Virus record (IMG/VR): IMGVR_UViG_3300030430_004991
Location: 15,298-79,297 of that record
Reading direction: 5' to 3' (one strand)
DNA length: 64,000 nt
DNA from: a virus
Each line of letters opens with the position of its first letter. Position 1 is the stretch's first letter. Both the position numbers and the translations under genes were made by a program. The notes beneath the pieces were generated by a model. It ran no database searches. It was not told where the DNA came from and saw only the letters and a program-made list of their open reading frames with translations. This document shows positions 1-64,000 of the stretch, piece after piece.

Positions 1-24
1 ATTTCTTTTCTTATTGTGTTTCAT
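1..24 (-). CDS. 5' end of next gene (MKHNKKRN...), runs off the window
   Basis: ATG at 24 overlaps the portal 3' end, the frame is open to the window edge, and there is a purine-rich AAGGTGAAAGAAG upstream plus a late-type motif at 82-89. Confidence 0.65.
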
Positions 25-1975
25 CTTCTTTCACCTTTTTTAATAAACTTTCAATTAAGGTATCAACCTGCTTTGATGTATTAAATAGTTTCTGTTCTTC
101 GTTATCGTTTATACTTTCTGTTACACCACGAGCGAGAGAGTCTAGTCCACCAAACCCTGATTTTCCATGGAATGTAGTTCTGTACGTGTTTCCATATTCA
201 CCTGTGGCTTGATTTTTTATGTTTTTGCTTCTTCCGCCTTTAGAATAAGAGGTCTGGTGTCTTTTGTATTTTCCTCTTTTATATTTTGGCTCATCGTCTT
301 TTTTAGCCGGTGGCTCAGCCAGAATGACATCATCTTTTTCATCACCCCCTTCGGCACCAGGGCTCTTGTCCCCAGCAGCCTTGTCTCCGGCATCACCACC
401 TAAATCTAATCCTCCACCAGCATCACCACCAGCGCCTAAGTCTCCAAGGCCTCCAGCGTCACCACCTGTGCCTAGGTCTCCAAGACCACCACCGCCACCT
501 CCAGCATCGGCTCCACCTTGAGCAGCGGCCTCTAGGTTAGCAGAGAATTTTTTATCGTAGAACATTTCTCGCTGCATGCGTATGAACTCTTCTTCGGATA
601 ATCCAAATAAATGTTCTGCTACCCAGCGTTTTGAGAAATAACCATCTGTTGCATTTCCAGCAACAGAGAATTTTTTATCCCAATGTTCGAGTTCTTGTAA
701 TTCTGCAATTTTTGAAGGATTGTTCAGCCCTAAGTCAAAAGACAATAAATCTTCATTTCGAAAGCCCATTGTAAAAAGATGGATGATACCAATCTTTTCA
801 AGTTCGGCAATAACAACCCTTTGTAGTCTTTGAATTGTTCTAGCAAATCTAATGTCTTTTTGTGCCAACGTTGTTTTATCTTCTGTGGCACCATCACCCA
901 TTGTAAGGTAGGATTGTGGTATCTTAAGAGCAGAAAATAATTTGTCCCTCAAATATTTAACATCTTCAATTGTTGCAGTCATAGCACCACCGGGTAGGTT
1001 TACAATATCAGTGTTTGACGTACCACGAATAGGAATGTAATAATCTTCTTCAATTGACAGAGGATTGTAACGAAGATCAAGTCGTCCTGTTTTAGGATCG
1101 GTAACTTGATGTCGCTTCATTTGTGTCATTACTTTTTGCATGTATTGCTCCACATCTTGTGGTGGAATGTTTCCAACATCAATTTTGAATACACGCCTCT
1201 CAGGTGCTCGAACAATACGATAGGCCATCATAGCATCTTCTAGAAGTGTAAGTTGTCTCCAGATTCTGCGTGCCGGTTCTAGAACAGAAGTTCCGTATGG
1301 GGCATGCTTATCGTTGCCAAGAATGCGAAAATGAGCCATTTGCCAATTTTCCAATGTCATACCAGCAGAGTTCCACTGATATTGCACATAATTTGGATTT
1401 GAATCATCTTCGCCTTCCAATCTTTCAATCTCTTGCGGAGGAAGACCAATACATGCTCTAATACCAGTGGCCTCTTCGATATCTAAGTAAAGAAATAAAT
1501 CTCCGTATTTACACATAGTTCGGCACCACCCAAAAAGATTGTGATTAATGTTGAGAACATTATGGTACAAATCATTTAGAATAGTTTTTATTTCGTCGTT
1601 CGGACACTTAATTCTTAACATCGGCTGTAGTGCGGAGTGCGTTGTCATTTCGTCTGCGTAAATATCTAACGATGACGCGCATTCCGGTGTATATTCCATT
1701 TGATCAAAATCAATATAGCGCTCTGCTCTATTTCTATTAGAGATCATGTTAATAGCCATGATGTTCATGGGGTTGTATTCTTGTTTTTTAAATTGTTTAC
1801 CACTAGCAGATGTAAATCTAGAGGAATACATGTCTAGTTGTCGTCTTCTAAGTTGACGACCTTGTTGTGTCCTTCTTTGTGTTATAGGTCCTGAAAATAA
1901 TCTTGTTAAAGATCTAAAAAGACTATTCTCTGGATTATAGGGATTCTTTCCCAAATTTCTTTTTTTCTTAGCCAT
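11..1975 (-). CDS. gp20: T4 gp20-like portal protein with Gly-rich C-terminal extension
   Basis: Portal motifs LEDAMMAYRIVRAPERRVFKIDVGN, EEDYYIP, EDVKYLRDKLFSALKIP, DIRFARTIQRLQ; adjacent to terminase. Confidence 0.95.
   Translation of the reverse strand: MAKKKRNLGKNPYNPENSLFRSLTRLFSGPITQRRTQQGRQLRRRQLDMYSSRFTSASGKQFKKQEYNPMNIMAINMISNRNRAERYIDFDQMEYTPECASSLDIYADEMTTHSALQPMLRIKCPNDEIKTILNDLYHNVLNINHNLFGWCRTMCKYGDLFLYLDIEEATGIRACIGLPPQEIERLEGEDDSNPNYVQYQWNSAGMTLENWQMAHFRILGNDKHAPYGTSVLEPARRIWRQLTLLEDAMMAYRIVRAPERRVFKIDVGNIPPQDVEQYMQKVMTQMKRHQVTDPKTGRLDLRYNPLSIEEDYYIPIRGTSNTDIVNLPGGAMTATIEDVKYLRDKLFSALKIPQSYLTMGDGATEDKTTLAQKDIRFARTIQRLQRVVIAELEKIGIIHLFTMGFRNEDLLSFDLGLNNPSKIAELQELEHWDKKFSVAGNATDGYFSKRWVAEHLFGLSEEEFIRMQREMFYDKKFSANLEAAAQGGADAGGGGGGLGDLGTGGDAGGLGDLGAGGDAGGGLDLGGDAGDKAAGDKSPGAEGGDEKDDVILAEPPAKKDDEPKYKRGKYKRHQTSYSKGGRSKNIKNQATGEYGNTYRTTFHGKSGFGGLDSLARGVTESINDNEEQKLFNTSKQVDTLIESLLKKVKEDETQ
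82..89 (-). promoter_or_regulatory. putative late promoter ACTATTTA
   Basis: Same motif as in intergenic sites 8325, 17296, 36634, 46311, 61569; about 58 nt upstream of the ATG at 24. Confidence 0.45.
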
Positions 1976-1978
1976 TTA

Positions 1979-3562
1979 TTATCCTTTGAAAATCCAAGCA
2001 AAGTTTCTAGCAATTTTTAACTCTTCTTTATATTTAGTTTCGAAATCAGCATTATACCCATCTTGACCTTTTATGGTAGTGTTCAAAACATTTTTTTTCA
2101 TGTACATACCATCAATCATTGCTTTTCTGTATTGTAAGTCTTTTTCTGACACTTCAAGTGCTGTATCTCTTACCCAGCACATAATAGATAAACACATGAC
2201 GATGTCATCATGATAAGATCTCATTGCTTGTGGTTTTCCGTTGTTCCAAATAAAAGTCCTAAACTCATCAAATGCTCTTGCTGAAGGTATTTTTATTATT
2301 CTGTTGCGAATAAATTCTTCTAGTTTTGCTACAATTAAAGGCCTAGTTTTTGTTGATGTTGTAAACCCACCAATAGCATTATTCATAAACTCGCCTTGTG
2401 CTGGATCTACAAATTCATGCGTTCCCTTCGCAGAATAATAAAGGTTGTCATATCCTAAATCTTTTAGCTTTTCAAATACAGAAATACCAATTCCATTATT
2501 TTCAACAACAAGAAGACATTTTCCATATTCCATTCCAGCAGAATGTAACATTTGAGCATACATATCTAAGGAAGGCTTACCTTGATACTCTGCTACGATT
2601 TCCATTCTATTCACATTGAGTACATGAAAAACAGAGTTGTCAGCGCCATCGCCTCTAGCAACATCGGCAACAAGTAAATAAGAAGTTCCCTCCTGGTACT
2701 TTTCCCATATCCAAAAATTTCTATCATATCCTGTCCTATACGTTGGTTCTTTGATTTGTTCTTGAAGCCAAGCAATATCATCTGGATGAATAACAGTATC
2801 ACCTGAGGTGTTAAAATTGCACTCAAGTTCTTGCGCTATTTGTCTTCGAGACATGTTCTTAGTTTCTTTTTCAAACCACTGTTGATCTCTTTCGGGATGA
2901 ACATCCCACGGTAAATTAACCGGTTTAAAGTCTGATTCTCCATTTGCAGCCGCTATGTATGTTTTGTGAAACCAGTTTCCCACACCATTTGGAGTAGATA
3001 GTGCAATACAGCGACCACCAGTGGATAGTGTAGGATAGAGACCTGTCCATAGATCATCAAGTCCGTCAATGTGAGCGGCCTCATCTATAATCAACAAAGA
3101 CAGTGCTTCCGAACGACCAGCATCTCCAGATGTTGATGCTGCTTTGATTTGTGATCCATTGGAGAGTTCAAAAGAGGTTCTATTATCAACTTTAATTTTT
3201 GCAACTCTCATCCATTCTGGCAGATACTGCATTATGTTTTTTACTTTCTTTACAAGGTTTGCTGCGGTTTGAAATTTTGTGGCGATCACAAGTATGTTTT
3301 TATCTCTGTGAAACAACATAAACCAAACAGCATAAGCGGCTGAGATCGTAGAAATACCTAGCTGCCTTGCTTTAAGAATCACAGTAAAACGAAAATCATT
3401 AAAATCATTTATCAAATCATCTTGATAAGGATAGGTTTTAAACGGTATCAACCCATGCATGGGGTGGGAAATCCGACAATAATTATTTATAAAGTATTGT
3501 GGGTTTTTACCAGATTTAACAATTTCTTTTACAATTTCTTTCTTAGAAAGAGAGAAAGCCAT
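1979..3562 (-). CDS. gp17: Terminase large subunit (T4 gp17-like)
   Basis: Walker A KARQLGIST, Walker B LLIIDEAAH, coupling motif STPNG, nuclease motifs VADVARGDGAD and HDDIVM. Confidence 0.96.
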   Translation of the reverse strand: MAFSLSKKEIVKEIVKSGKNPQYFINNYCRISHPMHGLIPFKTYPYQDDLINDFNDFRFTVILKARQLGISTISAAYAVWFMLFHRDKNILVIATKFQTAANLVKKVKNIMQYLPEWMRVAKIKVDNRTSFELSNGSQIKAASTSGDAGRSEALSLLIIDEAAHIDGLDDLWTGLYPTLSTGGRCIALSTPNGVGNWFHKTYIAAANGESDFKPVNLPWDVHPERDQQWFEKETKNMSRRQIAQELECNFNTSGDTVIHPDDIAWLQEQIKEPTYRTGYDRNFWIWEKYQEGTSYLLVADVARGDGADNSVFHVLNVNRMEIVAEYQGKPSLDMYAQMLHSAGMEYGKCLLVVENNGIGISVFEKLKDLGYDNLYYSAKGTHEFVDPAQGEFMNNAIGGFTTSTKTRPLIVAKLEEFIRNRIIKIPSARAFDEFRTFIWNNGKPQAMRSYHDDIVMCLSIMCWVRDTALEVSEKDLQYRKAMIDGMYMKKNVLNTTIKGQDGYNADFETKYKEELKIARNFAWIFKG

Positions 3563-4125
3563 TATTTTTTCTCGTTGTCACCTTTCTTGATGAACTCATT
3601 TTGTGGTCGCTTTGCTGCTTTAACTTGCTCTAAAAATTTTCTAGTAATAGCACGACTGCTTTCAACAGCAGGGTCCATAATCGGCTCTTCTTTTACTTTG
3701 CTAATTTTATAATGCTGGTATGCCTGCACAAACGACCTGACTCTGGAGACAGATTGTACTAGAATTTTTGGCTCTCCGCTAGCGGTAAGAGTAATTGAGT
3801 TGCCGGTTACTGCCTTGTATTCTTTTTGAAGAAATTTTTTAATTTGATTAAGTTGACGCACCATTTCGCCCTCGAAATCTTTTGATTGATGTACATCACG
3901 CAGCCTGATGTCGGATTGATAATTAATGCAAATTTTGTTTCCATAAAATTTAACAGAGAAGCCATCATTAACTCTGCTATCCATAATTGGACACCCTTCT
4001 TCTCTTTTAAGACCAACTTTACGAACTTGACCATCTAGAGAAAACCTCTCATCATGTCCACCATCGTAAGCGTTTGCTGCCGCTTGTGACAGCCCTTGTA
4101 TAATTTGTAATGTTGTTTCAGCCAT
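3562..4125 (-). CDS. hypothetical protein upstream of terminase
   Basis: 187 aa ORF overlapping both neighbours in the operon. Confidence 0.8.
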   Translation of the reverse strand: MAETTLQIIQGLSQAAANAYDGGHDERFSLDGQVRKVGLKREEGCPIMDSRVNDGFSVKFYGNKICINYQSDIRLRDVHQSKDFEGEMVRQLNQIKKFLQKEYKAVTGNSITLTASGEPKILVQSVSRVRSFVQAYQHYKISKVKEEPIMDPAVESSRAITRKFLEQVKAAKRPQNEFIKKGDNEKK

Positions 4126-4495
4126 TTTTAGGTCTCCATCCTTTTTTCCATCGTTCTTCGCGTCCTTCTACATATTGAATGTAACATTTTTCACAACAGT
4201 CAAACTTTGACATATAAACATCATCATTGGACTTGAAAGAGTAAACATTGCATACAGGACAAGAACGTTTAGAATTCTTCGTAATTAGTTTCTTTGGGAT
4301 AAAAACTCCATTTATCTCTTCCTCATCGTTTACACCAGATTCTTCGTATTTGTAGAATCCTTTGAGTTCTTCTAAATATTCTTTTTCTTTTTCATCGTTC
4401 CAACCCTTTTTTGGGTGCTGGATTGTTTCTGCGCCGTATTTTTCTGTTATGGCTTTCTCAACCTTTACGGCATAATTTGGATCTTTACTTTTCAT
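4118..4495 (-). CDS. hypothetical protein with C4-type zinc finger
   Basis: CPVC...DCCEKC; overlaps both neighbours. Confidence 0.75.
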   Translation of the reverse strand: MKSKDPNYAVKVEKAITEKYGAETIQHPKKGWNDEKEKEYLEELKGFYKYEESGVNDEEEINGVFIPKKLITKNSKRSCPVCNVYSFKSNDDVYMSKFDCCEKCYIQYVEGREERWKKGWRPKNG

Positions 4496-4898
4496 ATTTT
4501 CTTTGCCATTCTTTTGAAATTTTGTCCTCTTTTATTGGCCCACCCTTAGCCCAAGTTCTACATGCTCTGGCGGAGTGGCACTTAAAATGATGCATCCAAC
4601 AATAACCTAATCTTCCTTCTCCATCAGAAGTAGGTCCAGGCATACACTCATCCATTCTAGGTGATATGTCAAACGCCGTACAGTTTCCACACAGAGATTT
4701 TTTTGCAGCCTCTTCTGTTGTGTTCCAATACTCCGCAATGTCTTTCCAGTAATCACCGGGCTCATCAACATTAAGTGGGCCGTACTGAATGTGTTCTGCT
4801 TTTATAGAGGCGTCACGATTTTTTGTATTTAATTTTAAATCTTGTGTCGCCTCAGGGCAAATCATTTTTTTAAGTCTTTTTAAAATTCTTATTTTCAT
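4485..4898 (-). CDS. Cys-rich hypothetical protein (HiPIP-like Cys spacing) with MKIRILK N-terminus
   Basis: CGNC...GYC...C...CRTW; 7 Cys. Confidence 0.7.
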   Translation of the reverse strand: MKIRILKRLKKMICPEATQDLKLNTKNRDASIKAEHIQYGPLNVDEPGDYWKDIAEYWNTTEEAAKKSLCGNCTAFDISPRMDECMPGPTSDGEGRLGYCWMHHFKCHSARACRTWAKGGPIKEDKISKEWQRKYEK

Positions 4899-5287
4899 TG
4901 AGTTAATCCCGGCTTGACAGCATACATGATCCCAACTGAAATTCCCGCACCGGCAATAAATCCACCAATGAGCGGCCAGATGTTATTCTGGGGCCTCAGT
5001 TCATCTATGTGTTCATCTTGTAATCTAATTAGTTCGTTAAGTTTCTCAATCTCCGCGTCTGTTTTGGACTTCAAGACATCATAGCGATATTTCTCTAAAA
5101 TTTTGTTCTCATTAACTTTAAACTCAACAAGCGCATCACATGTTAAATCTTTTGTTACACTATCTTCAACAAGGATTCTCATCGCTGCTTCGTTCAATAG
5201 GCGACCATTCCATGGAACAGTTTCACCTGTTTTCATATCTTTGTATTTTGGCTCTTCCGCAAACAGAAGAGAAATTAAAAATATCAT
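4895..5287 (-). CDS. membrane protein, possible non-canonical spanin component
   Basis: Short hydrophobic N-terminus MIFLISLLFA, helical middle, C-terminal TM IWPLIGGFIAGAGISVGIMYAV; 4-nt overlap with the i-spanin-like gene. Confidence 0.5.
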   Translation of the reverse strand: MIFLISLLFAEEPKYKDMKTGETVPWNGRLLNEAAMRILVEDSVTKDLTCDALVEFKVNENKILEKYRYDVLKSKTDAEIEKLNELIRLQDEHIDELRPQNNIWPLIGGFIAGAGISVGIMYAVKPGLTQ

Positions 5288-5613
5288 TCTTCCCTCTCAA
5301 TGCCTTTTGATTTTAAGAAATCCTCGGTCTTAACCTTCTTCGAGTCTCTTAAAAACTTATGCTTTTTTTCCTCGAAATTTAGAACGTTTTCAGCAATAGA
5401 AGCGTCTTTGGTTTCCACGAGGTCTTCCAAGTCCTCCACAAGTTCTTCGCGTTGTTTTTCTTCTAAATCTTTCCATTTTTCATAAAATTTTACTTTCTGT
5501 TTCTTTGCGTCTTTTGAGCGTCCAAGCAAATAGAAAGCAATGACAGTAATGATCATTAAGATCCACTGCCAATACTTTATTACAAAATTTACGGTTTTTG
5601 CCCACCAAGTCAT
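5284..5613 (-). CDS. N-terminal TM plus charged coiled-coil protein (i-spanin-like)
   Basis: TM WQWILMIITVIAFYLLG followed by an E/K-rich helix; close to the holin-like gene. Confidence 0.5.
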   Translation of the reverse strand: MTWWAKTVNFVIKYWQWILMIITVIAFYLLGRSKDAKKQKVKFYEKWKDLEEKQREELVEDLEDLVETKDASIAENVLNFEEKKHKFLRDSKKVKTEDFLKSKGIEREE

Positions 5614-5960
5614 TGGTTTTCCGCATTCTCAATTTTCTGCAGAACCATAGCTTTAACGTCTTCGTCAAAATCACTTAAATTATCGCTGACATCCTCGACA
5701 CTAGAAATGTCCCTTAAATCGATTTCTGCGATCGAGCCCCCGGCTTCTATGTATAGGATACCGTAGTCACCATAAACGTCCGCGAGATTTTCCAAACTGG
5801 CGACACCAGTTTCACTCTTGGTATATTTTAATGCTGCTTCAATACTGTCCTCGTCTTGTTCGTCTTGTGAAATCACATCAACATGGACACCATCCGATTC
5901 TGTTAGTCTTGTCAATTCTTCTTTGATTAATTTTTTTAATAATTTTGTTGTTAATTTCAT
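5610..5960 (-). CDS. acidic hypothetical protein with MKLTTKLLKKLIKEEL leader (putative internal head protein)
   Basis: Start moved to ATG 5960 (AAGGA upstream, just after the previous stop); basic amphipathic leader followed by an acidic body. Confidence 0.7.
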   Translation of the reverse strand: MKLTTKLLKKLIKEELTRLTESDGVHVDVISQDEQDEDSIEAALKYTKSETGVASLENLADVYGDYGILYIEAGGSIAEIDLRDISSVEDVSDNLSDFDEDVKAMVLQKIENAENQ

Positions 5961-5964
5961 TTTT

Positions 5965-6228
5965 TTATCCTTTCCAAACTTTAGCAACGTCAATAACTGA
6001 CTGTCCACCAATGTACATGGCAGCAATCATCGCCCAAGTGTCAGGATCGAGTCCGGACCAGATGAGCAAAGCAGTTGCACTAGCAAAAACAAGAAGTTTA
6101 CGAGATACGGCTTTTCCAAGAGCCTCATCAACTACTCCTAGCTTTTGTTCTTTGCAACATTCGCAATGTTCGCAGCAATCACACTTGTGGTCATGCTCGC
6201 AATTTTCCTCACAATTTTCATTATGCAT
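5965..6228 (-). CDS. holin-like two-TM protein with Cys/His-rich N-terminus
   Basis: SRKLLVF-TM1-short loop-TM2-basic tail; first 25 aa contain 8 Cys and 4 His; GGAG SD. Confidence 0.55.
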   Translation of the reverse strand: MHNENCEENCEHDHKCDCCEHCECCKEQKLGVVDEALGKAVSRKLLVFASATALLIWSGLDPDTWAMIAAMYIGGQSVIDVAKVWKG

Positions 6229-8296
6229 TTCTGTTCTCCTTTAAAATTTTAATTTTTATTCTTTTTCTATTTTCTTGAACACTAAAGCTATTGCCTGGTG
6301 TTCCTATATTGGTTTGATACCAATTTATAACATCTTGTTCCGTGAAGTTTAAAAACTTGTAAAATTTATTGATCTTCTCAGGAGTAGCTACAGTACCTTC
6401 TAAGTTTTCTTTTTCCTTTAAAGCAGCGTCTATAAGTTTTTTTGCTGCTTCTTTATCAATGTTATTCTGTCTAAGATAGTTAAATTCTAAATCTTGCACG
6501 AATTTGTCGACTATTTTTTTTCTAATTTCTCCAGCGCCCTTTGTCTTTTCAAACCCTATGGCCGCAGGAGTTCCAATACCAGCGTGTGTTTTTAGACTTT
6601 TTGTCTTTTTGCCAAGAAATACAGGGCTATTTTTAACAATTCTGTACGTGCGAATAATTTGTTTGTTGTCCATCATTTCAACAAAGTCATAAGTTTTTTC
6701 ATAGATTTCATAAAATTTTTGCATTGCCGGTATAAAAACAGCGGCTAATTTTTCACAATCATCATCTGCTGTGTGTGTTTGTTTTGGAGCATTTTCGATA
6801 AATGCTTTCATCAGAGTCTCTAGTTTTCCTTTTGATTTTCCAGATTTTTTTAAATTTTTTAAAATTACCCTTACTTCATCAATTTGAGGCTTGATCTTTA
6901 TAGTGTTGTGTTCACCGATCTCTATAAAATCTTCTATAGCTTTTTTTAGTTTTTTTGTTCTCTCTTCATCTGGTTGTTGTGTATCTAGTATTTCTTGCAT
7001 CTCTTTAATTCGAAAATGTGTACGATATGCTAATCCATAAAAATACACTAGTGTTTTAAAATATTTTATCATCAATGAGAATAAAAATCTCGTATCATAC
7101 ACATAAGAGTTACGAAAATTTTGTGTATTGTTAATCCCGTGAAACTCACATCTTGCAATTACAAAAGGATTGTCAAAAGAAATTATGTTTTGACCAACTA
7201 ATACATAGTCACCATTTGGTTGTGATTGATTCGTTGATGGCGCTCCTTGTTGATCAATAAACTTCATCATGCCCTCAAGCGCTTCTTTCTCTGAGACAGT
7301 GCCTTCGTAACCTTTATTACGATATTTTTTTAACGGAAATTCATCATAATTTGTAAATACTTTATTTTCTTCTGTGGTTTGTTTGAGAAAAAGAATAATT
7401 TTTTCAACAGTACTTTTTACAAAGTCATTCCCTCTATTGTTATAGTATGTTGAAATGCCGCCATCAACAGTATCCTCATTGAAAATATTGTGATAAAAAA
7501 AGATCAAATCTTCTTTAGATGGATTTGTGTTCTCAATTATTTTTTTTAATCTTTCTTTCGGAAGGAGAGGTCCTTCTTCGCCTTGTCCGTCTTTATCTTT
7601 TTCAATCTTTTCGCTTTCTTCTTCGTCTTTATCTTTTTCAATCTTTTCGCTTTCTTCTTCGTCTTTATCTTTTTCAATCTTTTCGCTTTCTTCTTCTTCA
7701 AAATCAATTACTGATATATATTTCTCTACGAATTTTTTAAACGCACTAGCAGTGCCTTTTTTGCCAAGTAGAGCCTTTTTTTTGTTTTTTAGGTTATAGT
7801 GAAGAAAAATATGAAAAAATAATCCTAAAATTGATTTTACATCATCTCTATTTTTAGCGGGTATTTCAAGTTGATCGTCTCGTATAAATTCTTTAAATTC
7901 GGTATATTCATTTTCTGGTGTTTGGTCTAAAATTTTAGCTCTTTTTTCTTTGGCTTTTTTGGATCTATCACTATATTCATCTGTTATGTCGGCCTTTGCG
8001 ACATAGTAATCATTTGGGTTTTCTGCGCTAATTGTGCTTGGGTCACCGTTTGGAGAATATTTTAAAATAGCGATTTGGTGAATCATGTCTGAAATTTGTC
8101 CGAATTCTCCTCTTTTTCTTCGAAGACCTGTTGTTTCAAGGTCGTAAAACAAAAGATCTTTGTTAAATAAACTCTCTAATACTTCTTTTTCTTTAATTAA
8201 AAGACCTAAGTTTCCAAAAAGTTCTTCTACTGGTAGAAGACTTGTCGGAGATTTTCCGGTCCTCTCTGATAATTGTTTTTTGATTCTAATTTTCAT
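6221..8296 (-). CDS. DEDDh 3'-5' exonuclease (DnaQ-like) with large insertions
   Basis: ExoI FYDLETTGL, ExoII VGQNIISFD, YDT, ExoIII HTADDD. Confidence 0.85.
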   Translation of the reverse strand: MKIRIKKQLSERTGKSPTSLLPVEELFGNLGLLIKEKEVLESLFNKDLLFYDLETTGLRRKRGEFGQISDMIHQIAILKYSPNGDPSTISAENPNDYYVAKADITDEYSDRSKKAKEKRAKILDQTPENEYTEFKEFIRDDQLEIPAKNRDDVKSILGLFFHIFLHYNLKNKKKALLGKKGTASAFKKFVEKYISVIDFEEEESEKIEKDKDEEESEKIEKDKDEEESEKIEKDKDGQGEEGPLLPKERLKKIIENTNPSKEDLIFFYHNIFNEDTVDGGISTYYNNRGNDFVKSTVEKIILFLKQTTEENKVFTNYDEFPLKKYRNKGYEGTVSEKEALEGMMKFIDQQGAPSTNQSQPNGDYVLVGQNIISFDNPFVIARCEFHGINNTQNFRNSYVYDTRFLFSLMIKYFKTLVYFYGLAYRTHFRIKEMQEILDTQQPDEERTKKLKKAIEDFIEIGEHNTIKIKPQIDEVRVILKNLKKSGKSKGKLETLMKAFIENAPKQTHTADDDCEKLAAVFIPAMQKFYEIYEKTYDFVEMMDNKQIIRTYRIVKNSPVFLGKKTKSLKTHAGIGTPAAIGFEKTKGAGEIRKKIVDKFVQDLEFNYLRQNNIDKEAAKKLIDAALKEKENLEGTVATPEKINKFYKFLNFTEQDVINWYQTNIGTPGNSFSVQENRKRIKIKILKENRNA
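7589..7696. repeat. perfect 3 x 36-bp in-frame tandem repeat (EEESEKIEKDKD)
   Basis: gtctttatctttttcaatcttttcgctttcttcttc at 7589, 7625 and 7661. Confidence 0.97.
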
Positions 8297-8299
8297 AAT

Positions 8300-8333
8300 A
8301 AAAAATCCTATTTAGCTTTTACACTAAATAGGA
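8300..8333 (-). terminator. 10-bp hairpin plus U6 tract (terminator / RBS-sequestering stem) containing a late motif
   Basis: Minus strand reads TCCTATTTAG-TGTAAAAG-CTAAATAGGA-TTTTTT, 10 nt after the Mre11-Rad50 stop. Confidence 0.75.
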
Positions 8334-8342
8334 CGTTATTTG

Positions 8343-11300
8343 TTAAATGTTTACCTTGGCATAGCCATCAATTTTATCAATGTCTATCGTCATGTCCACC
8401 ACATCTTTTAGATGATCAAGGTGAGAGATAATCAAAACTGTTTTGAATTGGTTCTTTATCATCTGCAATAGTCTTGTGAACCCTTCCATGTGTTCTTGAT
8501 CTAATGCCGTTGCCGGTTCGTCAAGAATAAACAGTTCGGACTTTGGAAGATTGGTTATCGCAATCATCGCAAGACGTATGGCCATCGAAGCAATTGTCTT
8601 TTCTGCTCCTGATCCCATGGACAACGGACGAGCCGCATAGTTGGGATGTTTGATGGAGAGTTCAAGTTTGTTGTCATGATTCTCAAAGAACACTTCAAAG
8701 TCAACAATGTTGGCTAAGATCTTTGCGATCTCTTGATTGATAATCGGTAGCTTTTGCTGAATGATCTCGTATGAAATACCATTAGCATGCATGCAAGTCG
8801 TGTAGATGTCGAAAGCACGATACTCGTTCATAACATCTTTGTATTCATTCTTCTCGTTGTAAAGACCACGAATAACTTCTTTCATTGCCGCTTCTTCCAC
8901 AAGATACTCTTGAGAAAGTTTATTGCATTCCTTCAGTGTTACCTTGTTCTCTTTAATTTTCTTTATAAGAGCCTTTTGGTCTCCGTACAAAGATTCCTTA
9001 TTCTCGATAGCTTCACGATTATCTTCATATTCTTTAGCTTTCGCTTCGAGAGCATCAATCTCGTTAGTTAACAAAGCAATGGTTGCTTCGTTTTTCTGAA
9101 TAGACATTTTTTGTCTTTCCATGTTAATCTCACAAGAGTCAATCTCAGATCTAAGATCATTAAACTTTTGGATGTTATTTTGAATTGTTTTAATGTCATA
9201 CTCTTCAAGTTTAACTGTCGCTTGATGGAGAGACTCGGCGAGATCATCTAACAAATTCATGTTATAGGGCAGATCTGCTTTTGCTTTCTCTGCTTGTTTC
9301 ACAAACTCATTGTCACAACAGAACTCACAGTTTGGATCATACTTGTGATTATGAAGCATCGCTGCTGTTTTGTCTAAGTTTTTTAACACGGTCTTCTGGT
9401 GCTTCACTTGTTGCTCAAAGGCTTTGACAAGTTCTTCTTGGTGCTTTGCTTCTTTTAGCAGAGACATTAGGCGATCATATTGTTTACTGTCGACCTGTTC
9501 ACATGTTTGTTCATAAAACTTTTCTAGTCTCTCAACATGTTCTTGTGAATGTAAATTCTGTGAGAGCAGTTTAGTTTTCTTTGTTTTCTTAAACGCTATC
9601 TCTTTGGAAACTTGATTGATGTCAATAATCTCCGCAGGAATTGCGTCGATTGTTTTCTTAACCTCCGCAAGTTCAAGTTCAAACTTTTCTATAGAACAAG
9701 TCAGTTTTTCACATTTATTAACCTGCTCGTCGATGTCCATTCGAATGTCCTCTAGTGTTTCTGTTTTTTTGCGTATTTGTTCGTCAAACTTCTTGCTCTC
9801 CATGCGCTTAATTACACCACGAAGATCAGCAGCATCCTTACGAGCCAATTTATACTTTTGATCAAAGATCTGCAGGTCTAGAAATTTAGCGATAATTTCT
9901 TTTCGTTTAGTAGAGCCCTCTCGCAAGAAAGACATAGAGTCTAGTTGAGATGCCATTGACGTTAAAAAGAAGTCATCAATTGTACCGAAGTGCTTACGAA
10001 TGTTAGCATCGGTTTCGTTTCTGGTTGTACCATTCTTTGACTCAAAGATACCAGCAGTTGTTTTAGAAAAATCTAGATCTACTTTGGATTCTATTGTTTC
10101 TTTCCCTTTTAGTTTCTTTGTGTACTTATTAAGGTTTCGAGTAATCTCGAAAGCGTCATGACCTGCTTCAAGTTTTATTTTACACTTGGCATACTGTTTG
10201 TTTTGGTTGATGATGTGAACATTCTTTCGCTCTCCTTTCGAAGTTGTATTATAAATGTTAAATAACACACTGTCGATAATAGAAGACTTTCCTGAATAAT
10301 TTTTACCAAAGATTCCGACAAGTCCGGATAATTTTTCAAAATTAATCTTATTCTTCTCGCCGTAGTTGAAGAGGTTATCCCACTCAATCTCTTTAATTTT
10401 CCAAACAACATTACGTGATACCTCCTCTGATTCTTCAACAATTTGATTGTATTTTTTATTTAACTCTAAAATCTTATCCATAACGCCATCGTCCATGTCA
10501 AGTTCGCTGCAATACTGTTTTATGTATTTTTCTTGAACAGAAAGATCTCGCAGGTTCTCATTCAAAACTGCTTTACCTATCAAAGATGTAGACGAAGAGT
10601 TGGTGGTGCCATTGTTAATAAAAGAAACAGAATAGGGTTGCCATTTCTTTTGGCAATAATCACACGCTGCTCTTAATTTCATAGGCGAAATGTTAGAAGA
10701 GGCACGTATTCTAAGACGACAGCCCTTTGGCACTATTGTGTTGGGTACTTGTCCTTCCGGTGTTAAGTCTATTGTCACGAACGGTCTGGGGTTTAGTACT
10801 GAGACATGCTGACAATCCCAATCGTATTTATCTCGTATGTTCCACATGAGAAAACCTTTGTTAATTGACTCGCCAAAGTTTTGTTGAATCGTAGAGCCAG
10901 CATATCTTACTCGTCCTTTGAGATCCATTTTCTGTTGCTTGTGAATGTCACCCAGCATGCTAAAGTCAAAATCGCTGAAAATATCAATAGAATCTTCGCC
11001 TTCTTCAATAGTGTAACCTTGTGAGGTTTGGCATCCGTGAATAGACCCGTGATACAAGCCGATATTAATACACTCTCTGTTAGTCGGTTTAACCCAGTTT
11101 TCTCTATCAAAGACCGATAGAACGTTGAGAGTGATCTTTTCATTTATTTTTGTTTCTCCGGAATTTTTAAGAAGATGAATATTTTTGTGACCCAATGCAT
11201 CTACAATCGGAGAAATTGCATCCTGCCTAGTGTCGTTCTTAAGATTACCATCATGGTTTCCTAGTATAATATAAGTAGGAGCAATGTCTCCCAAGTTATG

Positions 11301-11492
11301 CAAAAAACTTGCACACATTTGGAAAAATTCCGGTGATAATTGCGTTTTAGTGTGTGCGATGTCACCGGTGTGTACGATAATGTCGGGAGACATTTGCCGC
11401 AGTTTTTTATAAAGATCTTCGAACGCTAGTTTGTATTCGTAGTGATACTTTAAATTTCTAATGTGTGTATCTGATATATGTGCTATTTTCAT
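8343..11492 (-). CDS. Mre11/SbcD-Rad50/SbcC (gp47-gp46) fusion nuclease-ATPase
   Basis: Phosphoesterase motifs SDTH, GDIAH, GNHD, YHG, GDIH; Walker A GKNYSGKSS; coiled coil with CEFC hook; signature SMGSGAE; Walker B FILDEP; ISH. Confidence 0.93.
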   Translation of the reverse strand: MKIAHISDTHIRNLKYHYEYKLAFEDLYKKLRQMSPDIIVHTGDIAHTKTQLSPEFFQMCASFLHNLGDIAPTYIILGNHDGNLKNDTRQDAISPIVDALGHKNIHLLKNSGETKINEKITLNVLSVFDRENWVKPTNRECINIGLYHGSIHGCQTSQGYTIEEGEDSIDIFSDFDFSMLGDIHKQQKMDLKGRVRYAGSTIQQNFGESINKGFLMWNIRDKYDWDCQHVSVLNPRPFVTIDLTPEGQVPNTIVPKGCRLRIRASSNISPMKLRAACDYCQKKWQPYSVSFINNGTTNSSSTSLIGKAVLNENLRDLSVQEKYIKQYCSELDMDDGVMDKILELNKKYNQIVEESEEVSRNVVWKIKEIEWDNLFNYGEKNKINFEKLSGLVGIFGKNYSGKSSIIDSVLFNIYNTTSKGERKNVHIINQNKQYAKCKIKLEAGHDAFEITRNLNKYTKKLKGKETIESKVDLDFSKTTAGIFESKNGTTRNETDANIRKHFGTIDDFFLTSMASQLDSMSFLREGSTKRKEIIAKFLDLQIFDQKYKLARKDAADLRGVIKRMESKKFDEQIRKKTETLEDIRMDIDEQVNKCEKLTCSIEKFELELAEVKKTIDAIPAEIIDINQVSKEIAFKKTKKTKLLSQNLHSQEHVERLEKFYEQTCEQVDSKQYDRLMSLLKEAKHQEELVKAFEQQVKHQKTVLKNLDKTAAMLHNHKYDPNCEFCCDNEFVKQAEKAKADLPYNMNLLDDLAESLHQATVKLEEYDIKTIQNNIQKFNDLRSEIDSCEINMERQKMSIQKNEATIALLTNEIDALEAKAKEYEDNREAIENKESLYGDQKALIKKIKENKVTLKECNKLSQEYLVEEAAMKEVIRGLYNEKNEYKDVMNEYRAFDIYTTCMHANGISYEIIQQKLPIINQEIAKILANIVDFEVFFENHDNKLELSIKHPNYAARPLSMGSGAEKTIASMAIRLAMIAITNLPKSELFILDEPATALDQEHMEGFTRLLQMIKNQFKTVLIISHLDHLKDVVDMTIDIDKIDGYAKVNI

Positions 11493-11500
11493 GTTACCTC

Positions 11501-11851
11501 CTAATAGTTTCTAGTTTTATAGCGACCACGGCCACTGTGGATTTTGCCAACAAAGCCAACTCGCTTCATTTCTTCTTTCCACTCTTTGCCGTGGTTGTGA
11601 TAAGGTCTTTCCTCATAAAAAACTTCAACAGCGTGATGGCACATCTCGTGCAACAAAATGTTGAGTTTTTGGTAGTGCGTCAGTTTTTTGTCTATTTCTA
11701 TGTAAGACTCTGTCCCTTCTTCTTCATCAGGGTAATGATAAAGACCTTCCGCACGCTCAGCGCTTAAGTCTCTTATTTTTACAGGGATCTTTGTTAGTTT
11801 TCCATCCCAATATTTTTTATTAAATTCATTAAACTTATTTGTCCAGTACAT
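11501..11851 (-). CDS. SprT-like zinc metalloprotease
   Basis: FNKKYWDGKL N-terminus, LLHEMCH, HNHGKEWKEEM. Confidence 0.85.
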   Translation of the reverse strand: MYWTNKFNEFNKKYWDGKLTKIPVKIRDLSAERAEGLYHYPDEEEGTESYIEIDKKLTHYQKLNILLHEMCHHAVEVFYEERPYHNHGKEWKEEMKRVGFVGKIHSGRGRYKTRNY

Positions 11852-11880
11852 GTTTCCTCCTCAAGAATCTGTATACATAT

Positions 11881-11909
11881 ATAATATCACGTTATCTTCG
11901 ACTTGTCAA
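11881..11909 (-). promoter_or_regulatory. sigma70-type early promoter (SprT / Mre11-Rad50)
   Basis: TTGACA-17 nt-TATTAT with TG extended -10. Confidence 0.85.
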
Positions 11910-11919
11910 GTATTTTTTT

Positions 11920-11926
11920 CTATTTA
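11920..11926 (+). promoter_or_regulatory. putative late promoter CTATTTA for the plus-strand gene
   Basis: Matches the late motif; lies upstream of GGAGG and GTG 11955. Confidence 0.4.
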
Positions 11927-11954
11927 TTTATAACAAGACTTGGGAGGGTTAGAT

Positions 11955-12131
11955 GTGGAATATGTCGTTTTTGGTATTATTGTTATTGTTGCTGGTGGTC
12001 TTGCCGGTTATGAATTGATAGAGGGTATTATTGCGGGTATTAAGTTAGATGGAGATGATGAAGAAATTTTTGCTCCAATTGCAGTCTTCTCTTTGTTAGT
12101 TTTTTTTGCCGGCTTATCATATTTTGGCTAA
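11955..12131 (+). CDS. small two-TM membrane protein, the only plausible plus-strand gene
   Basis: GGAGG 7 nt before GTG 11955; fills an otherwise empty gap; two hydrophobic segments around an acidic loop. Confidence 0.55.
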   Translation: MEYVVFGIIVIVAGGLAGYELIEGIIAGIKLDGDDEEIFAPIAVFSLLVFFAGLSYFG

Positions 12132-13052
12132 TTGGTTGTAAAAATTAATTTCATCTAAATCTGGCTCTATCGCTTGAGACATTCTAGATAGAAACTGTTT
12201 GCGTGTCATAGACCCTACATCTTCAACATTCGAAGTATCAATAATCTTGACATCGACATCGTATTTGAATAGGGACTTTATCATGTAGTCTTGCTTCTTC
12301 TTAGCATCTTCATCTAAAGCAAGATACACTGGGGAATCATTAAGAACAATCGCTTGAAATAGCTTACTCTCTTCGCGCAATGTTGAGCCAAGAATAGGAA
12401 TTGCATTTTGTCCGGCGATAATTGCATCGAACAAACCTTCCACCAAGACAACCGGTTCATCCCAATCTACAAACAATTCATTAAACACAACGTTTTTACT
12501 TATTGGAGGATTCAAGTACTTCATTCTGTGTCCTACATAAGAACGAGCAATAAAATAGTTGAGATTACCTGAGTTATTAAATGACGGCACAATTATTCTT
12601 CCGCGATAGCGTCCCTCAGGACAATACCCAATCTTCCACATAAGTATTTCTTTCTTGGTGATTCCTCTTTCGTATAGGTATTCCAAAGGCGCCTTAGAAG
12701 TCTTTGGCAGTCTTTTGTTACACAAAGACACGAAATGCGGTGGTAGTTCCGTAACTTGTTCGATTTCTTCATCATTCATCTCCATAAACATTTGGTCAAA
12801 TTCAGAAAGATCTAGACGGCCATCGAGTTCTAGCCATTTTTGTTTTTGTTGATAAGTACCAAACTTTCGTACAAGTCTGTAAATATTTTTACCGCGCGTA
12901 TCACAAACCCAACATTTAAATGCATTAACACCAAAATTGATTGACATTTTCTTTTTATGATGTCCACAAAATGGACATTCAAATAAAAATTCACTTGATG
13001 ATTGCCTATAGCCACCAAGAATGTCTCGTATAATTCTTAATTTTTCTTCCAT
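12117..13052 (-). CDS. DNA primase (zinc finger plus TOPRIM)
   Basis: CPFC..H...CWVC zinc finger, EYLYERGI, RIIVP, VEGLFDA, ALDED. Confidence 0.9.
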   Translation of the reverse strand: MEEKLRIIRDILGGYRQSSSEFLFECPFCGHHKKKMSINFGVNAFKCWVCDTRGKNIYRLVRKFGTYQQKQKWLELDGRLDLSEFDQMFMEMNDEEIEQVTELPPHFVSLCNKRLPKTSKAPLEYLYERGITKKEILMWKIGYCPEGRYRGRIIVPSFNNSGNLNYFIARSYVGHRMKYLNPPISKNVVFNELFVDWDEPVVLVEGLFDAIIAGQNAIPILGSTLREESKLFQAIVLNDSPVYLALDEDAKKKQDYMIKSLFKYDVDVKIIDTSNVEDVGSMTRKQFLSRMSQAIEPDLDEINFYNQLAKI

Positions 13053-13072
13053 GTTTCCTCCGTCTCAAATAC

Positions 13073-13101
13073 ATATTATCACGGAGTCTAAAAATTGTCA
13101 A
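13073..13101 (-). promoter_or_regulatory. sigma70-type early promoter (primase)
   Basis: TTGACA-17 nt-TAATAT with TG extended -10. Confidence 0.8.
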
Positions 13102-13613
13102 ATATTTATTTTGGAAAATCCAGCCAATGCCACAACAATCGCATCTGCCATGTCATCTGTCCCGGGTTTAGGGTTTCCATGCCTAGTTAACTCTACTATA
13201 AAATGTTTTGGATATTTATTTTCAACCCATTCAATAATTTTCTTTTTAGTATCTTCGCCACGCTTAATTTTGAGACCAACAAGGCCCCTAGCTTTATTCG
13301 CCGCGATAAGTTCTGGGTTACGGCCAAATACTCTACGAACTGCAAAAGAACACATGCCATTAAATCTCTGGAGTTTTGCCATGGTACCAGCAGTTGTTTT
13401 ACCACCACCAAACATTGTGAAAGGTTCTTCTACGAAAACGTTTTTAATTTTATACTCTTTACTAATACCTTTTAAGAATTGGAAAAAAATTTCTGCTCTG
13501 TCTTCTAACTGCAGGGGCTTAAACTTCATTACATTGTGTTCAATTAAATTCTTATCATAATCTAAAATACAATAACCTATTTTACTTGTGCTAACATCTA
13601 AACCTAAAATCAT
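13098..13613 (-). CDS. ruvC: RuvC-like Holliday junction resolvase
   Basis: MILGLDVS, VFVEE, DDMADA catalytic motifs; 171 aa. Confidence 0.85.
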   Translation of the reverse strand: MILGLDVSTSKIGYCILDYDKNLIEHNVMKFKPLQLEDRAEIFFQFLKGISKEYKIKNVFVEEPFTMFGGGKTTAGTMAKLQRFNGMCSFAVRRVFGRNPELIAANKARGLVGLKIKRGEDTKKKIIEWVENKYPKHFIVELTRHGNPKPGTDDMADAIVVALAGFSKINI

Positions 13614-13629
13614 AAAAAACCTCTAATTT

Positions 13630-13658
13630 ATTATAACACGTTTTTATAGATTTGTCAA
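13630..13658 (-). promoter_or_regulatory. sigma70-type early promoter (RuvC)
   Basis: Consensus TTGACA-17 nt-TATAAT with TG extended -10. Confidence 0.88.
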
Positions 13659-13661
13659 GTA

Positions 13662-14072
13662 TTATTTTGGGGGAACGTAAGGTTTTTCTTTCTGCACTAA
13701 ACTTTCGGCCCATTTTAAATCCTCTGGTGATGCTTTTTTAAGAAAATCATCAATTGCCTTCAATAAATTTTGGGCATCTAAGTTTAATCTATCGGGTTTT
13801 TCATTCTCAGGTGTTTTTGACACGATTTCCAAATCTTCTAGGGCCTTTGAGTATCCTATCGCTTTATCAATGTCTTTGGTTTTTTTTACTCTATTTTTTG
13901 CAAAAGCGTGTGCTACTTCAACTGTTTTAGCGTCATACCCCTCAACTCCGGCTTGTGCTGGTCTCCCAAGCATTCCGCCCATAGCCAAGCCACCAGCCAA
14001 AGCAATGTCTTTTAAGGACTCTTCTATTTTTTTTATAGTTTCCTTGTTTTCCTTTAAAATTCTTATTTTCAT
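13662..14072 (-). CDS. hypothetical protein with MKIRILKE leader (putative internal head protein)
   Basis: AGGAG SD; leader shared with the 4898 and 8296 genes; Gly/Ala hydrophobic stretch after IEES. Confidence 0.75.
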   Translation of the reverse strand: MKIRILKENKETIKKIEESLKDIALAGGLAMGGMLGRPAQAGVEGYDAKTVEVAHAFAKNRVKKTKDIDKAIGYSKALEDLEIVSKTPENEKPDRLNLDAQNLLKAIDDFLKKASPEDLKWAESLVQKEKPYVPPK

Positions 14073-14087
14073 TTTTTCTCCTACTAA

Positions 14088-15233
14088 CTAAATATCAAGT
14101 TTTAATTTAAAAGTATATTGCTTTTCCTCTGTCTTCCTAACGGGTGTTGCAACTTTTGCAATCCCAATAAGATTTTTGTCTGCGTCGTAAAGAGCAATTT
14201 TTGAAATATAAGTGGTCTTAATAAAATCAGGCTCTTTGTCTAAAAATTGAGAGTGTACAATATTTTTAATTTTCTTAGGTTGTTCAATGTATTGGACAGA
14301 GCCGGAAGTAACCCCTTGAACTTCTGAGGAGTCCAAGTACGTTGGGTTATTGGAATGATTCAATTGTCCATAGGGTGCCGTTGCTAACATTGTTAAGACT
14401 TGTGTGTGTGTCGTACCCTTATAATCGATAGCATAAGAAGCCGAAAGAGTTGTTGTTGCAATTGTGTTACCGTCATTTGCTCCATAGTTAAAGTGAATCC
14501 ACTTAGAGTTTCCATTTGCATCTGTTTGAATTGTATTGCTATCTAGTGACCAAGAACCCGTAAGAACAAAAAATCCCTCTCTGTACAGACAAACACCCGC
14601 AACAGAACCAGAACCAGTTGAGCCTTCGGGACCAACTTGAACCAACTCTCCGTTATAGTTTTTATCCTGTAGTTCTCCGACTAATGTACCAGTTACGTAA
14701 TATTTCAAAGAAATCGATCCTTTTTTAATTTTTGATCCATAAGTAATCGATGGAATTGAAATTAAGTTAACAATTTGAGAATTTTTGTCTCCTAAACTTG
14801 ATGAGTATTGGTAGTGTGCCGAGTGTATACTATACTCATCTAAAGTGTTTTTTAATGCTAAAAGTTTTGATCTTGTAGCGGTATTATAATAGTATCTGGA
14901 GATGCTGGCAGATAGATTGTAGGCGCCTGTGTCTGTCTCTCCAAAGAGGAGTGATGTGTTATACGAAGACTTACTTCTTGTTTTAAACGTTACTCTTTCG
15001 CCATTTTTTACAATAAAAGGGTGAATTAAGTTACCTGTTGGGCGATCAATGTTATATTCATAAAGAGAGACAAAGCCTTTAGGGACACCAATTATGTTAT
15101 CGGTGTTTGCACCAGATAGATGTGGCGTGCTGTTTATGTAAATCGAACCACTTTGTGTATAGAATCTATACTCTGGATATGCTTCTACCGTATTGATAAA
15201 TAAATCGTCTTCTTCAAATTTATAATAAGACAT
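14088..15233 (-). CDS. virion baseplate/tail structural protein (paralog of 15242..16342)
   Basis: SGS-rich; C-terminus TYISKIALYD..NLIGIAKVATPVRK..FKLKLDI. Confidence 0.65.
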   Translation of the reverse strand: MSYYKFEEDDLFINTVEAYPEYRFYTQSGSIYINSTPHLSGANTDNIIGVPKGFVSLYEYNIDRPTGNLIHPFIVKNGERVTFKTRSKSSYNTSLLFGETDTGAYNLSASISRYYYNTATRSKLLALKNTLDEYSIHSAHYQYSSSLGDKNSQIVNLISIPSITYGSKIKKGSISLKYYVTGTLVGELQDKNYNGELVQVGPEGSTGSGSVAGVCLYREGFFVLTGSWSLDSNTIQTDANGNSKWIHFNYGANDGNTIATTTLSASYAIDYKGTTHTQVLTMLATAPYGQLNHSNNPTYLDSSEVQGVTSGSVQYIEQPKKIKNIVHSQFLDKEPDFIKTTYISKIALYDADKNLIGIAKVATPVRKTEEKQYTFKLKLDI

Positions 15234-15241
15234 GAGGCCCC

Positions 15242-16342
15242 CTAGTAGTCGAGGCGCACTCTGACTGTGAACTCTGTGTCTGATGACTTTTTAAGTGGCT
15301 CACTGAGTTTAGCAGTTGCCAAAAGTTCGTTGTTATCATTGTAAAGCCCAACTGTTGTAATGTACGATACTGGAAGGTCAGAAGATTGAGTTTTCACTCT
15401 AATCTTGCTTCCGGAAAGGTAAGTTGGATTTGTTGAATAGTTGTATTCATTGTGATTAATACGGCAGAAATATACTGTAGAGTTTAATTCCACTGTATTG
15501 TTGAACTGAAGGTTGTAGATTCTAGTCCTTAGATTGTCAGCAAAGCTATCGATTGTTGAGCCGGTTAGTACAGCGTTCAACGGCTCTGATGTTGATGAAG
15601 GTCCACTCATAGAAACATTGTGGAACGAATTATTTAGAATTCCACCAGCGGACGCTTGGTTAAAAATTGAACCAGAAATTACCGCGACACCGGCTTGATA
15701 AAACAAGAGACCAACAGGATAGCGTTGATTGGCGGTAAGCATAGCACTAGATCCAGCAGATGCTGTGGCGTAAAGAATTCCATACTCACCAACTGGGGAG
15801 TTCACAAAATAGCCGTCTGATCCACTAAAATCTGTTATTTTAATTCTATCAGTAAAAACTGCTCCATTCTCAGCATACGCTGGGGTAACCCCGAGTTCCA
15901 GTTCAAAAGTTCCTTTTTTGATTTCATCTTTCGAAAGAAGTCGGGAGTAGTTCATAAAGAAAACATTATCAAGTTTTGTGCCACCTACTATGATGTCACC
16001 GTCTTCATCAAATCGCTGAATAGATCCAGTGTGATCGTAACCAACAAGAACTTGAGCCATTTGATTATAAATGTTTAATTTTTTGGATGCTTGGTTTGCT
16101 ACCGTCAGACTTGATTCGGCACCGATACCAACTGTGATGTCAAAAATGTGGTTTGCGGAAGAACTTAGGTAGGGATAGTCGTATACCGATTGAAACATAC
16201 CATGAGCATAATTCTTGATGTTCTCGGTACCATAGGTTCCAGAAACAATCGTACCAGTTAAAGGAATTGCTTCGTGAAGAAGTGTCCTTGTGTTTGCGAC
16301 ATCTTTTCCGATGTCTAATGATTTGTAAAAACTTTCAGCCAT
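15242..16342 (-). CDS. virion baseplate/tail structural protein
   Basis: C-terminus SYITTVGLYN..ELLATAKLSEPLKK..VRVRLDY, reminiscent of the tail-collar DUF3751 C-terminal half. Confidence 0.65.
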   Translation of the reverse strand: MAESFYKSLDIGKDVANTRTLLHEAIPLTGTIVSGTYGTENIKNYAHGMFQSVYDYPYLSSSANHIFDITVGIGAESSLTVANQASKKLNIYNQMAQVLVGYDHTGSIQRFDEDGDIIVGGTKLDNVFFMNYSRLLSKDEIKKGTFELELGVTPAYAENGAVFTDRIKITDFSGSDGYFVNSPVGEYGILYATASAGSSAMLTANQRYPVGLLFYQAGVAVISGSIFNQASAGGILNNSFHNVSMSGPSSTSEPLNAVLTGSTIDSFADNLRTRIYNLQFNNTVELNSTVYFCRINHNEYNYSTNPTYLSGSKIRVKTQSSDLPVSYITTVGLYNDNNELLATAKLSEPLKKSSDTEFTVRVRLDY

Positions 16343-16352
16343 TATTTTCTCT

Positions 16353-17270
16353 CTATGAAATTATTGATTTAACGAAACGAACAGGGATGTCAACAGAATA
16401 TCCAGTTTTCATCCCTGTGACTCTCACAACGGAGTCGATGTGCCTAACAGATTTGCCCTCTAAAGTTGATGTTCCACCCAATTCTGTGAAAAGGAAAGTG
16501 CTGGTGTTCAGATCAATCGAGGATCCAATTTTAAACTCTAGCCGAGTTCCGCGAGGACCGGCAATTGTTTGACTTTCTGCATTTCTGTCGTTTGTAATTT
16601 GTGTTACAAGTCCTACATCGACAGTATAAAAAGCTATGTTGTCATCGTCGATGTAATCCTCAGGCACCATCTCACCATCTTTAGTTGCTATCTTACCTAG
16701 ACGGTTATCGATTTGTATAATATAAGAATCTTCAATCAAATCCGGATCTAAAGTTTGTTTTGGAGACACTTCTACTGAATCAACTCCTTGATCCAAGCGA
16801 ATGTAATTATCTCCATCTAGAGACTCCCCAAAGATTACACCAATAACAGGTTCTCCGTTATTGTATCCTACCGCGTATAAATTTGCATTATTAGTTGATC
16901 CCTCTGTTTCTGCGTCGACAGCGACCACGAAGGTGCCCAAACTGTGCATTTTAGTATTGGTTCCCAATTGATTAATCTTAACCACAGGTAGGTACAGCAA
17001 ATTTGTTGAAGAATATGAAACTAGTTTTGATTTCACAGACCCAGCATTGTCAGTAAATGCCTCTAAAACAGGAGTTTGAAGTATTTCAACATCATAGTAA
17101 GCAGACCCACTAGGATGCGTTGGATTGTATAATGTATAATTGATTTCATCATCTGCTAGTGCAAATTTTGTAATCTGAAAAGATCCATCTCCTTTAGCCA
17201 GAAGTTTTCTTCCGTGATCTGTTAGAACAGCGTCTAAAATAATATCACCGCTATTGTCTAGAAAGCCCAT
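16353..17270 (-). CDS. virion structural protein (paralog of 22002..22946)
   Basis: N-terminus AVLTDHGRKLLAKG..ITKFALADDEINY. Confidence 0.65.
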   Translation of the reverse strand: MGFLDNSGDIILDAVLTDHGRKLLAKGDGSFQITKFALADDEINYTLYNPTHPSGSAYYDVEILQTPVLEAFTDNAGSVKSKLVSYSSTNLLYLPVVKINQLGTNTKMHSLGTFVVAVDAETEGSTNNANLYAVGYNNGEPVIGVIFGESLDGDNYIRLDQGVDSVEVSPKQTLDPDLIEDSYIIQIDNRLGKIATKDGEMVPEDYIDDDNIAFYTVDVGLVTQITNDRNAESQTIAGPRGTRLEFKIGSSIDLNTSTFLFTELGGTSTLEGKSVRHIDSVVRVTGMKTGYSVDIPVRFVKSIIS

Positions 17271-17295
17271 GTATTTCTCCTATTATTATTCATAG

Positions 17296-17303
17296 TAAAT
17301 AGT
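17296..17303 (-). promoter_or_regulatory. putative late promoter ACTATTTA
   Basis: In the intergenic gap, about 25 nt upstream of ATG 17270, which has an AGGAG SD. Confidence 0.6.
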
Positions 17304-17308
17304 TTGTC

Positions 17309-19204
17309 TTAAATATTGTCCTTAATTAAATTAAACTTTACATTTAAATCAACGATTTTTCCTGTGTCTTTCGATTTAACTCTTATTTTAAATTTTTTGC
17401 CCCACACTTTATCTGTTGCTGTCCCCAGAGTTAGATCATTTATTTTTTTCTTAAATGTTTGCATGTTCTCGATAGCTTCAGTTCTATCATTAAAAACTCT
17501 CTGCTGAAATGCTGGTTGAATTTGGAGCAAATTTTTAAATTTTTTATCATGTAGCATGTTTTCTGTTTCCAAAGCAATAACTTTGGAAATTACTTTAGAT
17601 TTCTGTGCGTCTTTTATCAACTCAACTTCGTAGATTGGGGTTGGATTAGAAGGGACGCCCACGACATTTAATGCTCTAAAAATATAATAATACTTTTTAT
17701 TTGGAATCACATTGTCTTTGAACACTATGGATGTTGAATTGATCTTGTTTTTAACATCCAAAGTTTTCATGTTTGCGAAATCTTCATATGATTTTGGCTT
17801 TTCTGGTGATCGAAATACTTCGAAAAGCCCATGTTGCATTTCGTATTCGAAGTCTATGTTCCCATCCAAGTCAGTTTTTACATCCGCTATCAAAGAAGCA
17901 TCTTCTTCGGTTATTGGTATAAATTTAGCATTCATAGAAGAGTTATCTAGATCTAGATAAATTTTTACATAATTTTGTGCATTTGATTCGTTCATAAATT
18001 GTACAAAAGGAGGAAGTTGAACTTTAGGCATGACTTTTATAAACTCTTCACCAAAATTGGCCAATGCTATTTTATAAGAGGGCCTAGATACAAAAGTAGC
18101 ATGAACAGCGTCGTCTTTTTCTACTACTTCTGCCACTTCTGTCTGAATACCGTAGATTATGGTGTAAGCGACAAACTGGTAGCGATAGATGCTACCGTGT
18201 TTTATTTGGTAATCAAAGTACTCTTTTAAATCCGTATCGAACATCCAAAAACTTTGTATCGGGGTTGTGCTACTTCCCAAAAACTTGTCGACCCTAAAAA
18301 AGATAAATTCAGTATGACACTCTTCGTTTTGCAACACTTGAGCGAACGTTTTAATTAATTTTTTATTGTTTTTATGAAAAAAATTCTTAAGCAACACTCG
18401 ATTGAAATTAGTGGAGATCTGATTTTGTGTTTTTTTATTTGGCCCTAAAATAATTTTATTATCAGTATTTGTTTCCAAGCGACCACTATCAATAATACCT
18501 AAAAGATCATGTAGTGTAAAAGTCGTTTGGTCATCTGAATTATTGACATTAAAATTTACGTCAATTGTATCAGTGTCAGAAATTATTCCGCCAAAAATCT
18601 CTTGTAAAAAATTTAGACGTCTCAAAACATCTCTAAGAAAATTTACAGATCCCTGCGTGTTTATTTGAAAATTATTATAGTAGCAAAATTCATTCAAAAA
18701 CTTTTTTGACCGACTGGTCTCATATTGATCTCCAAACAAAATGTTTCTCATTTTTGCTTCTTCTCTTGTGGTTTTTAAATTTATAGATTGTTGCATGTTT
18801 GCAACATCCATAATATACTTTTTTGTTATAGTGTCAGTCTTTAAACTTTTTAAAAAGTTAAACTGTTCATTTTCTGGATTGGTGTTCTCAATGTAATAAA
18901 GAGGCAAAGATAACTCTCCAACTTCTCTTATTAAATTTTCATACTGATTTGATGAATAATTATAAGTATTGTTTATTGTATAGCCTAAATGTAAAGTTGT
19001 ATTATGGTAATTTTTCAAACCATAGTTCTGTAAAAGCGCCACTACTTGAGTTTTTTGTTGTTTGCTTTGAGGTGAAAAACTTACTAATTCCACAACACTA
19101 TCTCGATCTAAGATTTTTTTCTCAGATTTGTAGCTGATCTTTGTTTCTTTTACAAAGTTGAAAAAATCATTCTCTGCGGTATTTTTTAAATTAATTTTTG
19201 ACAT
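17309..19204 (-). CDS. hypothetical virion protein
   Basis: 631 aa in the structural module; FN3-like FKDNVIPNKKYYYIFRALN. Confidence 0.65.
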   Translation of the reverse strand: MSKINLKNTAENDFFNFVKETKISYKSEKKILDRDSVVELVSFSPQSKQQKTQVVALLQNYGLKNYHNTTLHLGYTINNTYNYSSNQYENLIREVGELSLPLYYIENTNPENEQFNFLKSLKTDTITKKYIMDVANMQQSINLKTTREEAKMRNILFGDQYETSRSKKFLNEFCYYNNFQINTQGSVNFLRDVLRRLNFLQEIFGGIISDTDTIDVNFNVNNSDDQTTFTLHDLLGIIDSGRLETNTDNKIILGPNKKTQNQISTNFNRVLLKNFFHKNNKKLIKTFAQVLQNEECHTEFIFFRVDKFLGSSTTPIQSFWMFDTDLKEYFDYQIKHGSIYRYQFVAYTIIYGIQTEVAEVVEKDDAVHATFVSRPSYKIALANFGEEFIKVMPKVQLPPFVQFMNESNAQNYVKIYLDLDNSSMNAKFIPITEEDASLIADVKTDLDGNIDFEYEMQHGLFEVFRSPEKPKSYEDFANMKTLDVKNKINSTSIVFKDNVIPNKKYYYIFRALNVVGVPSNPTPIYEVELIKDAQKSKVISKVIALETENMLHDKKFKNLLQIQPAFQQRVFNDRTEAIENMQTFKKKINDLTLGTATDKVWGKKFKIRVKSKDTGKIVDLNVKFNLIKDNI

Positions 19205-22008
19205 CAGTAAGATCCTGGTGAAGTGTTTTGTCTGGATCCTCGATTAGGAGGACTTGAAGTAATTTGTTCAGTGGTTGCTTCATTATTCATTACCTGTGCT
19301 TGTTGTATCATTGGGTTGTTTTTTTGCACCACAGTATTTGAGTTCATAAACTCAAACGAAATTTCTTGTATAATATAAATAGGCAGTTCTTGTGGTGCTG
19401 CTGTAGTGTCCGTTCTAACACTTATGTCTTTATCGGACATTATAAAAAACGAATCAACAACAGAAACCTTTTTTTCGTCTGTTATTTTGAATATGTTATT
19501 TGTATACGCCTGTAGAAAGCAAACAACCGGCTTAGATAAGGTCTCGAAATTGTTTAGCGACATCTCCTTGTAAATTGGCTTATTTAAGAGAACATTTTTC
19601 TGACTATCCATTAAGAACCCATCGATATAAATTAATTTTTGAACCGAAAAATTATTCATTTCGTAGTAGTTTTTTGTTTTAGGGTTAGCCAATAAATCAG
19701 TACCAGAAGAAATATAATTCGTTTTTGCGGCTGCTGATTGGCCATGTATCACAGCCTTCAGTTGATTGGGTAATTTTTGAGCCTCTGGGCCGGAAAGTTT
19801 TTTGGTATCTCCTAAGACAGCGGTAAAAGTTCTATTGTTTTGAAAACCAGAGAAAAAATCATGAAATTTTTCACTTGCAGCGGACTCGGTTTCAATGACA
19901 TTGTAAGAGTCCGCCACTTCTGCGTAGGTTACAAATTGTTGATTTTCGCCTATTATCTCAGACGAATCTATAAATTGTGTATCTGATGTCTGCTGTTCAG
20001 TCGTAGCTTGTTCTACAGTGACACCTGTTTCCTCAGTTGTTGACGCACCAGAAGAAGTATCTCCCATTGGACGGATACCGAGTATTGTATTGTACAAACC
20101 ATACGGGGCTGTTGAATCAAGTCCAATTTTAAACAATTTTCTAGAGGTTTTTACATTAATTGGTGACCAATAAGTTGTCATGTAAGTGCTGGTATCGTTT
20201 AATCCAAGATTTGTACTTTCGTCTAAATCAGGACTATCTATGCTTGGCTGTTGACTGAAGTTTTTATTCATTTGTTTAACGGCTTTTTCTCTTAAAAAAC
20301 TTTTGCTGATGATTTTCATTTCTGCTAAAGTCGTAGAGTCCATGTAGCCAAAACCAATAGCATTCGAAGATGGCTGTACTATCCTGCTAAAGGTTTTAGA
20401 AATTAAAATTCTAGCTGTTGTTTCACTTTTTGATGTGATGCTAACTTTTTGCCCGCCGGAAAAAGATTTGTAAGGATTATATTCCAAGAAAAATAAAAAC
20501 TCTGAAAGTAAATCTTCATAATTTTTTTCAAATTGTTTCATGGATAGCATGGTGGCTGTTACGGGATTGATTAAAGTAAACATTTGCTCTGAAAGTTTTT
20601 GTTTTTCTGTATCTGAAATATCGTAAATGTAAGAATAATTTTCAACATACGTATCTATTACATCTTGTACGCCCTCAGTGTCTTCTACGGTGTATTTGCC
20701 TCTAGAAAATAAACCAACTAGTATTTTTAAATTTGATCTTGTTTGTTTTAAAACTGCAATAGTCTCAACTAAAAATTTGTAAGTTGGATCAGTAAATTGA
20801 AAATCTACTTTGTATTGATAATCTCCAGGCGTAGTATCTGTTAATTCATAATCATTAAATTGAAATGTTCTAATTTCATTGCCGTATTCAAAAAATAACT
20901 CTTTAATCATAGCTATTTTTTTGTAATCACTTAATTCTTCTAAAAAAATCTCACCTTCTCTACGTGTTACATTATCCCTATTTGAACGAAGTTCCGGAAC
21001 TATCAAGTCAAATGGGCCGTTTCTTTCAAACCTTGTTGTATTGCGAAGAATAACACTATCACCTGTTTTTATAATGTTTTTTTTAGAAAAAACAGTTTGA
21101 GTTTGTTGTCTATTGTTGCGCTTAATTATTTTTACTCTTTGTCTTTGCACTGTCATCAAGTTAATCTTAAACGCCCCCAACAATCTTTGAAAAATTGACT
21201 TACTTGCTCTATTTAAAAAGGAGCCAAATTTTGTATTACTTAGTAAAACTGTTTTGGTGTTCAACATAAAAAGTGCATTTATGTCAGTGTTTGAATTGTA
21301 GGACACTAATAAATCACTAATAAAATTTTTTGTTTCTTGGTTTTTGTGTCTTCTTCTATTGTCAATAGCCCTATAATCTTTTAATTTAGTGTTTTGCACA
21401 GTTATCTTATCCAGAGGCGAGTGGGCTTCATCAGTATGATAAGAGCCCACCATAAAATTGCCATTATGTGCATGCACAGGGCCAGGCCAAAATTCACCAT
21501 TTGGTAAGAGAAAAGCCATTGTAGTATTTACAAGTTTAAAGTCTTTAAAAACTCTTTCTGATTTTATCGGTCCACTGTATGGTTTATCCAACGGAAGACC
21601 GTAATTTTCTCCTAGTTTTTGTTTTTCAATAACACAAAAACAGTACAAATTTAAATGTTTAGTGTCTTTAGGTATGATTTTTTCAAAATGTAACTTAAAA
21701 ACAAAATTATCATGCGACATCGATGGTCCGGGTAGAGATTTTGAATCATAATTAAGGTCACTTAGAGCAATGTTACCTATGTTTATTTCTTCACTAACAC
21801 TCTCATCTAATGAAAAAAATAAGCCAACTTTCATCATTTTTGTTAACATCTCTGATGTATCATACCACATTGGGTTTTCTTTAGAATCATACACACACAC
21901 TTTTACTGTTATTTTCATAGTTTTTGCATCATGATCAAAAACCTCTATTTCTTTAATAAATGCATTTGGTAAATTTTCAAATCCTACTAAATCTCTAGAC
22001 ATTAACAT
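19204..22008 (-). CDS. hypothetical virion protein with His-rich motif
   Basis: 934 aa in the structural operon; WPGPVHAH...GSYHTDEAH. Confidence 0.65.
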   Translation of the reverse strand: MLMSRDLVGFENLPNAFIKEIEVFDHDAKTMKITVKVCVYDSKENPMWYDTSEMLTKMMKVGLFFSLDESVSEEINIGNIALSDLNYDSKSLPGPSMSHDNFVFKLHFEKIIPKDTKHLNLYCFCVIEKQKLGENYGLPLDKPYSGPIKSERVFKDFKLVNTTMAFLLPNGEFWPGPVHAHNGNFMVGSYHTDEAHSPLDKITVQNTKLKDYRAIDNRRRHKNQETKNFISDLLVSYNSNTDINALFMLNTKTVLLSNTKFGSFLNRASKSIFQRLLGAFKINLMTVQRQRVKIIKRNNRQQTQTVFSKKNIIKTGDSVILRNTTRFERNGPFDLIVPELRSNRDNVTRREGEIFLEELSDYKKIAMIKELFFEYGNEIRTFQFNDYELTDTTPGDYQYKVDFQFTDPTYKFLVETIAVLKQTRSNLKILVGLFSRGKYTVEDTEGVQDVIDTYVENYSYIYDISDTEKQKLSEQMFTLINPVTATMLSMKQFEKNYEDLLSEFLFFLEYNPYKSFSGGQKVSITSKSETTARILISKTFSRIVQPSSNAIGFGYMDSTTLAEMKIISKSFLREKAVKQMNKNFSQQPSIDSPDLDESTNLGLNDTSTYMTTYWSPINVKTSRKLFKIGLDSTAPYGLYNTILGIRPMGDTSSGASTTEETGVTVEQATTEQQTSDTQFIDSSEIIGENQQFVTYAEVADSYNVIETESAASEKFHDFFSGFQNNRTFTAVLGDTKKLSGPEAQKLPNQLKAVIHGQSAAAKTNYISSGTDLLANPKTKNYYEMNNFSVQKLIYIDGFLMDSQKNVLLNKPIYKEMSLNNFETLSKPVVCFLQAYTNNIFKITDEKKVSVVDSFFIMSDKDISVRTDTTAAPQELPIYIIQEISFEFMNSNTVVQKNNPMIQQAQVMNNEATTEQITSSPPNRGSRQNTSPGSY

Positions 22009-22946
22009 TCCTCCAGGTCATCTTGAGAAACACGAGACCCATAAATATTGATGTCTAGACCATCGCGATCAGGGCACCTAACCTCTAAGTCCAAAAAGAT
22101 ATCTTTAGCTTTTAGTCTCCTAAGGCCAGTGCAAATATCTTCTTCTGGTACTTTTTTGTCTGTGTTTAAGTTTAAATAGTACTCTACGTTATGTTGTGAA
22201 ACTGGTGTTGTTGTGACTTGTGGTGTATCAATGTCATCTACAACCAGCATGTTGTTGATAACTTGTGTTTCTTGTGTGTGGAAAGTAAGTTTTCTATCTA
22301 TTTGTATTTCGTCCTGTTCAAACAAATAAACTTCAAGTTCGTATGAATCTTTATGAAAAAACCCGTTCCTTTCAAAGATGTTGAGCAAAACTTGTTCTTT
22401 TTCTATCTTTACGAAAGATCCATCTGCTTTTATAACTGAAGGTAGTTCGGTGTTAAACAAAAGACCAGTGTTGCTGAAATCTAAATCGCTTTGATTCCCA
22501 ACTGACATCGTATAGTTAATTTCTAATTCAAGTTGCGGAATTTGTTGCGCTGTCGTTGTTGATCCTGTTAGTGATTTTGATGAACTTTCGATTTCTCCCA
22601 AGAGAGCCGTGATGTTCCAACCAGAGGCTCTAGTCTCCGAGGTGTTGTTAGAGCCGATTGTTTGTTGCAAAAAAGTGACTTGTTCAACTTTATTATCTTC
22701 ATTTCTTAAACTACTTTCAACTCCTTTGTAATTTGTTTGTGGCTTCATGTAAGGAGTTTCAGATAAAATTCTACTTTTAGTTTGTGAATTGTTTTCACTA
22801 ACACCCCCTTGAGCACTATCATAAAGAATGTCATCATCTAAAAAAGTATAATATACTGGCTTTAGTTTCCCTTTGGAAAGCATTTTTCTTCCGTGTGGTG
22901 TTAATTCAATTTTTAACACATCTTCTTTTTTATTAAAAAATGTCAT
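22002..22946 (-). CDS. virion structural protein (paralog of 16353..17270)
   Basis: N-terminus IELTPHGRKMLSKG..YYTFLDDDILY. Confidence 0.65.
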   Translation of the reverse strand: MTFFNKKEDVLKIELTPHGRKMLSKGKLKPVYYTFLDDDILYDSAQGGVSENNSQTKSRILSETPYMKPQTNYKGVESSLRNEDNKVEQVTFLQQTIGSNNTSETRASGWNITALLGEIESSSKSLTGSTTTAQQIPQLELEINYTMSVGNQSDLDFSNTGLLFNTELPSVIKADGSFVKIEKEQVLLNIFERNGFFHKDSYELEVYLFEQDEIQIDRKLTFHTQETQVINNMLVVDDIDTPQVTTTPVSQHNVEYYLNLNTDKKVPEEDICTGLRRLKAKDIFLDLEVRCPDRDGLDINIYGSRVSQDDLEEC

Positions 22947-25900
22947 TTAGTAGCCTCCGGTATTTTCTGTATCTGTGCTAGATGCTTGTGTCGTTGCCGG
23001 AGTATTAGGAGATGTTCCTATTTGAGTTGACGCCGGATCAAGCCTTCCTGATCTGATGGCTTCGTTTGTTGTTCTGAGTCTTGCTGTGACGTCGCCAATT
23101 GGCTCTGGTTTGTTAGAGCGAACTATTGGAGTTCTCACAACAGACTTTTCTGCTCTTTCTGAAAATTCAACTTCGCTTTCAATCTTTGCTAATTCAACTA
23201 GAGAAAAGAAGTCGTAAGGCCAATTATAAGAAAGATCCGTGTTAAGGCCTTCAGAGGTAACTTGTGGTTGGTTTTGCTGCTGTTGGTCCCTAGCTATCTC
23301 GGCAACATTTGGGTAAGGATTCTGGTAAGTACCGGCACTGTTATCAACACTCATCAATGCTGGTCCAAAATCATCAACTTGTCGTCCTATTAATTTATTA
23401 TAGTAGTTAGTCTCGGCTCTTTGCTTGACTTTAAACACCATCCATTGGACTCTGTCTGGTAGTTCGTTGCCGATTGCGTTAACATTTAATGTTACATTCG
23501 TACCATCATTGCCCAAAACAGCCCCGCCACCAAGAAGTTCATGGGCCAATAATTCATGAGAAATCGTTGATTCGGCAGTTTCAAATGTTTGTCCTATTTG
23601 CGGATACAGATTTTGCCAAATGTTTGCCAAATCTTGTTTTTTAAGAACATGAGAAAACTCAAAAATGTACATTGCAAACGGATCAATCGAATTATATTTT
23701 ACAAAATCCATAGATGGAGGGAACACGTATTTTTTCATTCTGGCCACCATTCTTTCGATTGTTGCACCAACAAGGGCTCTTTCTTGCGAGGTTCTTTGTG
23801 CTCTTTCTATGTCTTCTCTTTTTAGTCTAAAGAACTTTCTTTCTCCGTCTTGTTCCACAAAAGGAACAGCAACAACCGCTTCGCTGATTGTTTTTTCACT
23901 AGCAACTTGCCCTAATTTCACTGCTTCTGTTGAAAAGCCGCATAAATTAACGAGCGAACCAGTTGTTTCGGAGTCTTGACTCAACCAGTTATCAATCCAA
24001 TCAGGAGGTACATCATCGACCTGTAGAAAGACACCTTTTGTTGGATCTTCTTCAATGTTTCCGTATTGGTGCCACATTCCGCGCGGTACTGATTGTGACG
24101 CATTACTGGGCAACGTAACACTGTCGGATGCCGATAAATGATTAAAATTTAACATTGGGGTTTCAAATTTTGTTTGAATTACCCACTGAGAGGGTACATC
24201 GCTTGGATCAGAGCCGGCATCTCCTGCTGTTGTCTGCCTAAACATGTTGACAGATGCATTTAGGTGCATCGCTAGACCCATTTTCAACGTATTGTAAAAA
24301 TCATCCGGCCTATAGCTGTACGACGCTGTCACAATTGGAAAAATACCACCATTAAGTAGAACTGATTTGGCATAAGTATCAACATCAGTCGCCTCTGCAT
24401 ATCTCCATTGCTTTATGGTGGATTGCTGTATTATTTCTGAGATACTGTGTTTTTTCGTGTCTGAGGCGGTGAACATAACATCACACCAGGCCTCACCATA
24501 ATAGTATGGCGGAGTAAAAAGATAATTTTCTCCATTTTCTGACCATCCTGCGCTGCCACCAGAGCCGCTGCTTGCTCGGGCAGGAGGCCCAAAAGCAGTT
24601 GGGCGAGAGTACATTGTAAATGTTTCTGTGCTTGCAGATGGATACTGTGGCGGATTATAAAATCCAGAAGATCCAGATATTATTGGTAGTTTAGCGGTGT
24701 TTTTGCTTTTGTACATTTTGATTCTCATCATGTATGTTTTTCCAGCCTCCGCGTAGCCAACGTTTGGATCGTTAGAAGGCTTTGAGATAATTGTCGACAT
24801 ATTTTTTGATTTCATAAAAAATTCAGTTGTTTCTGCTATAAAGTTATGGGCCATTAATTTATATAAATTATTTCCATTACCATCCCACACAACAGACCCA
24901 GAATTATTGGCATAACGATGAGGTTCGTTGCAATAAAATTCACGAAGCGCTAAATATCTTTCCGGTTCGAGTAGTGCTTCAAACGGAATTCTTCTATGAA
25001 AGAAGCCATTTGCGTTTATATAAAAATTTCCATCGCTTGAAGTAATATTATTCGCAGCGAATGATAAGTTTTCATCTTTTAGTGGGTAATCACATGCAAT
25101 ACCGGATTTTATTGTATTAAATAAAACACCAGGTGCAAACATTGGTACCATAAGATTTTGAAAAAGAGCAGGGGATGAAGAAGCACTTCCATATACGTCT
25201 TCGGAACCCGAGACTGCTACAAAGTCTTTATATGAACTATAAAACTGCTTTGCAAGTTCCACAGATCGTTGTGCCGGATAAAAACCGTCGTACGGTAACA
25301 ACTTTTTAATCGCTTTACACTTAAGAGTTATTGACGTTGGCGGCACAAAACCATCATGATCTTTTTTAATAACTTCAAAATGTTTCATGAATTCAGAGTT
25401 TGAGTAAATTTTGTAAAAATCTGTTTTTGATGAGTCTGTTGTGTCGGATAGAGCACCAGTTAAGGAGAACAAGTTTGTTATTTCCTCTGTTATTCCTTTT
25501 GATTGGTATGTCTCAACGTGGTCGCTAATTCTAAATTCCGGAATGATTGAATAATCTTTACCGTATTGACGAACACCTTGTATATAATTGTCGTATGTAT
25601 CGTAAAATGGATTGAGACCGGATTGAGAGCCGGCCTCCCATTTTGCTTCTCCCCCGGGGATACCGACACCGTCTTTACTATCTGAACCCATGTTGCCCAT
25701 TGTGGTGCCCGTGTTGATGCCCTCAATGTTCATTCCATTCGGAGAAACAACTGAGGAGGAGATTGTAATTGTATGCTTTCTGTTGTACACCGGTGCTACT
25801 CTCACGAGACCATCAAGTGCACCATATCTTAGATTGAGAGCCATCGAATCCTCGCCAAAAGAGTACTGGTTTTGTAGAATTCCATAGTCAACTTGATCTC

Positions 25901-26831
25901 TTCGGGGTAGAGAATCATTTCTATTGTAACCATACACGTTGCCCCACCGATTGGCGGTCGACGTGCCCGTATCCCATTTACTGTATGCGTCTAATGGCCA
26001 TACGCTTTGAGTGACATGGGATCCGAATCCATTATCATCTACTTCTTCTGTTCTGTTTTGTCTATCGTCTCTCCACGGAAAGGAAAATGTTGTTCTTTGT
26101 CTGACATAGTTTTTGTAGGCATAAATCTTCGATGGGTAAACACACTCTCTATACTTGAAATACTCAAAAGAATCAATTGGAGATCCGTCTTGATTAAGAC
26201 CGCCATTCAAATAAAAGCCGGAGATTGTTGAATATTGTCTAGATCTTCGAAGCCTCTTGTTATAGTACTTGTTGACCTCTTCGTTATTAAAGAAGTTTGT
26301 CTCACTACCATAAGCACCAACAACTTCAAACCTTTGAAGTGTGCCTGTTACATCAAAAGTTCCGGCTCCAACAAGAAATGGTTTACTATGTGAGTATACG
26401 GGAGTTTCTGTGAATTTTTGAATTGCTCCGTATCTTCCTCTAATCGTATTTTGTCTTCCCTTATTATTGATAACAATTTCTGGGCCTGGTTCTGTTACGA
26501 AAGTAAAAACATTGTTTTGAATTTGTTTTCTTGTTAAAGGGTTCTGTCCTATTCTTATCTGTTTGAACGAATTATAACCGTATGGGCCATTTCTACGAAG
26601 CATGAGAGCAGGAAAGAATGATGCTGTATTTGGAAGGTTATGAGAAAAAAGATAGTTTTTTAAATATGCCATTTGAAATGGTTGTAAGAAATTAATTGTA
26701 TTTTGAGAAACACTAATGCTATCACCACCGCCTTGCGATACAATTTCAAACCCCCCTTGTTCTTCAGCATCCCAACCAACGGGTTCATAAATAAATGTGT
26801 TTAATCCAACAAAGTCTACATAATACGCCAT
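22947..26831 (-). CDS. large virion (baseplate/tail) protein
   Basis: About 1294 aa, SGS-rich; likely start ATG 26831, just after the upstream TAG. Confidence 0.7.
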   Translation of the reverse strand: MAYYVDFVGLNTFIYEPVGWDAEEQGGFEIVSQGGGDSISVSQNTINFLQPFQMAYLKNYLFSHNLPNTASFFPALMLRRNGPYGYNSFKQIRIGQNPLTRKQIQNNVFTFVTEPGPEIVINNKGRQNTIRGRYGAIQKFTETPVYSHSKPFLVGAGTFDVTGTLQRFEVVGAYGSETNFFNNEEVNKYYNKRLRRSRQYSTISGFYLNGGLNQDGSPIDSFEYFKYRECVYPSKIYAYKNYVRQRTTFSFPWRDDRQNRTEEVDDNGFGSHVTQSVWPLDAYSKWDTGTSTANRWGNVYGYNRNDSLPRRDQVDYGILQNQYSFGEDSMALNLRYGALDGLVRVAPVYNRKHTITISSSVVSPNGMNIEGINTGTTMGNMGSDSKDGVGIPGGEAKWEAGSQSGLNPFYDTYDNYIQGVRQYGKDYSIIPEFRISDHVETYQSKGITEEITNLFSLTGALSDTTDSSKTDFYKIYSNSEFMKHFEVIKKDHDGFVPPTSITLKCKAIKKLLPYDGFYPAQRSVELAKQFYSSYKDFVAVSGSEDVYGSASSSPALFQNLMVPMFAPGVLFNTIKSGIACDYPLKDENLSFAANNITSSDGNFYINANGFFHRRIPFEALLEPERYLALREFYCNEPHRYANNSGSVVWDGNGNNLYKLMAHNFIAETTEFFMKSKNMSTIISKPSNDPNVGYAEAGKTYMMRIKMYKSKNTAKLPIISGSSGFYNPPQYPSASTETFTMYSRPTAFGPPARASSGSGGSAGWSENGENYLFTPPYYYGEAWCDVMFTASDTKKHSISEIIQQSTIKQWRYAEATDVDTYAKSVLLNGGIFPIVTASYSYRPDDFYNTLKMGLAMHLNASVNMFRQTTAGDAGSDPSDVPSQWVIQTKFETPMLNFNHLSASDSVTLPSNASQSVPRGMWHQYGNIEEDPTKGVFLQVDDVPPDWIDNWLSQDSETTGSLVNLCGFSTEAVKLGQVASEKTISEAVVAVPFVEQDGERKFFRLKREDIERAQRTSQERALVGATIERMVARMKKYVFPPSMDFVKYNSIDPFAMYIFEFSHVLKKQDLANIWQNLYPQIGQTFETAESTISHELLAHELLGGGAVLGNDGTNVTLNVNAIGNELPDRVQWMVFKVKQRAETNYYNKLIGRQVDDFGPALMSVDNSAGTYQNPYPNVAEIARDQQQQNQPQVTSEGLNTDLSYNWPYDFFSLVELAKIESEVEFSERAEKSVVRTPIVRSNKPEPIGDVTARLRTTNEAIRSGRLDPASTQIGTSPNTPATTQASSTDTENTGGY

Positions 26832-26832
26832 T

Positions 26833-29800
26833 CTATACTCCAAAAATCTCTGAGGCTGTTGGGAAAGTTATTGCTGGAACAAATCCGCTATCGCCGTCTA
26901 TAACGACTGAGGAACTTAAAATCCCTGTTGGGTCTGCGTATCCGTACATTCTTTGCTTTCCGCTTGTTATACTATAATTACTTCCTAATGTAGAAGTTAT
27001 CCACTTATATTGAAAGTCTGATCTTGGTATGGGAGAACTAATGTACATGTTGTCGTATCTCTTAACAAAAACAGGTGCTAGTACTGTTGAAGTATCACTT
27101 GGTCTTTTACTTTCATTTCTCTGTTGCTTATGGAATGAGGGATCTGGGTTTGCTTGCTCCAACGGCTCTGAGCCTAGTTCGGAGGCGTATCGAGGATCAA
27201 TTCCAAATTTTCCGGAATGACGAGATAGAAGCGCTTTAAGACCATCTCTAGCGCTTCTATGATCGTTGACTCGGATTGTACCGGCTTCTCCTGAGCCTCC
27301 AAAATTGTAGAAGTCAGAGCCATCTGCGGATGCAGATACTCGAACAGCAATTCCTCGAACTGACATATTTCTGTAGTTAAGATTATTGTAAACAGAAAAT
27401 TCTTGTGAGTATGCGTCTAGGAAACCATAGCTTAATGTATCTATTGAACCTGGTGCAGAAAAGCGAGAAGATATAATGGTTTTAGTTACGCTGCTTGTGA
27501 TTTTAGTTGTTGTATTTAAATATCCAGTTTCAAACTGATCTGGAGTAAATGGTGTAACTATTAAATTACTAAAATCAGTTCTGGTTTCTGTTGCTGCGAC
27601 AGTGACATTACTTCCTGTATATTGAACTAAGGAAAAGAATCCTAGTGTAGTTGATGGTGGGAATGGAACCTCTCTATACGATACCTGCCAACTAGTGAAA
27701 GAAGATGACAACGAAGAAGACAGTTCATTGAAAAATACCGTATTTGATTTGGCGGGACCAAAGGGATTATTGCCTGTAGTAAAGAAAAAATCTTGATCAT
27801 AATTGGAGTCAATTTGTAGGTCGTTATTTCCAGTCCCAAAACTAGAAGAAATAGTATAAGTAGGGGAACCATGTGTTGTTAGAGCATTACCACTAGAATA
27901 ACTCCCCAAAGTCGCCCAATAATCTTCATATCCATATTTATACCAATCGATTATCTGCGAGGAACTTGGATGTGTTTTTGGATTATTCCAATTTCCGTTT
28001 GCATACAATATGTTTATATCTTCTTGTGTAAGTAGTTTGTTCCATACCACAACATCTTGAAAGCCCATTTCTTGATCTAACCGCAGATGTAATCTATCAA
28101 TACTGGGTGCCGTTCCGCCCGGGGCACCATAGCCGGTTCCGGAAATCTCGGTACCATTTTTCCAAACTCTGGGAACGAAAGAAGGTTTTGTTAAGTCTTG
28201 AGTGTTAAAGTGAATTACAAAATGCTGCCACTGATCCGACTCCGATCCGATGTCCGTGGAAAATGTAGCGGTGCCAAAACCACCACCAGTATTAAAATAA
28301 ATTACTTGAATTTTTGTTTGAGTAAATAATACCCTATGTCTATCATTTGCACCAGCCATCCACAAAATTTTTGACTCACAGCCGGCGCCAACATCACCAG
28401 TATACAGCCAAAATGATAACGAAACTGTATTGGTAAAGCCGCTGTAGGCGTTATTATTAGCTCTATTTGAATTAGTAAAAGTAGGATTTTGTGGTGCACG
28501 GAATGCTAGTCCTAAAGATCCTGTTCTAAGAATCAAATTGGCGGTTGGAAAAGCTATTGCATTGTGTGGATCGTTTACTTCAGTAAGATGTGTTACGCCT
28601 CCGCCTGTTATTTCTAGACTTGTTCCTGAGTCTGCGGTTATATCTGATACTTCGTCTAGAAAAAACTTTATAGAGGCATTGGTTTCCGGAAACAGGACTT
28701 CTGGTCTGTCGTTTAGAATGTTTGAATCACCGATTCCAAATACATTTCCAGATGGTGTGTTTGTTATGCCAATCAAAGTTTGATAGTTAGTTGTTGCTGG
28801 TAATATCTCTCCGATCTCAGAAGGAACAAACGTATGAGTGTTAACATACTTTCTAAAGAATAAATTATTTTGCTGCTTATTGGTTCCAGCGCTTATAATT
28901 TCGTAATTTTTGTAGTAATTTCCATGATTAATACTTGATGTAGTAGTTTGTATGTTAGAGATGTTAAACGCGCGTTTTGTTCGGCCATCTCTATACAATA
29001 CAGCAGATTTTTTGGCAGCATCGGGGTACTTATTGGTTGCTCTTGTTACGCCGTATTGCGGATCGACAATACCAAAAGCACCGTCAGAATCGCCACCATC
29101 ATTTTCAACAAACCTCAGGAGCCACCCTTCTGCTCTCGTATATTGATTGTGAAGGTTGTTTGGAGTTGGGCCACCAATGTCATCATCATTTAATGTTGGA
29201 TCAAACCGGTTTAGGTCAATGTGTCTAGATTGGTGACCGCCGACCCATTGATTAGTAAACGGACCTTGTAATGGTACATCATTTGAAAAATCGGTCGTGT
29301 CAGAATGAATATTTGTAACATAAGCACCTGATCTGTATCCGCTAGCGAAACTAGAATTGTAACCACCGATAGTGCCTGAGAAGATATCAAAAGGTAAATT
29401 GTGTGCACCCTTGAGCGCATAGTTGTAAGACGCACTATCATTTATGGGAGCAAAAGTGCCTCCGTTTCCACCACCAGCGAATTTACCAACAAACACTGTT
29501 GTATTAAATTTTTTCTTTTCATTGGGTACCTCAACATCACTACATGTATTTGCTGGTAGTTCTATCCCCTGTCCTGGTCCGGCACCCACTATAAGAACAT
29601 TAACAGGGATACCCAAGGATGTTAGTCTGGAGCCACGATTTACAGCGTTCCAAATGTAGTCTCTGTTTTTTTGAAGATTATAGTTGATACCGGGATGTAT
29701 AGTTTGACTGATTGTAGAGCCAACTCGATAAGTGTTTGTAAATCTTCTTATAGCATAAGTTGAGCCAAAATAAGATGTTCTATCTTGATTACCTAAAACT

Positions 29801-32800
29801 GTAGGTTGAGCATTGTTGTCATTAACAATAACTTTTCTTATACTTTCTCGGGCTTCTTGCGTTCTTTCTTTTCTTTCTTTTTGCCAAACACAATTGTTGT
29901 TGTCACCACCTTCTATTGGTGCATGTCCAAATTGCCATTTATATTTAAGTTCCCCAACGCCTTTTACTCTACCCTCTGTAGCAGTATGTATTGACGTCAG
30001 CGGAAATTTACTTTGATATTTGTTTCTTTCAAAAATGTGCGACTCAACGACATCTGAGATACCTTTTGAAAATCTTACACTCACTGGAAAAAGTTGGGAC
30101 ACCATAAAAGAAACTGATGAATCAATCCACTTAAAATACTCACTAAATCTGTCGAAATCAGGATCTGCTTCGACATCTTCAAAGAATAGTCTTCTAACTA
30201 GATCAAGTTTTTTATAGTTAATTCTGTACCTGTCAATCGCCTCGCCCATAAGATTTGACATTTCTTGAATTGTTGAAAGGCTTCTTAGCATCTCTTCTGA
30301 GATCACTTGATACATGCTTTTTTCTAGAGAGTAGAAATTATCTGAGACATCCTCGTCTTCGATAAAGAATTCTTGCTCTTCGCCCTCGATGGTAACTCTA
30401 TCAGAAGAGTAAGAAATTTCCGGTAATTCTTTCTTGGAAGAATAAACAATTTCATTATCTACCACACTCGTGCTAGAATTTGGAAACCCAAAGCCCTTAG
30501 CTCGATGCTCTCTTCTGATAATCTTATCCATCCACCCGTATCTATTGTCTAAAGATCCACTAGACGCATCAATCACAATGAATTCACCGGAACCATCTGA
30601 TGTCGTTACGGTTTCAAAGTCCCAATCCGCTGTTAATAGTTCGTATGACGGAACTTCAACTTGAGACAAGTCTTTACCAAAAATAGTTGATGCCCTAGAG
30701 GCTTTTTTATTTCCTTTTCCTCCAACATCCAAGTTATGAAGTTTTATTGTTTCATCAGAGAGATAATCGTACCAAAGATTAAAGCGTCCTATTTTCAAGT
30801 CGGTTTGCTCTAAAACACTTCCTGTGAAGTTTGTTCTGTGTGCGCCAATGAAAAATCTTTTTGCATTTGACAAGTAAGATGAACCATTTGCGTAGTTTAA
30901 ACTTTGCGTTAAAGAAAACTCATTTTTAACAGTATCAAAAGCATGATTTACTCCATAGAATTCCAACTGATAGGTTCTGTTTGATGCTGTAATTACATTA
31001 CCAGCGATTGGATAATCAACCGGTTTTACACTAACTGCTAAATTCCAGAGTTCATTCGAATAGATTTCTTTGTAAAATGGTGTCTCAAGACTAAAAGTTC
31101 CAGCGTAATCCTTTAAAACAAATTTAGCAGTTGAAGATTCTAGCTCATCTCTAACCAAATAAACTTGAAAATTTGCTGTATCTGGGGAGGCCCAGGTGTA
31201 GTCAGCACTACTTTCTAGTGCTTGATGCATTCCGAAAACAGAAGCAGATTGAAACGGTGTAACAAAATAACCATCAGCAGGAAATTTAATTTTACTTGGT
31301 ATCATAATTGACACTTCGCTAGTGAATGCATTATATTGTTCTAGTTTTTCTGCGCCGGAACCTGAGATGTAAGTTAAGGAATGATTCGTGGAAGATGTTT
31401 GAAATAATGTAGCATCTAAATGTGTTTCTCTATTAAAGTTTATAAACTTTTTATTGCTTACTGTATGTTTAAATGCATCGGTAAAATAGTGTTTACCATG
31501 GTCTGTGTAGATGTTTAATTTTACAATTTCATCATCTATACCAAAACACCTTAGCATGTTTCTTATAGAACTCTCCGTTCCTTTTTGTTTAAAAATATCT
31601 TCTAAATTGTTGTATATGTTCGTGTAGATCTGATTTTTTATATCTACAATTTTCTCTTCGTATTGTACTTGGTTTAAGTCTCTATCCCCAAAAGCCTCTA
31701 GTACATTTGCATCTATAAAAAGATCCGGCACCACTAATCCTTTTTCTTCTAGAAGACGATCTGCGAAAGGAAGTGGTTTATAGCTAGAACTAGGATAGAC
31801 TTTGTTTTTTAAACTTGGTAGAGCAGTAATTTGTGAGTGTAATGTATCAAAATAACTCGCTATTATTTGAAATAAGTACTTTGTTGCCTTCCCGGAAACT
31901 TGGTCTTCTTCTCTTATCCATTGCGGGATTTTAGTGTAAAGTAAAGCGGGGTTTTCAACATCATGTTTTTTACCCGCGCTAGCCAGTTCTGTTTTTAAAG
32001 CAGCAACATCCGGGTGGGCACTATAAATAATTGGATCTTTTGGTTCACTTGCAAGAAGACCAGACTCTACAAAAGCAGAGCTAGTTAATCTTGCGCCGTC
32101 ACTATAGCCAGTCCAAGTTCCATTTGCGAGACGACCTGAGTAATCTAGGACGACGGAATCAATCGCAGTATTCCCTACGATGCCTTCATTAAATTTGTAA
32201 TAAATGCCCAAAAGAGTATTGGCATCATCGGTATTTGTGCCACCACCAACATGTCGATACCAATTGTTGTAAATTTCTTCTGAGGATCTTCGTGTCTTCC
32301 AGTATCGAAAATCATCTAAACTTGCACTTAACGTGCCGGCAGCAACAAGATTGACACCATGAAAAACATTTCCTGATGGCGCTGTTTGTAGAGCGCCGAT
32401 GTAACCATTAATTAATCCTCGAATTTCATCAATGCCTGCAGATCCTAGGGATTTGCTTTCATTTAAATCTCCATCTATGTAAAGTCTTGATGTGGTTCCC
32501 GTTGAAGCCGATACAAATGATAAGGCATAGTGATGCCAATCCGCTAACGATGAAGTTGTAACTGTTGCTGTTCCGATTGCTTCCTCATAGAAACCAGTTG
32601 TCCCAGATTGCATTGTTACGATAAAAGTATCAGTCCCTGTTGCTGTACCAGAAAGAGCCAAAGTAAAACGACCATAGTTTGCTGATGATGATAGTTCACC
32701 ATTCCACAAGTCTACAATAATTTCTTTTTCTGTTCTAGAGTTGTCAAATGCTTCTTTTTTTAACCAAAATTCTGTCGTTAGTCCTTGTGGTATGTTCATC

Positions 32801-33309
32801 CTTAGGCTACTAACTCTTCGCTTAGCTGCATCATAAACAACAGATTTATCAAATGTTTGCTGCAATGGTTTTGTTGTCATGTTGTCTGCTACATGAAGAC
32901 CGCCTCGCACGTAAATGTACTCTGGGGTGGGGTTGGTACCAAAGCCTTGCGTCTTTGTTCCGCCTGCTGAAGGTCCAGAAATTTTGATGTGACCATTTGT
33001 CTTAGGGTATCTTTGCTCAAAAATGTATTTATCTAGATAAGATGATGACAATTCAAATTGAAGTTTTTCATTTTCTGATCCATCGTACGGATAGTTGTCA
33101 TAAATTCTTTCGATCGAATTGTTATAATATTCTTCTGCGGATCCAAACTTCGCAAAATTTGAGGCACTAGAAAAATCAATGAAAGGATAGAATGTTTCAT
33201 TACGCTTGTTTGTAGTAAGTGCTAGATCTTTCGACTCTATGTGCTTACTACCAGAAATTGCACTTTCAAACGTTTTTGTTTTGTTGTTAAATAAACTTTT
33301 AATACTCAT
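26833..33309 (-). CDS. large baseplate wedge-like protein with LamG/concanavalin-A domains
   Basis: LamG patterns (TTEFWLK..WHHYAL..LYIDG..DDFRYW; SLSFWL..WQHFVI..VWKNG..DVVVWN) and a KGTESSIR motif typical of P2 gpI / gp7-type wedge proteins; follows gp6. Confidence 0.7.
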   Translation of the reverse strand: MSIKSLFNNKTKTFESAISGSKHIESKDLALTTNKRNETFYPFIDFSSASNFAKFGSAEEYYNNSIERIYDNYPYDGSENEKLQFELSSSYLDKYIFEQRYPKTNGHIKISGPSAGGTKTQGFGTNPTPEYIYVRGGLHVADNMTTKPLQQTFDKSVVYDAAKRRVSSLRMNIPQGLTTEFWLKKEAFDNSRTEKEIIVDLWNGELSSSANYGRFTLALSGTATGTDTFIVTMQSGTTGFYEEAIGTATVTTSSLADWHHYALSFVSASTGTTSRLYIDGDLNESKSLGSAGIDEIRGLINGYIGALQTAPSGNVFHGVNLVAAGTLSASLDDFRYWKTRRSSEEIYNNWYRHVGGGTNTDDANTLLGIYYKFNEGIVGNTAIDSVVLDYSGRLANGTWTGYSDGARLTSSAFVESGLLASEPKDPIIYSAHPDVAALKTELASAGKKHDVENPALLYTKIPQWIREEDQVSGKATKYLFQIIASYFDTLHSQITALPSLKNKVYPSSSYKPLPFADRLLEEKGLVVPDLFIDANVLEAFGDRDLNQVQYEEKIVDIKNQIYTNIYNNLEDIFKQKGTESSIRNMLRCFGIDDEIVKLNIYTDHGKHYFTDAFKHTVSNKKFINFNRETHLDATLFQTSSTNHSLTYISGSGAEKLEQYNAFTSEVSIMIPSKIKFPADGYFVTPFQSASVFGMHQALESSADYTWASPDTANFQVYLVRDELESSTAKFVLKDYAGTFSLETPFYKEIYSNELWNLAVSVKPVDYPIAGNVITASNRTYQLEFYGVNHAFDTVKNEFSLTQSLNYANGSSYLSNAKRFFIGAHRTNFTGSVLEQTDLKIGRFNLWYDYLSDETIKLHNLDVGGKGNKKASRASTIFGKDLSQVEVPSYELLTADWDFETVTTSDGSGEFIVIDASSGSLDNRYGWMDKIIRREHRAKGFGFPNSSTSVVDNEIVYSSKKELPEISYSSDRVTIEGEEQEFFIEDEDVSDNFYSLEKSMYQVISEEMLRSLSTIQEMSNLMGEAIDRYRINYKKLDLVRRLFFEDVEADPDFDRFSEYFKWIDSSVSFMVSQLFPVSVRFSKGISDVVESHIFERNKYQSKFPLTSIHTATEGRVKGVGELKYKWQFGHAPIEGGDNNNCVWQKERKERTQEARESIRKVIVNDNNAQPTVLGNQDRTSYFGSTYAIRRFTNTYRVGSTISQTIHPGINYNLQKNRDYIWNAVNRGSRLTSLGIPVNVLIVGAGPGQGIELPANTCSDVEVPNEKKKFNTTVFVGKFAGGGNGGTFAPINDSASYNYALKGAHNLPFDIFSGTIGGYNSSFASGYRSGAYVTNIHSDTTDFSNDVPLQGPFTNQWVGGHQSRHIDLNRFDPTLNDDDIGGPTPNNLHNQYTRAEGWLLRFVENDGGDSDGAFGIVDPQYGVTRATNKYPDAAKKSAVLYRDGRTKRAFNISNIQTTTSSINHGNYYKNYEIISAGTNKQQNNLFFRKYVNTHTFVPSEIGEILPATTNYQTLIGITNTPSGNVFGIGDSNILNDRPEVLFPETNASIKFFLDEVSDITADSGTSLEITGGGVTHLTEVNDPHNAIAFPTANLILRTGSLGLAFRAPQNPTFTNSNRANNNAYSGFTNTVSLSFWLYTGDVGAGCESKILWMAGANDRHRVLFTQTKIQVIYFNTGGGFGTATFSTDIGSESDQWQHFVIHFNTQDLTKPSFVPRVWKNGTEISGTGYGAPGGTAPSIDRLHLRLDQEMGFQDVVVWNKLLTQEDINILYANGNWNNPKTHPSSSQIIDWYKYGYEDYWATLGSYSSGNALTTHGSPTYTISSSFGTGNNDLQIDSNYDQDFFFTTGNNPFGPAKSNTVFFNELSSSLSSSFTSWQVSYREVPFPPSTTLGFFSLVQYTGSNVTVAATETRTDFSNLIVTPFTPDQFETGYLNTTTKITSSVTKTIISSRFSAPGSIDTLSYGFLDAYSQEFSVYNNLNYRNMSVRGIAVRVSASADGSDFYNFGGSGEAGTIRVNDHRSARDGLKALLSRHSGKFGIDPRYASELGSEPLEQANPDPSFHKQQRNESKRPSDTSTVLAPVFVKRYDNMYISSPIPRSDFQYKWITSTLGSNYSITSGKQRMYGYADPTGILSSSVVIDGDSGFVPAITFPTASEIFGV

Positions 33310-34813
33310 CTTGCTCTACTCTGATTTTGAATGTATACGGCTGTTCTCTATAAGAAGAAAGCGAGTCTTCATAAAAAGAAAGTTTCATTTCGTATGTATA
33401 TCCTTCTTCTAATAAATCCATATCTAAATCAAAGTAATTACCATCAGAATCATAAGATAGCATTGTTTCTGCTGTTGAGCCAGTTCCATAGGGAATAACG
33501 ATTTTTTTATCTGATGCTCTTGTGATTTGATAAGACGCACTTTCTATCAGTAGATTTTCTGGTGCTGTTTTCGCCGTAGTATAAACATTAGGCGACCAAT
33601 TTTTTTCTCTCACAAAAAGTCTGAACCTTTCAGTTTGACCTCTACTGTATTTTGGCTTAAGATTTTTAATGCTTACAACATATTTTGTGTTTGGATTGTA
33701 GTTTGAAAATGAGTGCTCTTTTGGTATTATTACTGATCCTGTGTGTAATTCGCTCCCACTCATGGTCCAAACGTCAACTAGATAGGGGTATGTCGCCGTT
33801 ACTGCGCTTGCTGTCACAGAAAAAGTTGCTTTATAAATACCCCTGGACTCTCGTGAAGCGCTTAGAAAATTCACCGCAGTGTTAGAAGAATCTCGAAAAT
33901 AACGCGCAGTACCTTCGGGCACAGACCCTGAGGAGTAATAAAGATTTAAAACCGGTATTGCGCTGGAATCTCCTGAAATGTCGCGAAGATTTCCACGAAT
34001 GTAGTTATACAAGTAAAGTGTATTTAAGTTTTCAACTGCTGGTGCCAAAGAAGAACTGAGATAAAAATTTGCCCTATTATCTTTCCTAGTCGAATCCCAA
34101 CGAGCCTCCAACACAGGACGGCTAAAGTAAAACTCTGATGATCTTGCGAAAAACTTCTTTGTGTAGTAAGAAAATTGGGCCCCCTCTGGGTTTGAAGACG
34201 ACGAGGCTTCGTATGATGCTGAAAGGTGCACTCCGAAGCCATAGTTTTCTTTTGTACCAAGTATCCATTGTTCGACCAAAGTTGTTACATTTACTTCTAA
34301 ATCTTCATCTCCCTCGTCAAAAGAAGCAGAATAAATTGGAGAATCATGGTAATCACCACCAGCGCTTGTCCAACGACCATCATCAGCACTAGAAGATTGT
34401 CTTGCTTGGATCCAGTTTGATCCTATTCCGTTATAAGTTATGTCAGAGTAGTTTTCCATGTCTAAGCCGTTACCTTCTTGCCATGAAGATGATACTGCCA
34501 ACACGTCTAATTTGTAATTTTTTGGAAGAGTGTGAGGGTGCCTAGCATTAAACATTTTGAGGAAAAACGAGACTTTTCCAGATTGTGGTATTAACTCTGC
34601 TTCTCTGTCTGCTTTAATCTCTTCAATTACAGGGAATTGAAGTATAATTCTTGCCAACTCGGTTGAAGTTGCGCTTTCTTGTGCGTAAATTGAAAAAGTT
34701 TCCAATATGTCGGCTTGACCCATGTTGGAGCCAGTTGCACGAACTACTAAGTTGTCTTGGAATGCATTGGTGATTGTATTATCAGCATTCGCGAAATATC
34801 TTTTTATGGCCAT
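33299..34813 (-). CDS. virion structural protein (DNRLRE-like domain)
   Basis: ADNTI..N.G...RIILQF...W.EG.G...VTTLVEQW...N.GF...RPVLE pattern. Confidence 0.55.
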   Translation of the reverse strand: MAIKRYFANADNTITNAFQDNLVVRATGSNMGQADILETFSIYAQESATSTELARIILQFPVIEEIKADREAELIPQSGKVSFFLKMFNARHPHTLPKNYKLDVLAVSSSWQEGNGLDMENYSDITYNGIGSNWIQARQSSSADDGRWTSAGGDYHDSPIYSASFDEGDEDLEVNVTTLVEQWILGTKENYGFGVHLSASYEASSSSNPEGAQFSYYTKKFFARSSEFYFSRPVLEARWDSTRKDNRANFYLSSSLAPAVENLNTLYLYNYIRGNLRDISGDSSAIPVLNLYYSSGSVPEGTARYFRDSSNTAVNFLSASRESRGIYKATFSVTASAVTATYPYLVDVWTMSGSELHTGSVIIPKEHSFSNYNPNTKYVVSIKNLKPKYSRGQTERFRLFVREKNWSPNVYTTAKTAPENLLIESASYQITRASDKKIVIPYGTGSTAETMLSYDSDGNYFDLDMDLLEEGYTYEMKLSFYEDSLSSYREQPYTFKIRVEQDEY

Positions 34814-36612
34814 TACTTTGCTATTCCTTTAATGTCGTTGTCTGGAAATTTTAGTTCCAAGATTGAATTATTTGGTGTATGATAAAAAGTACCATCTTTA
34901 GATAAAATTTTATCCATATCTAGAGAAACGTCCGAGTATACGCCACCTGTTTTGTTTTCAATTTTTACTTTTCTAACATCTAGAACGCCATCAACTCTAT
35001 TCAAAATAGAATAAATTCTGGTTATATATAATGGCTCTCCGATATAAAATTTGTCAGCATATAGCTGCTTTACCTCTTCTATACACTCAACCAATACAGC
35101 ATCTTTAGAAAACTTTTTATCTACCATGACAGTAAATTCAATCTGTAAATTTATTACTTTTGGATCATAAATTTCAATTTGATCATTTAAAGACCTGTAC
35201 TGATTAAGATAATTTTTTATGTTATTTTTTGTAACAGAATTAGTTTTAGTTAAGTTTCCTTCATTATCTTGAGAAATTAAATATAGAGAAATTTTTCTGT
35301 TGCTCGATGAAGGATCATTAACTATATTTGCGCGCGATACCGCACCAAATTTTCGAGGCATGCTGTAGACTAGAGACTCATAGTCTTGTTTAGTAACTGC
35401 TCTGCCTTGAGATGCATAGTTGGATTTTGCTCTCTGCTTTAATTCTTCTACCGATATGTCGACATCTATAGATGTTATTGGGTCTTCATTGTTTACCTCT
35501 AAAGAGTTTTCTACAAAACTCCTTTGTGAATCTGTTAAAACAGAGATGTCTTTAAAGATCATGTTGCGCGCATTTACTTGGTTAATAGAATTAGCTGGTA
35601 CATTTGTAGTCTCTGGTGCATTTGATCTATAGATTATTGTAAGTTCTGTGTTGTGCGGAGAAATTCCTAGCTTATTTGTTGTTATTAGCTTAGATGGATC
35701 AAATGATTTTTTACTGATGTAATCTTTACCTTGCATTTTTAGTGCGACACGAGATGGGTCAGTTATTCCGTCATTGTCAGTGTTCTCTGATCCAAATCCG
35801 AATTGTAAAAATGTACCGGTGTCATCTTGTTCTAAAACAAATCTTCGAGCAGTTGCAAATGGCTTAAGTATTGATCTTACACCATCGACTGCGGCATTTT
35901 GATTTGTTGTATCTACAAAAACTACTTCTTGTGACAAATGTTCTACTTCATAGTAACGATTACCTTCACTGTCATAAACAGAAATGATTTCTGATATGTT
36001 GGGCGCACCGACACGGATTTTTTTAAATTTTTCAAATACTGAATTTGTTAGGTCGACAGTGGCCAATTGAAGTATTCCTGATTGGACTTGTCCGTAATTT
36101 CTAACAGCAAAATAAGTTGTTGCACCTGTCGTGGAATTAAAACGTGCCGCCACAATGTCCGATGTCGCATCAGAAAAATTTACATCTTCAGATAGTATAA
36201 AACTACCTCCGTCGGATGTTGTAAATGTTGCCCCCTCTTTTAAAATTGGCAAATAAGAATCATCAGGCGCTGTTCCTTCAGAATTTGCTGGGCATAGTAT
36301 GAACAGCGAAACAATGCCATAAGAAGAAGGTGTTCCAGCAAATTTATAGCCCATAGCTCTAGCATGCTTACGAACATTTTCAAACTCTAGACTGGTGTCT
36401 AGAAAACTTTCATTGACATGATAATCCAGATAATAAGATAAAATATCTCCGGAATAGGCAACTGTGTCCAAAACTAGAGATCCAAAAGAGGCCTCAGAAA
36501 AATCTCGGTATGCATTTGGATAATACCTTTTTGCATATTGCACCAAATCTTCTTTGATGCTTTCAAACTCTCTACTTGTGTATTTTATGGCAACATTTTT
36601 ATTTTTTGGCAT
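34813..36612 (-). CDS. gp6: baseplate wedge protein (T4 gp6 / P2 gpJ-like)
   Basis: YTSREFESIKEDL, DFSEASFG, LSYYLDY..NESFLDT, SQGRAVTKQDYE. Confidence 0.9.
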   Translation of the reverse strand: MPKNKNVAIKYTSREFESIKEDLVQYAKRYYPNAYRDFSEASFGSLVLDTVAYSGDILSYYLDYHVNESFLDTSLEFENVRKHARAMGYKFAGTPSSYGIVSLFILCPANSEGTAPDDSYLPILKEGATFTTSDGGSFILSEDVNFSDATSDIVAARFNSTTGATTYFAVRNYGQVQSGILQLATVDLTNSVFEKFKKIRVGAPNISEIISVYDSEGNRYYEVEHLSQEVVFVDTTNQNAAVDGVRSILKPFATARRFVLEQDDTGTFLQFGFGSENTDNDGITDPSRVALKMQGKDYISKKSFDPSKLITTNKLGISPHNTELTIIYRSNAPETTNVPANSINQVNARNMIFKDISVLTDSQRSFVENSLEVNNEDPITSIDVDISVEELKQRAKSNYASQGRAVTKQDYESLVYSMPRKFGAVSRANIVNDPSSSNRKISLYLISQDNEGNLTKTNSVTKNNIKNYLNQYRSLNDQIEIYDPKVINLQIEFTVMVDKKFSKDAVLVECIEEVKQLYADKFYIGEPLYITRIYSILNRVDGVLDVRKVKIENKTGGVYSDVSLDMDKILSKDGTFYHTPNNSILELKFPDNDIKGIAK

Positions 36613-36633
36613 TTTTAATCCTCACAACTACAG

Positions 36634-36641
36634 TAAGTAGT
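36634..36641 (-). promoter_or_regulatory. putative late promoter ACTACTTA
   Basis: Intergenic, about 21 nt upstream of the gp6 ATG with a GAGG SD; lies in a weak 6-bp stem AACTAC/GTAGTT. Confidence 0.5.
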
Positions 36642-36660
36642 TTTCTTTCTGAATTTGAGT

Positions 36661-37083
36661 TTATACCGGTAAATTCTCTAATGTCTCAGACAATGTTAAA
36701 TCAAAAGTAGACGCGATAGCAGAATCATTGATAAAATAACTTATTTTAATTTGCATAACAGACTCATCTTTACTAAAATTAATTTCTAAATTACTAATCG
36801 TTATGTAGCGCAAAAACGTAGATATCTGAGAAATAATGTTTTCTCTTATTGGCGGCAAAGTCGATGTTCCTAGTTGTATTTGCGATTTCAACTCAAATAA
36901 ATATCTGGATAATCCGACACCAAAATCAGGCAAAGTTATTCTTTCCCCCGGTCTTGTCAACAAAATCATTTTAAGATTTTGATCTACAACTTTTGTTATA
37001 TCTGCTACAGCATGAATTCGATAAGAGCCTGTCTCTTCGTCTATCTCTAATGGAATAATTGGTGCTATTACTTCTGTTGGCAT
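36661..37083 (-). CDS. gp25: baseplate gp25-like (GPW/gp25) protein
   Basis: QNLKMILLTRPGERITLPDFGVGLSRYLFE; start moved to ATG 37083 (GGAGG SD). Confidence 0.88.
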   Translation of the reverse strand: MPTEVIAPIIPLEIDEETGSYRIHAVADITKVVDQNLKMILLTRPGERITLPDFGVGLSRYLFELKSQIQLGTSTLPPIRENIISQISTFLRYITISNLEINFSKDESVMQIKISYFINDSAIASTFDLTLSETLENLPV

Positions 37084-37084
37084 T

Positions 37085-40000
37085 TTACTTTCCTCCTGTA
37101 TTAAATAACTTGCCAAAATTATTTGTACACTCATTGCCATCTTTATCGAAAGGATTTTGTCTAACGATTCTTCTTCTCAGGCCCCACGAAAACTCTCCAA
37201 AATTTATAAACGAAATTGCATTTAGTGCTCTTCTCTGTAATGCTTTGAGTATGTCTTCGTTACCAGATTCTTCATTTGGCGGGTCTCTGTCATCATTTCT
37301 ATAAAAAGAAACAAAAAGGCTTCTGGATTGTGCTTTAGAGTCAGCAAAGATTTTTGAAATTTCATTTGAAGGAAAATCTGTTTCGCCTGGGGTTTCTCTC
37401 TCATCCGGAAAAGACCCTAGAGACGGTATAAGATTTATATAAGAATAGATCATGTACAAAGATGGTATTTTTTTTATCTGGAGTACATTGTCCATCAAAT
37501 GTACAAAATTTTCTGTTTTTGTCATTTTATCAACATAGCATTTTAATTCTTGGTCTAAATTGTTATTAGAATTAAGTAATTCTTCAATTGTTACATCTAG
37601 TATGTCTTCTTCGAAAGAACAAATAGGAAAGCTAAACTTAGAACTTTGCAAAACTTTTGTACCAGATTCTGTTTCAAAAGCCGCAGGAAGTTGAATAAAA
37701 GATCTTTTTTCCATTGGGATGTTACTTGTTCCCACAGGTAAAGTAAAACCCTTCGGAGGAATAAAACACAAACGAACACCAAATTTTATACCTATGCTTC
37801 CTTCGTAAGATAATTCATCCTCCGTTAGAACAGCATCGCCGAAATAGTCTGAGATGTTTTTGTCAATGTTTAAAAGAAATCGATTATCATTCAGAAAACT
37901 TTTTAACTCACTAATGCTGACTAGTCCGTTGACTTTTGCTACGTTTATTAAATTATTATCTTTTTTAGGGCTACATACTACAAATTTTTCCAAATAAAAA
38001 CCGCCATGTTCAGATAATCGATCGAATCTTTTATCCGAGATCTCAGTTCCGTTTAGTGCATGATTCATGTCAGCCTTCGCGCATTCTACAAGGTCTCCAT
38101 AGGGTAATGAACCCACACCACCACCTATTGGCACCTCGGCATCGTAAACACCGGCGTTTATTTGCTTGCCCAACATCATATAAGAACCACCAATAAAAAA
38201 CTTTTTAATGTCATAAATCCATGGACGCGGTTCTAATTCATCTCTCATTTTTTTGGTGTAAACGTCTAGTTCTTCTTTTACTACATATTTTAACAACTTT
38301 TTGATGCTAGATTTTATAGAGTTTAAAGCATCAATTTTTACTGCAAATCTAGCTTGCTCTAGACTGATTGGGATTATTGAAAATACCACACTTTCTAGAA
38401 CATTAAGCAAATCAAAACCTCCAGACCCTATTATAGTTGTGCCTCTCTGGATAGCGGCAAATTTATCCAAATCTGATTGGGAAAACTTAATTATTGCACC
38501 AAACCCTCTTGTGTATAAATTGTAATTAAAAACATCACGTCCGTATAATAAAGGGTATGATTCTTGCAACATGTTGCACTCATCAAGTATTTGCTCTATT
38601 TCTAAATTACTTTCCATTTGATTATTTTTGACTCTCCGGCTTACTGTCTGGACCACTTGCTCTAGGAACAGCAGCGCATAGACAGTTCCCTCATAAGTTG
38701 ATGCAAAAAGAGAAGTTTCGTTTGAAATACCTCTATACACTTTTTCTGTTATGTAATTCAGCAGCAAATTGTCATAATTTCTATCAACATCTAAATGTAC
38801 GTTTGCAAAAATAGGAAATGATCGTATCAAAAAATCAGATAAGTAAACTCGTATTGTAGCCCGTACGATACCCTCTAAAGTAGCTAAAGTATCGGGGCTT
38901 GATATTTTATCGAACGGTAATTCTACTGTGCATGTTGGACTGTACGGTAACAATTCGTGCGGTTGAATACTTTGTTTATTTCTGTCGATCTCCTTTAACA
39001 GTGTATCTAGCATTAAAAAATTAGAATTTTTAGGATCACAGCCAGTAGGATTTGGCACTACTATTTTAGAAAAAGCCATCCAGCCCGTGTGCTTTGGTTC
39101 TGCTATATAAATTTTTGGTTCCAAAAACGTACCACCGTGTCTAGTAGGATCTAGAAAGTGCACTCTAGGGTTATTAGTTTTACTTCTTCCTAAAACCCCA
39201 TCTTCTTCATCATAAAAATCTTCGTAAGGTTCCTCGCCGTTCGGGCCAACATAAACCAAATCAGAATCCTGCTCTACTGGGATGTTGGCGTTACCAAACA
39301 AAAATCCTTCTGAGGGCACGCCTACTTGCCTCTCGGTGAATCTTTTAGGCAATCTATTGTAAATTTCTGTATTCATACCCTCAAAAAATGATGTAAAAGT
39401 TTCTGGTTGAAATTCTACATCAAACTCTGACCATATTGACTCTACCATCTTGCCTAATGTTGCTGGGCCGAACGCTAAAGAACTATCCTCAACTTGATAA
39501 TCTTGTGGTATTTGTAAAAAGTTATTATTTGTAAAGTTTATGTGATCCCACAAATCTTGAAATAAAGTTTGCCCATCGGGTAAAAGAGTTTCATTAAGAA
39601 TAATTGTGCTGGTAAAATTATTTATAATTTTTCTACCAAATCTTGTCGTGTTAAATTTTTCATTATCATATGATAATACTGTGGGAAATCCGACCTTATA
39701 GCTTATTTCTTGAGATTCTATAAATTGTTTTAGCTGTATTGCGACTGTCGTAGGGAGTTCTAGCTCTACTCCCAACTGGCCAAAAATTAAACGAAAGAAG
39801 AAATTGTTCTCAATTAACATATGCTTGGTTAGATTGAAGAATTTTTTATTAGACAAAATTTCTAACAATACACCCGGTGGATTGAATGGATTAAAAAAAT
39901 TGTCTTCTACAGTATCATCAATAAATGCTTTTTCTAGACGCTTAAAGATACCAGTTATTGCATTTGAAATTACTATTTGTTTATTTTCTGGGTAGTCGTC

Positions 40001-43000
40001 AAAACTCGGTATAATGCGTTGATCCTTACAATCTGGATCTTTGGGACCAAAAGCATCATTAATAGCTTTATCTAAACCAGGACCATTTAAAAGCAAATTA
40101 GCTGCGTCTGCTAGATTAGTTTTATTTCTCTCGTCTTGTTTTCTAACAAATTCTCTCCCAATCTCTGGATCTGAGAAGGCAGCAATTCTGTTTTGATCCC
40201 ACAAATCTTTTGCTTCTTTTGTCAAACAAATACTTAGGTCAACCGGAAAATCATCTAATGGACTATCCAGTTCATCTATAATGTTGTTTCTCTGTTCTGC
40301 GGTTAAAAAGTTGCCCATTGTTTGAAAAAACTGATCGGTAGACTCTGTGTCTGAAAAAAGTTCAGAAAATTCGGGTAAGGTGTTTTTAACTAAAAAAGAA
40401 ATGTTACCTAAAAAAGCAGGGCTTGGTGAACCTACCATGGCTTGTTTAATCTCTTTTTGTGTGGCACTAACTGACAATAGATTTGCTAAATCTCTATAGC
40501 TGGCGTCACTTTTGCCTCGTGCGCCACCCGCTTGCAAAACATTTCTATTGACTTTATCCCTGTCGTCATCTGCTTTTGCATCTGGACAGAGGAGATTAGA
40601 AACAAAAGCGTCGAAACCACCATCTTGTATCGCTGCAATACCAGCCCGTGTGACATTGCCAATTGCTTGACATAGATCTACATTTAACAATTCTGTTGTT
40701 TTAATTATAAGAGCAACTATTACTCTAGAAGCCAGTTCTCTTAGTGCTACGTACATCGCGTCACCTAGTTGTTCAAGCCAATTAAAGTTGAGTTCCAGTT
40801 CTCTAAGTTCTGGCATAGCGATTCTGGTTTCTTCACTACCACATGGATCGGCTGTTAAGGTGGAAAGAAAAGAGTCTATGGGCGGATAGACTAACGGATC
40901 TTTTCCACATTCAAATCTTGAAATAATTTTTCCTAATAAATTTGCTCCCGGTATGTTCTCAATTGCTCTTTGCAACTCTACAACCGATGCGGTTTTCATT
41001 ATTTCATCAATGTAGGCTTGAGTTAGCGCGCTTTGTACATTCCCTAGCGCTTTTCCTAGGGTGCCAGGCCTGATTTCGTCTTCAGGTGTAATACTGACAA
41101 TTGCGGTTTTTCTTTTTTGTCGGTCGATGACCTCTTGTTGTTCAGTGGGTGTTAAATTTTTAAAATTTTGATACTGCTGTATTTCATCTGCTGTTGCGTC
41201 TGCTTCAAATTTCTTTTTTTCAAGTTTCCTCAGTTCTATGATTAGCTTGCTAACTTCTTGTTCTACTGTTTTAGAAAAACTATCTGTTCCAGCATCTAGG
41301 TCTGCTAAAGATTTTTTTTCGTTATTTATAGATTGTTGAAACGTTACATTATTATCCCTAGCTCTTTCGATTTGGAAAGATGTATCTTCAATTGACTCTT
41401 TGACATTTCTAAGTTGCGTTTCCACGGTATTAATTTGTTCGCCCAATTCCCTACCTTGTCTTTCAATTATTTCATTAACTGCTGTTTCGTCGTCACTTAT
41501 GTTGTCTGCTTGTTGAACGTAAAAATCAAACTGCCTTTGTAAATCAACTAGTTGTGAAGTTAAAGTCATTTGTGAAGAAAATAAAGATCTTTTTTTCTGT
41601 TCTTCACTGATTATAAAATCTAAATTAGTTTGAAGATCTGCTTCTAGCACGGCTATCTTATCTAATAGTTTTTTTCTGTATGCTAGCTTAAACTCTCCAC
41701 TTTTCAATTCTTGTATTCTTTTTTTGATTTCTTCTATTTTTGCTTCAGTTGACATCGATGTGAACTCTGCTGATAGTCTGTCTCCCATAGTTCCCGGACT
41801 GTCTTTGTTCTGTTCAATGTTTTTAACTGTTTGTCTGTCTACTGCTTCTCCCAAAGAACCAGAATCCCATCCAGCCTCCCATGGATAAGGCATGTCTTTA
41901 AATTCACTTCTTACTTTTGCTTCTATTTCTTGTCTCTTGTTTGCTGGTAGTGTTTCTAGGATTATCTCCAGCGCTGCTTCTCCGCTAGAAGTGATGATTT
42001 GCTTTATAAGTGTGTAATACACTTCGTCCAAAGTCAAAGCAGCAGATAAACACTTAATTGCTCCTTCCAAATTAGCTTGCAGATCACAGGGGTTGAAATT
42101 TTTTATAAACTCAGCTATAGCATTTGGTGCAGAGGTTAACCCTTTTTGTAAATTAGTTCCCATTTTCTTTAAAGAACCAATAGGATCATCCCAAACTTTT
42201 TTGCCGTTTTCCATGGCGTTACCAAATCCATTCACAACTGTTTCTGTTGCTTTTTCTGCTTGTCTTTCTCTAGTATTCCAAGCGTCTATTAATTCATCTA
42301 ATTGTTGTACATTTTCACCAGTAAAGAAATCTTTTATTTCTTTATTTTCTTTTATCATTTGTTCTTTGGTTTTACATGCGTTACTATTGTATCGATATTC
42401 TATGGACTTAAATAGACTCATCGCTTCGTTCAAAATAAAATCTGCGATGTCATTAAAGTTAACGCTTAAGCAACTATCTTCTTGAAAGTTACGAGAACTA
42501 CCATAGTTAACTGCTAGTTTCGGAAATGTTTTGCCTACAATAAAATCTAGCCATGGTGGTGTTTTATTACTCTCTAAGGCTGTTCTTATGTTGTTTATAT
42601 CAGAAAAATAACCCATCATTGTTTGATTATTTCTGGCGTATTGCTTGAAAGAATCTAGTCCTTTTTTACAACTAACATACGGACAATTATTTTTTCTAGC
42701 TCTTACACTTTTCACTGCGAATGGTTTATTTTCATCACTTTTATCAAAAGAAACTTCTACTTCAAAAGCAATATTGTGTGATTTTGTTCCTGTGTCTAGA
42801 AAGCCTCGCAAATCAAAATCGTTCTTATTTAATAGCGCATCAAGTTGTCGCACAAATTTTTCAATTCTTTCTTCTGCGTAAAATTTTATATAAAAAGGAT
42901 TACCAGATTTTTCAAAATAAATAGAACCGTTTTCTTCTCTGTAGAAATACGATTGGAACGTTTTAAATGAATTCATCGCAGATTGAAATCTTTGTATTGC

Positions 43001-43756
43001 ATCCATAAACTCAGGAGGTTTTATAACGATTTTGTCTTTTGAAGTATCCATAGAGCCTAGATCTGGTGCATTGGGCACTTCGTTGAATTTATTTGCAGGT
43101 ATCCCTACATGCACGATCATAATCTTAGAAGGCGTTATAAACGTATAATCTTTAACTCTAGCAAATAGCTCTAATGCCTTTGCGTTTTTTATGTCAGGCA
43201 ACATGGTTAAAATCTCTTCATCCACCTCGTCAGTATTAAAGGATTGCGGGATTGCAGCCTCAGTTAATTGATCTTGTCTTTTAACGTACTGTTCGTAGTC
43301 CAAACCAAAAATACCTTTACATGTTTGTCCTGCGGATCGTGGAGGAGAGGCGCAGACTATTTCATCTGTATCTAACTTATCATAAAATCGTAGTATTTTA
43401 CGAACTGCTGGTCTTATGTAAGACTTTAATAGTGTTTTAAAAGGATAAGGAGAGTCGGATAAATTAACAAAACTGTTTCTTTTTGTGCCTTCTGGTACCA
43501 CGGTAGAAGCCACCAATCTCTGTGTGTCGTCATAGTACACATCAGCGTCGATGTTTATCATTACTTTTACTTGATATTCGCACTGCTTTTCATTTAAATA
43601 TGGGTCTTCTGATTGAGTCCAATCTGGTTCGATGTAGTTTGGATTTGGTATACACGTAGGACAAATCTTATCTGGTTCTTTTAATTCTTCTAAGATTTCT
43701 TCTGGTGTTTTAAAACAAGCATCTTCTTGTAATTGTTTAAATTTTGATTCTGACAT
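37085..43756 (-). CDS. very large helical virion protein with central coiled coil
   Basis: 2223 aa in the baseplate module; heptad-rich region at about 41100-41760. Confidence 0.65.
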   Translation of the reverse strand: MSESKFKQLQEDACFKTPEEILEELKEPDKICPTCIPNPNYIEPDWTQSEDPYLNEKQCEYQVKVMINIDADVYYDDTQRLVASTVVPEGTKRNSFVNLSDSPYPFKTLLKSYIRPAVRKILRFYDKLDTDEIVCASPPRSAGQTCKGIFGLDYEQYVKRQDQLTEAAIPQSFNTDEVDEEILTMLPDIKNAKALELFARVKDYTFITPSKIMIVHVGIPANKFNEVPNAPDLGSMDTSKDKIVIKPPEFMDAIQRFQSAMNSFKTFQSYFYREENGSIYFEKSGNPFYIKFYAEERIEKFVRQLDALLNKNDFDLRGFLDTGTKSHNIAFEVEVSFDKSDENKPFAVKSVRARKNNCPYVSCKKGLDSFKQYARNNQTMMGYFSDINNIRTALESNKTPPWLDFIVGKTFPKLAVNYGSSRNFQEDSCLSVNFNDIADFILNEAMSLFKSIEYRYNSNACKTKEQMIKENKEIKDFFTGENVQQLDELIDAWNTRERQAEKATETVVNGFGNAMENGKKVWDDPIGSLKKMGTNLQKGLTSAPNAIAEFIKNFNPCDLQANLEGAIKCLSAALTLDEVYYTLIKQIITSSGEAALEIILETLPANKRQEIEAKVRSEFKDMPYPWEAGWDSGSLGEAVDRQTVKNIEQNKDSPGTMGDRLSAEFTSMSTEAKIEEIKKRIQELKSGEFKLAYRKKLLDKIAVLEADLQTNLDFIISEEQKKRSLFSSQMTLTSQLVDLQRQFDFYVQQADNISDDETAVNEIIERQGRELGEQINTVETQLRNVKESIEDTSFQIERARDNNVTFQQSINNEKKSLADLDAGTDSFSKTVEQEVSKLIIELRKLEKKKFEADATADEIQQYQNFKNLTPTEQQEVIDRQKRKTAIVSITPEDEIRPGTLGKALGNVQSALTQAYIDEIMKTASVVELQRAIENIPGANLLGKIISRFECGKDPLVYPPIDSFLSTLTADPCGSEETRIAMPELRELELNFNWLEQLGDAMYVALRELASRVIVALIIKTTELLNVDLCQAIGNVTRAGIAAIQDGGFDAFVSNLLCPDAKADDDRDKVNRNVLQAGGARGKSDASYRDLANLLSVSATQKEIKQAMVGSPSPAFLGNISFLVKNTLPEFSELFSDTESTDQFFQTMGNFLTAEQRNNIIDELDSPLDDFPVDLSICLTKEAKDLWDQNRIAAFSDPEIGREFVRKQDERNKTNLADAANLLLNGPGLDKAINDAFGPKDPDCKDQRIIPSFDDYPENKQIVISNAITGIFKRLEKAFIDDTVEDNFFNPFNPPGVLLEILSNKKFFNLTKHMLIENNFFFRLIFGQLGVELELPTTVAIQLKQFIESQEISYKVGFPTVLSYDNEKFNTTRFGRKIINNFTSTIILNETLLPDGQTLFQDLWDHINFTNNNFLQIPQDYQVEDSSLAFGPATLGKMVESIWSEFDVEFQPETFTSFFEGMNTEIYNRLPKRFTERQVGVPSEGFLFGNANIPVEQDSDLVYVGPNGEEPYEDFYDEEDGVLGRSKTNNPRVHFLDPTRHGGTFLEPKIYIAEPKHTGWMAFSKIVVPNPTGCDPKNSNFLMLDTLLKEIDRNKQSIQPHELLPYSPTCTVELPFDKISSPDTLATLEGIVRATIRVYLSDFLIRSFPIFANVHLDVDRNYDNLLLNYITEKVYRGISNETSLFASTYEGTVYALLFLEQVVQTVSRRVKNNQMESNLEIEQILDECNMLQESYPLLYGRDVFNYNLYTRGFGAIIKFSQSDLDKFAAIQRGTTIIGSGGFDLLNVLESVVFSIIPISLEQARFAVKIDALNSIKSSIKKLLKYVVKEELDVYTKKMRDELEPRPWIYDIKKFFIGGSYMMLGKQINAGVYDAEVPIGGGVGSLPYGDLVECAKADMNHALNGTEISDKRFDRLSEHGGFYLEKFVVCSPKKDNNLINVAKVNGLVSISELKSFLNDNRFLLNIDKNISDYFGDAVLTEDELSYEGSIGIKFGVRLCFIPPKGFTLPVGTSNIPMEKRSFIQLPAAFETESGTKVLQSSKFSFPICSFEEDILDVTIEELLNSNNNLDQELKCYVDKMTKTENFVHLMDNVLQIKKIPSLYMIYSYINLIPSLGSFPDERETPGETDFPSNEISKIFADSKAQSRSLFVSFYRNDDRDPPNEESGNEDILKALQRRALNAISFINFGEFSWGLRRRIVRQNPFDKDGNECTNNFGKLFNTGGK

Positions 43757-43764
43757 TTTTTACC

Positions 43765-44688
43765 TCACGTTGTAAATACAGAGTCGCTTAAAATATGGTT
43801 TGCGCCAGGCACAAGATCACTATCTAATGCATTTATATCATCAAAAAAAGTGTTCAAAGTTTCGTTTATTGTATTCGCCATTTCTTCTATGTTCTGTTTC
43901 ATTATTGGAGTAGTTCCAATTGCTGCTCCGGGTAACACAGAAACTATTCCACTTAATATTAACATGTTTGTGTTTAGCCCGTTTAGCATGTTAAATATTT
44001 TTCTTTGTGTTTTATTTTTTTTCTTTAAATAATCAGTAAGTTTGTAGCCCAGCACTAATGGATGTAATTTTTGATTTCCGACTTGCAGTTCTATTACTTG
44101 TCCTTTCAAACGTTGTCCGAGACAATTTGTCTCTCCAATTGATGCATCAAAGCCGTCAAAATTTCCTCGCCCTGCGTAGATTCTAACTTTTTCTCTACCT
44201 ACTATTCTTACTTGATCTGCCTTTAAAGCAACAGCAGATTTACGAGAAGAATCCGGTCCGCCAGATGGCTTTAGTCCAAAATATCTATCAATATTTTCAC
44301 ATCTTTGTGTTATGTAAATTCTCGCAGCATCAGAATGAAACATAGGTCCAACTAATTCAATCCCCTTTAATGGATCGACATTGTTTTTTTTATTGTGTTC
44401 TATAATAATTTGACCTCGACCAACTACCAAATCAATCATTCCGCATTGAAGGCCCCCTTTGCCGCCAATTCCAGAGACCCATGTTGCATTTCTGTCTCTG
44501 CCTAGAATGATAGATGAGTTATGATTGCCATCAATTTTTGTTTCGCAAGGCGCTTTATTAAATTCAGGTGTTCTTTCTTCAACATTGGCACAAAAAAAAG
44601 ACGATACGCCATTTTCAACTTGTCGCCTTGTATATTCATCTGTTACGTTTGCAATATTAAAAAGTTTTTTTGTAGATTCTATGCTCAT
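43765..44688 (-). CDS. putative baseplate hub/spike-associated protein
   Basis: Lies between the lysin and the gp25 module; IILGRDR, DAARIYI, ALKADQVRIVGRE beta-strand repeats. Confidence 0.5.
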   Translation of the reverse strand: MSIESTKKLFNIANVTDEYTRRQVENGVSSFFCANVEERTPEFNKAPCETKIDGNHNSSIILGRDRNATWVSGIGGKGGLQCGMIDLVVGRGQIIIEHNKKNNVDPLKGIELVGPMFHSDAARIYITQRCENIDRYFGLKPSGGPDSSRKSAVALKADQVRIVGREKVRIYAGRGNFDGFDASIGETNCLGQRLKGQVIELQVGNQKLHPLVLGYKLTDYLKKKNKTQRKIFNMLNGLNTNMLILSGIVSVLPGAAIGTTPIMKQNIEEMANTINETLNTFFDDINALDSDLVPGANHILSDSVFTT

Positions 44689-44707
44689 TTTTTCCTCAAG
44701 TTATTTT

Positions 44708-46018
44708 TTATACTTTTTTATAAATCTTCCAGGTGTCTATCCACTCAAAGTGCCACCACTCTTCTAGTCCTTTCCCATCTCTCGCCCAAGGTGGAGAATG
44801 AAATCCGTATTTTGGACCATTAACCATAATCCAATTGAAAGTTTCAGAAGCATATCCTGATTTTCCATTGTACCTTGTATTAAAATCAAACGCCAATGCC
44901 CAGCCATGAGGCGAGCGACCAGGTGTTGCAGCCTCTATTTTTTTGAGTCTTGCTTTTTCCCTTATTTCTGCTTTTTGTTTGTCTGTCATTCCGGGCTTAA
45001 TAGTTGCTAAAATCTCCCTACTGGCTGCGATTCTTTTATTTTTTGTGCCTATTTGTCTATTGAAAGTTCTGTACGAATCAGTTAGGTCCATTTTAAATTT
45101 AAAATGACTTTCAAAAGCCATGGCCATTCTCTGAAAATCTCTGGCTGTGTCTATTATAAAAATGCCTCTTTCAAAATTCACTCCGGGGTGGAGTATATCA
45201 GACGGGATTTGACCTAGAATTTCTTTTGGGAGCAAGCCATTTTTAATTACCTTGCCTTTAAAAGCCTCTACCATTCCATTGTAAACTCTCGTTATAGGGC
45301 TGTTTATTTTTCCATCGATTGTTTTATATGTCTTGATGTTTTCCTCTATAGATTTTTCAACATATTCGGTTACTTGAGTATCTAAATCAAATGGCCCAAG
45401 TTGAATTCCAGGTGGTGGTGGTTCATAGGGTTGGTATTTGTCTCTTTTAAACGCTTTTTGGGCCGCAGAGGCTTTTGTTGCATTTGAGGAAGCATAGCTT
45501 GCTAAACTTCCGCCACCGCCGGTCTCTACCTCAACACCCAAACAGCCTATGTTAAAATCTCGTGCCAAACCAATAGTGCTCGGCCTATATGTTAACCCTC
45601 TAAGTCTTCCATCGGATTGTGGGCCCGATCTATAGAAACACTCTACAATGTGTCCATAACCAATAGGATCAACTCCTTCTAGATTTCCACCTAAAAAAGG
45701 ATAACTGGAATCTGGATAGGCAACAGGGTGAAGCGCAAGACATGTCTTGATCTGATTAGAATCCGTGAAGCTACACGGCTCAGGTATCATAAAATCATGT
45801 AAATCCAAAGGTCTCACTCTTATAATTTTTGACTCAGGTTTATTACTGCTAACAGAGAGTGTTTCTGGCAATACAACTGCTCGGAAAGAAGACTTTCCAG
45901 CAAATTTATTAAATAAAGTTTGCTCTACGGCTTTAGAATCCAATTCTTTTTGGAATGAAGAATAAGCAGCAGGAGAAGAAATTCTGTTTCTGATTCTATC
46001 GAAAAGATTTCTGTACAC
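44708..46018 (-). CDS. tail-associated peptidoglycan peptidase (C-terminal M15/VanY-like domain)
   Basis: DSYR, PGRSPHGWALAFD, EWWHFE; about 300 aa N-terminal domain; GTG start. Confidence 0.8.
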   Translation of the reverse strand: MYRNLFDRIRNRISSPAAYSSFQKELDSKAVEQTLFNKFAGKSSFRAVVLPETLSVSSNKPESKIIRVRPLDLHDFMIPEPCSFTDSNQIKTCLALHPVAYPDSSYPFLGGNLEGVDPIGYGHIVECFYRSGPQSDGRLRGLTYRPSTIGLARDFNIGCLGVEVETGGGGSLASYASSNATKASAAQKAFKRDKYQPYEPPPPGIQLGPFDLDTQVTEYVEKSIEENIKTYKTIDGKINSPITRVYNGMVEAFKGKVIKNGLLPKEILGQIPSDILHPGVNFERGIFIIDTARDFQRMAMAFESHFKFKMDLTDSYRTFNRQIGTKNKRIAASREILATIKPGMTDKQKAEIREKARLKKIEAATPGRSPHGWALAFDFNTRYNGKSGYASETFNWIMVNGPKYGFHSPPWARDGKGLEEWWHFEWIDTWKIYKKV

Positions 46019-46306
46019 TTAGTCGTCCTCTTTTTTTATCATAGAGTAAATGTCTTCCATGTCATTTTCTGTCAAACCATCAGACTTTTCATTCTTTGAC
46101 ATGAGAGCGGCGATTTTTACAATTTGCTCGTTTGATCTCTGTAGTGTTTCGACATACTTTGCCAAAGTTAGCCCTATTTGTTGATGCCTAGCTTCATCTT
46201 TTGCAACGAACTTAATAGCATCATCTAGAAGTTCGCGTGTTATTTTGCGGTCTTCTCTAATGTTATCTAGTGCTTCTTTGAGGTGTTCTTCTACTTTTTT
46301 ACTCAT
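46019..46306 (-). CDS. hypothetical helical protein
   Basis: 95 aa; abuts the lysin gene. Confidence 0.75.
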   Translation of the reverse strand: MSKKVEEHLKEALDNIREDRKITRELLDDAIKFVAKDEARHQQIGLTLAKYVETLQRSNEQIVKIAALMSKNEKSDGLTENDMEDIYSMIKKEDD

Positions 46307-46310
46307 ACTA

Positions 46311-46318
46311 TAATTAGA
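46311..46318 (-). promoter_or_regulatory. putative late promoter TCTAATTA
   Basis: Intergenic after gp55, at the head of the structural module; 4 nt before the ATG. Confidence 0.5.
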
Positions 46319-46323
46319 TTTAT

Positions 46324-47013
46324 TTAGATTTTTGCATTATACCAGTCATCTCTAAATAATTTGTATTTTTTTCTAAACTTATTTAATTGAGTGACAATCT
46401 GCTTGGTGTTCATACCGGTTATCTCACGAAGATAAAGATAGATAGCTTTTTTATTAAAAATTTCAATCTCTTCAACAGAGTTTAACACTATTCTAATTGC
46501 TTCATAAACTTTTTTTTCGTTTTCATTCATGTCATTTGTGCCCCATCCGTCCATCTCTGTTGTAAGATGTTGCCAGAATTCTTTCTTCTCTCTGTCTTTG
46601 TGATAAGGATTGTAATACACAATTTGCTCGAAACTTAGTTCTTTCAATGCATCTTCATAATCTACTTCTCTTTTTGCCCTCTTGGTTCTTTGTTTTACTT
46701 TGTGTATAAACCAGTTCTTAGTTATCACACTAAAATAGGAAAAGGCTTTTGATCCCTTATTGGGATCGTATTTTGCTAGTATAGTAGTAAGCCAAATTTT
46801 GCAATCTTCTCTGAGTTCGTCAATGTTGGGCAAAGTTGTAAATTTGTATGTAAAAACAATCTTATCAACCATTTCACTAAAAGCAGGTTGAATTAATTTT
46901 ATGTAAAGGTCTGTTTTTTCTTTTCGGCACTCTGATGTCGCGTACTTAACTATCGCGTCTTCGTGTACCTGCGTAAAATACATCCTTTTGTTGGGGTTCC
47001 GGCGTCTCGGCAT
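46324..47013 (-). CDS. gp55: late-transcription sigma factor (T4 gp55-like)
   Basis: YF..., KYDPNKGSKAFSYFSVITKNWFI (region 2-like); likely start ATG 47013 after a GAGG SD. Confidence 0.75.
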   Translation of the reverse strand: MPRRRNPNKRMYFTQVHEDAIVKYATSECRKEKTDLYIKLIQPAFSEMVDKIVFTYKFTTLPNIDELREDCKIWLTTILAKYDPNKGSKAFSYFSVITKNWFIHKVKQRTKRAKREVDYEDALKELSFEQIVYYNPYHKDREKKEFWQHLTTEMDGWGTNDMNENEKKVYEAIRIVLNSVEEIEIFNKKAIYLYLREITGMNTKQIVTQLNKFRKKYKLFRDDWYNAKI

Positions 47014-47335
47014 TTGTGTTTTCCTCTTGTTGTGGCACATCTTCTTCTTCAAATTCTTCTAGAAAAAATTCTGGATCTTCATAATCCTCTAAAATGTTAC
47101 CAATAGACACGGTGTGGTCTATCAGAAACTTTAAAGTTTCATCTCCGTAAAACATTTCCATGGAATAAACAGATTTTAAATGCGCTCGATAATTAGCAAT
47201 GATTTCAGACACATCCCCTATATTATCGTATATAAAAGCAAGTTTTGTTGTGAGTTGACGAGAATACCAATACATAAGTCCGTTAAAAATTAACGAAATT
47301 GCTAATGCTATTGATATTATTACTATACTACTCAT
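46946..47335 (-). CDS. hypothetical membrane-anchored protein
   Basis: N-terminal TM IVIISIALAISLIFNGLMYW, EMFYGDETL, acidic tail. Confidence 0.7.
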   Translation of the reverse strand: MSSIVIISIALAISLIFNGLMYWYSRQLTTKLAFIYDNIGDVSEIIANYRAHLKSVYSMEMFYGDETLKFLIDHTVSIGNILEDYEDPEFFLEEFEEEDVPQQEENTNAETPEPQQKDVFYAGTRRRDS

Positions 47336-47582
47336 CGTATTCAATCCTTGTTTTTTTCTCTTGTCTTAAGATTTCTTTGTTTTCTTCGATGTATTCTTTC
47401 ACCAAAGAACCAGTTTCCCTTTCGCCTTGTTCTTGTTTTCTCACAATAGTAGTGAGTTGAGGTATTCGGGTCAAAACTCCCTCACTACCGCAAACTTTAC
47501 AGTCTTCAAGGCGTTCTGTCATACCGTGCCTTACCTCATACTCGTTCGCACAAACAGAGCATTTATAACAGTATTTTGGCAC
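47328..47582 (-). CDS. FmdB-family zinc-ribbon protein
   Basis: MPKYCYKCSVC...E..H.M.....CKVCGS. Confidence 0.85.
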   Translation of the reverse strand: MPKYCYKCSVCANEYEVRHGMTERLEDCKVCGSEGVLTRIPQLTTIVRKQEQGERETGSLVKEYIEENKEILRQEKKTRIEYDE

Positions 47583-47788
47583 TATAGTGGCCCTTCTAGA
47601 ACAGGACCCTTCACACTATTTTTTACTTCCACTTTTGGAGGATTCATTACAACCAATTGTCCGGAATCGTCAACTTGAATTTGAAATTCCTGGAGAACGG
47701 GCACAATGTCGGTTTGCTCCATAAGTGATTTTTGTAATGCCATCATGATTGCTCCAACGGCTTGATTTGATAATTTATGATCTTTCAT
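47582..47788 (-). CDS. hypothetical protein
   Basis: 68 aa, coupled to both neighbours. Confidence 0.7.
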   Translation of the reverse strand: MKDHKLSNQAVGAIMMALQKSLMEQTDIVPVLQEFQIQVDDSGQLVVMNPPKVEVKNSVKGPVLEGPL

Positions 47789-48012
47789 TTTTTGTCTCCT
47801 GTTTTTAAATCAAAATTCTTTAAGTATCCTAACATAGCACAATCTCTAGAGATTCTTGTTGCCAACTCAAACACACTAGTGTTAATTGAATAATTACCGG
47901 TGACACCTTTCTTGTCAATTGTCTCGGAGATACTATCACATTCTTCTCTTATTTTTTCTATGTTTAATTGTAAATCTTTCAATAAATACATTTGCAGGTC
48001 TATTTTTTTCAT
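47785..48012 (-). CDS. hypothetical protein
   Basis: 75 aa, 4-nt overlaps on both sides. Confidence 0.65.
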   Translation of the reverse strand: MKKIDLQMYLLKDLQLNIEKIREECDSISETIDKKGVTGNYSINTSVFELATRISRDCAMLGYLKNFDLKTGDKK

Positions 48013-48863
48013 TTGTCGCCACTCTTCTTGGAAGTAGCACCTTCAATTTCATTCCAGTCTAGATTTTTTCGTACTTCTAGGTTTTTTTCCCATGCTGCCC
48101 TCATTACTTTCGGATCTACACCAAGATTTAAACTTTTTTTAATTAATGCATTTAAATCTTTAGGGAAGCATTTACCTCCGAAACCCATGTTTCCATCATG
48201 ACCCGGAACATCAATGTGTGAATTACCTATTCTTCCATCTGATATAAAACCATCGAGGGCTGTGTTCCAGTCCGTTTCAAGAGCATCGCAAATCTGTTTC
48301 ATCTCGTTCATGAATGAAATTTTTGTTGCAAAAAAACAATTACACATATACTTTATAAGTTCTGCTGTTTTTGAATCGGTTTTTATAATTTTAGTGTAGG
48401 GAAACCTATTTCTATAGAGTGTCTCCAAAATTTTAAGATTCTCTTCTTTTCCTCCTAAAATTATTCTAGAAGTATTTATAAAATCTAGGCGAGACCTTCT
48501 TTGTGTAAGAAATTCCGGATTAAACACAAAACGTAATGACGGAAATTTATTTTCTAGTGAAACAGTTGTACCAGGTACAACTGTGGATTTTATAACAAAA
48601 ACCTTGCTTTTCAAATTCAATTGAAGAGATAAAATCTCTTCAAAACATCCATAAATAATTGAAAGATCGCACTCTCCGTTTTCTTGCATTGGAGTTGGCA
48701 AACACATAAAAATAATATCACTATTTTCAATCGTCTCTTTAAGTGTATTGTTACTTACAGATTTTTTCTTATCGTACACATAAATGTGATCTGTGTGTAA
48801 AATAAAACCATGAAGTATGGCAGATCCCACAAACCCATTTCCTATTATTCCTATGTTTTTCAC
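48009..48863 (-). CDS. ugd: UDP-glucose/GDP-mannose 6-dehydrogenase (short form)
   Basis: GIIGNGFVG, CLPTP, KSTVVPGTT, FNPEFL, AELIKY..N, GFGGKCFPKD. Confidence 0.9.
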   Translation of the reverse strand: MKNIGIIGNGFVGSAILHGFILHTDHIYVYDKKKSVSNNTLKETIENSDIIFMCLPTPMQENGECDLSIIYGCFEEILSLQLNLKSKVFVIKSTVVPGTTVSLENKFPSLRFVFNPEFLTQRRSRLDFINTSRIILGGKEENLKILETLYRNRFPYTKIIKTDSKTAELIKYMCNCFFATKISFMNEMKQICDALETDWNTALDGFISDGRIGNSHIDVPGHDGNMGFGGKCFPKDLNALIKKSLNLGVDPKVMRAAWEKNLEVRKNLDWNEIEGATSKKSGDK

Positions 48864-49735
48864 TGTTCGCCTCCATTACTAAAGCACTTATTGATACCAG
48901 TTACCAAATCCATTTTTGGTACCCAGCCTATTTTTTTCAATGGTTCCATGTTTGCTCGCGTGGTGAAAACATCACCCTTTCTAGCTTCAACATATTTAAA
49001 TTTAATTTTGTGGTGTTTTTCTATAATTTCTTTTATTTCATTAAGTGAAATGTTTTGGCCAGTTCCTACATCATAATTTTTGCCTTTAAATTGTTTTTTG
49101 TAATTCATAGCAAAAATGTTAGCATCGACGACATCATGAACGTATGACATGTCTCTTCTTTGATTGCCGTCACCGGTTATAAAAGGTGTTTTGTTTTCAC
49201 AGATACACTTCATCCAATTTGCAATTGCAGTTGCATAAGGGCCCTCCGCCTTTTGGTCTTCTGAATATACATTAAAATACCTTAAACTAACTGTATCTAG
49301 GCCATACAACTCCGAATATAATTTACACTCCATTTCTGAAATTAATTTTTGTAGCCCATACGGACTTGACGGTCCATTACCATTTCCCACAACTGAGGAA
49401 GAGCCAGAATAGATAACCCTTTTGGCGCCGACTTTTTTGGCAAAATTTAACAACACAGTTGTACTTAAAACATTATTTTTAGTTGTTTCAACCGGGTTTT
49501 CTACACTGTATGCTACTCTTGGTACACAAGCCAAATGAAAAATAAATTCTGGTTTGAAATCGTAATACGTGGGATTAAATCCTCCACTATCAGATTCTTT
49601 CAGTGCTTCTATGATATCATAAGAGGCACCATCTTTATAATCTAAACCTATAACCTGGTGGCCTAAATCTTTTAGTTTTTTAAATAACTTTGACCCTATA
49701 TAACCCTTATGACCGGTTACTAAACATTTACTCAT
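48860..49735 (-). CDS. NAD-dependent nucleotide-sugar epimerase/dehydratase
   Basis: VTGHKGYIG, YGLQK, LRYFNVY, GDGNQRRD; start moved to ATG 49735 (GGAG SD). Confidence 0.92.
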   Translation of the reverse strand: MSKCLVTGHKGYIGSKLFKKLKDLGHQVIGLDYKDGASYDIIEALKESDSGGFNPTYYDFKPEFIFHLACVPRVAYSVENPVETTKNNVLSTTVLLNFAKKVGAKRVIYSGSSSVVGNGNGPSSPYGLQKLISEMECKLYSELYGLDTVSLRYFNVYSEDQKAEGPYATAIANWMKCICENKTPFITGDGNQRRDMSYVHDVVDANIFAMNYKKQFKGKNYDVGTGQNISLNEIKEIIEKHHKIKFKYVEARKGDVFTTRANMEPLKKIGWVPKMDLVTGINKCFSNGGEQ

Positions 49736-49772
49736 TTTTACTCCTTTTTTTAAATTTTTAATTGTTTGTTTT

Positions 49773-50357
49773 TTATGATAAATTATACACACAAGAATAA
49801 TAATTTTTCACGTTCGGTTTGAAAAATTCTACTTTGATTTCTTCAAATAAATCAACATCTAAATAATTTATTCCTGATGGGCCGCTTAAATATGTTTCTG
49901 CGTTAAGAGCCCTGCAAATATCTACTAGTAATTCTGTTTTACTGCCGGAAACACCTAATTGTGATGCATATACAATGGGTGTTTCTATTTTCATTTGTTC
50001 CCTAGCCCACTCAATACCTCGCATGTTTATTTCTAGTAATGTATTGTAAGAATAAATTTCAGAAAAATCATGGCCAAAGTTGTAACTTATCTTATTTACA
50101 ACCTTTCTATACCACTGATTCTGTGCTTTATCATTCACCAGCACGTCTTTTATTATTGTAGAAGAGCAGTTTTTTGATACCGGGACACCAAACCACTCAT
50201 CTATTCCGTTTTTATTCGGAAAACGATTTCTATTTTGAAAATAGTTTTTTCGAAATCTTACATTATCTAGGCACACAAATACGTCGCTTTTTTTCATTTT
50301 TTGAAAAAAACCCATGTATGGAAAGTGTTCTGGTTGATGTATTGTTACTATCATCAA
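49773..50357 (-). CDS. wbqC: WbqC-family protein
   Basis: IHQPEHFPYMGFFQK, FQNRNR, TYLSGPSG. Confidence 0.88.
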   Translation of the reverse strand: MMIVTIHQPEHFPYMGFFQKMKKSDVFVCLDNVRFRKNYFQNRNRFPNKNGIDEWFGVPVSKNCSSTIIKDVLVNDKAQNQWYRKVVNKISYNFGHDFSEIYSYNTLLEINMRGIEWAREQMKIETPIVYASQLGVSGSKTELLVDICRALNAETYLSGPSGINYLDVDLFEEIKVEFFKPNVKNYYSCVYNLS

Positions 50358-50995
50358 TAAACCTGCTTTTGAAAATTGTAAATCTCATAGTGTTTATTAT
50401 TTTTACATGTAAAATTTTCTAAGTAAAATGCTCTTCCTAGATTGTAATGTTCTTCACTTTGCAAATAATACCCTAGTTTGCTGTATGATTGTTCGTTATC
50501 TATATTATACTTATCAACACATGTCTTTTTTAAATTATACAAAGAATCTGATAGTGTGATCCAACAGTTTGGTTTAAAATTAGTAGAACTCGGTGAGTAA
50601 ATAGTGATAAACCTAGACGAGTACTTAAACATGCCCCTAGCGATTAAGTTGCATGCAAAGTGATCGGTGTGGTTATCTTCTTTATCATGGGAAACCAAAT
50701 CAAAATTGTTTTTAAAGTCAATCATTTTATAAAATTTATCTTTCAAGTCATCTACGTTAGACATTAAAGTTCTTTGGTTGAATAAGAAATTATGATAATT
50801 AATACGGATATTAAAAAAATTCTGTATTAGTTCTAGATTTTTAGACCAAATTTTTTCTTTTTTATGCCACTTGCATGCAATAAAAATGTTAATTTTATTA
50901 TATTCGTTACAAAACTTTTCTAAATGTGATAAGCACGAAATCTCAAAATCGTCAATGTGCGCTATAAAATAATATACATCCTTTTTCTTTTTCAT
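50354..50995 (-). CDS. PIG-L/LmbE-family deacetylase
   Basis: AHIDDFE and DNHTDH metal motifs. Confidence 0.72.
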   Translation of the reverse strand: MKKKKDVYYFIAHIDDFEISCLSHLEKFCNEYNKINIFIACKWHKKEKIWSKNLELIQNFFNIRINYHNFLFNQRTLMSNVDDLKDKFYKMIDFKNNFDLVSHDKEDNHTDHFACNLIARGMFKYSSRFITIYSPSSTNFKPNCWITLSDSLYNLKKTCVDKYNIDNEQSYSKLGYYLQSEEHYNLGRAFYLENFTCKNNKHYEIYNFQKQVY

Positions 50996-51963
50996 AACTC
51001 CTCCAGAAATTTTATTAAATCTTTATTTTGATCCATAAAGTTATATTTTTTGTAAACATATTTTTGCAATTTGTCTGAAAAAAATTGACGCTTTTCATGA
51101 TCTAATATCAACATTCGCAGATTATATTCCCAAGATTCTTGACTATGACACACTATACCGCGATCATCAGATAAAATCTGAAAGGCTGAAGGGTAAAAGT
51201 CTGCTATTACCGGTATACCCAAAAAACCAAAAACAATTATTCGTCCTGGGTTTGTTGGCATTTTAAACCTTAAAAGATAGTCATCTTCAGAACAATTATA
51301 GTTATTTTTTATTGTATGTGCGAATGGAGGCTTTTCTTTAAAGGGAATTTTATTTGGACTTATTCCAATGTCACAATCAGCCAATTCATTATCAAAAATA
51401 CCCATATTCCACTGTACGAATGTGGTTTTTATGTTTTTGGGGTACCATTTTTCCATGGTGGATGGAGGAGCACCTTTATAAGACACTATTAACTCTAAGT
51501 CATAGTTTTTACCCAAATTTGACAAAGAAGGGGTTATTGTATTAGCCATGCTATTCAGGTGTATTTGGTTACCATGGTACCCTATCTTTATTTTATCTTT
51601 TTGGACATGTTTTTTCTTTTTTGCTTTAAATGCAGGAAACTCAGAATATCTAAAAATAGGAACCCCTACTTTTCGCCAATAATCTTCCATTTCAATACTA
51701 TCTATAATTATAAAGTCATATAATTTAGCACTCTCAATGACCGCATGGCTTCTTGGATCTATAATTCCAATTTTTGCTCTGGGGTTAATTTTTCGAAGGT
51801 CTTTAATTAAATGGTGTTCGTAAGTCATGACCAAAATAATGTCGAACTGATTAACTTTAGTACTTGGGCTGTATAGTTCTATATTTGGCAAAAACCTCAT
51901 GGAACCCCAGTACATAGTAGACGCTGGGGCTGTCATGTTGCCTGTGAGAAATAAAATTTTCAT
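50992..51963 (-). CDS. glycosyltransferase (GT-B fold)
   Basis: MKILF start, IGYHG, CDIGISP, GIPVIAD, C-terminal KKYN. Confidence 0.7.
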   Translation of the reverse strand: MKILFLTGNMTAPASTMYWGSMRFLPNIELYSPSTKVNQFDIILVMTYEHHLIKDLRKINPRAKIGIIDPRSHAVIESAKLYDFIIIDSIEMEDYWRKVGVPIFRYSEFPAFKAKKKKHVQKDKIKIGYHGNQIHLNSMANTITPSLSNLGKNYDLELIVSYKGAPPSTMEKWYPKNIKTTFVQWNMGIFDNELADCDIGISPNKIPFKEKPPFAHTIKNNYNCSEDDYLLRFKMPTNPGRIIVFGFLGIPVIADFYPSAFQILSDDRGIVCHSQESWEYNLRMLILDHEKRQFFSDKLQKYVYKKYNFMDQNKDLIKFLEEL

Positions 51964-53087
51964 TTGATTACCTCTTGTATGCATTTTTCGTATGTTTTAG
52001 TGAACCCAACTTGTGAATAATTTTTTGAATTGTCATTATTGTTTGTCACCATTTTACTATAATTTTTTACATCAACATGACTAGCGAAATTAACTCGGTT
52101 GGCTATGTTTTCAATTAGATTTCCACCTTTCGGTATTGTAAATCCATTAACTTTATCTATAATTGGAATCCCAGTCCACGAATTTATAATTGGTACCATA
52201 CCAGCCTTCATTGCAGTCGCTACAGAAGTGCAACATCCCTCGGAAGAAGCATGGAAGATAACATAAGAACAAATTTTACTTATCTTGTTAAATTTATCAC
52301 CACCCGGTGCAATAAATCCATGATAAAAAATGTTTTTTGAATTGTTAATAATTTTGCCATACTGGGACATAAACGCTGGCTCTTGAGGGCCACAGATATG
52401 TAAAAACTTATCTTTTTGTTTCAGGAACGCTTCCAAAACAAGATCTACACCCTTACAAATAAGACCATTCCCAGCAAAGCACAAAAAGTGATTTCTTTTT
52501 CTTGTTTTAATCCATTCTTTTTTAAACAACACCTTATCAGTAATTGCAGGATAAAAACTAAGAATTGGTTTTTTATACTTTTTAAAACTATTATAACTTT
52601 CAGTCCCTTTCTCTCCTACACAAAAAATATAGTCAGTATTTTCCATTATTTTTTCAAATACAGGTCCCAAAACTCTTGTCACTGTTCTCATTGGTGGTGC
52701 ATTTTGACCGGTCCTTTCGTTAAACATTCTATATCTTTCAATTGTTCTTTTATTAGAAATGTCCGGTTGGGGGCCCATTGCAAGTAAAACCTTTTTTTTT
52801 GCTTGTGAGGCTTTTGCGTATTTGACAAACTTATCTCCTGTGTTTCCAACTCCGAGACCTAAAAAAAGATCAAACTTTTTTTTAGGTGCCCAACTGTTGT
52901 TAGTTCTATCGATCAGATCAACAGAAAAGCCATTAATGTTTAAAATTTCAATAGCTTTTCTTATTTCCCAATTGTTTGTATGATGGTAATTGCCTATTCC
53001 ACTAATGAGTGGTTCAGTTTTGTAATACAATGCGGCTCTTTTATTTGTCTCAATGTGATCTAATTTTATATTTTCAATTAACTTCAT
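51960..53087 (-). CDS. glycosyltransferase family 4-like
   Basis: KGVDLVLEAF, SSEGCCTSVATAMKAGMVPI. Confidence 0.85.
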   Translation of the reverse strand: MKLIENIKLDHIETNKRAALYYKTEPLISGIGNYHHTNNWEIRKAIEILNINGFSVDLIDRTNNSWAPKKKFDLFLGLGVGNTGDKFVKYAKASQAKKKVLLAMGPQPDISNKRTIERYRMFNERTGQNAPPMRTVTRVLGPVFEKIMENTDYIFCVGEKGTESYNSFKKYKKPILSFYPAITDKVLFKKEWIKTRKRNHFLCFAGNGLICKGVDLVLEAFLKQKDKFLHICGPQEPAFMSQYGKIINNSKNIFYHGFIAPGGDKFNKISKICSYVIFHASSEGCCTSVATAMKAGMVPIINSWTGIPIIDKVNGFTIPKGGNLIENIANRVNFASHVDVKNYSKMVTNNNDNSKNYSQVGFTKTYEKCIQEVIK

Positions 53088-54346
53088 TTGGTTTTGCTTT
53101 CCTTTATAAATTCCAAAATGTATCGATTTTTATCACACTGGCCGTGGTTCTTTTTAAGTTTGAAGCCCTTAAAAATCTGCTCTAAAAACTTCACTAAATC
53201 ATTAACACTATTGAATTTCCACCCAGACACAATCTTCCATTGGCCGTCTTTGTCTGGTTGAGATCCCCTTTCGATTGGCCTTGTTTCAATGATTATTCTA
53301 TTGCAAGAGTTTGCAATTTTGATACCATTTTGTTTGTAGTTCAATGTATGATGAAAAACAGAAAACAATAAAATTGTATCATATTTCTTCAGTTTTTCGA
53401 TTTTATCTAAATTTTGTACAAAATAATTATTTTTTTTAGCCGTAATATTCGAAAGGATCTTACACGCAGTAATTATTCTATCATCAATGTCAAAGCCGTC
53501 TACATTGCACCCTCTATCATACAAATATTCACTCAAAATACCAGTGTTACAACCCACATCTAAAACTATTTCTTGTTCTTTAAAATAAATCTTATCCATA
53601 ATTTTAGATCTTGCTTTCATATTTCTGTGGGCATCTAAAAAAACTTCTCTAGTGTCGATAGCATGATAAAAGCCACTATCCGTGTTTGTTGTGTTTTGGT
53701 TCTTAAACAGTTTCACATTTGACAAATTTAATCTTGTTCCTGTTAAAACTTGATTTCCTATAGGAAAATTCATGTTTTTAAAATGTCTTTCCCAATCACC
53801 AATGCCATATTTTTCTTTGTCATATTTGGAGCAAAATCTTAAAAAATCATAAGTTGACAGTTGCTTAATTCCATCAGTTAATTTTACAGCCTGATCGTAG
53901 TCAACAAAATAACAAATGTCTTTTTCCTCACAGTATTTTATATTATCAGGCTTTACATCACCTTGATATACACCTAAATTTTTTTGTTCTATCATTGTGA
54001 ATATGACATCACCTATACTATAATTGCTAGAGGTTTTTAGATAATCTTGGATTATATAATTGTAGGTACTATTTTCCACAGATATTGATTTGTCAACCAT
54101 TCTTTCTAAAATAAATTCCCTATCAATATTACCATACTCATACACCACAGGTGCTGTTTGACATTGAGAGTCATTCAAAAACTTAATTATTTTATATTCT
54201 TCTTTTAAATCGTTTCTTTTATTTAAAGCGCGTTTAAATTGAATTTTTATAAAGTATTTCTTGTCTATGTCATGGCCAAATAAGCAATTTCTTCTTTCAT
54301 TTAAAAATATTTTATCAATTTTTATACTATCTATTATTTTTTTCAT
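53084..54346 (-). CDS. kinase-SAM methyltransferase fusion (WbdD-like domains)
   Basis: Kinase FIK..E..QGDVKPDNI..VDYD; methyltransferase VLDVGCNTG, GFD, SVFHH. Confidence 0.78.
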   Translation of the reverse strand: MKKIIDSIKIDKIFLNERRNCLFGHDIDKKYFIKIQFKRALNKRNDLKEEYKIIKFLNDSQCQTAPVVYEYGNIDREFILERMVDKSISVENSTYNYIIQDYLKTSSNYSIGDVIFTMIEQKNLGVYQGDVKPDNIKYCEEKDICYFVDYDQAVKLTDGIKQLSTYDFLRFCSKYDKEKYGIGDWERHFKNMNFPIGNQVLTGTRLNLSNVKLFKNQNTTNTDSGFYHAIDTREVFLDAHRNMKARSKIMDKIYFKEQEIVLDVGCNTGILSEYLYDRGCNVDGFDIDDRIITACKILSNITAKKNNYFVQNLDKIEKLKKYDTILLFSVFHHTLNYKQNGIKIANSCNRIIIETRPIERGSQPDKDGQWKIVSGWKFNSVNDLVKFLEQIFKGFKLKKNHGQCDKNRYILEFIKESKTK

Positions 54347-55009
54347 TTACAACCTACCCTGTACAATTAGTAAATTATTGGGTTTACCAGATGCGGTTAT
54401 CCCCATTGGTAATTCTATGGACTTGCCAAAGCGTGAAAGAAACCTCATTTCATGAAATGCTCCGAATCTAGTATTGTAATCATCAAATACCCAGATACAA
54501 TCTCTACTTTGTGTCTTTGAGAGTCTAATCACATCATAAAGTACTGCTCCTTTATCATGATTTCCATCAATCCAATAAAGATCTATTTTTCTATTATCAT
54601 TCATTATTTTTTCTGCCATGTGCATACTATTTCCTTTAGTAAAAACCGCAGTGTTGTATTTATCAACAAAATTATTTGACCTAGCATCTCTAATATCGCA
54701 TGAATAAGCAAAACCATCAATTAAATGTTGACTCAAATAATCAGCCATAACATAGAACTGGTAGCCTTCGGCCGTACCCACTTCAGCGAAATTATTAAAG
54801 TTAAAAAATTTAAACATTTCTTTAATAAAAATACCTCTATTGATCAATGTTTCAAATGCCTGTTTTTGTTGTAACTCGGTTAGTTGATTGGCGAGGCTTT
54901 TTCGCAATTGAGTTGGAAGATATGCTTTCTGCCAAACACCTGTATGGCCAGGGCTCATTTTGTACTTTTCTTTCTCATATGATGCTATAAAATCTTCAAT
55001 TGTTTTCAT
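54347..55009 (-). CDS. class I SAM methyltransferase (Methyltransf_24-like)
   Basis: AEVGTAEG, SCD, WIDGNH, VFDDY. Confidence 0.85.
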   Translation of the reverse strand: MKTIEDFIASYEKEKYKMSPGHTGVWQKAYLPTQLRKSLANQLTELQQKQAFETLINRGIFIKEMFKFFNFNNFAEVGTAEGYQFYVMADYLSQHLIDGFAYSCDIRDARSNNFVDKYNTAVFTKGNSMHMAEKIMNDNRKIDLYWIDGNHDKGAVLYDVIRLSKTQSRDCIWVFDDYNTRFGAFHEMRFLSRFGKSIELPMGITASGKPNNLLIVQGRL

Positions 55010-55896
55010 TATAAACTCTCCTTTATGAATTGCAAATATTTCTTTGATATAATAGACATATCCAAATCGCTATTTTGTCCCTTTTGATCACTTAAATTGT
55101 TAAACTCTAAAGAAACCGGGTTATACAAGTCTAAAGGTTCGAAGTCCCAATCCAGGTCTTTTATTACCACTGCATTGTTTCCAGCTATTTCTTTTGTGCC
55201 ACCAGAATCAGTGCATATTACTTTACAACCGCATGCTCTAGCGTCGATAACAACATTTGGGCAACAATCTAAAAATGCAAGATGAATAAAGTATTCTGCT
55301 CTCTTGTAAAGAGAGAATAATTGCTTTTGATTTAGATTCCCTACATAGTAAATGTTGTCTCTTAGGATTTGATCATGCTTTGGGACGAATCCAGCAATTA
55401 TAAGACCGTCTTGGGGATCAGAATTATTAAGAAAATACTGTATGTTGGACTGTAGTCGTTTGTGGGGTCGCCAGTTTGAAGCGCATGCCCATAGAGTTCT
55501 ATGTCTGTTAAAATTCAAAACAGGAGTGACATTGATCTCTTTTATATCTGCACCATTTTTTATGATAGTGAAATTCTTATGCTCTCCAAACCGCTTAAAG
55601 ATTAATTTTTTTCCAAATTCAGACTGAAAAATTACTCCTTGGGCAGCGTGGTAGGTTTTTTCAATGTTTAAATTTTGAGCGTTATAGTTTTGTGCTGTGT
55701 TGATGTAAATTCCGTCTAGTCTTAAAAACAAAGGTTTTTTAAAATTTGATTTATAAGTTTCAATAAAGCACAAGTGCACATCAGGTGGATTGCTGTGATC
55801 AAAGGTGCAGTTTTCACTATATTTGATCAATTTATTTGCAAAAGAATTTGGACCGCTAGCGCTTTTTAAATTTATGTTTTCTAGATGTATATTCAC
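55009..55896 (-). CDS. glycosyltransferase family 4
   Basis: SGPNSF, RPHKRL, DCCPNVVIDARACGCKVICTDSGG. Confidence 0.88.
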   Translation of the reverse strand: MNIHLENINLKSASGPNSFANKLIKYSENCTFDHSNPPDVHLCFIETYKSNFKKPLFLRLDGIYINTAQNYNAQNLNIEKTYHAAQGVIFQSEFGKKLIFKRFGEHKNFTIIKNGADIKEINVTPVLNFNRHRTLWACASNWRPHKRLQSNIQYFLNNSDPQDGLIIAGFVPKHDQILRDNIYYVGNLNQKQLFSLYKRAEYFIHLAFLDCCPNVVIDARACGCKVICTDSGGTKEIAGNNAVVIKDLDWDFEPLDLYNPVSLEFNNLSDQKGQNSDLDMSIISKKYLQFIKESL

Positions 55897-57500
55897 TTGA
55901 GCCTCTCATATGGTTCTTTAGATCTAATTTTTTGAGCAGTCTTGAATTGGGTGCTTTGTTTTATTTTGTCTACATTAAAAGGGTTCGTTCTGTTATAAAC
56001 ATACATAATCTCTTCAATAAATTCACTTTTTTCTCCGCAGATTTCTAGCATTGGAAGCATCATCGCTTGATCGTATGCTGTTTTATAATAGTCTCCATCA
56101 GAATCTTTTAAATCTTGTTGATTGATTTTTTTCCACAATAAAGTTTTAAATGTCCTAAGGTGAGAAGCCCTCCATTTGTCCTTGCGAAAGGTGTTGTTTT
56201 CTATTACTTCCTTGGGATATGGTGAAGGTTCGACTCCCATTTTTCCACTCGGATAATACACATAATTTCCATAAGTTAGAAGGCACTCTTTATCGCGATA
56301 AACTTGATTTAAATGCGATAAAACATTTATAGAAGATAACCAGTCATCTCCGTCAATAACAATGTTAACATTATTTTCTTCAGTGGAATATGTATTAATT
56401 ATTGAGGCAATATTTCCTAAAGCAAATTTTTTTGTTTTATTTTTAATGACTTCAAATCTGCTATCTCCACTTATTTGATCTTTAACAATTTTGTATGAAT
56501 CATCAGATGACATGTCATCAATCAAAAAACATTTATAATTATTGTATTTTTGCTGTTTTATGCTGGTAATGCATTTTTTTATCCACTTCTCCACATTGTA
56601 AAAAGGAATAACAATGATAAAAAAAGTTTCCTCTCCGGAGTGAAAATTAGCAGTATTCAGATTCCATAGGGATTCTACTGATGACCAAAAAACAGATTTT
56701 CGGGTACGCATGTAAGATAGTGTTTTACTTTTATCTGAAAACCATGATTCATTTTTGTGTTGAACATTCTCATTTAACATTAATTCACAACCAACTAGGC
56801 TAGCTTCTATAGTAATTCTCGGACACGTATCACCTCCTGGTGGGATATAAATTAATCCTTTAGATTCAGACATTTTTTCCAACAATTGTTTATGTTCGAT
56901 ACCCCATACTAATTCATATTTCAATTTTTGTTTCTTAGCAAATTCTATTGCTAGTTTTGCGCCTTTGATCCAAGAAGGGGAATTTAAAATCAACCATGTA
57001 TCATCTTTATGATTAGTATTAATAGTTTCTATAAAGTCCAAAGTATCATCAGACAACACAGAACTTAACACTCTGGAGTTGTCTAGGAAAGGAAATCGAT
57101 TTAAATATGCGATTTGTTGCTTTTTGGACATAAACCATACTAATTTTGCTTTCTTAAAAAAAATAGAAATTAATTTACCCCTTCTTTCTTTGTGGCATTT
57201 ACACTCACCGAATAGTGAAGCATGTTTTTCAGGTGATCTATGAATGCAAAATTTATAATCATATTCTAATACAACGTAGTTTAAATTTTGGGCAATGTAA
57301 ATTATCATGGAATCACTTAGGTGCGAAAAATTACCAAAAATCCAAAAAGAATTTTTATTTTTATCTAATAATTCTTTTGTGATTACAGAAGTTTTTACTT
57401 TTGTCACCGGGAGGAGGCTGCTTTCAATAAGAGCCTCAGATGTTAGCTCTGCTCCACCACTATATTCTTCTTTAAAATAATCTGATGCGAAAAAAATCAC
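55893..57500 (-). CDS. fused GT-B plus GT2 glycosyltransferase
   Basis: N-terminal GGAE...DTCPRITIEA; C-terminal VIPFYN..IDDMSSD..IDGDDWL. Confidence 0.85.
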   Translation of the reverse strand: MIFFASDYFKEEYSGGAELTSEALIESSLLPVTKVKTSVITKELLDKNKNSFWIFGNFSHLSDSMIIYIAQNLNYVVLEYDYKFCIHRSPEKHASLFGECKCHKERRGKLISIFFKKAKLVWFMSKKQQIAYLNRFPFLDNSRVLSSVLSDDTLDFIETINTNHKDDTWLILNSPSWIKGAKLAIEFAKKQKLKYELVWGIEHKQLLEKMSESKGLIYIPPGGDTCPRITIEASLVGCELMLNENVQHKNESWFSDKSKTLSYMRTRKSVFWSSVESLWNLNTANFHSGEETFFIIVIPFYNVEKWIKKCITSIKQQKYNNYKCFLIDDMSSDDSYKIVKDQISGDSRFEVIKNKTKKFALGNIASIINTYSTEENNVNIVIDGDDWLSSINVLSHLNQVYRDKECLLTYGNYVYYPSGKMGVEPSPYPKEVIENNTFRKDKWRASHLRTFKTLLWKKINQQDLKDSDGDYYKTAYDQAMMLPMLEICGEKSEFIEEIMYVYNRTNPFNVDKIKQSTQFKTAQKIRSKEPYERLK

Positions 57501-58738
57501 TTCAGTTCCGCAAACAAAGCATCAAGTTCTTCGTCTGTTGTTATAGCAAGAGTATTTGGTGTAATATTTTCTACAAAGCCCTTAAATAAAACTTCATCTC
57601 TAAATTTTGAATCTACAATGTCCTGTGCTGTTTCTGCTAGTTTTAACATTTTATCATGATTCTTATAAGCCTTTCGCAAAGCCATTTTGTAAGATCCTTG
57701 ATCAGCATTGGCCCACATTGAATCTGCCTCAAGTACCCCGGGCCAATGTGCTTCTTTTTGAATTGGTTGCATTGTGTAGTCAACCTTGTTGAAGTAATCC
57801 TTTCCATCATGATGCAAAAAATCAAGTTGTCCAGACCAACCAATTGTTGTAACCGGCAATCCTTCTCGGGCTGCTTCAAACATTGGGAGGCCAAAACCCT
57901 CACCATGTGCGATGTTAATCATGTTTTTAACTTTCTCATGTTGATAGAGCCAAGTCATTTGACCGGGGGTGAGATCTCCATGTATAAGATTGATGGAGCA
58001 CTTACGATCTTCATAGCCCTCAAGCATTTGAGAAACTCGCTCATGAAGATGTTCCCAATCCATAATTGAATTTGAAGCAATGTTAGTCTTAATAATTAAT
58101 CCAACCTCTTGATCGATGAATTCCTCAACAAACCATTTAACCATGTTCTCGAAATTCTTACGAGGAGAGATCTGGGATACTGCTAAGAAATTAAAGTCGT
58201 GTCTTGGCTTAAACTCATTAATTGGTTCTGGTTCGTGGCGTGGTGTGTTTTCCCAAACCACTTCCACAGGTGTTTCACATTTGTACGGGAATGTTTCGCC
58301 GGTTTGCTTATTTTGTGCTTGGGCGACAGTATTTACAATAGAAGACTTTGCATGATTTGAAACAACCAATACCTTGTCCATGTCATTGCATTTTGGCAAC
58401 CAATGAGGTGAACACTTGTGCGTCTCTATACCTGCAGTATAACCAATGTTAACTGGGGCAATTTTTTCAAATTCATTGGGAATCGTTACCTGAAGAGACA
58501 TGTCTACTTGAAGTTGTTTTCTCTGGATCAATACTTGTGTCAGGGTGATACGTTCATCCATCCACTCACGAAACTCAGATTGTTCCCAAATCCATCCAGT
58601 TTTTCCCCATGGTATTGGAACAATAAAAATGTCAAACAAATCTTCTCGTGATTTCAATGCTCTCAGAGCAAAGCGAGATTGCTCTCCATAACCTGATTGG
58701 GAAAGGACAGGGCCTCTAACTAAAATTTTCTTTTTCAC
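57497..58738 (-). CDS. glycosyltransferase family 4-like
   Basis: SGYG, PRKNF, GEGFGLPMFEAA..GLPV. Confidence 0.88.
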   Translation of the reverse strand: MKKKILVRGPVLSQSGYGEQSRFALRALKSREDLFDIFIVPIPWGKTGWIWEQSEFREWMDERITLTQVLIQRKQLQVDMSLQVTIPNEFEKIAPVNIGYTAGIETHKCSPHWLPKCNDMDKVLVVSNHAKSSIVNTVAQAQNKQTGETFPYKCETPVEVVWENTPRHEPEPINEFKPRHDFNFLAVSQISPRKNFENMVKWFVEEFIDQEVGLIIKTNIASNSIMDWEHLHERVSQMLEGYEDRKCSINLIHGDLTPGQMTWLYQHEKVKNMINIAHGEGFGLPMFEAAREGLPVTTIGWSGQLDFLHHDGKDYFNKVDYTMQPIQKEAHWPGVLEADSMWANADQGSYKMALRKAYKNHDKMLKLAETAQDIVDSKFRDEVLFKGFVENITPNTLAITTDEELDALFAELK

Positions 58739-60000
58739 GCTACCTCCACAAATCTAATGCCGCAATAACCTTTACGATTTTCCCAAGAACCTTCTTCTTC
58801 GTAAACTTCATCCATTAACTCAACCCATGTAGAATTGAAATTTTTAAAGTTATAATTCTTTTCAACATGTTGTCTACCCTTCATACCCATCTTACGTCTT
58901 TCTTCAGCAGAAATGTCATAAATCTTTGACAATGCAGACATAAATTGACCTTTATCGATACGGTCTTCAAAAATATAAGGAACATCTTGAGACCCAATAA
59001 TCGCTTTAGACGAAGGGAGGAGGGGTATACCAAACCAATCAGTTCCATCGGTAACCTGTTCTTGTAGACCACCAGTCATGTTAACAATTATAGGCGTTCC
59101 ACAAGACAGGGATTCCAAAGTTGCAAGACCAAAGCCTTCAGCATCTGAAATATTAATTGTGCAATCAGCCATGTTGTACATAGCCGCTAAATGTTCGGGG
59201 GGAACTTTTTGAGTTGACAAAAGTACTTGTCGGTTATCGAGCCCAAGATGTTCGATAATGTGATTAAGATTTTGACCATGTGGATCTCTAGGGTCGGTAT
59301 GCATGATCAATTGTGCTTTATCATGAAGATTATTCTTATCCAGCCACTCCTTAAACCACCAGATTAAAGTACCCGATTGTTTTCGTCGAGCGTTTCTGTT
59401 GTTCCAAAAGAAAATGATTTTGCCACGATCTGATTCTGGGAGGGAATCAGCGCGAAGTTTTTCTATTTGCTCTTGATTTAATGGCTTAAAGATTTCACCA
59501 TTCACAGCATGAGGTATGTATTTTCGTTTAACCTCAGGCGCTGCTTTGGCAACAATGTCATCTGTTACTTTCGAAATAGTTGCTATAGCATCATTTGAAA
59601 GATAATACTTTCTATTAAACATCGGCACAGGATAGTTATCCCATACATGATAATAAACCATTGGCACCAATGGTCTAATTTCGTTTTCAATTGACCACAA
59701 CCAACCAAAAAATCTAGGGTCGGTCATAAACCATAAAATGTCCGGCTTTTCCGTTCGAAGAACTGAACGAATCATTTCCGGTGTTCCGTAACCATCGACA
59801 GGAATTATTTTCCAATCTTCCCCATAAGGTTCTACTGTTTTTGGTGTGTAGTCTTGATGTTTAATTGCTCCACCAAATGAAACAATAGAATACCGTCCGG
59901 TGTTAAGGAGAGCCTCGCAAACATATTTTGTTTGACTTCCAACACCGGACGGAGACAAGGGATGGTCTGATAATGTTAATACTTTAATTTTCTTTTCCAA
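58735..60000 (-). CDS. glycosyltransferase family 4
   Basis: RNARRK, AEGFGLATLESLSCGTPII; TTG start after GAGG. Confidence 0.9.
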   Translation of the reverse strand: MEKKIKVLTLSDHPLSPSGVGSQTKYVCEALLNTGRYSIVSFGGAIKHQDYTPKTVEPYGEDWKIIPVDGYGTPEMIRSVLRTEKPDILWFMTDPRFFGWLWSIENEIRPLVPMVYYHVWDNYPVPMFNRKYYLSNDAIATISKVTDDIVAKAAPEVKRKYIPHAVNGEIFKPLNQEQIEKLRADSLPESDRGKIIFFWNNRNARRKQSGTLIWWFKEWLDKNNLHDKAQLIMHTDPRDPHGQNLNHIIEHLGLDNRQVLLSTQKVPPEHLAAMYNMADCTINISDAEGFGLATLESLSCGTPIIVNMTGGLQEQVTDGTDWFGIPLLPSSKAIIGSQDVPYIFEDRIDKGQFMSALSKIYDISAEERRKMGMKGRQHVEKNYNFKNFNSTWVELMDEVYEEEGSWENRKGYCGIRFVEVA

Positions 60001-60024
60001 GTTATACCTCTTGTTGTTATTATT

Positions 60025-60053
60025 AGTATAACATGCTTATTTTCATTTGTCAA
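60025..60053 (-). promoter_or_regulatory. sigma70-type early promoter of the glycan operon
   Basis: TTGACA-17 nt-TATACT with TG extended -10; A/T tract upstream. Confidence 0.85.
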
Positions 60054-60079
60054 GAAAAAAAATTATTTTTTTTTATTTT

Positions 60080-60835
60080 TTATTTGCAATGCTCTGTTTT
60101 ATAAAATTCACACTTAGAGCATGACCTTCTATCTTTAACGTGATTACCTTTAACAATGTGTACAAGGGCAGTTGTTAGAAGTTTTGTAGCGTTTTCAATC
60201 TTACGAGGCCCTGATGTTACGCGGAAGAACTCAACGTTATCTTTTTTTGCTGTTCTTTTTAAAAGAGCGAAATGTGTCTCGACCAATTTGGGATCAACTT
60301 CGTATTTCTCACACCAAAATTTCTTGTATAAAGTAAGTTGATAAGTGATGTATTTATCTGCTTTCTTTTTAGCATCCCATCCCCACGAACAAGTCTTCCA
60401 GTCTATGATGTGAAACTTTCCGTCATTTGTTCTAATTACGAGATCAATGAAGCCTTTAAACTTGTAGGGTACATCTCCATCCTTGATGTCTTCGTACAAC
60501 TGTTCTTCGACAGAAAACACCTCAAATTCGCCAAAGTTTTCAGTAAGTTGAGGGATGATTAGGGGATGTATTTGCTTAGCTTGTTCTCTCATTTGTGAGA
60601 TGAGATCATTTTCTTCTTTACCAATTGAAGCAAGTTCTTTTTCAAACGCTAAATTAAAAAAATCTTCTGGGTCTTCAACTTTATCAAAAACAAGATGCTC
60701 GCATAAAAAATGAAGCGCTTTTCCAAACGCTGTAAATTCATTTCCAATAAACTTTTTGACCCTATCAACATAGGAAAGTTTTCTTTTAAATGGGCACTCA
60801 GCCCACGTTTTAAGTTCAGAATAAGATATGTGCAT
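60080..60835 (-). CDS. PD-(D/E)XK Cas4/AddB-like exonuclease
   Basis: ISYS...ECP, G...H, GFIDLV, IIDWKT, YQL..Y, CSKC...C. Confidence 0.87.
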   Translation of the reverse strand: MHISYSELKTWAECPFKRKLSYVDRVKKFIGNEFTAFGKALHFLCEHLVFDKVEDPEDFFNLAFEKELASIGKEENDLISQMREQAKQIHPLIIPQLTENFGEFEVFSVEEQLYEDIKDGDVPYKFKGFIDLVIRTNDGKFHIIDWKTCSWGWDAKKKADKYITYQLTLYKKFWCEKYEVDPKLVETHFALLKRTAKKDNVEFFRVTSGPRKIENATKLLTTALVHIVKGNHVKDRRSCSKCEFYKTEHCK

Positions 60836-61506
60836 TAGTCCTCCATTTTGTACAATTCTTTTATTTTTCTAAAAAGAACCGGGCAAGTCTGCTTGAGTTC
60901 TTTTTTGTTTCCCATAGCATACTCCTCAAATCCTCTAGCAAAATATTCTCGGATAGATGTTGCAGCATAAGGTGACGGGAATAGTCCACCAACAAAATGC
61001 CACATTACATCATAGGTGACATCGTCATGAAGATAGTCATCTATTTTTTGTATGTATTCAGTTTTATATTGTAGTTCAGTTGGTGGGCTATAATCGTGAG
61101 TCTGTAGGTCCATGAACAATCTTTTTCTCTTTCCCAAAAACTCTCTTTCTATGGCTCCATCATCGTAAATTCCATGTCCATACATTTCTTCAACAGAGTG
61201 TGCTATTTCATGAATTATATCATCAATCATGTCTTTATCATCGTCTTGATCATTTGTCAAATAAACGGCTCCATCTTGATACATAGCGTTGGCTCCTTTG
61301 TCATCTAGATGTTTAAATTTTCCAACATAAATCATGTCGACACCACGAAGTAACTGGTATGGTATTCTATTCTTTATATACTTAAGAATAAAATCCATAT
61401 TAATATGCTCAGGAAGAGCGTCTTTAATAAAAATTTCTATATCATGCAAACTGTAGGTGTCCTTTAAAGATTTTGATTTTTTCATAGATTCACTTAACCA
61501 TTTCAT
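60835..61506 (-). CDS. HEXXH zinc metallopeptidase-like protein
   Basis: IIHEIAH plus distal SPYA..SIREYFA; start most likely ATG 61506, 6 nt after GGAG. Confidence 0.65.
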   Translation of the reverse strand: MKWLSESMKKSKSLKDTYSLHDIEIFIKDALPEHINMDFILKYIKNRIPYQLLRGVDMIYVGKFKHLDDKGANAMYQDGAVYLTNDQDDDKDMIDDIIHEIAHSVEEMYGHGIYDDGAIEREFLGKRKRLFMDLQTHDYSPPTELQYKTEYIQKIDDYLHDDVTYDVMWHFVGGLFPSPYAATSIREYFARGFEEYAMGNKKELKQTCPVLFRKIKELYKMED

Positions 61507-61528
61507 TATCATCTCCAATTATATTAAT

Positions 61529-61557
61529 AATATAACAGAGTATTATTTAATTGTCAA
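61529..61557 (-). promoter_or_regulatory. sigma70-type early promoter
   Basis: TTGACA-17 nt-TATATT with TG extended -10. Confidence 0.8.
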
Positions 61558-61568
61558 ATAAAAAGATG

Positions 61569-61576
61569 TAATTAGT
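61569..61576 (-). promoter_or_regulatory. putative late promoter ACTAATTA
   Basis: Directly after the phoH stop, in tandem with the sigma70 promoter. Confidence 0.4.
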
Positions 61577-62896
61577 TTACAAAACCTTGGACGCCAGTGT
61601 AGCAATCTTAGACCTTTCGCCTTTCTTGAAAGTGATGTGGCCAACCAATTCAGAATCCTTAAATTTCTCAATTGCATACGTCAAGCCATTAGAAGTTTCA
61701 TTTGTATAAATGTTGTCAATCTGTTCAATGTCGCCTGTCAGTATAACTTTGGTTCCTTCACCAACTCGGGTTATAATTGTTTTGACTTCATGTGCTGTGA
61801 GGTTTTGGGCTTCATCAATAATAATGAATGCATTTGAAATAGATCTACCACGGATGTAAGTAAGAGCCTCGACTTCTATGAGGCCTTGTTCGAAGTAAGA
61901 TTTAAATTTATGTTTGTTTCCAAGAATAAATTCAAGGTTATCATGTATTGGCATAAGCCATGGAAGCATTTTCTCTTCCATTGTTCCCGGAAGGAAACCT
62001 ATGTCTTTTCCCATGGGTTGAACCGGGCGCGACACAACAATCTTTTTATATTTTCTCTCGCCAAACCCAAGAACTTGTTCAAGTCCAGCGGCGATTGCCA
62101 TAAGAGTCTTACCGGACCCTGCTCTTCCGATTAAAGAGATAAGCGGGATGTCATCATCAAACAGTAAATCATAGGCAAATGTCTGCTCTTTATTGCGAGG
62201 AACAACACCCCAAGACTTGGAGTAGTCCTTAACGTTGATTGACTTTAGGGGACTTTTAAATTCCAAAAATCGGCAAATGGCGGACTTTTTTGGATTGCTT
62301 GATGAAATGAGAAGAAGAAACTGGTTTGGATATAGTTTTACCTTTACCGACGCCTCTTCTAGAAACATGTCTTCTCCCTCATAAAATCTTTCGATAAACT
62401 CGTCATCAACAAGAACTTCCGCGAAGCCTTCGTATACTTTATCTTTGTCTTCAACGATTGAATTTGTCTCGTAGTCTTCGGAAAGCAGACCAAGAGAATC
62501 GGCGATAACTCGCATGTTTATGTCGCGAGATACAACAATAACTTTTCTTCTCTCGTTCTCTTTGCTCTCATGAAAAGCAACAGATAGGATTTGATGATCG
62601 GCAACGTTGAAGTCGAGATCCTTTGGGAGATCCGAGGATGCTTTTGCAACTCTTATGATTCCCATACCCTTTCCGATACGCAAGCCTTTTGAAAGAGAGC
62701 CCTTTGTTCGGAGAGCATCGAGGTGCTTGATAATAAGACGAGCATTGAAACCAACGGAGTCTTGTCGTTTCTTGTGCTTATCAATTTCCTCAAGAACTTT
62801 TATCGGTATAACGATGTCGTTGTTCTTAAAACGATAAAGTGCGTTAGCGTCACTTAAAAAGACGCTTGTATCAATAACATAAGTTTTCTTTGCCAT
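61577..62896 (-). CDS. phoH: PIN-PhoH (PhoH2/YlaK-type) protein
   Basis: PIN domain VIDTSVF..EEID..AD..SRDINMR; PhoH domain GRAGSGKT, GFLPG, RGRS, IIDEAQN, GDIEQID. Confidence 0.95.
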   Translation of the reverse strand: MAKKTYVIDTSVFLSDANALYRFKNNDIVIPIKVLEEIDKHKKRQDSVGFNARLIIKHLDALRTKGSLSKGLRIGKGMGIIRVAKASSDLPKDLDFNVADHQILSVAFHESKENERRKVIVVSRDINMRVIADSLGLLSEDYETNSIVEDKDKVYEGFAEVLVDDEFIERFYEGEDMFLEEASVKVKLYPNQFLLLISSSNPKKSAICRFLEFKSPLKSINVKDYSKSWGVVPRNKEQTFAYDLLFDDDIPLISLIGRAGSGKTLMAIAAGLEQVLGFGERKYKKIVVSRPVQPMGKDIGFLPGTMEEKMLPWLMPIHDNLEFILGNKHKFKSYFEQGLIEVEALTYIRGRSISNAFIIIDEAQNLTAHEVKTIITRVGEGTKVILTGDIEQIDNIYTNETSNGLTYAIEKFKDSELVGHITFKKGERSKIATLASKVL

Positions 62897-64000
62897 TTAT
62901 CTTCCTTTGTGCATTAATTCTCTTATGAGAGGTTTTAATTTTCTTGCTATCTTTTCTTCTAGGTCTATAAGTTTCTTGAATTCTTCCTTGGAAAAGAGTT
63001 CTATAAATTTCTTTTTTGCCAAATCATAGACTTGTTCTTTGGCTGGTTTGGCTAACCAAAAATTCCCTTTTTCATTTCCATTGATAATATTTATCAATTC
63101 TTCTTTATCTTCTTTTGTTGCATTTTTTATAGTAGCCCTAGCAACCTTTTCAAGTTTTTTGCGCCAAGGACCTTTTAGTTTATCGGATACATACTTGTTT
63201 CCAAAATACCGTCTATCTATTTCTAAAAAATCTTTAACTGTTTCTGCGTATTTTATGTTTTTTATTGCGTACCTTGTCTTCTGTATTTTTTTCTTGTGCT
63301 TTATGTCCCGATGTGTAAATAAATATGAAACAATTTGAAAAAAACTTGGGTCCTCGTAGTAATCCTCTTCTTTCTTTAGTTGATCTAGTATTTCTTCAAA
63401 TTGATCGTCTGGAATGTCTTCGAGATTGACTTTTTTACTTAGTTCTTTCGCTGTGTCTTTTGGAGTTTCATTATTATCGGCTGCTTTTTTCACTGTGTTG
63501 ACTATGATTTCAGTAGGATTTTCCTCAACCGGTTGTAATTCTAGAGGAATATCATCAAGAGAACTGTTGTGATCTTGTGCAGTTGTTGTCATAAATTTTT
63601 TAAATTCCTTGTTCGCTTTGTTTCTCTGTACTCTTAATAGTGCTCTTGCTATATCTTTCTTTTTGTCTCCATCAATCAAATTAAAAAATTCTTCCGCTTT
63701 TTTTAGTTCTATTCCTGTTAATTCTACAATTAGTTTAATCTTTTCTTGATCGGTTTCCGGAAATTCTCCGATCTTTTGCAAAGTCTCATTGTCAACTGCT
63801 TCGCTTATACGTCCGTCATGTATGAATTTATGAAGTTGGTTTAGCGCAAAGGCCTCGTCAGATGTGAATTGTTCTTCATCCTTTAGTGGAACTAATCTTC
63901 CTAGATGCGCGTCAAAAAAATTATAAAAATTCATACTGGCCATGGATGCATCAATCGGCACAAATTCTTCTGAATCTTCCTCTGTAAAATCATAGTCGAA
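62897..64000 (-). CDS. 3' part of a charged helical hypothetical protein (5'-truncated by the window)
   Basis: Frame stays open from 63961 to the window end (13 more codons); C-terminus LEEKIARKLKPLIRE. Confidence 0.75.
   Translation of the reverse strand, partial: FDYDFTEEDSEEFVPIDASMASMNFYNFFDAHLGRLVPLKDEEQFTSDEAFALNQLHKFIHDGRISEAVDNETLQKIGEFPETDQEKIKLIVELTGIELKKAEEFFNLIDGDKKKDIARALLRVQRNKANKEFKKFMTTTAQDHNSSLDDIPLELQPVEENPTEIIVNTVKKAADNNETPKDTAKELSKKVNLEDIPDDQFEEILDQLKKEEDYYEDPSFFQIVSYLFTHRDIKHKKKIQKTRYAIKNIKYAETVKDFLEIDRRYFGNKYVSDKLKGPWRKKLEKVARATIKNATKEDKEELINIINGNEKGNFWLAKPAKEQVYDLAKKKFIELFSKEEFKKLIDLEEKIARKLKPLIRELMHKGR

Follow-up and report, generated by a model that had tools for sequence, protein, structure and literature searches.

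Recurrent leader peptides on unrelated proteins of an uncultured marine T4-like phage as candidate capsid-targeting propeptides

Two short leader peptides recur on unrelated proteins encoded by an uncultured marine T4-like phage and are conserved among its relatives. The window analyzed here is a stretch of 64,000 nucleotides that forms part of a 79-kb genome fragment, about 38% complete. Leader A, MK[IV][RK]I[ILK]K(E), heads three window proteins with unrelated bodies (a 691-aa exonuclease, a Cys-rich protein of 137 aa and another protein of 136 aa), and leader B, MK[LI]T..LK.[LI]IKEE[LI], heads a 116-aa acidic protein and a 68-aa protein whose gene adjoins that of the head protease (Table 1). 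Judged from their sequences, the leaders are most likely T4-type capsid-targeting propeptides, an interpretation in which our confidence is about even and which is stronger for leader B than for leader A. A first-pass annotation of this DNA had proposed one recurrent terminal tag; the recurrence is real and beyond chance, but its list mixed two motifs.

Table 1. Positions of the tagged proteins, the C-terminal elements and the genes and signals that give their context. Positions are those of the window except where L001 is given.
Feature	Position	Strand	Details
T4-type portal (gp20 family), context	11..1975	-	Pfam Portal_T4 at 3e-76
137-aa Cys-rich protein	4485..4898	-	leader A MKIRILKRLKK, residues 1-11, 4866-4898
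116-aa acidic protein, pI 4.1	5610..5960	-	leader B MKLTTKLLKKLIKEELTRLTE, 5898-5960; contains I-K-E and L-T-E
691-aa DEDDh (RNase_T family) exonuclease	6221..8296	-	N-terminal leader A MKIRIKKQLSE, 8264-8296
C-terminal leader-A copy of exonuclease	6221..6280	-	RIKIKILKE, 4 residues from C-terminus
Hairpin ending the upstream early block	8305..8334	-	includes CTATTTA (8325-8331), 35 nt before exonuclease start
136-aa basic protein, Gly-rich hydrophobic segment	13662..14072	-	leader A MKIRILKE/NKE, 14049-14072
C-terminal part of large protein, truncated by contig end	62897..63943	-	tail ...ARKLKPLIRELMHKGR, 62897-62947
Peptidase_S77 prohead protease, gp21 family	L001 12704-13318	-	PF03420 at 3.2e-32; phrog_207 at 9e-60

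Leader A on window proteins, with one C-terminal copy

The MKIRI[LK]K starts at 4898, 8296 and 14072 and the MKLTTKLLKKLIKEELTRLTE start at 5960 are present as first annotated, and BLAST confirmed that the bodies of the tagged proteins are mutually unrelated. Column-wise shuffling of N-terminal sequences, with the 66 proteins encoded on the minus strand as input, gave a mean of 0.006 MKI[RK]I[LK]K starts against the three observed, and none of 20,000 permutations reached three; a 4-mer at residues 2-5 common to at least three proteins arose in 28 of the 20,000. Across the whole proteome KI[RK]I[LK]K occurs four times, against 0.025 in shuffled proteins, so the motif is commoner than composition predicts. 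At least five families in the lineage bear leader A, and leaders are retained among orthologs at 35-96% identity. An [LI]-x-E site falls within residues 4-14 in four of the five families with leader A, compared with 15% of all proteins; the 137-aa family is the one without it.

The alternating basic/hydrophobic start of that family is kept in 12 orthologs and its leader Glu is not conserved. The 137-aa protein found no match in Pfam or PHROG, and an AlphaFold (AF2) model of the family was unusable (mean pLDDT 42). The exonuclease matches Pfam RNase_T (PF00929) at residues 50-163 (2.8e-8, 34.9 bits against a cut-off of 24), with FYDLETTGL and HTADDD visible, an acidic motif at the domain start and the catalytic domain running from about residue 50; its orthologs start with MKIKIKKNSKVLKE and LKIKIKRSLKE. 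An ortholog of the 136-aa protein begins MKIRILKENKK. The 136-aa gene closes a late structural operon, and directly after it comes the promoter of the early block, a perfect match to the sigma70 type (13658-13630).

The strict leader-A pattern has only two matches in five related genomes, so that looser matching was required. Across viral contigs the bare pattern is common and non-specific, and among the matches listed it is single and scattered, with many short chance ORFs, ThyX-like enzymes and giant-virus MAGs. These matches, the MRIRIKK start of the G001 dUTPase and the 137-aa family without a conserved Glu would all suit an explanation in which leader A is no tag and leader B is the only true signal, the former being a common AT-rich protein start (AAA/ATA/AGA/TTA codons, first strand or helix) over-represented by lineage-specific drift. 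We consider this unlikely, given the permutation result, the frequency of [LI]-x-E, and the retention of the leader by orthologs whose flanks vary. It also fits poorly with a CTATTTA motif at a fixed 23-36 nt upstream of A-tagged genes, with a G003 cluster in which A- and B-tagged genes are interleaved, and with the second, conserved copy at the C-terminus of the exonuclease.

This C-terminal RIKIKILKE, also seen in the first pass, is kept in three exonuclease orthologs at 37-47% identity and lies between two hydrophobic-x-Glu sites (VQE/NRKRIKIKILKE/NRNA). The proposal that one label is usable at either terminus was overstated: the leaders fall into two classes or more, and this is the sole C-terminal copy that is conserved. 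The RBS of the next gene falls within the DNA of the copy, where G000 and G001 agree at every one of 31 nt. Such a coincidence, together with the A/T-rich DNA of leader A, is what one would expect if the element acted as RNA rather than as peptide, either as an A/U-rich translation-initiation region or as a site bound by a translational repressor of the RegA type. We regard action as RNA as highly improbable. The motif is in frame every time, the three A genes have differing upstream regions, and copies differ synonymously, for example ATA/ATT and ATT/ATC. The motif has no common register, since it follows ATG in the N-terminal copies and lies ahead of the next ATG at the C-terminus, and in the L037 ortholog the C-terminal copy is separate from the downstream RBS. 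Over hundreds of copies of leader B, moreover, the codons vary and the residues do not.

The tail ARKLKPLIRELMHKGR does end the ORF at 62897, as was noted, but it is not the same tag. In G001 the positional ortholog, of 1382 aa, ends in the tail ANKLKPLIRELLNKGK although its body has diverged, and LKPLI[KR]E is also found at residues 10-16 of a conserved 138-aa head-module protein, that is, at its N-terminus. By sequence comparison the tail is a separate conserved LKPLI[KR]E element, distinct from leaders A and B. The C-terminus of the portal, another item on the original list, has to be withdrawn: it matches neither leader A nor leader B and is absent from the high leader-B PWM scores.

Position and spread of leader B

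A leader-B PWM scores 28 bits on the 116-aa protein. In four genomes, 26 proteins reach -4 or more at their N-terminus, and among 156,198 internal positions the highest score is 2.4. When DNA was scanned, 234 of 237 copies started an ORF. Orthologs of the 116-aa protein (L014 and L038) keep the leader on bodies that are only 35-42% identical. Leader B has a modular appearance: conservation extends to about residue 22 and is followed by a Gly/Asp/Glu-rich linker. Every copy has I-[KR]-E at residues 12-14, in part an outcome of the pattern used for the search, and a second [LIMV]-x-E, unbiased by that pattern, ends at residue 21 or 22 in 55% of copies. The bodies are mostly small and acidic, with a median pI of 5.1.

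In public metagenomes the leader-B profile matches 13,884 protein clusters, and a single genome has 5-10 or more genes with the leader. A tblastn comparison of leader-B proteins with cultured phages gave no match, and the pattern has no copy in P-SSM2, Syn9, S-PM2, HTVC008M or Flavobacterium phage immuto. Pfam has no family for leader B, PHROG gave weak matches only (phrog_7338 and phrog_134), and a literature search on the motif strings found nothing relevant. A homology search with residues 1-40 of the 116-aa protein returned three near-identical proteins only, from 27 word-index candidates.

Among the database matches are polyproteins composed of tags plus cut sites. In these rare fused proteins Glu occupies position -1 in 27 of 64 internal leader-B copies that lack Met, against a background of 10%, and position -3 is L, M, V or I in most of them. 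Glu at -3 before internal copies that bear Met was not counted, as it is probably the translated Shine-Dalgarno of read-through tandem genes.

Head genes, late-type motifs and candidate cargo

Among the genes of the fragment are those for a terminase of the gp17 type, a portal of the gp20 type and a head protease (Peptidase_S77) of the gp21 type. The L001 protease is 35% identical to T4 gp21 and retains the His and Ser motifs, ELDHP and GISSRGLGS aligning with T4 ELNHP and GVSSRGLGS. A gp23-type capsid protein was found in relatives; aligned by eye, its N-terminus matches the cleaved delta domain of T4, with ELLRE followed by A or S at the position of the T4 cut site. The 68-aa leader-B protein is encoded between the portal and protease genes. 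Leader B keeps to large T4-like genomes with an S77 protease. Peptidase_S77 is present on 20 of 32 leader-B contigs of at least 30 kb, where 12.7 would be expected with one S77 copy per such genome given CheckV completeness, and small complete genomes are absent from the 32. The first-pass reading of the tag as a capsid-targeting or prohead-protease signal is strengthened by a true gp21-family protease and conserved leaders, and weakened for leader A, which is generic outside the lineage and has one family without Glu.

Within the lineage, CTATTTA lies 23-60 nt upstream of the tail sheath, tail tube and scaffold-like genes, and we term it late solely on account of the genes that it precedes. 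The motif stands upstream of 8 of 26 leader-B genes (Fisher, 1.4e-4) and 3 of 6 leader-A genes (4e-3; a small sample, in which two of the three are orthologs of each other and so not independent), compared with 32 of 564 other genes. Co-occurrence with late promoters was a check envisaged at the outset; in these genomes tagged genes co-occur with this putative late promoter, but in the wider IMG/VR set CTATTTA directly precedes 8% of leader-B genes against a 6% background, which is not a clear enrichment. In the window, the hairpin that contains the motif heads a gap-free run of genes down to the terminase and portal, and G001 is arranged likewise.

The tagged proteins of relatives include recognizable enzymes. 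G003 encodes a tagged SAM lyase (PF23780, 1e-10) and a tagged Pkinase (6e-8), both behind CTATTTA, and four further tagged kinase-like proteins have CTATTTA 23-25 nt upstream; the catalytic domains of these SAM lyase and kinase proteins begin 50-90 residues past the leader. SAM lyases and kinases act at the start of infection yet are here encoded behind late-type motifs, which is the logic of packaged proteins. That the candidate cargo includes large folded enzymes speaks against a RiPP-like role, in which a modifying enzyme would recognize the leader and which we think barely credible. A radical-SAM link to the leaders was rejected, Radical_SAM occurring in only one of five lineage genomes and being absent from one complete genome.

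We think it improbable that the leaders have no part in capsid loading and instead form a common helix for docking to a different partner in the late phase, whether as an oligomerization or DNA-binding helix, an adaptor for a chaperone or protease, or part of a membrane or lysis complex. An amphipathic segment of about 22 residues with a flexible linker, such as leader B, would fit any protein-protein docking, the tagged genes of the window neighbor small membrane proteins that may form a lysis cassette, and the bodies are mostly acidic, unlike the T4 internal proteins. Such a role would leave several observations unaccounted for: the confinement of leader B to genomes with a gp21-type protease, a tagged gene in the slot of T4 gp67 and gp68, the enrichment of Glu immediately before internal leader-B copies, and the early-acting enzymes behind late-type promoter motifs.

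We present a hypothetical model based on capsid-targeting propeptides. While the prohead assembles, proteins made late would use their leader to dock onto its scaffolding core and so become enclosed in the prohead. The gp21-family serine protease would then clip past hydrophobic-x-Glu, at I-K-E or L-x-E in leader B and after L-K-E or L-S-E in most leader-A proteins, and the freed cargo would remain with the DNA and enter the next host cell. Small acidic cargo may alternatively be core filler that is degraded. The candidate cargo in the window comprises the DEDDh exonuclease and the Cys-rich 137-aa, 136-aa and 116-aa acidic proteins; in relatives it would include the SAM lyase and protein kinases.

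More tentatively, and with rather less confidence than in the propeptide reading itself, leader B (MKITKSQLKQIIKEEL...) may address proteins to a cargo system, very large and so far undescribed, of uncultured marine T4-like phages. Capsids would take up small proteins and enzymes by the thousand, unrelated to one another, which a gp21-type protease would clip and which would then be injected, so that anti-defense functions such as SAM lyase and kinases would arrive pre-made. Leader A would serve this machinery as a second, shortened label, also usable as a C-terminal propeptide. If the leaders do load capsids, abundant ocean phages would deliver to the host, alongside their DNA, a large and rapidly evolving stock of ready-made proteins, with nucleases, kinases, SAM lyases and many unknowns as candidates. 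Leader B would then flag candidate injected proteins in the currently unannotated metagenome clusters, and it would offer a simple handle to load foreign proteins into such phages. Were the function not capsid loading, a 22-residue leader so common and so strictly N-terminal would still want explaining.

Comparison with T4 and other phages

In T4 the small acidic proteins gp67 and gp68 of the prohead core, which gp21 cuts, have their genes between those for the portal and the protease. The gene for the 68-aa leader-B protein lies in the same slot, although sequence homology with either was not detected. T4 gp67 contains DLIKEEK, whose likeness to LIKEE is a single short match that may be due to chance.

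The propeptides of T4, 10-19 residues long, direct proteins to the core, and gp21 cuts after L/I-x-E (PMC9026906; PMC3012670). Like the capsid-targeting sequences of T4 IPI, IPII, IPIII and Alt, the leaders described here are short, N-terminal and attached to unrelated bodies, with an MK start and, except in the 137-aa family, a putative hydrophobic-x-Glu end, and they occur in a phage with homologs of gp20, gp21, gp23 and gp17. The trimming of T4 Alt at both ends (PMC9026906) parallels the two leader copies of the exonuclease. The leader sequences are unrelated to MKTYQEFIAE, the exact same leader shared by T4 ipII and ipIII, and leader B is longer, with two candidate cut sites. Its family is far larger, in metagenome clusters and in genes per genome alike. 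Its mostly small, acidic bodies contrast with the basic T4 internal proteins. In phiKZ, 201phi2-1 and SPN3US, ejection and inner-body proteins are processed by gp21-like proteases at S/A/G-x-Glu (PMC9026906). The putative processing of leaders A and B would resemble theirs in that propeptides of many head-internal proteins are removed after Glu by a diverged gp21 homolog; those phages differ in their P3 preference and in having long propeptides rather than one shared short leader.

Two leaders in a T4-like phage

By its sequence the source phage is T4-like. The window spans bases 15298-79297 of a 79,297 bp contig (38% complete by CheckV) whose genes are nearly all encoded on the minus strand. 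A gp17-like large terminase has Flavobacterium phage immuto as closest cultured relative (46% identity), the Pfam profile Portal_T4 hits the portal at 3e-76, and the prohead protease, encoded just beyond the window edge, belongs to Peptidase_S77 (PF03420 at 3e-32) and is 35% identical to T4 gp21, with His and Ser motifs aligned. IMG/VR relatives are 131-185 kb long, possess terminases 72-96% identical to that of the window phage and encode a gp23-type capsid protein whose N-terminus, LLSKWGKTGLLEGL...LLENQAKELLRE/A, resembles by eye the cleaved T4 delta domain (slashes mark junctions). Three relatives (G001, G003 and G004), each assembled from pieces, were used for whole-genome comparison.

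The first-pass annotation proposed one basic-hydrophobic tag recurring on unrelated proteins, and this observation is partly confirmed. The N-terminal recurrence is real: MKI[RK]I[LK]K starts three window proteins (leader A), when column-wise permutation of 66 N-termini predicts 0.006 matches and none of 20,000 permutations reached three. An unbiased test, scoring any 4-mer at residues 2-5 common to at least three proteins, was equaled in 28 of 20,000 permutations. The DNA upstream of the three genes differs and the leader copies vary at synonymous sites; therefore, the shared element is the peptide. The leader is kept in orthologs of the 137-aa protein (MKIKILK, MRIRILK, MKVIIRK and MIRVKIKK, among which no conserved Glu was found in the leader), of the exonuclease (MKIKIKK and LKIKIKR) and of the 136-aa protein (MKIRILKENKK). 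Further leader-A starts in this lineage belong to a 961-aa protein and to a family of kinases. The bare pattern is common and non-specific among the viral-contig matches listed, which are single and scattered; many are short ORFs that match by chance, and others are ThyX-like enzymes.

The tag is not one but two leaders, since the 116-aa ORF at 5960 (MKLTTKLLKKLIKEELTRLTE) carries a different and much more specific leader B, which has the core [KRQ]-I-[IL]-K-E in common with leader A. Conservation of leader B (consensus MKITKSQLKQIIKEELExVLxE) reaches approximately residue 22, past the residues fixed by the search pattern; [LIMV]-x-E ends at residue 21 or 22 in 55% of copies, and Gly/Asp/Glu-rich sequence follows. 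Its DNA pattern occurs at 120 or more IMG/VR loci, often in tandem, with a median ORF length of 111 aa among the matches listed. In four genomes, 26 proteins have an N-terminus that scores at least -4 with the weight matrix derived from these copies, and the top score among 156,198 internal positions is 2.4. BLAST across the four genomes detected no relation between leader-B bodies, orthologs excepted; most are acidic and in this resemble gp67 and gp68 of the T4 core more than T4's basic internal proteins. Searching 1.84 billion representatives with a profile of residues 1-30 gave 13,884 clusters at E <=1e-3. There is no Pfam family for leader B, a literature search found no published mention, and a pattern search did not find it in the cultured phages P-SSM2, Syn9, S-PM2, HTVC008M and immuto. 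One G003 cluster alternates the two tags (9370 B, 10691 A, 13573 B, ~14284 A, 15444 B, 17455 A).

Leader-bearing proteins and neighboring features (window positions unless a sequence piece is named; L001 positions are on the same contig, beyond the window)
Feature	Location	Strand	Remarks
137-aa Cys-rich protein	4898	minus	leader A, MKIRILKRLKK
691-aa RNase_T/DEDDh exonuclease	8296	minus	leader A, MKIRIKKQLSE
136-aa protein	14072	minus	leader A, MKIRILKENKE
68-aa protein	L001 13296-13502		leader B, MRLTAKRLKQLIKEEY; between portal and protease genes
Kinase (G003)	L092:17455-18783		leader A; late-type promoter motif upstream
SAM lyase-family protein (G003)	L099:11803-12510		leader B-like; late-type promoter motif upstream
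SAM lyase-family protein (G001)	L086:19167-19967		leader B-like; late-type promoter motif upstream
Perfect sigma70-like promoter	13658-13630		TTGACA-17-TATAAT; RuvC-like, primase, SbcCD block
Exonuclease CTATTTA	8325-8331
Hairpin	8334-8305		ends early block; also contains CTATTTA
Exonuclease acidic repeats	7546-7707		three tandem 12-residue repeats, EEESEKIEKDKD, situated between N-terminal domain and remainder
87-aa protein	5965-6228		Cys/His-rich N-terminus, then hydrophobic segments; conservation extends to 43 related loci
Two small membrane proteins	4895-5287, 5284-5613		adjoin 87-aa gene
LKPLI[KR]E, N-terminal	L001 11722-12138		138-aa head-module protein
LKPLI[KR]E, C-terminal	62897-62947		large protein
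Three adjacent paralogs (118, 123, 379 aa)	L001 9617-11486		head/tail module; GLNNVGSYQVAG-like N-terminal motif and a C-terminal motif; four tandem copies in G003

C-terminal copies

Among the proposed C-terminal instances, the leader-A copy of the exonuclease (6221 end) is kept in three orthologs (37-47% identity) and is flanked each time by two hydrophobic-x-Glu sites (VQE/NRKRIKIKILKE/NRNA, LEE/NTKTLKIKILKE/NRNG... and IDE/NKSKNKIKIKVLRE/NKAP...). The copy's DNA forms the next gene's ribosome-binding site in the studied phage and G001 but not in L037, a piece with an exonuclease ortholog, so its conservation goes beyond that constraint alone. The end of the 62897 ORF resembles instead how a 138-aa protein of the head module, itself conserved, begins (ELKKILKPLIKEC), and is treated as a putative third element, apart from leaders A and B. 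This tail, KLKPLIRELMHKGR, is kept in the G001 positional ortholog (1382 aa) with an otherwise diverged body; the large protein evolves fast, and only its last ~18 residues are kept between the two phages. The portal's C-terminal end, also listed as an instance, matches nothing. Elsewhere, the 87-aa protein may belong to a lysis cassette, because two small membrane proteins adjoin it.

Promoters upstream of tagged genes

Intergenic k-mer analysis yielded two promoter types, TTGACA-N17-TATAAT and CTATTTA. The latter stands 23-60 nt upstream of tail sheath (phrog_23 at 1.6e-60), tail tube, fibre-like and scaffold-like genes and, judged by the genes downstream, is probably late-type; a gp55-like factor gave a weak match (phrog_234 at 4e-3). 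The window alternates promoters, sigma70-like ones leading to the RuvC-like, primase, SprT-like and SbcCD block and CTATTTA to structural and tagged genes. The exonuclease CTATTTA heads a gap-free run that includes the 116-aa and 137-aa genes and goes on to terminase and portal, and the 136-aa gene ends a structural operon with a perfect sigma70-type promoter directly after it. As to the suggested co-occurrence with late promoters, CTATTTA is upstream of 8 of 26 leader-B and three of six leader-A genes versus 32 of 564 others, but no clear enrichment directly upstream of leader-B genes appeared in a broad IMG/VR sample, perhaps because most of them lie inside operons.

Prohead protease, putative cut sites and candidate cargo

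All 32 leader-B contigs of at least 30 kb are pieces of large genomes, and 20 encode Peptidase_S77, compared with 12.7 expected if one copy per genome is assumed and contig completeness is allowed for. The best database matches of the leader-B profile are rare multi-copy proteins, and in public metagenomes (P0004-P0153) single ORFs carry 2-4 copies. Glu occupies -1 in 27 of 64 Met-less internal copies in database proteins, against a 10% background, mostly with L, M, V or I at -3 (LRE/SKLTK, MWE/NKITK). Met-bearing internal copies follow E-[SN]-K, which resembles a Shine-Dalgarno region read as protein where tandem genes have fused. The T4 prohead protease cuts after L/I-x-E (PMC9026906), and Glu at leader-B junctions, as putative cut sites, would fit the need of a Glu-specific protease obeying that rule.

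In the relatives, proteins that bear a leader include a SAM lyase (PF23780 at 1e-10) and several protein kinases (Pkinase 6e-8; four more ~1e-6), their genes all behind CTATTTA. The first proteins made by T3 and T7 are the SAMase and the gp0.7 kinase, respectively, and T4 packages Alt and IPI for the next infection. Early-type functions behind a late-type promoter motif would be sensible if the products were packaged in the same way, and the tagged kinase and SAM lyase-family proteins may be enzymes of host takeover or anti-restriction that are packaged in advance.

The proposed function has partial support, and the best available reading is that these are putative T4-type capsid-targeting leaders; we give it roughly an even chance, with a better case for leader B than for leader A. 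On this reading they would be a further form of a known kind of element, the capsid targeting sequence of T4, and they stand out by their scale and by the enzymes they head.

Follow-up and report, generated by a model that had tools for sequence, protein, structure and literature searches.

In T4, the genes e, soc, 49, and I-TevI have an RBS-sequestering hairpin, and a late promoter lies in the DNA for the 5′ strand of this hairpin (PMC3014915). The composite promoter-terminator cassettes of T4-like phages known as PeSLs carry an early sigma70 promoter (PMC2839356, PMC4122927). T4 Alt has cleavage sites at ITE-6 and LTE-619 (PMC5694885), and the T4 CTS, composed of about 10 aa and ending in IAE, can load foreign proteins including a nuclease (PMC8442874, PMC3012670). 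The locus compared here came from an uncultured, marine, T4-like phage and was contained in a window of 64,000 nt (IMG/VR record IMGVR_UViG_3300030430_004991, record positions 15,298 to 79,297). The explanation preferred for it, a late-gated exonuclease with a hairpin lock and with terminal tags cleaved for prohead loading, is given about an even chance as a whole.

The exonuclease gene (6221..8296, minus strand) encoded a 691-aa protein whose DEDDh fold was split: Exo I (D52/E54, 8143-8135), Exo II (D375, 7174-7172), and Exo III (H508..D513, 6775-6758), all on the minus strand. D52, E54, D375, H508, and D513 were invariant in an alignment of 24 sequences. The Pfam RNase_T match was limited to residues 50-163; the AF2 model (mean pLDDT 78.9) contained the whole DnaQ fold, matching Pol III epsilon with Z 14.3 across model residues 47..526 (167 residues aligned, rmsd 2.8), and the further structural neighbors were TREX1, RNase T, ExoI, and T4 DexA (Z 11-14.3 overall). 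Large helical inserts of about 320 residues (Exo I-Exo II) and about 130 residues (Exo II-Exo III) separated the motifs, and an extra C-terminal helical domain was present. A perfect 3 × 36-nt tandem repeat (EEESEKIEKDKD x3; 7588..7696, minus strand; TRF 100% matches) was encoded in a disordered insert (pLDDT <50, residues 202-240) and was missing from the homologues (alignment gap in all relatives). Judged by the predicted structure and the invariant catalytic residues, the gene product is a 3′-5′ exonuclease of the DEDDh (DnaQ) superfamily with a fold split by inserts, in agreement with the DnaQ-like assignment of the earlier note. It had no PHROG match and no tblastn match among some 50,000 genomes of isolate phages. 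The family is small, with all members in a single clade of uncultured, marine, T4-like myophages.

The gene was located in the variable interval from Mre11-Rad50 to the terminase/portal/head genes, and variable genes with a second shared leader filled its neighborhood. The fused Mre11-Rad50 gene (SbcCD-like, 1049 aa; 8343..11492, minus strand; Pfam Metallophos, SMC_N, and AAA_23; PHROG SbcC-like) ended with TAA at 8345-8343 (minus strand), and the hairpin cassette lay 3′ of it. Two sigma70-like sites were found by promoter scan: (i) 11909-11881 (11/12 matches with TG), upstream of an SprT-like gene and Mre11-Rad50, from which these two genes would be transcribed as one unit, and (ii) a weaker one at 8398-8371 (10/12), within the Rad50 3′ end. 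On the other side, a Cys-rich gene (87 aa; 5965..6228, minus strand) had its ATG overlapping the exonuclease stop codon and its AAGGAG Shine-Dalgarno (SD) sequence within the last exonuclease codons. In exonuclease-less relatives, the Cys-rich gene stood immediately 3′ of the cassette, in the order hairpin, GGAG, and ATGCAT.. or ATGGAAAAC...

The hairpin cassette (8305..8334) was composed of 5′ arm TCCTATTTAG (8333-8324), loop TGTAAAAG (8323-8316), 3′ arm CTAAATAGGA (8315-8306), and a G8334-U8305 wobble pair, all on the minus strand, and it could be read as a composite intrinsic terminator/late promoter. The 5′ arm held CTATTTA (8325..8331, minus strand), the candidate late-promoter core, and the 3′ arm held AGGA (8306..8309, minus strand), 9 nt 5′ of the exonuclease ATG; most of the AGGA-ATG spacer was made up of a T6 tract (8300..8305, minus strand), corresponding to the U6 tail of a terminator, and then came ATT and the ATG (8296-8294, minus strand), 3 nt past the tract. 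Apart from the wobble pair, these elements had been described in the earlier note and were confirmed, and the layout matched that published for T4 e, soc, and 49, which the note had invoked, and for I-TevI (PMC3014915). The 37-nt hairpin folded at -14.9 kcal/mol (z = -6.3; 0/200 shuffles as good) and its 91-nt context at -15.8 kcal/mol (z = -3.3), the latter fold having an outer AAUAA/UUAUU helix that extended to position -4; the region was also among the terminator scan hits.

Since the exonuclease ATG abutted the U-tract, the sole SD-like AGGA was that of the 3′ arm; the stem-to-ATG stretch contained no other purine-rich SD-like element. An earlier start was excluded by an in-frame TAA at 8314-8312. 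The computed unpaired probability of AGGA was 0.00 in read-through RNA versus 0.52 when the RNA began in the loop, making an RBS lock by the hairpin physically plausible in terms of folding: Rad50 read-through transcripts would be translationally closed for the exonuclease, while transcripts begun at or after the loop would be open, on the same principle as in T4 e, soc, 49, and I-TevI. This lock arrangement was present in only three exonuclease lineages, and the others had their own SD or Rad50 coupling: L013 had its own GGAG after the hairpin; L063, L010, and L011 were coupled to Rad50 without a cassette (the exonuclease of one cassette-less lineage started 3 nt past the Rad50 stop); and the distant exonucleases of L016 and L017 overlapped a different upstream gene. 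The gating proposed in the earlier note thus held as far as the only SD-like element was hidden in long transcripts, but not across the family. The SprT-to-TerL stretch of L002 and L010 had neither intergenic gap nor cassette, so the exonuclease there may be co-expressed with replication genes.

The conservation of the stem was examined in about 100 related viral contigs, as the earlier note had suggested; of the 67 distinct contexts compared downstream of Rad50, 34 carried the hairpin. Across these cassettes, 91.7% of stem cells were paired, the stem base covaried (AU/GC/UA/CG), and all variants folded between -12.6 and -14.9 kcal/mol; the 5′ arm was identical in 33/34 cassettes, while a perfectly complementary 3′ arm was found in only 17/34, and the U-tract was T6-T9 in most cassettes and broken up in one subclade. 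Near-identical cassette copies flanked inserted genes (L018/L055, L039/L070, and L012), and close relatives differed in the genes downstream of the cassette. The hairpin is thus a clade-wide cassette, conserved and under selection. Other genes with their own SD stood 3′ of the hairpin in most relatives, so its primary role would be that of a terminator/late-promoter boundary and not of an exonuclease-specific device.

A simpler reading would take the hairpin as only an intrinsic terminator or 3′-end stabilizer of Rad50 mRNA, with CTATTTA incidental and a low exonuclease output supplied by read-through or by the weak sigma70-like site at 8398-8371. Its textbook shape (12-bp stem plus U6, 10 nt past the stop codon), the stem-base covariation, indicating selection for pairing, and the 10/12 promoter-like site agree with this reading, but a plain terminator would not keep one arm fixed and let the other vary, the next gene lay too close to the hairpin in most relatives for another promoter to fit, and CTATTTA was kept after Rad50 where the hairpin differed or was absent (L052, L073, L079, and L108). 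The recurrence of CTATTTA before sheath, tube, scaffold, and fibre genes also speaks against it, and it is considered improbable.

In the relatives, CTATTTA stood ahead of the genes for tail sheath, tail tube, scaffold, and fibre at a distance of 18-40 nt; it preceded scaffold orthologues in 18/18 cases and, in 8/8 relatives, the orthologue of a structural gene of 305 aa. A 141-kb relative displayed a strand bias of 45:5, with 21 copies at most 75 nt upstream of starts, including those of tail sheath (PHROG E 1.6e-60) and tail tube (E 1.1e-22). The contig of the exonuclease itself had 12 copies on the coding strand versus 4 on the other: five were in intergenic gaps, a sixth preceded the likely ATG of a 305-aa gene by 24 nt, and a seventh was 64 nt before the next start. 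Because of its position before these virion genes, CTATTTA is very probably the late promoter of the phage, as the earlier note had held. The exonuclease is likely expressed late. A search for the late sigma factor gave one Atlas lead only, and none was confirmed. In the preferred explanation, the hairpin as RNA would be the intrinsic terminator closing the sigma70-driven SprT/Mre11-Rad50 unit, and the CTATTTA in its 5′ arm would act, as DNA, as a late promoter.

The 691-aa exonuclease carried the motifs reported earlier at both termini: (i) the N-terminal leader MKIRIKKQLSE (residues 1-11; 8264..8296, minus strand), ending with L-x-E, and (ii) a C-terminal end reading VQENRKRIKIKILKENRNA, with V-Q-E (673-675) and, after it, the basic tail NRKRIKIKILKENRNA (676-691; 6224..6280 for the whole tag, minus strand). 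In the family, each of the 23 complete N-termini read M-[KR]-[ILV]-[KR]-[ILV] and then [LIV]-x-E-[RKM]; almost every homologue, even at 23% identity, had [LIVMF]-x-E and then a basic K/I tail at the C-terminus; and E11 and E675 were as invariant as the catalytic residues in the 24-sequence alignment. Both tails were disordered and outside the fold in the AF2 model (residues 1-7, pLDDT <50; residues 668-691). The earlier note had placed the same tag on other small proteins. This applied to the leader, found on two further window proteins, MKIRILKRLKK (4485-4898) and MKIRILKENK (13662-14072), but not to the C-terminal form, which was seen on no family other than the exonuclease. At least five unrelated protein families shared the MKI(R/K)I leader, which in most of them ended with [ILVM]-x-E and then A-A; in the 137-aa family (4485-4898), the leader was not followed by a conserved [ILV]-x-E.

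Such a start might instead reflect selection on the nucleotides or on translation, as an initiation region or as a recombination handle for gene shuffling. A-rich codons after AUG aid initiation; the unrelated leader genes starting at 4898 and 14072 had identical first 20 nt, leader-bearing genes of the clade had AAGGA about 10 nt before ATG, and inserted genes were flanked by cassette duplicates. However, leader codons varied synonymously (AAA/AAG, ATT/ATA/ATC), indicating selection on the peptide, the hydrophobic-x-Glu end of the leader was conserved, and the motif recurred at the exonuclease C-terminus, where initiation is irrelevant. This origin of the leader is therefore very unlikely.

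An S77 (T4 gp21-type) prohead protease was encoded in the same contig (Pfam E 3.2e-32) and in 4/4 other contigs of at least 16 kb holding an exonuclease homologue. In the preferred explanation, the flexible basic tails bounded by [LIVMF]-x-E would be recognition and cleavage signals for this protease, and the exonuclease would enter proheads and then be trimmed at both ends, as is T4 Alt. Taken alone, loading into heads is plausible on the tags and the T4 analogy, its probability falling a little below even; it would need restraint of a processive exonuclease stored beside phage DNA. The virion may accordingly carry and deliver the protein as a nuclease; any role against host defences is speculation.

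Less probable, yet to be taken seriously, is an exonuclease made late that stays in the cytoplasm, serving recombination-dependent replication, host DNA recycling, or DNA-end clearing before packaging, its tails binding DNA or a partner and remaining uncleaved; T4 DexA and endonuclease VII, the late-gated product of gene 49, would be its counterparts. The gene was always in the Rad50-to-terminase interval, in several lineages directly after Rad50; its structural neighbors were DNA exonucleases (Pol III epsilon, TREX1, ExoI, and T4 DexA); the alternating K/I tails could bind nucleic acid; and the product of T4 gene 49, with the same hairpin/late-promoter logic, is not injected (PMC3014915). The segment after E11 (ERYxxSPTS) was conserved and modeled as packing on the body, so E11 could be structural rather than a cleavage site. 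Left unexplained by cytoplasmic action are the leader on at least five unrelated proteins, mostly ending with [ILVM]-x-E and then A-A, the terminal Glu at both ends as invariant as the catalytic residues, and the neighboring variable genes with a second shared leader. Overall, the observation in the earlier note was confirmed and its interpretation partly supported, the lock having been overstated as a family property.

Compared to T4 e, soc, 49, and I-TevI, the locus shared an SD buried in a helix of long transcripts and a late-type promoter element in the 5′ arm, which would give late transcripts without that arm, and, as with 49 and I-TevI, the gated gene encoded a nuclease; however, the promoter core was CTA(T/A)TTA instead of TATAAATA, the hairpin doubled as a terminator with a U tail and as a cassette repeated across the clade, and the predicted gating arrangement was restricted to some lineages of the gene family. 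Like PeSLs, the cassette joined a short, conserved stem-loop and a promoter in one unit and bordered a hyperplastic region, with near-identical copies flanking inserted genes and with downstream genes varying between close relatives, but its promoter element was the one found before virion genes, and it took in the last bases of the Rad50 gene. Compared to the T4 CTS and internal proteins, a leader of about 10-15 aa was likewise common to unrelated, highly variable proteins and ended with hydrophobic-x-Glu, the specificity of a gp21-type protease that was encoded here too, and [LIVMF]-x-E at both ends of the exonuclease resembled Alt, trimmed at both ends (ITE and LTE); the leader was strongly basic (MKIRIKRK..) versus MKTYQEFIAE, one leader family had no Glu site, and the putative cargo was an 80-kDa exonuclease. 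In its fold and in its DxE, D, and H-x4-D motifs the protein agreed with DEDDh exonucleases (Pol III epsilon/DnaQ, TREX1, RNase T, ExoI, and T4 DexA), and it differed from them in its large inserts, extra C-terminal helical domain, and terminal tags.

The window was part of a 79-kb IMG/VR viral contig on which the minus strand held nearly all genes. Its head module was of T4 type, with a portal protein (Pfam Portal_T4, E 3e-76) and a T4-type TerL, and just beyond the window lay a gene for an acidic scaffold protein (L009:274-1485) and the N-terminal end of a gp23-like capsid protein. A gp21-family prohead protease (Peptidase S77; Pfam PF03420, E 3.2e-32; PHROG 207, E 8.8e-60) was encoded at L009:12704-13318 (L-numbers denote Rad50-area loci on related viral contigs, L009 being the window's own contig), and an S77 protease was likewise encoded in all four other contigs of at least 16 kb carrying a homologue of the exonuclease discussed here (G001-G004). 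The closest isolates by portal, Flavobacterium phage immuto and Microcystis phage Mel-JY01, shared only 38-41% identity. A fused Mre11-Rad50 (one 1049-aa ORF; the fusion was kept in relatives at 1043-1065 aa) formed, together with an upstream SprT-like protease gene, a unit at 8343-11909 (-) with a near-consensus sigma70 promoter; the replication genes displayed clear sigma70-type promoters, TTGACAA..TGnTATAAT (-N- spacer), at 11909, 13101, and 13658. Between Rad50 and TerL lay many variable genes, as well as genes for small membrane and Cys-rich proteins. The exonuclease gene (6221-8296, minus strand) directly followed Rad50 in the window and was two genes away from it in distant lineages.

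The 691-aa exonuclease is, from its motifs and modeled fold, a predicted member of the DEDDh (DnaQ-like) 3'-5' exonuclease superfamily. Pfam RNase_T matched residues 50-163 only (E 2.8e-08); the Exo I motif D-x-E was present as D52-L-E54 and invariant across 24 sequences, and Exo II D375 and Exo III H508/D513 (H-x4-D, the 'h' subtype) were also invariant in the family alignment. The AlphaFold2 model built from 24 sequences (mean pLDDT 78.9, pTM 0.78) contained a complete RNase H-like DnaQ fold drawn from residues 47 to 526 (VIA-align against Pol III epsilon: Z 14.3, rmsd 2.8, 167/174 residues), interrupted by large helical inserts and followed by a helical C-terminal domain; the next structural neighbours by VIA-align were TREX1, RNase T, ExoI, and T4 DexA. 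Because of the split in the fold, Foldseek with the whole model gave only weak matches, none of them below E 0.001, and it was VIA-align that recovered the fold. The family was small: HMMER, run over the full set of 1.84 billion representatives, matched 27 at E <= 0.001. Neither the region nor the protein had a blastn/tblastn match among about 50,000 isolate phage genomes, PHROGs gave no match to the exonuclease, and a single-protein search of viral contigs found none; the homologues on viral contigs were recovered by an alignment-based search. One disordered insert of the exonuclease contained a perfect tandem repeat of 3 x 36 nt (three copies of EEESEKIEKDKD; 7588-7696); none of the homologues had it, and a recent expansion is therefore probable.

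Reading of the minus strand located every hairpin and start element described in the earlier note: the Rad50 stop (8345-8343) was followed by the 5' arm TCCTATTTAG (8333-8324, with CTATTTA at 8331-8325), an 8-nt loop (8323-8316), the 3' arm CTAAATAGGA (8315-8306, with AGGA at 8309-8306), a T6 tract (8305-8300), ATT, and the exonuclease ATG at 8296. The hairpin had a folding energy of -14.9 kcal/mol (z -6.3); in context, an outer AAUAA/UUAUU helix lengthened the structure to 4 nt before the ATG (MFE -15.8 kcal/mol). A known RNA family was rejected, since the sole row from Rfam, RsaJ, was at chance level (E 0.31). The window contained a single copy of this cassette.

In the window's own contig, 12 copies of CTATTTA lay on the coding strand and four on the other. 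Five copies stood in intergenic gaps, among them those upstream of the scaffold gene, of a fibre-like gene, of the 305-aa gene at 16353-17270, and of the exonuclease gene; two more were close to starts, one 24 nt ahead of the likely ATG of a 305-aa gene and the other 64 nt ahead of the next start. CTA(T/A/C)TTA was found 20-30 nt before the ATG in 8/8 relatives of the 305-aa gene (49-83% identity) with spacers otherwise diverged, and 18/18 scaffold orthologues had CTATTTA some 32 nt upstream of the ATG. On the 141-kb contig G001, CTAWTTA favoured the coding strand 45:5, and 21 copies lay within 75 nt upstream of starts, about 3 being expected from the share of sequence; the genes behind it there included those for the tail sheath (E 1.6e-60), tail tube (E 1.1e-22), scaffold, fibre-like proteins, four proteins with the MKLT leader (see below), and the exonuclease. 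The T4-type TATAAATA was rejected as late promoter here, being present six times on the window's coding strand and never before structural genes. The placement of CTA(T/A)TTA before virion genes, its conservation, the sigma70 sites on replication genes, and the placing of TATAAATA away from structural genes together make it a candidate late promoter of the clade, and we consider this reading probable. The late motif that the earlier note had seen in the 5' arm is the same element that precedes sheath, tube, scaffold, and fibre genes, and late expression of the exonuclease appears likely.

Two further observations touched on late transcription. A 242-aa ORF at 46324-47052 (-), probably 219 aa from an internal ATG, had phage RNA polymerase sigma factors as its nearest named Atlas clusters (score 0.97); since Pfam and PHROG gave no match and tblastn reached only hypothetical proteins, identification as gp55 was dropped, and the Atlas similarity serves only as a lead to a candidate late sigma factor. 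Upstream of a 567-aa fibre-like gene (likely start MAYKFQ..), L009:4150-4215 (-) held CTATTTA and then a small terminator-like hairpin, AGACC-TTGT-GGTCT plus T7, an order (motif, then hairpin) the reverse of that in the Rad50 cassette.

The palindrome turned up in 27 viral contigs in a pattern scan, and in about 22 of these it had the same flanks (Rad50 last bases, spacer, hairpin, and T-run). For an unbiased set, 80 loci were collected via the Rad50 C-terminus (56-98% identity) and the sequence after the stop codon was read: CTANTTA was present within 70 nt after the Rad50 stop in 39 of the 67 distinct downstream sequences, in 34 of them as a hairpin. The 5' arm CCTATTTAG was identical in 33 of these 34 hairpins and the loop TGTAAAAG in 24, and only 17 had a perfectly complementary 3' arm. 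Of the cells in an alignment of 36 sequences, 91.7% were paired; two basal stem pairs covaried (AU, GC, UA, and CG, with 18 double changes at one pair), two central pairs were broken in 14 sequences through 3'-arm changes only, and hairpin variants all fell at -12.6 to -14.9 kcal/mol. In the subclade L093-L122 (Rad50 56-59% identity), the 3' arm was CTATTTAGG, so that the motif appeared twice in direct orientation, 17 nt apart, and a longer G+C stem base compensated for the two central mismatches. CTATTTA was also kept after Rad50 where the hairpin was differently built (L052 and L073) or missing (L079 and L108). With pairing kept and the 5' arm near-invariant, a stable stem and a specific 5'-arm sequence appear to be joint constraints, and the reading of the hairpin as a conserved terminator plus putative late-promoter cassette is well supported.

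The cassette preceded several unrelated genes in relatives (MHNE/MENE, MKLT, MTREEF, and others), and in most relatives the gene after it had its own GGAG, which points to a general job of marking where the sigma70-driven SprT/Mre11-Rad50 unit gives way to the late block. In the lineage of L002 and L010, SprT, Rad50, the exonuclease, and the small genes up to TerL abutted or overlapped, with cassette and intergenic gaps absent; the early/late boundary there must therefore be organised otherwise.

The earlier note had further proposed that the hairpin gates the exonuclease, and this held for the window, as a prediction, and not for the family at large. In RNA reading through from Rad50, the computed unpaired probability of AGGA was 0.00; in RNA starting at the loop it was 0.52, with a nearly unstructured leader (-2.5 kcal/mol). 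T4 e, soc, 49, and I-TevI are reviewed systems in which the ribosome-binding site is hidden in a hairpin and a late promoter lies in the 5' strand (PMC3014915); the exonuclease gene had a similar layout, with the Shine-Dalgarno (SD) sequence sequestered, by computation only, in upstream-derived transcripts. The arrangement of hairpin, T-run, and ATG without a separate SD was found in three exonuclease lineages (the window, L058, and L012) and also before one MKLT gene (L055) and a 300-aa MKIRI gene (L105). Other exonuclease genes differed: (i) L013 had its own GGAG after the hairpin; (ii) L014 had a CTAATTA variant hairpin; (iii) L063, L010, and L011 lacked the cassette and started with TTG 3 nt after the Rad50 stop; and (iv) L016 and L017 overlapped a different upstream gene. 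A lock on the ribosome-binding site is thus plausible here, on the folding model, and not general in the exonuclease family; because the cassette in most relatives stood before GGAG-bearing genes, the lock would be a local elaboration of its boundary role.

The ends of the 691-aa ORF were as the earlier note had given them, starting MKIRIKKQLSE and finishing VQENRKRIKIKILKENRNA. All 23 full-length N-termini displayed M-[KR]-[ILV]-[KR]-[ILV], a few basic residues, and [LIV]-x-E-[RKM], and nearly all C-termini displayed [LIVMF]-x-E followed by a basic K/I-rich tail of 12-35 residues, at identities down to 23%; E11 and E675 were as invariant as the catalytic residues. Residues 1-7 and 668-691 were disordered and apart in the AlphaFold2 model, which ruled out a pairing of the N- and C-terminal K/I strands. 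The same note had placed the tag on other small proteins. This stood for the start tag, since two window proteins began MKIRILK (4485-4898 and 13662-14072), and failed for the C-terminal form, of which no convincing case was found among 1868 ORFs outside the exonuclease. The leader headed otherwise unrelated families near Rad50 (136, 137, 165-233, 279, and 300 aa), most of which continued with [ILVM]-x-E (in 9/9 members of the 165-233-aa family, followed by A-A); its codons varied synonymously, which argues for selection on the peptide. The first 20 nt were identical in the two unrelated window genes encoding 137 and 136 aa (4879-4898 and 14053-14072, minus strand), and the C-terminal codons of the exonuclease (KIKILKEN) closely resembled the MKIRILK start stretch of both. 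A second leader, MKLTxxxLKxIIKEEL, was found around Rad50 (L010-L124) on 96 distinct proteins, 62-395 aa long and otherwise unrelated; MKLT-leader genes lay at 5610-5960 (-) in the window and, encoding 68 aa, beside the protease at L009:13296-13502 (-), and four in G001 stood behind CTATTTA. This leader may be another head-targeting or assembly helix.

Proteases of the gp21 type cleave after Glu (PMC5694885, PMC8442874, PMC3012670), and in T4 Alt the cuts fall at ITE-6 and LTE-619 (PMC5694885). The T4 capsid targeting sequence (CTS) MKTYQEFIAE is a cleavable 10-aa leader on diverse internal proteins (PMC8442874) and can load foreign proteins, a nuclease among them (PMC8442874, PMC3012670). By analogy, the exonuclease might be processed and loaded into the head via its tags, a reading to which we give a little short of an even chance. 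The main rival is that it acts as a late DNA-processing nuclease in the cytoplasm, and four points count against head loading: the leader, which was basic, resembled the T4 CTS only in its MK start, length, and [LI]-x-E end and was otherwise unlike it in sequence; the 137-aa leader family had no conserved Glu site; the residues after E11 were conserved and packed on the body; and the C-terminal tag was confined to the exonuclease. On the side of head loading, the scaffold protein was very acidic, so the basic leader could bind it. As judged from gene context, the exonuclease would belong to a hypervariable set of late, leader-bearing genes adjoining the head genes, and such membership agrees better with cargo loading than with a fixed Rad50 partnership. 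A more far-reaching and rather doubtful scheme is that the clade runs cargo loading with two cleavable leader classes, MKI(R/K)I..[ILV]xE and MKLTxxxLKxIIKEEL, on hypervariable late proteins between Rad50 and terminase, with the 80-kDa split exonuclease as one cargo that would be tagged and trimmed at either end, stored in the head, and sent in along with the DNA; an anti-defence role after injection is speculation.

To our knowledge, no naturally packaged DEDDh exonuclease has been described, and the enzymes delivered with phage DNA make up a short list (Alt, virion RNA polymerases, and Dar proteins), to which head loading, if true, would add a natural virion-delivered nuclease. A basic, protease-bounded leader could then reveal injected proteins straight from sequence, and the pair of leader and protease is testable in E. 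coli without phage culture. If the promoter reading is right, the late-promoter motif of a large uncultured ocean phage group differs from T4's TATAAATA, and a composite terminator/late-promoter cassette marks the early/late boundary and shuffles genes.

As to such shuffling, two near-identical cassette copies, each including the last Rad50 bases, flanked an inserted gene in L018/L055, L039/L070, and L012 (103 and 762), which suggests cassette-mediated gene shuffling like that of the T4 PeSLs (promoter-terminator cassettes). The cassette had no -35/-10 pair, and the sigma70-like promoters of this phage looked different from it. It resembled the PeSL cassettes (PMC2839356, PMC4122927) as a unit of stem-loop and promoter present in several copies flanking variable genes, whereas a PeSL carries an early sigma70-type promoter and the cassette here would carry a late-type element instead.
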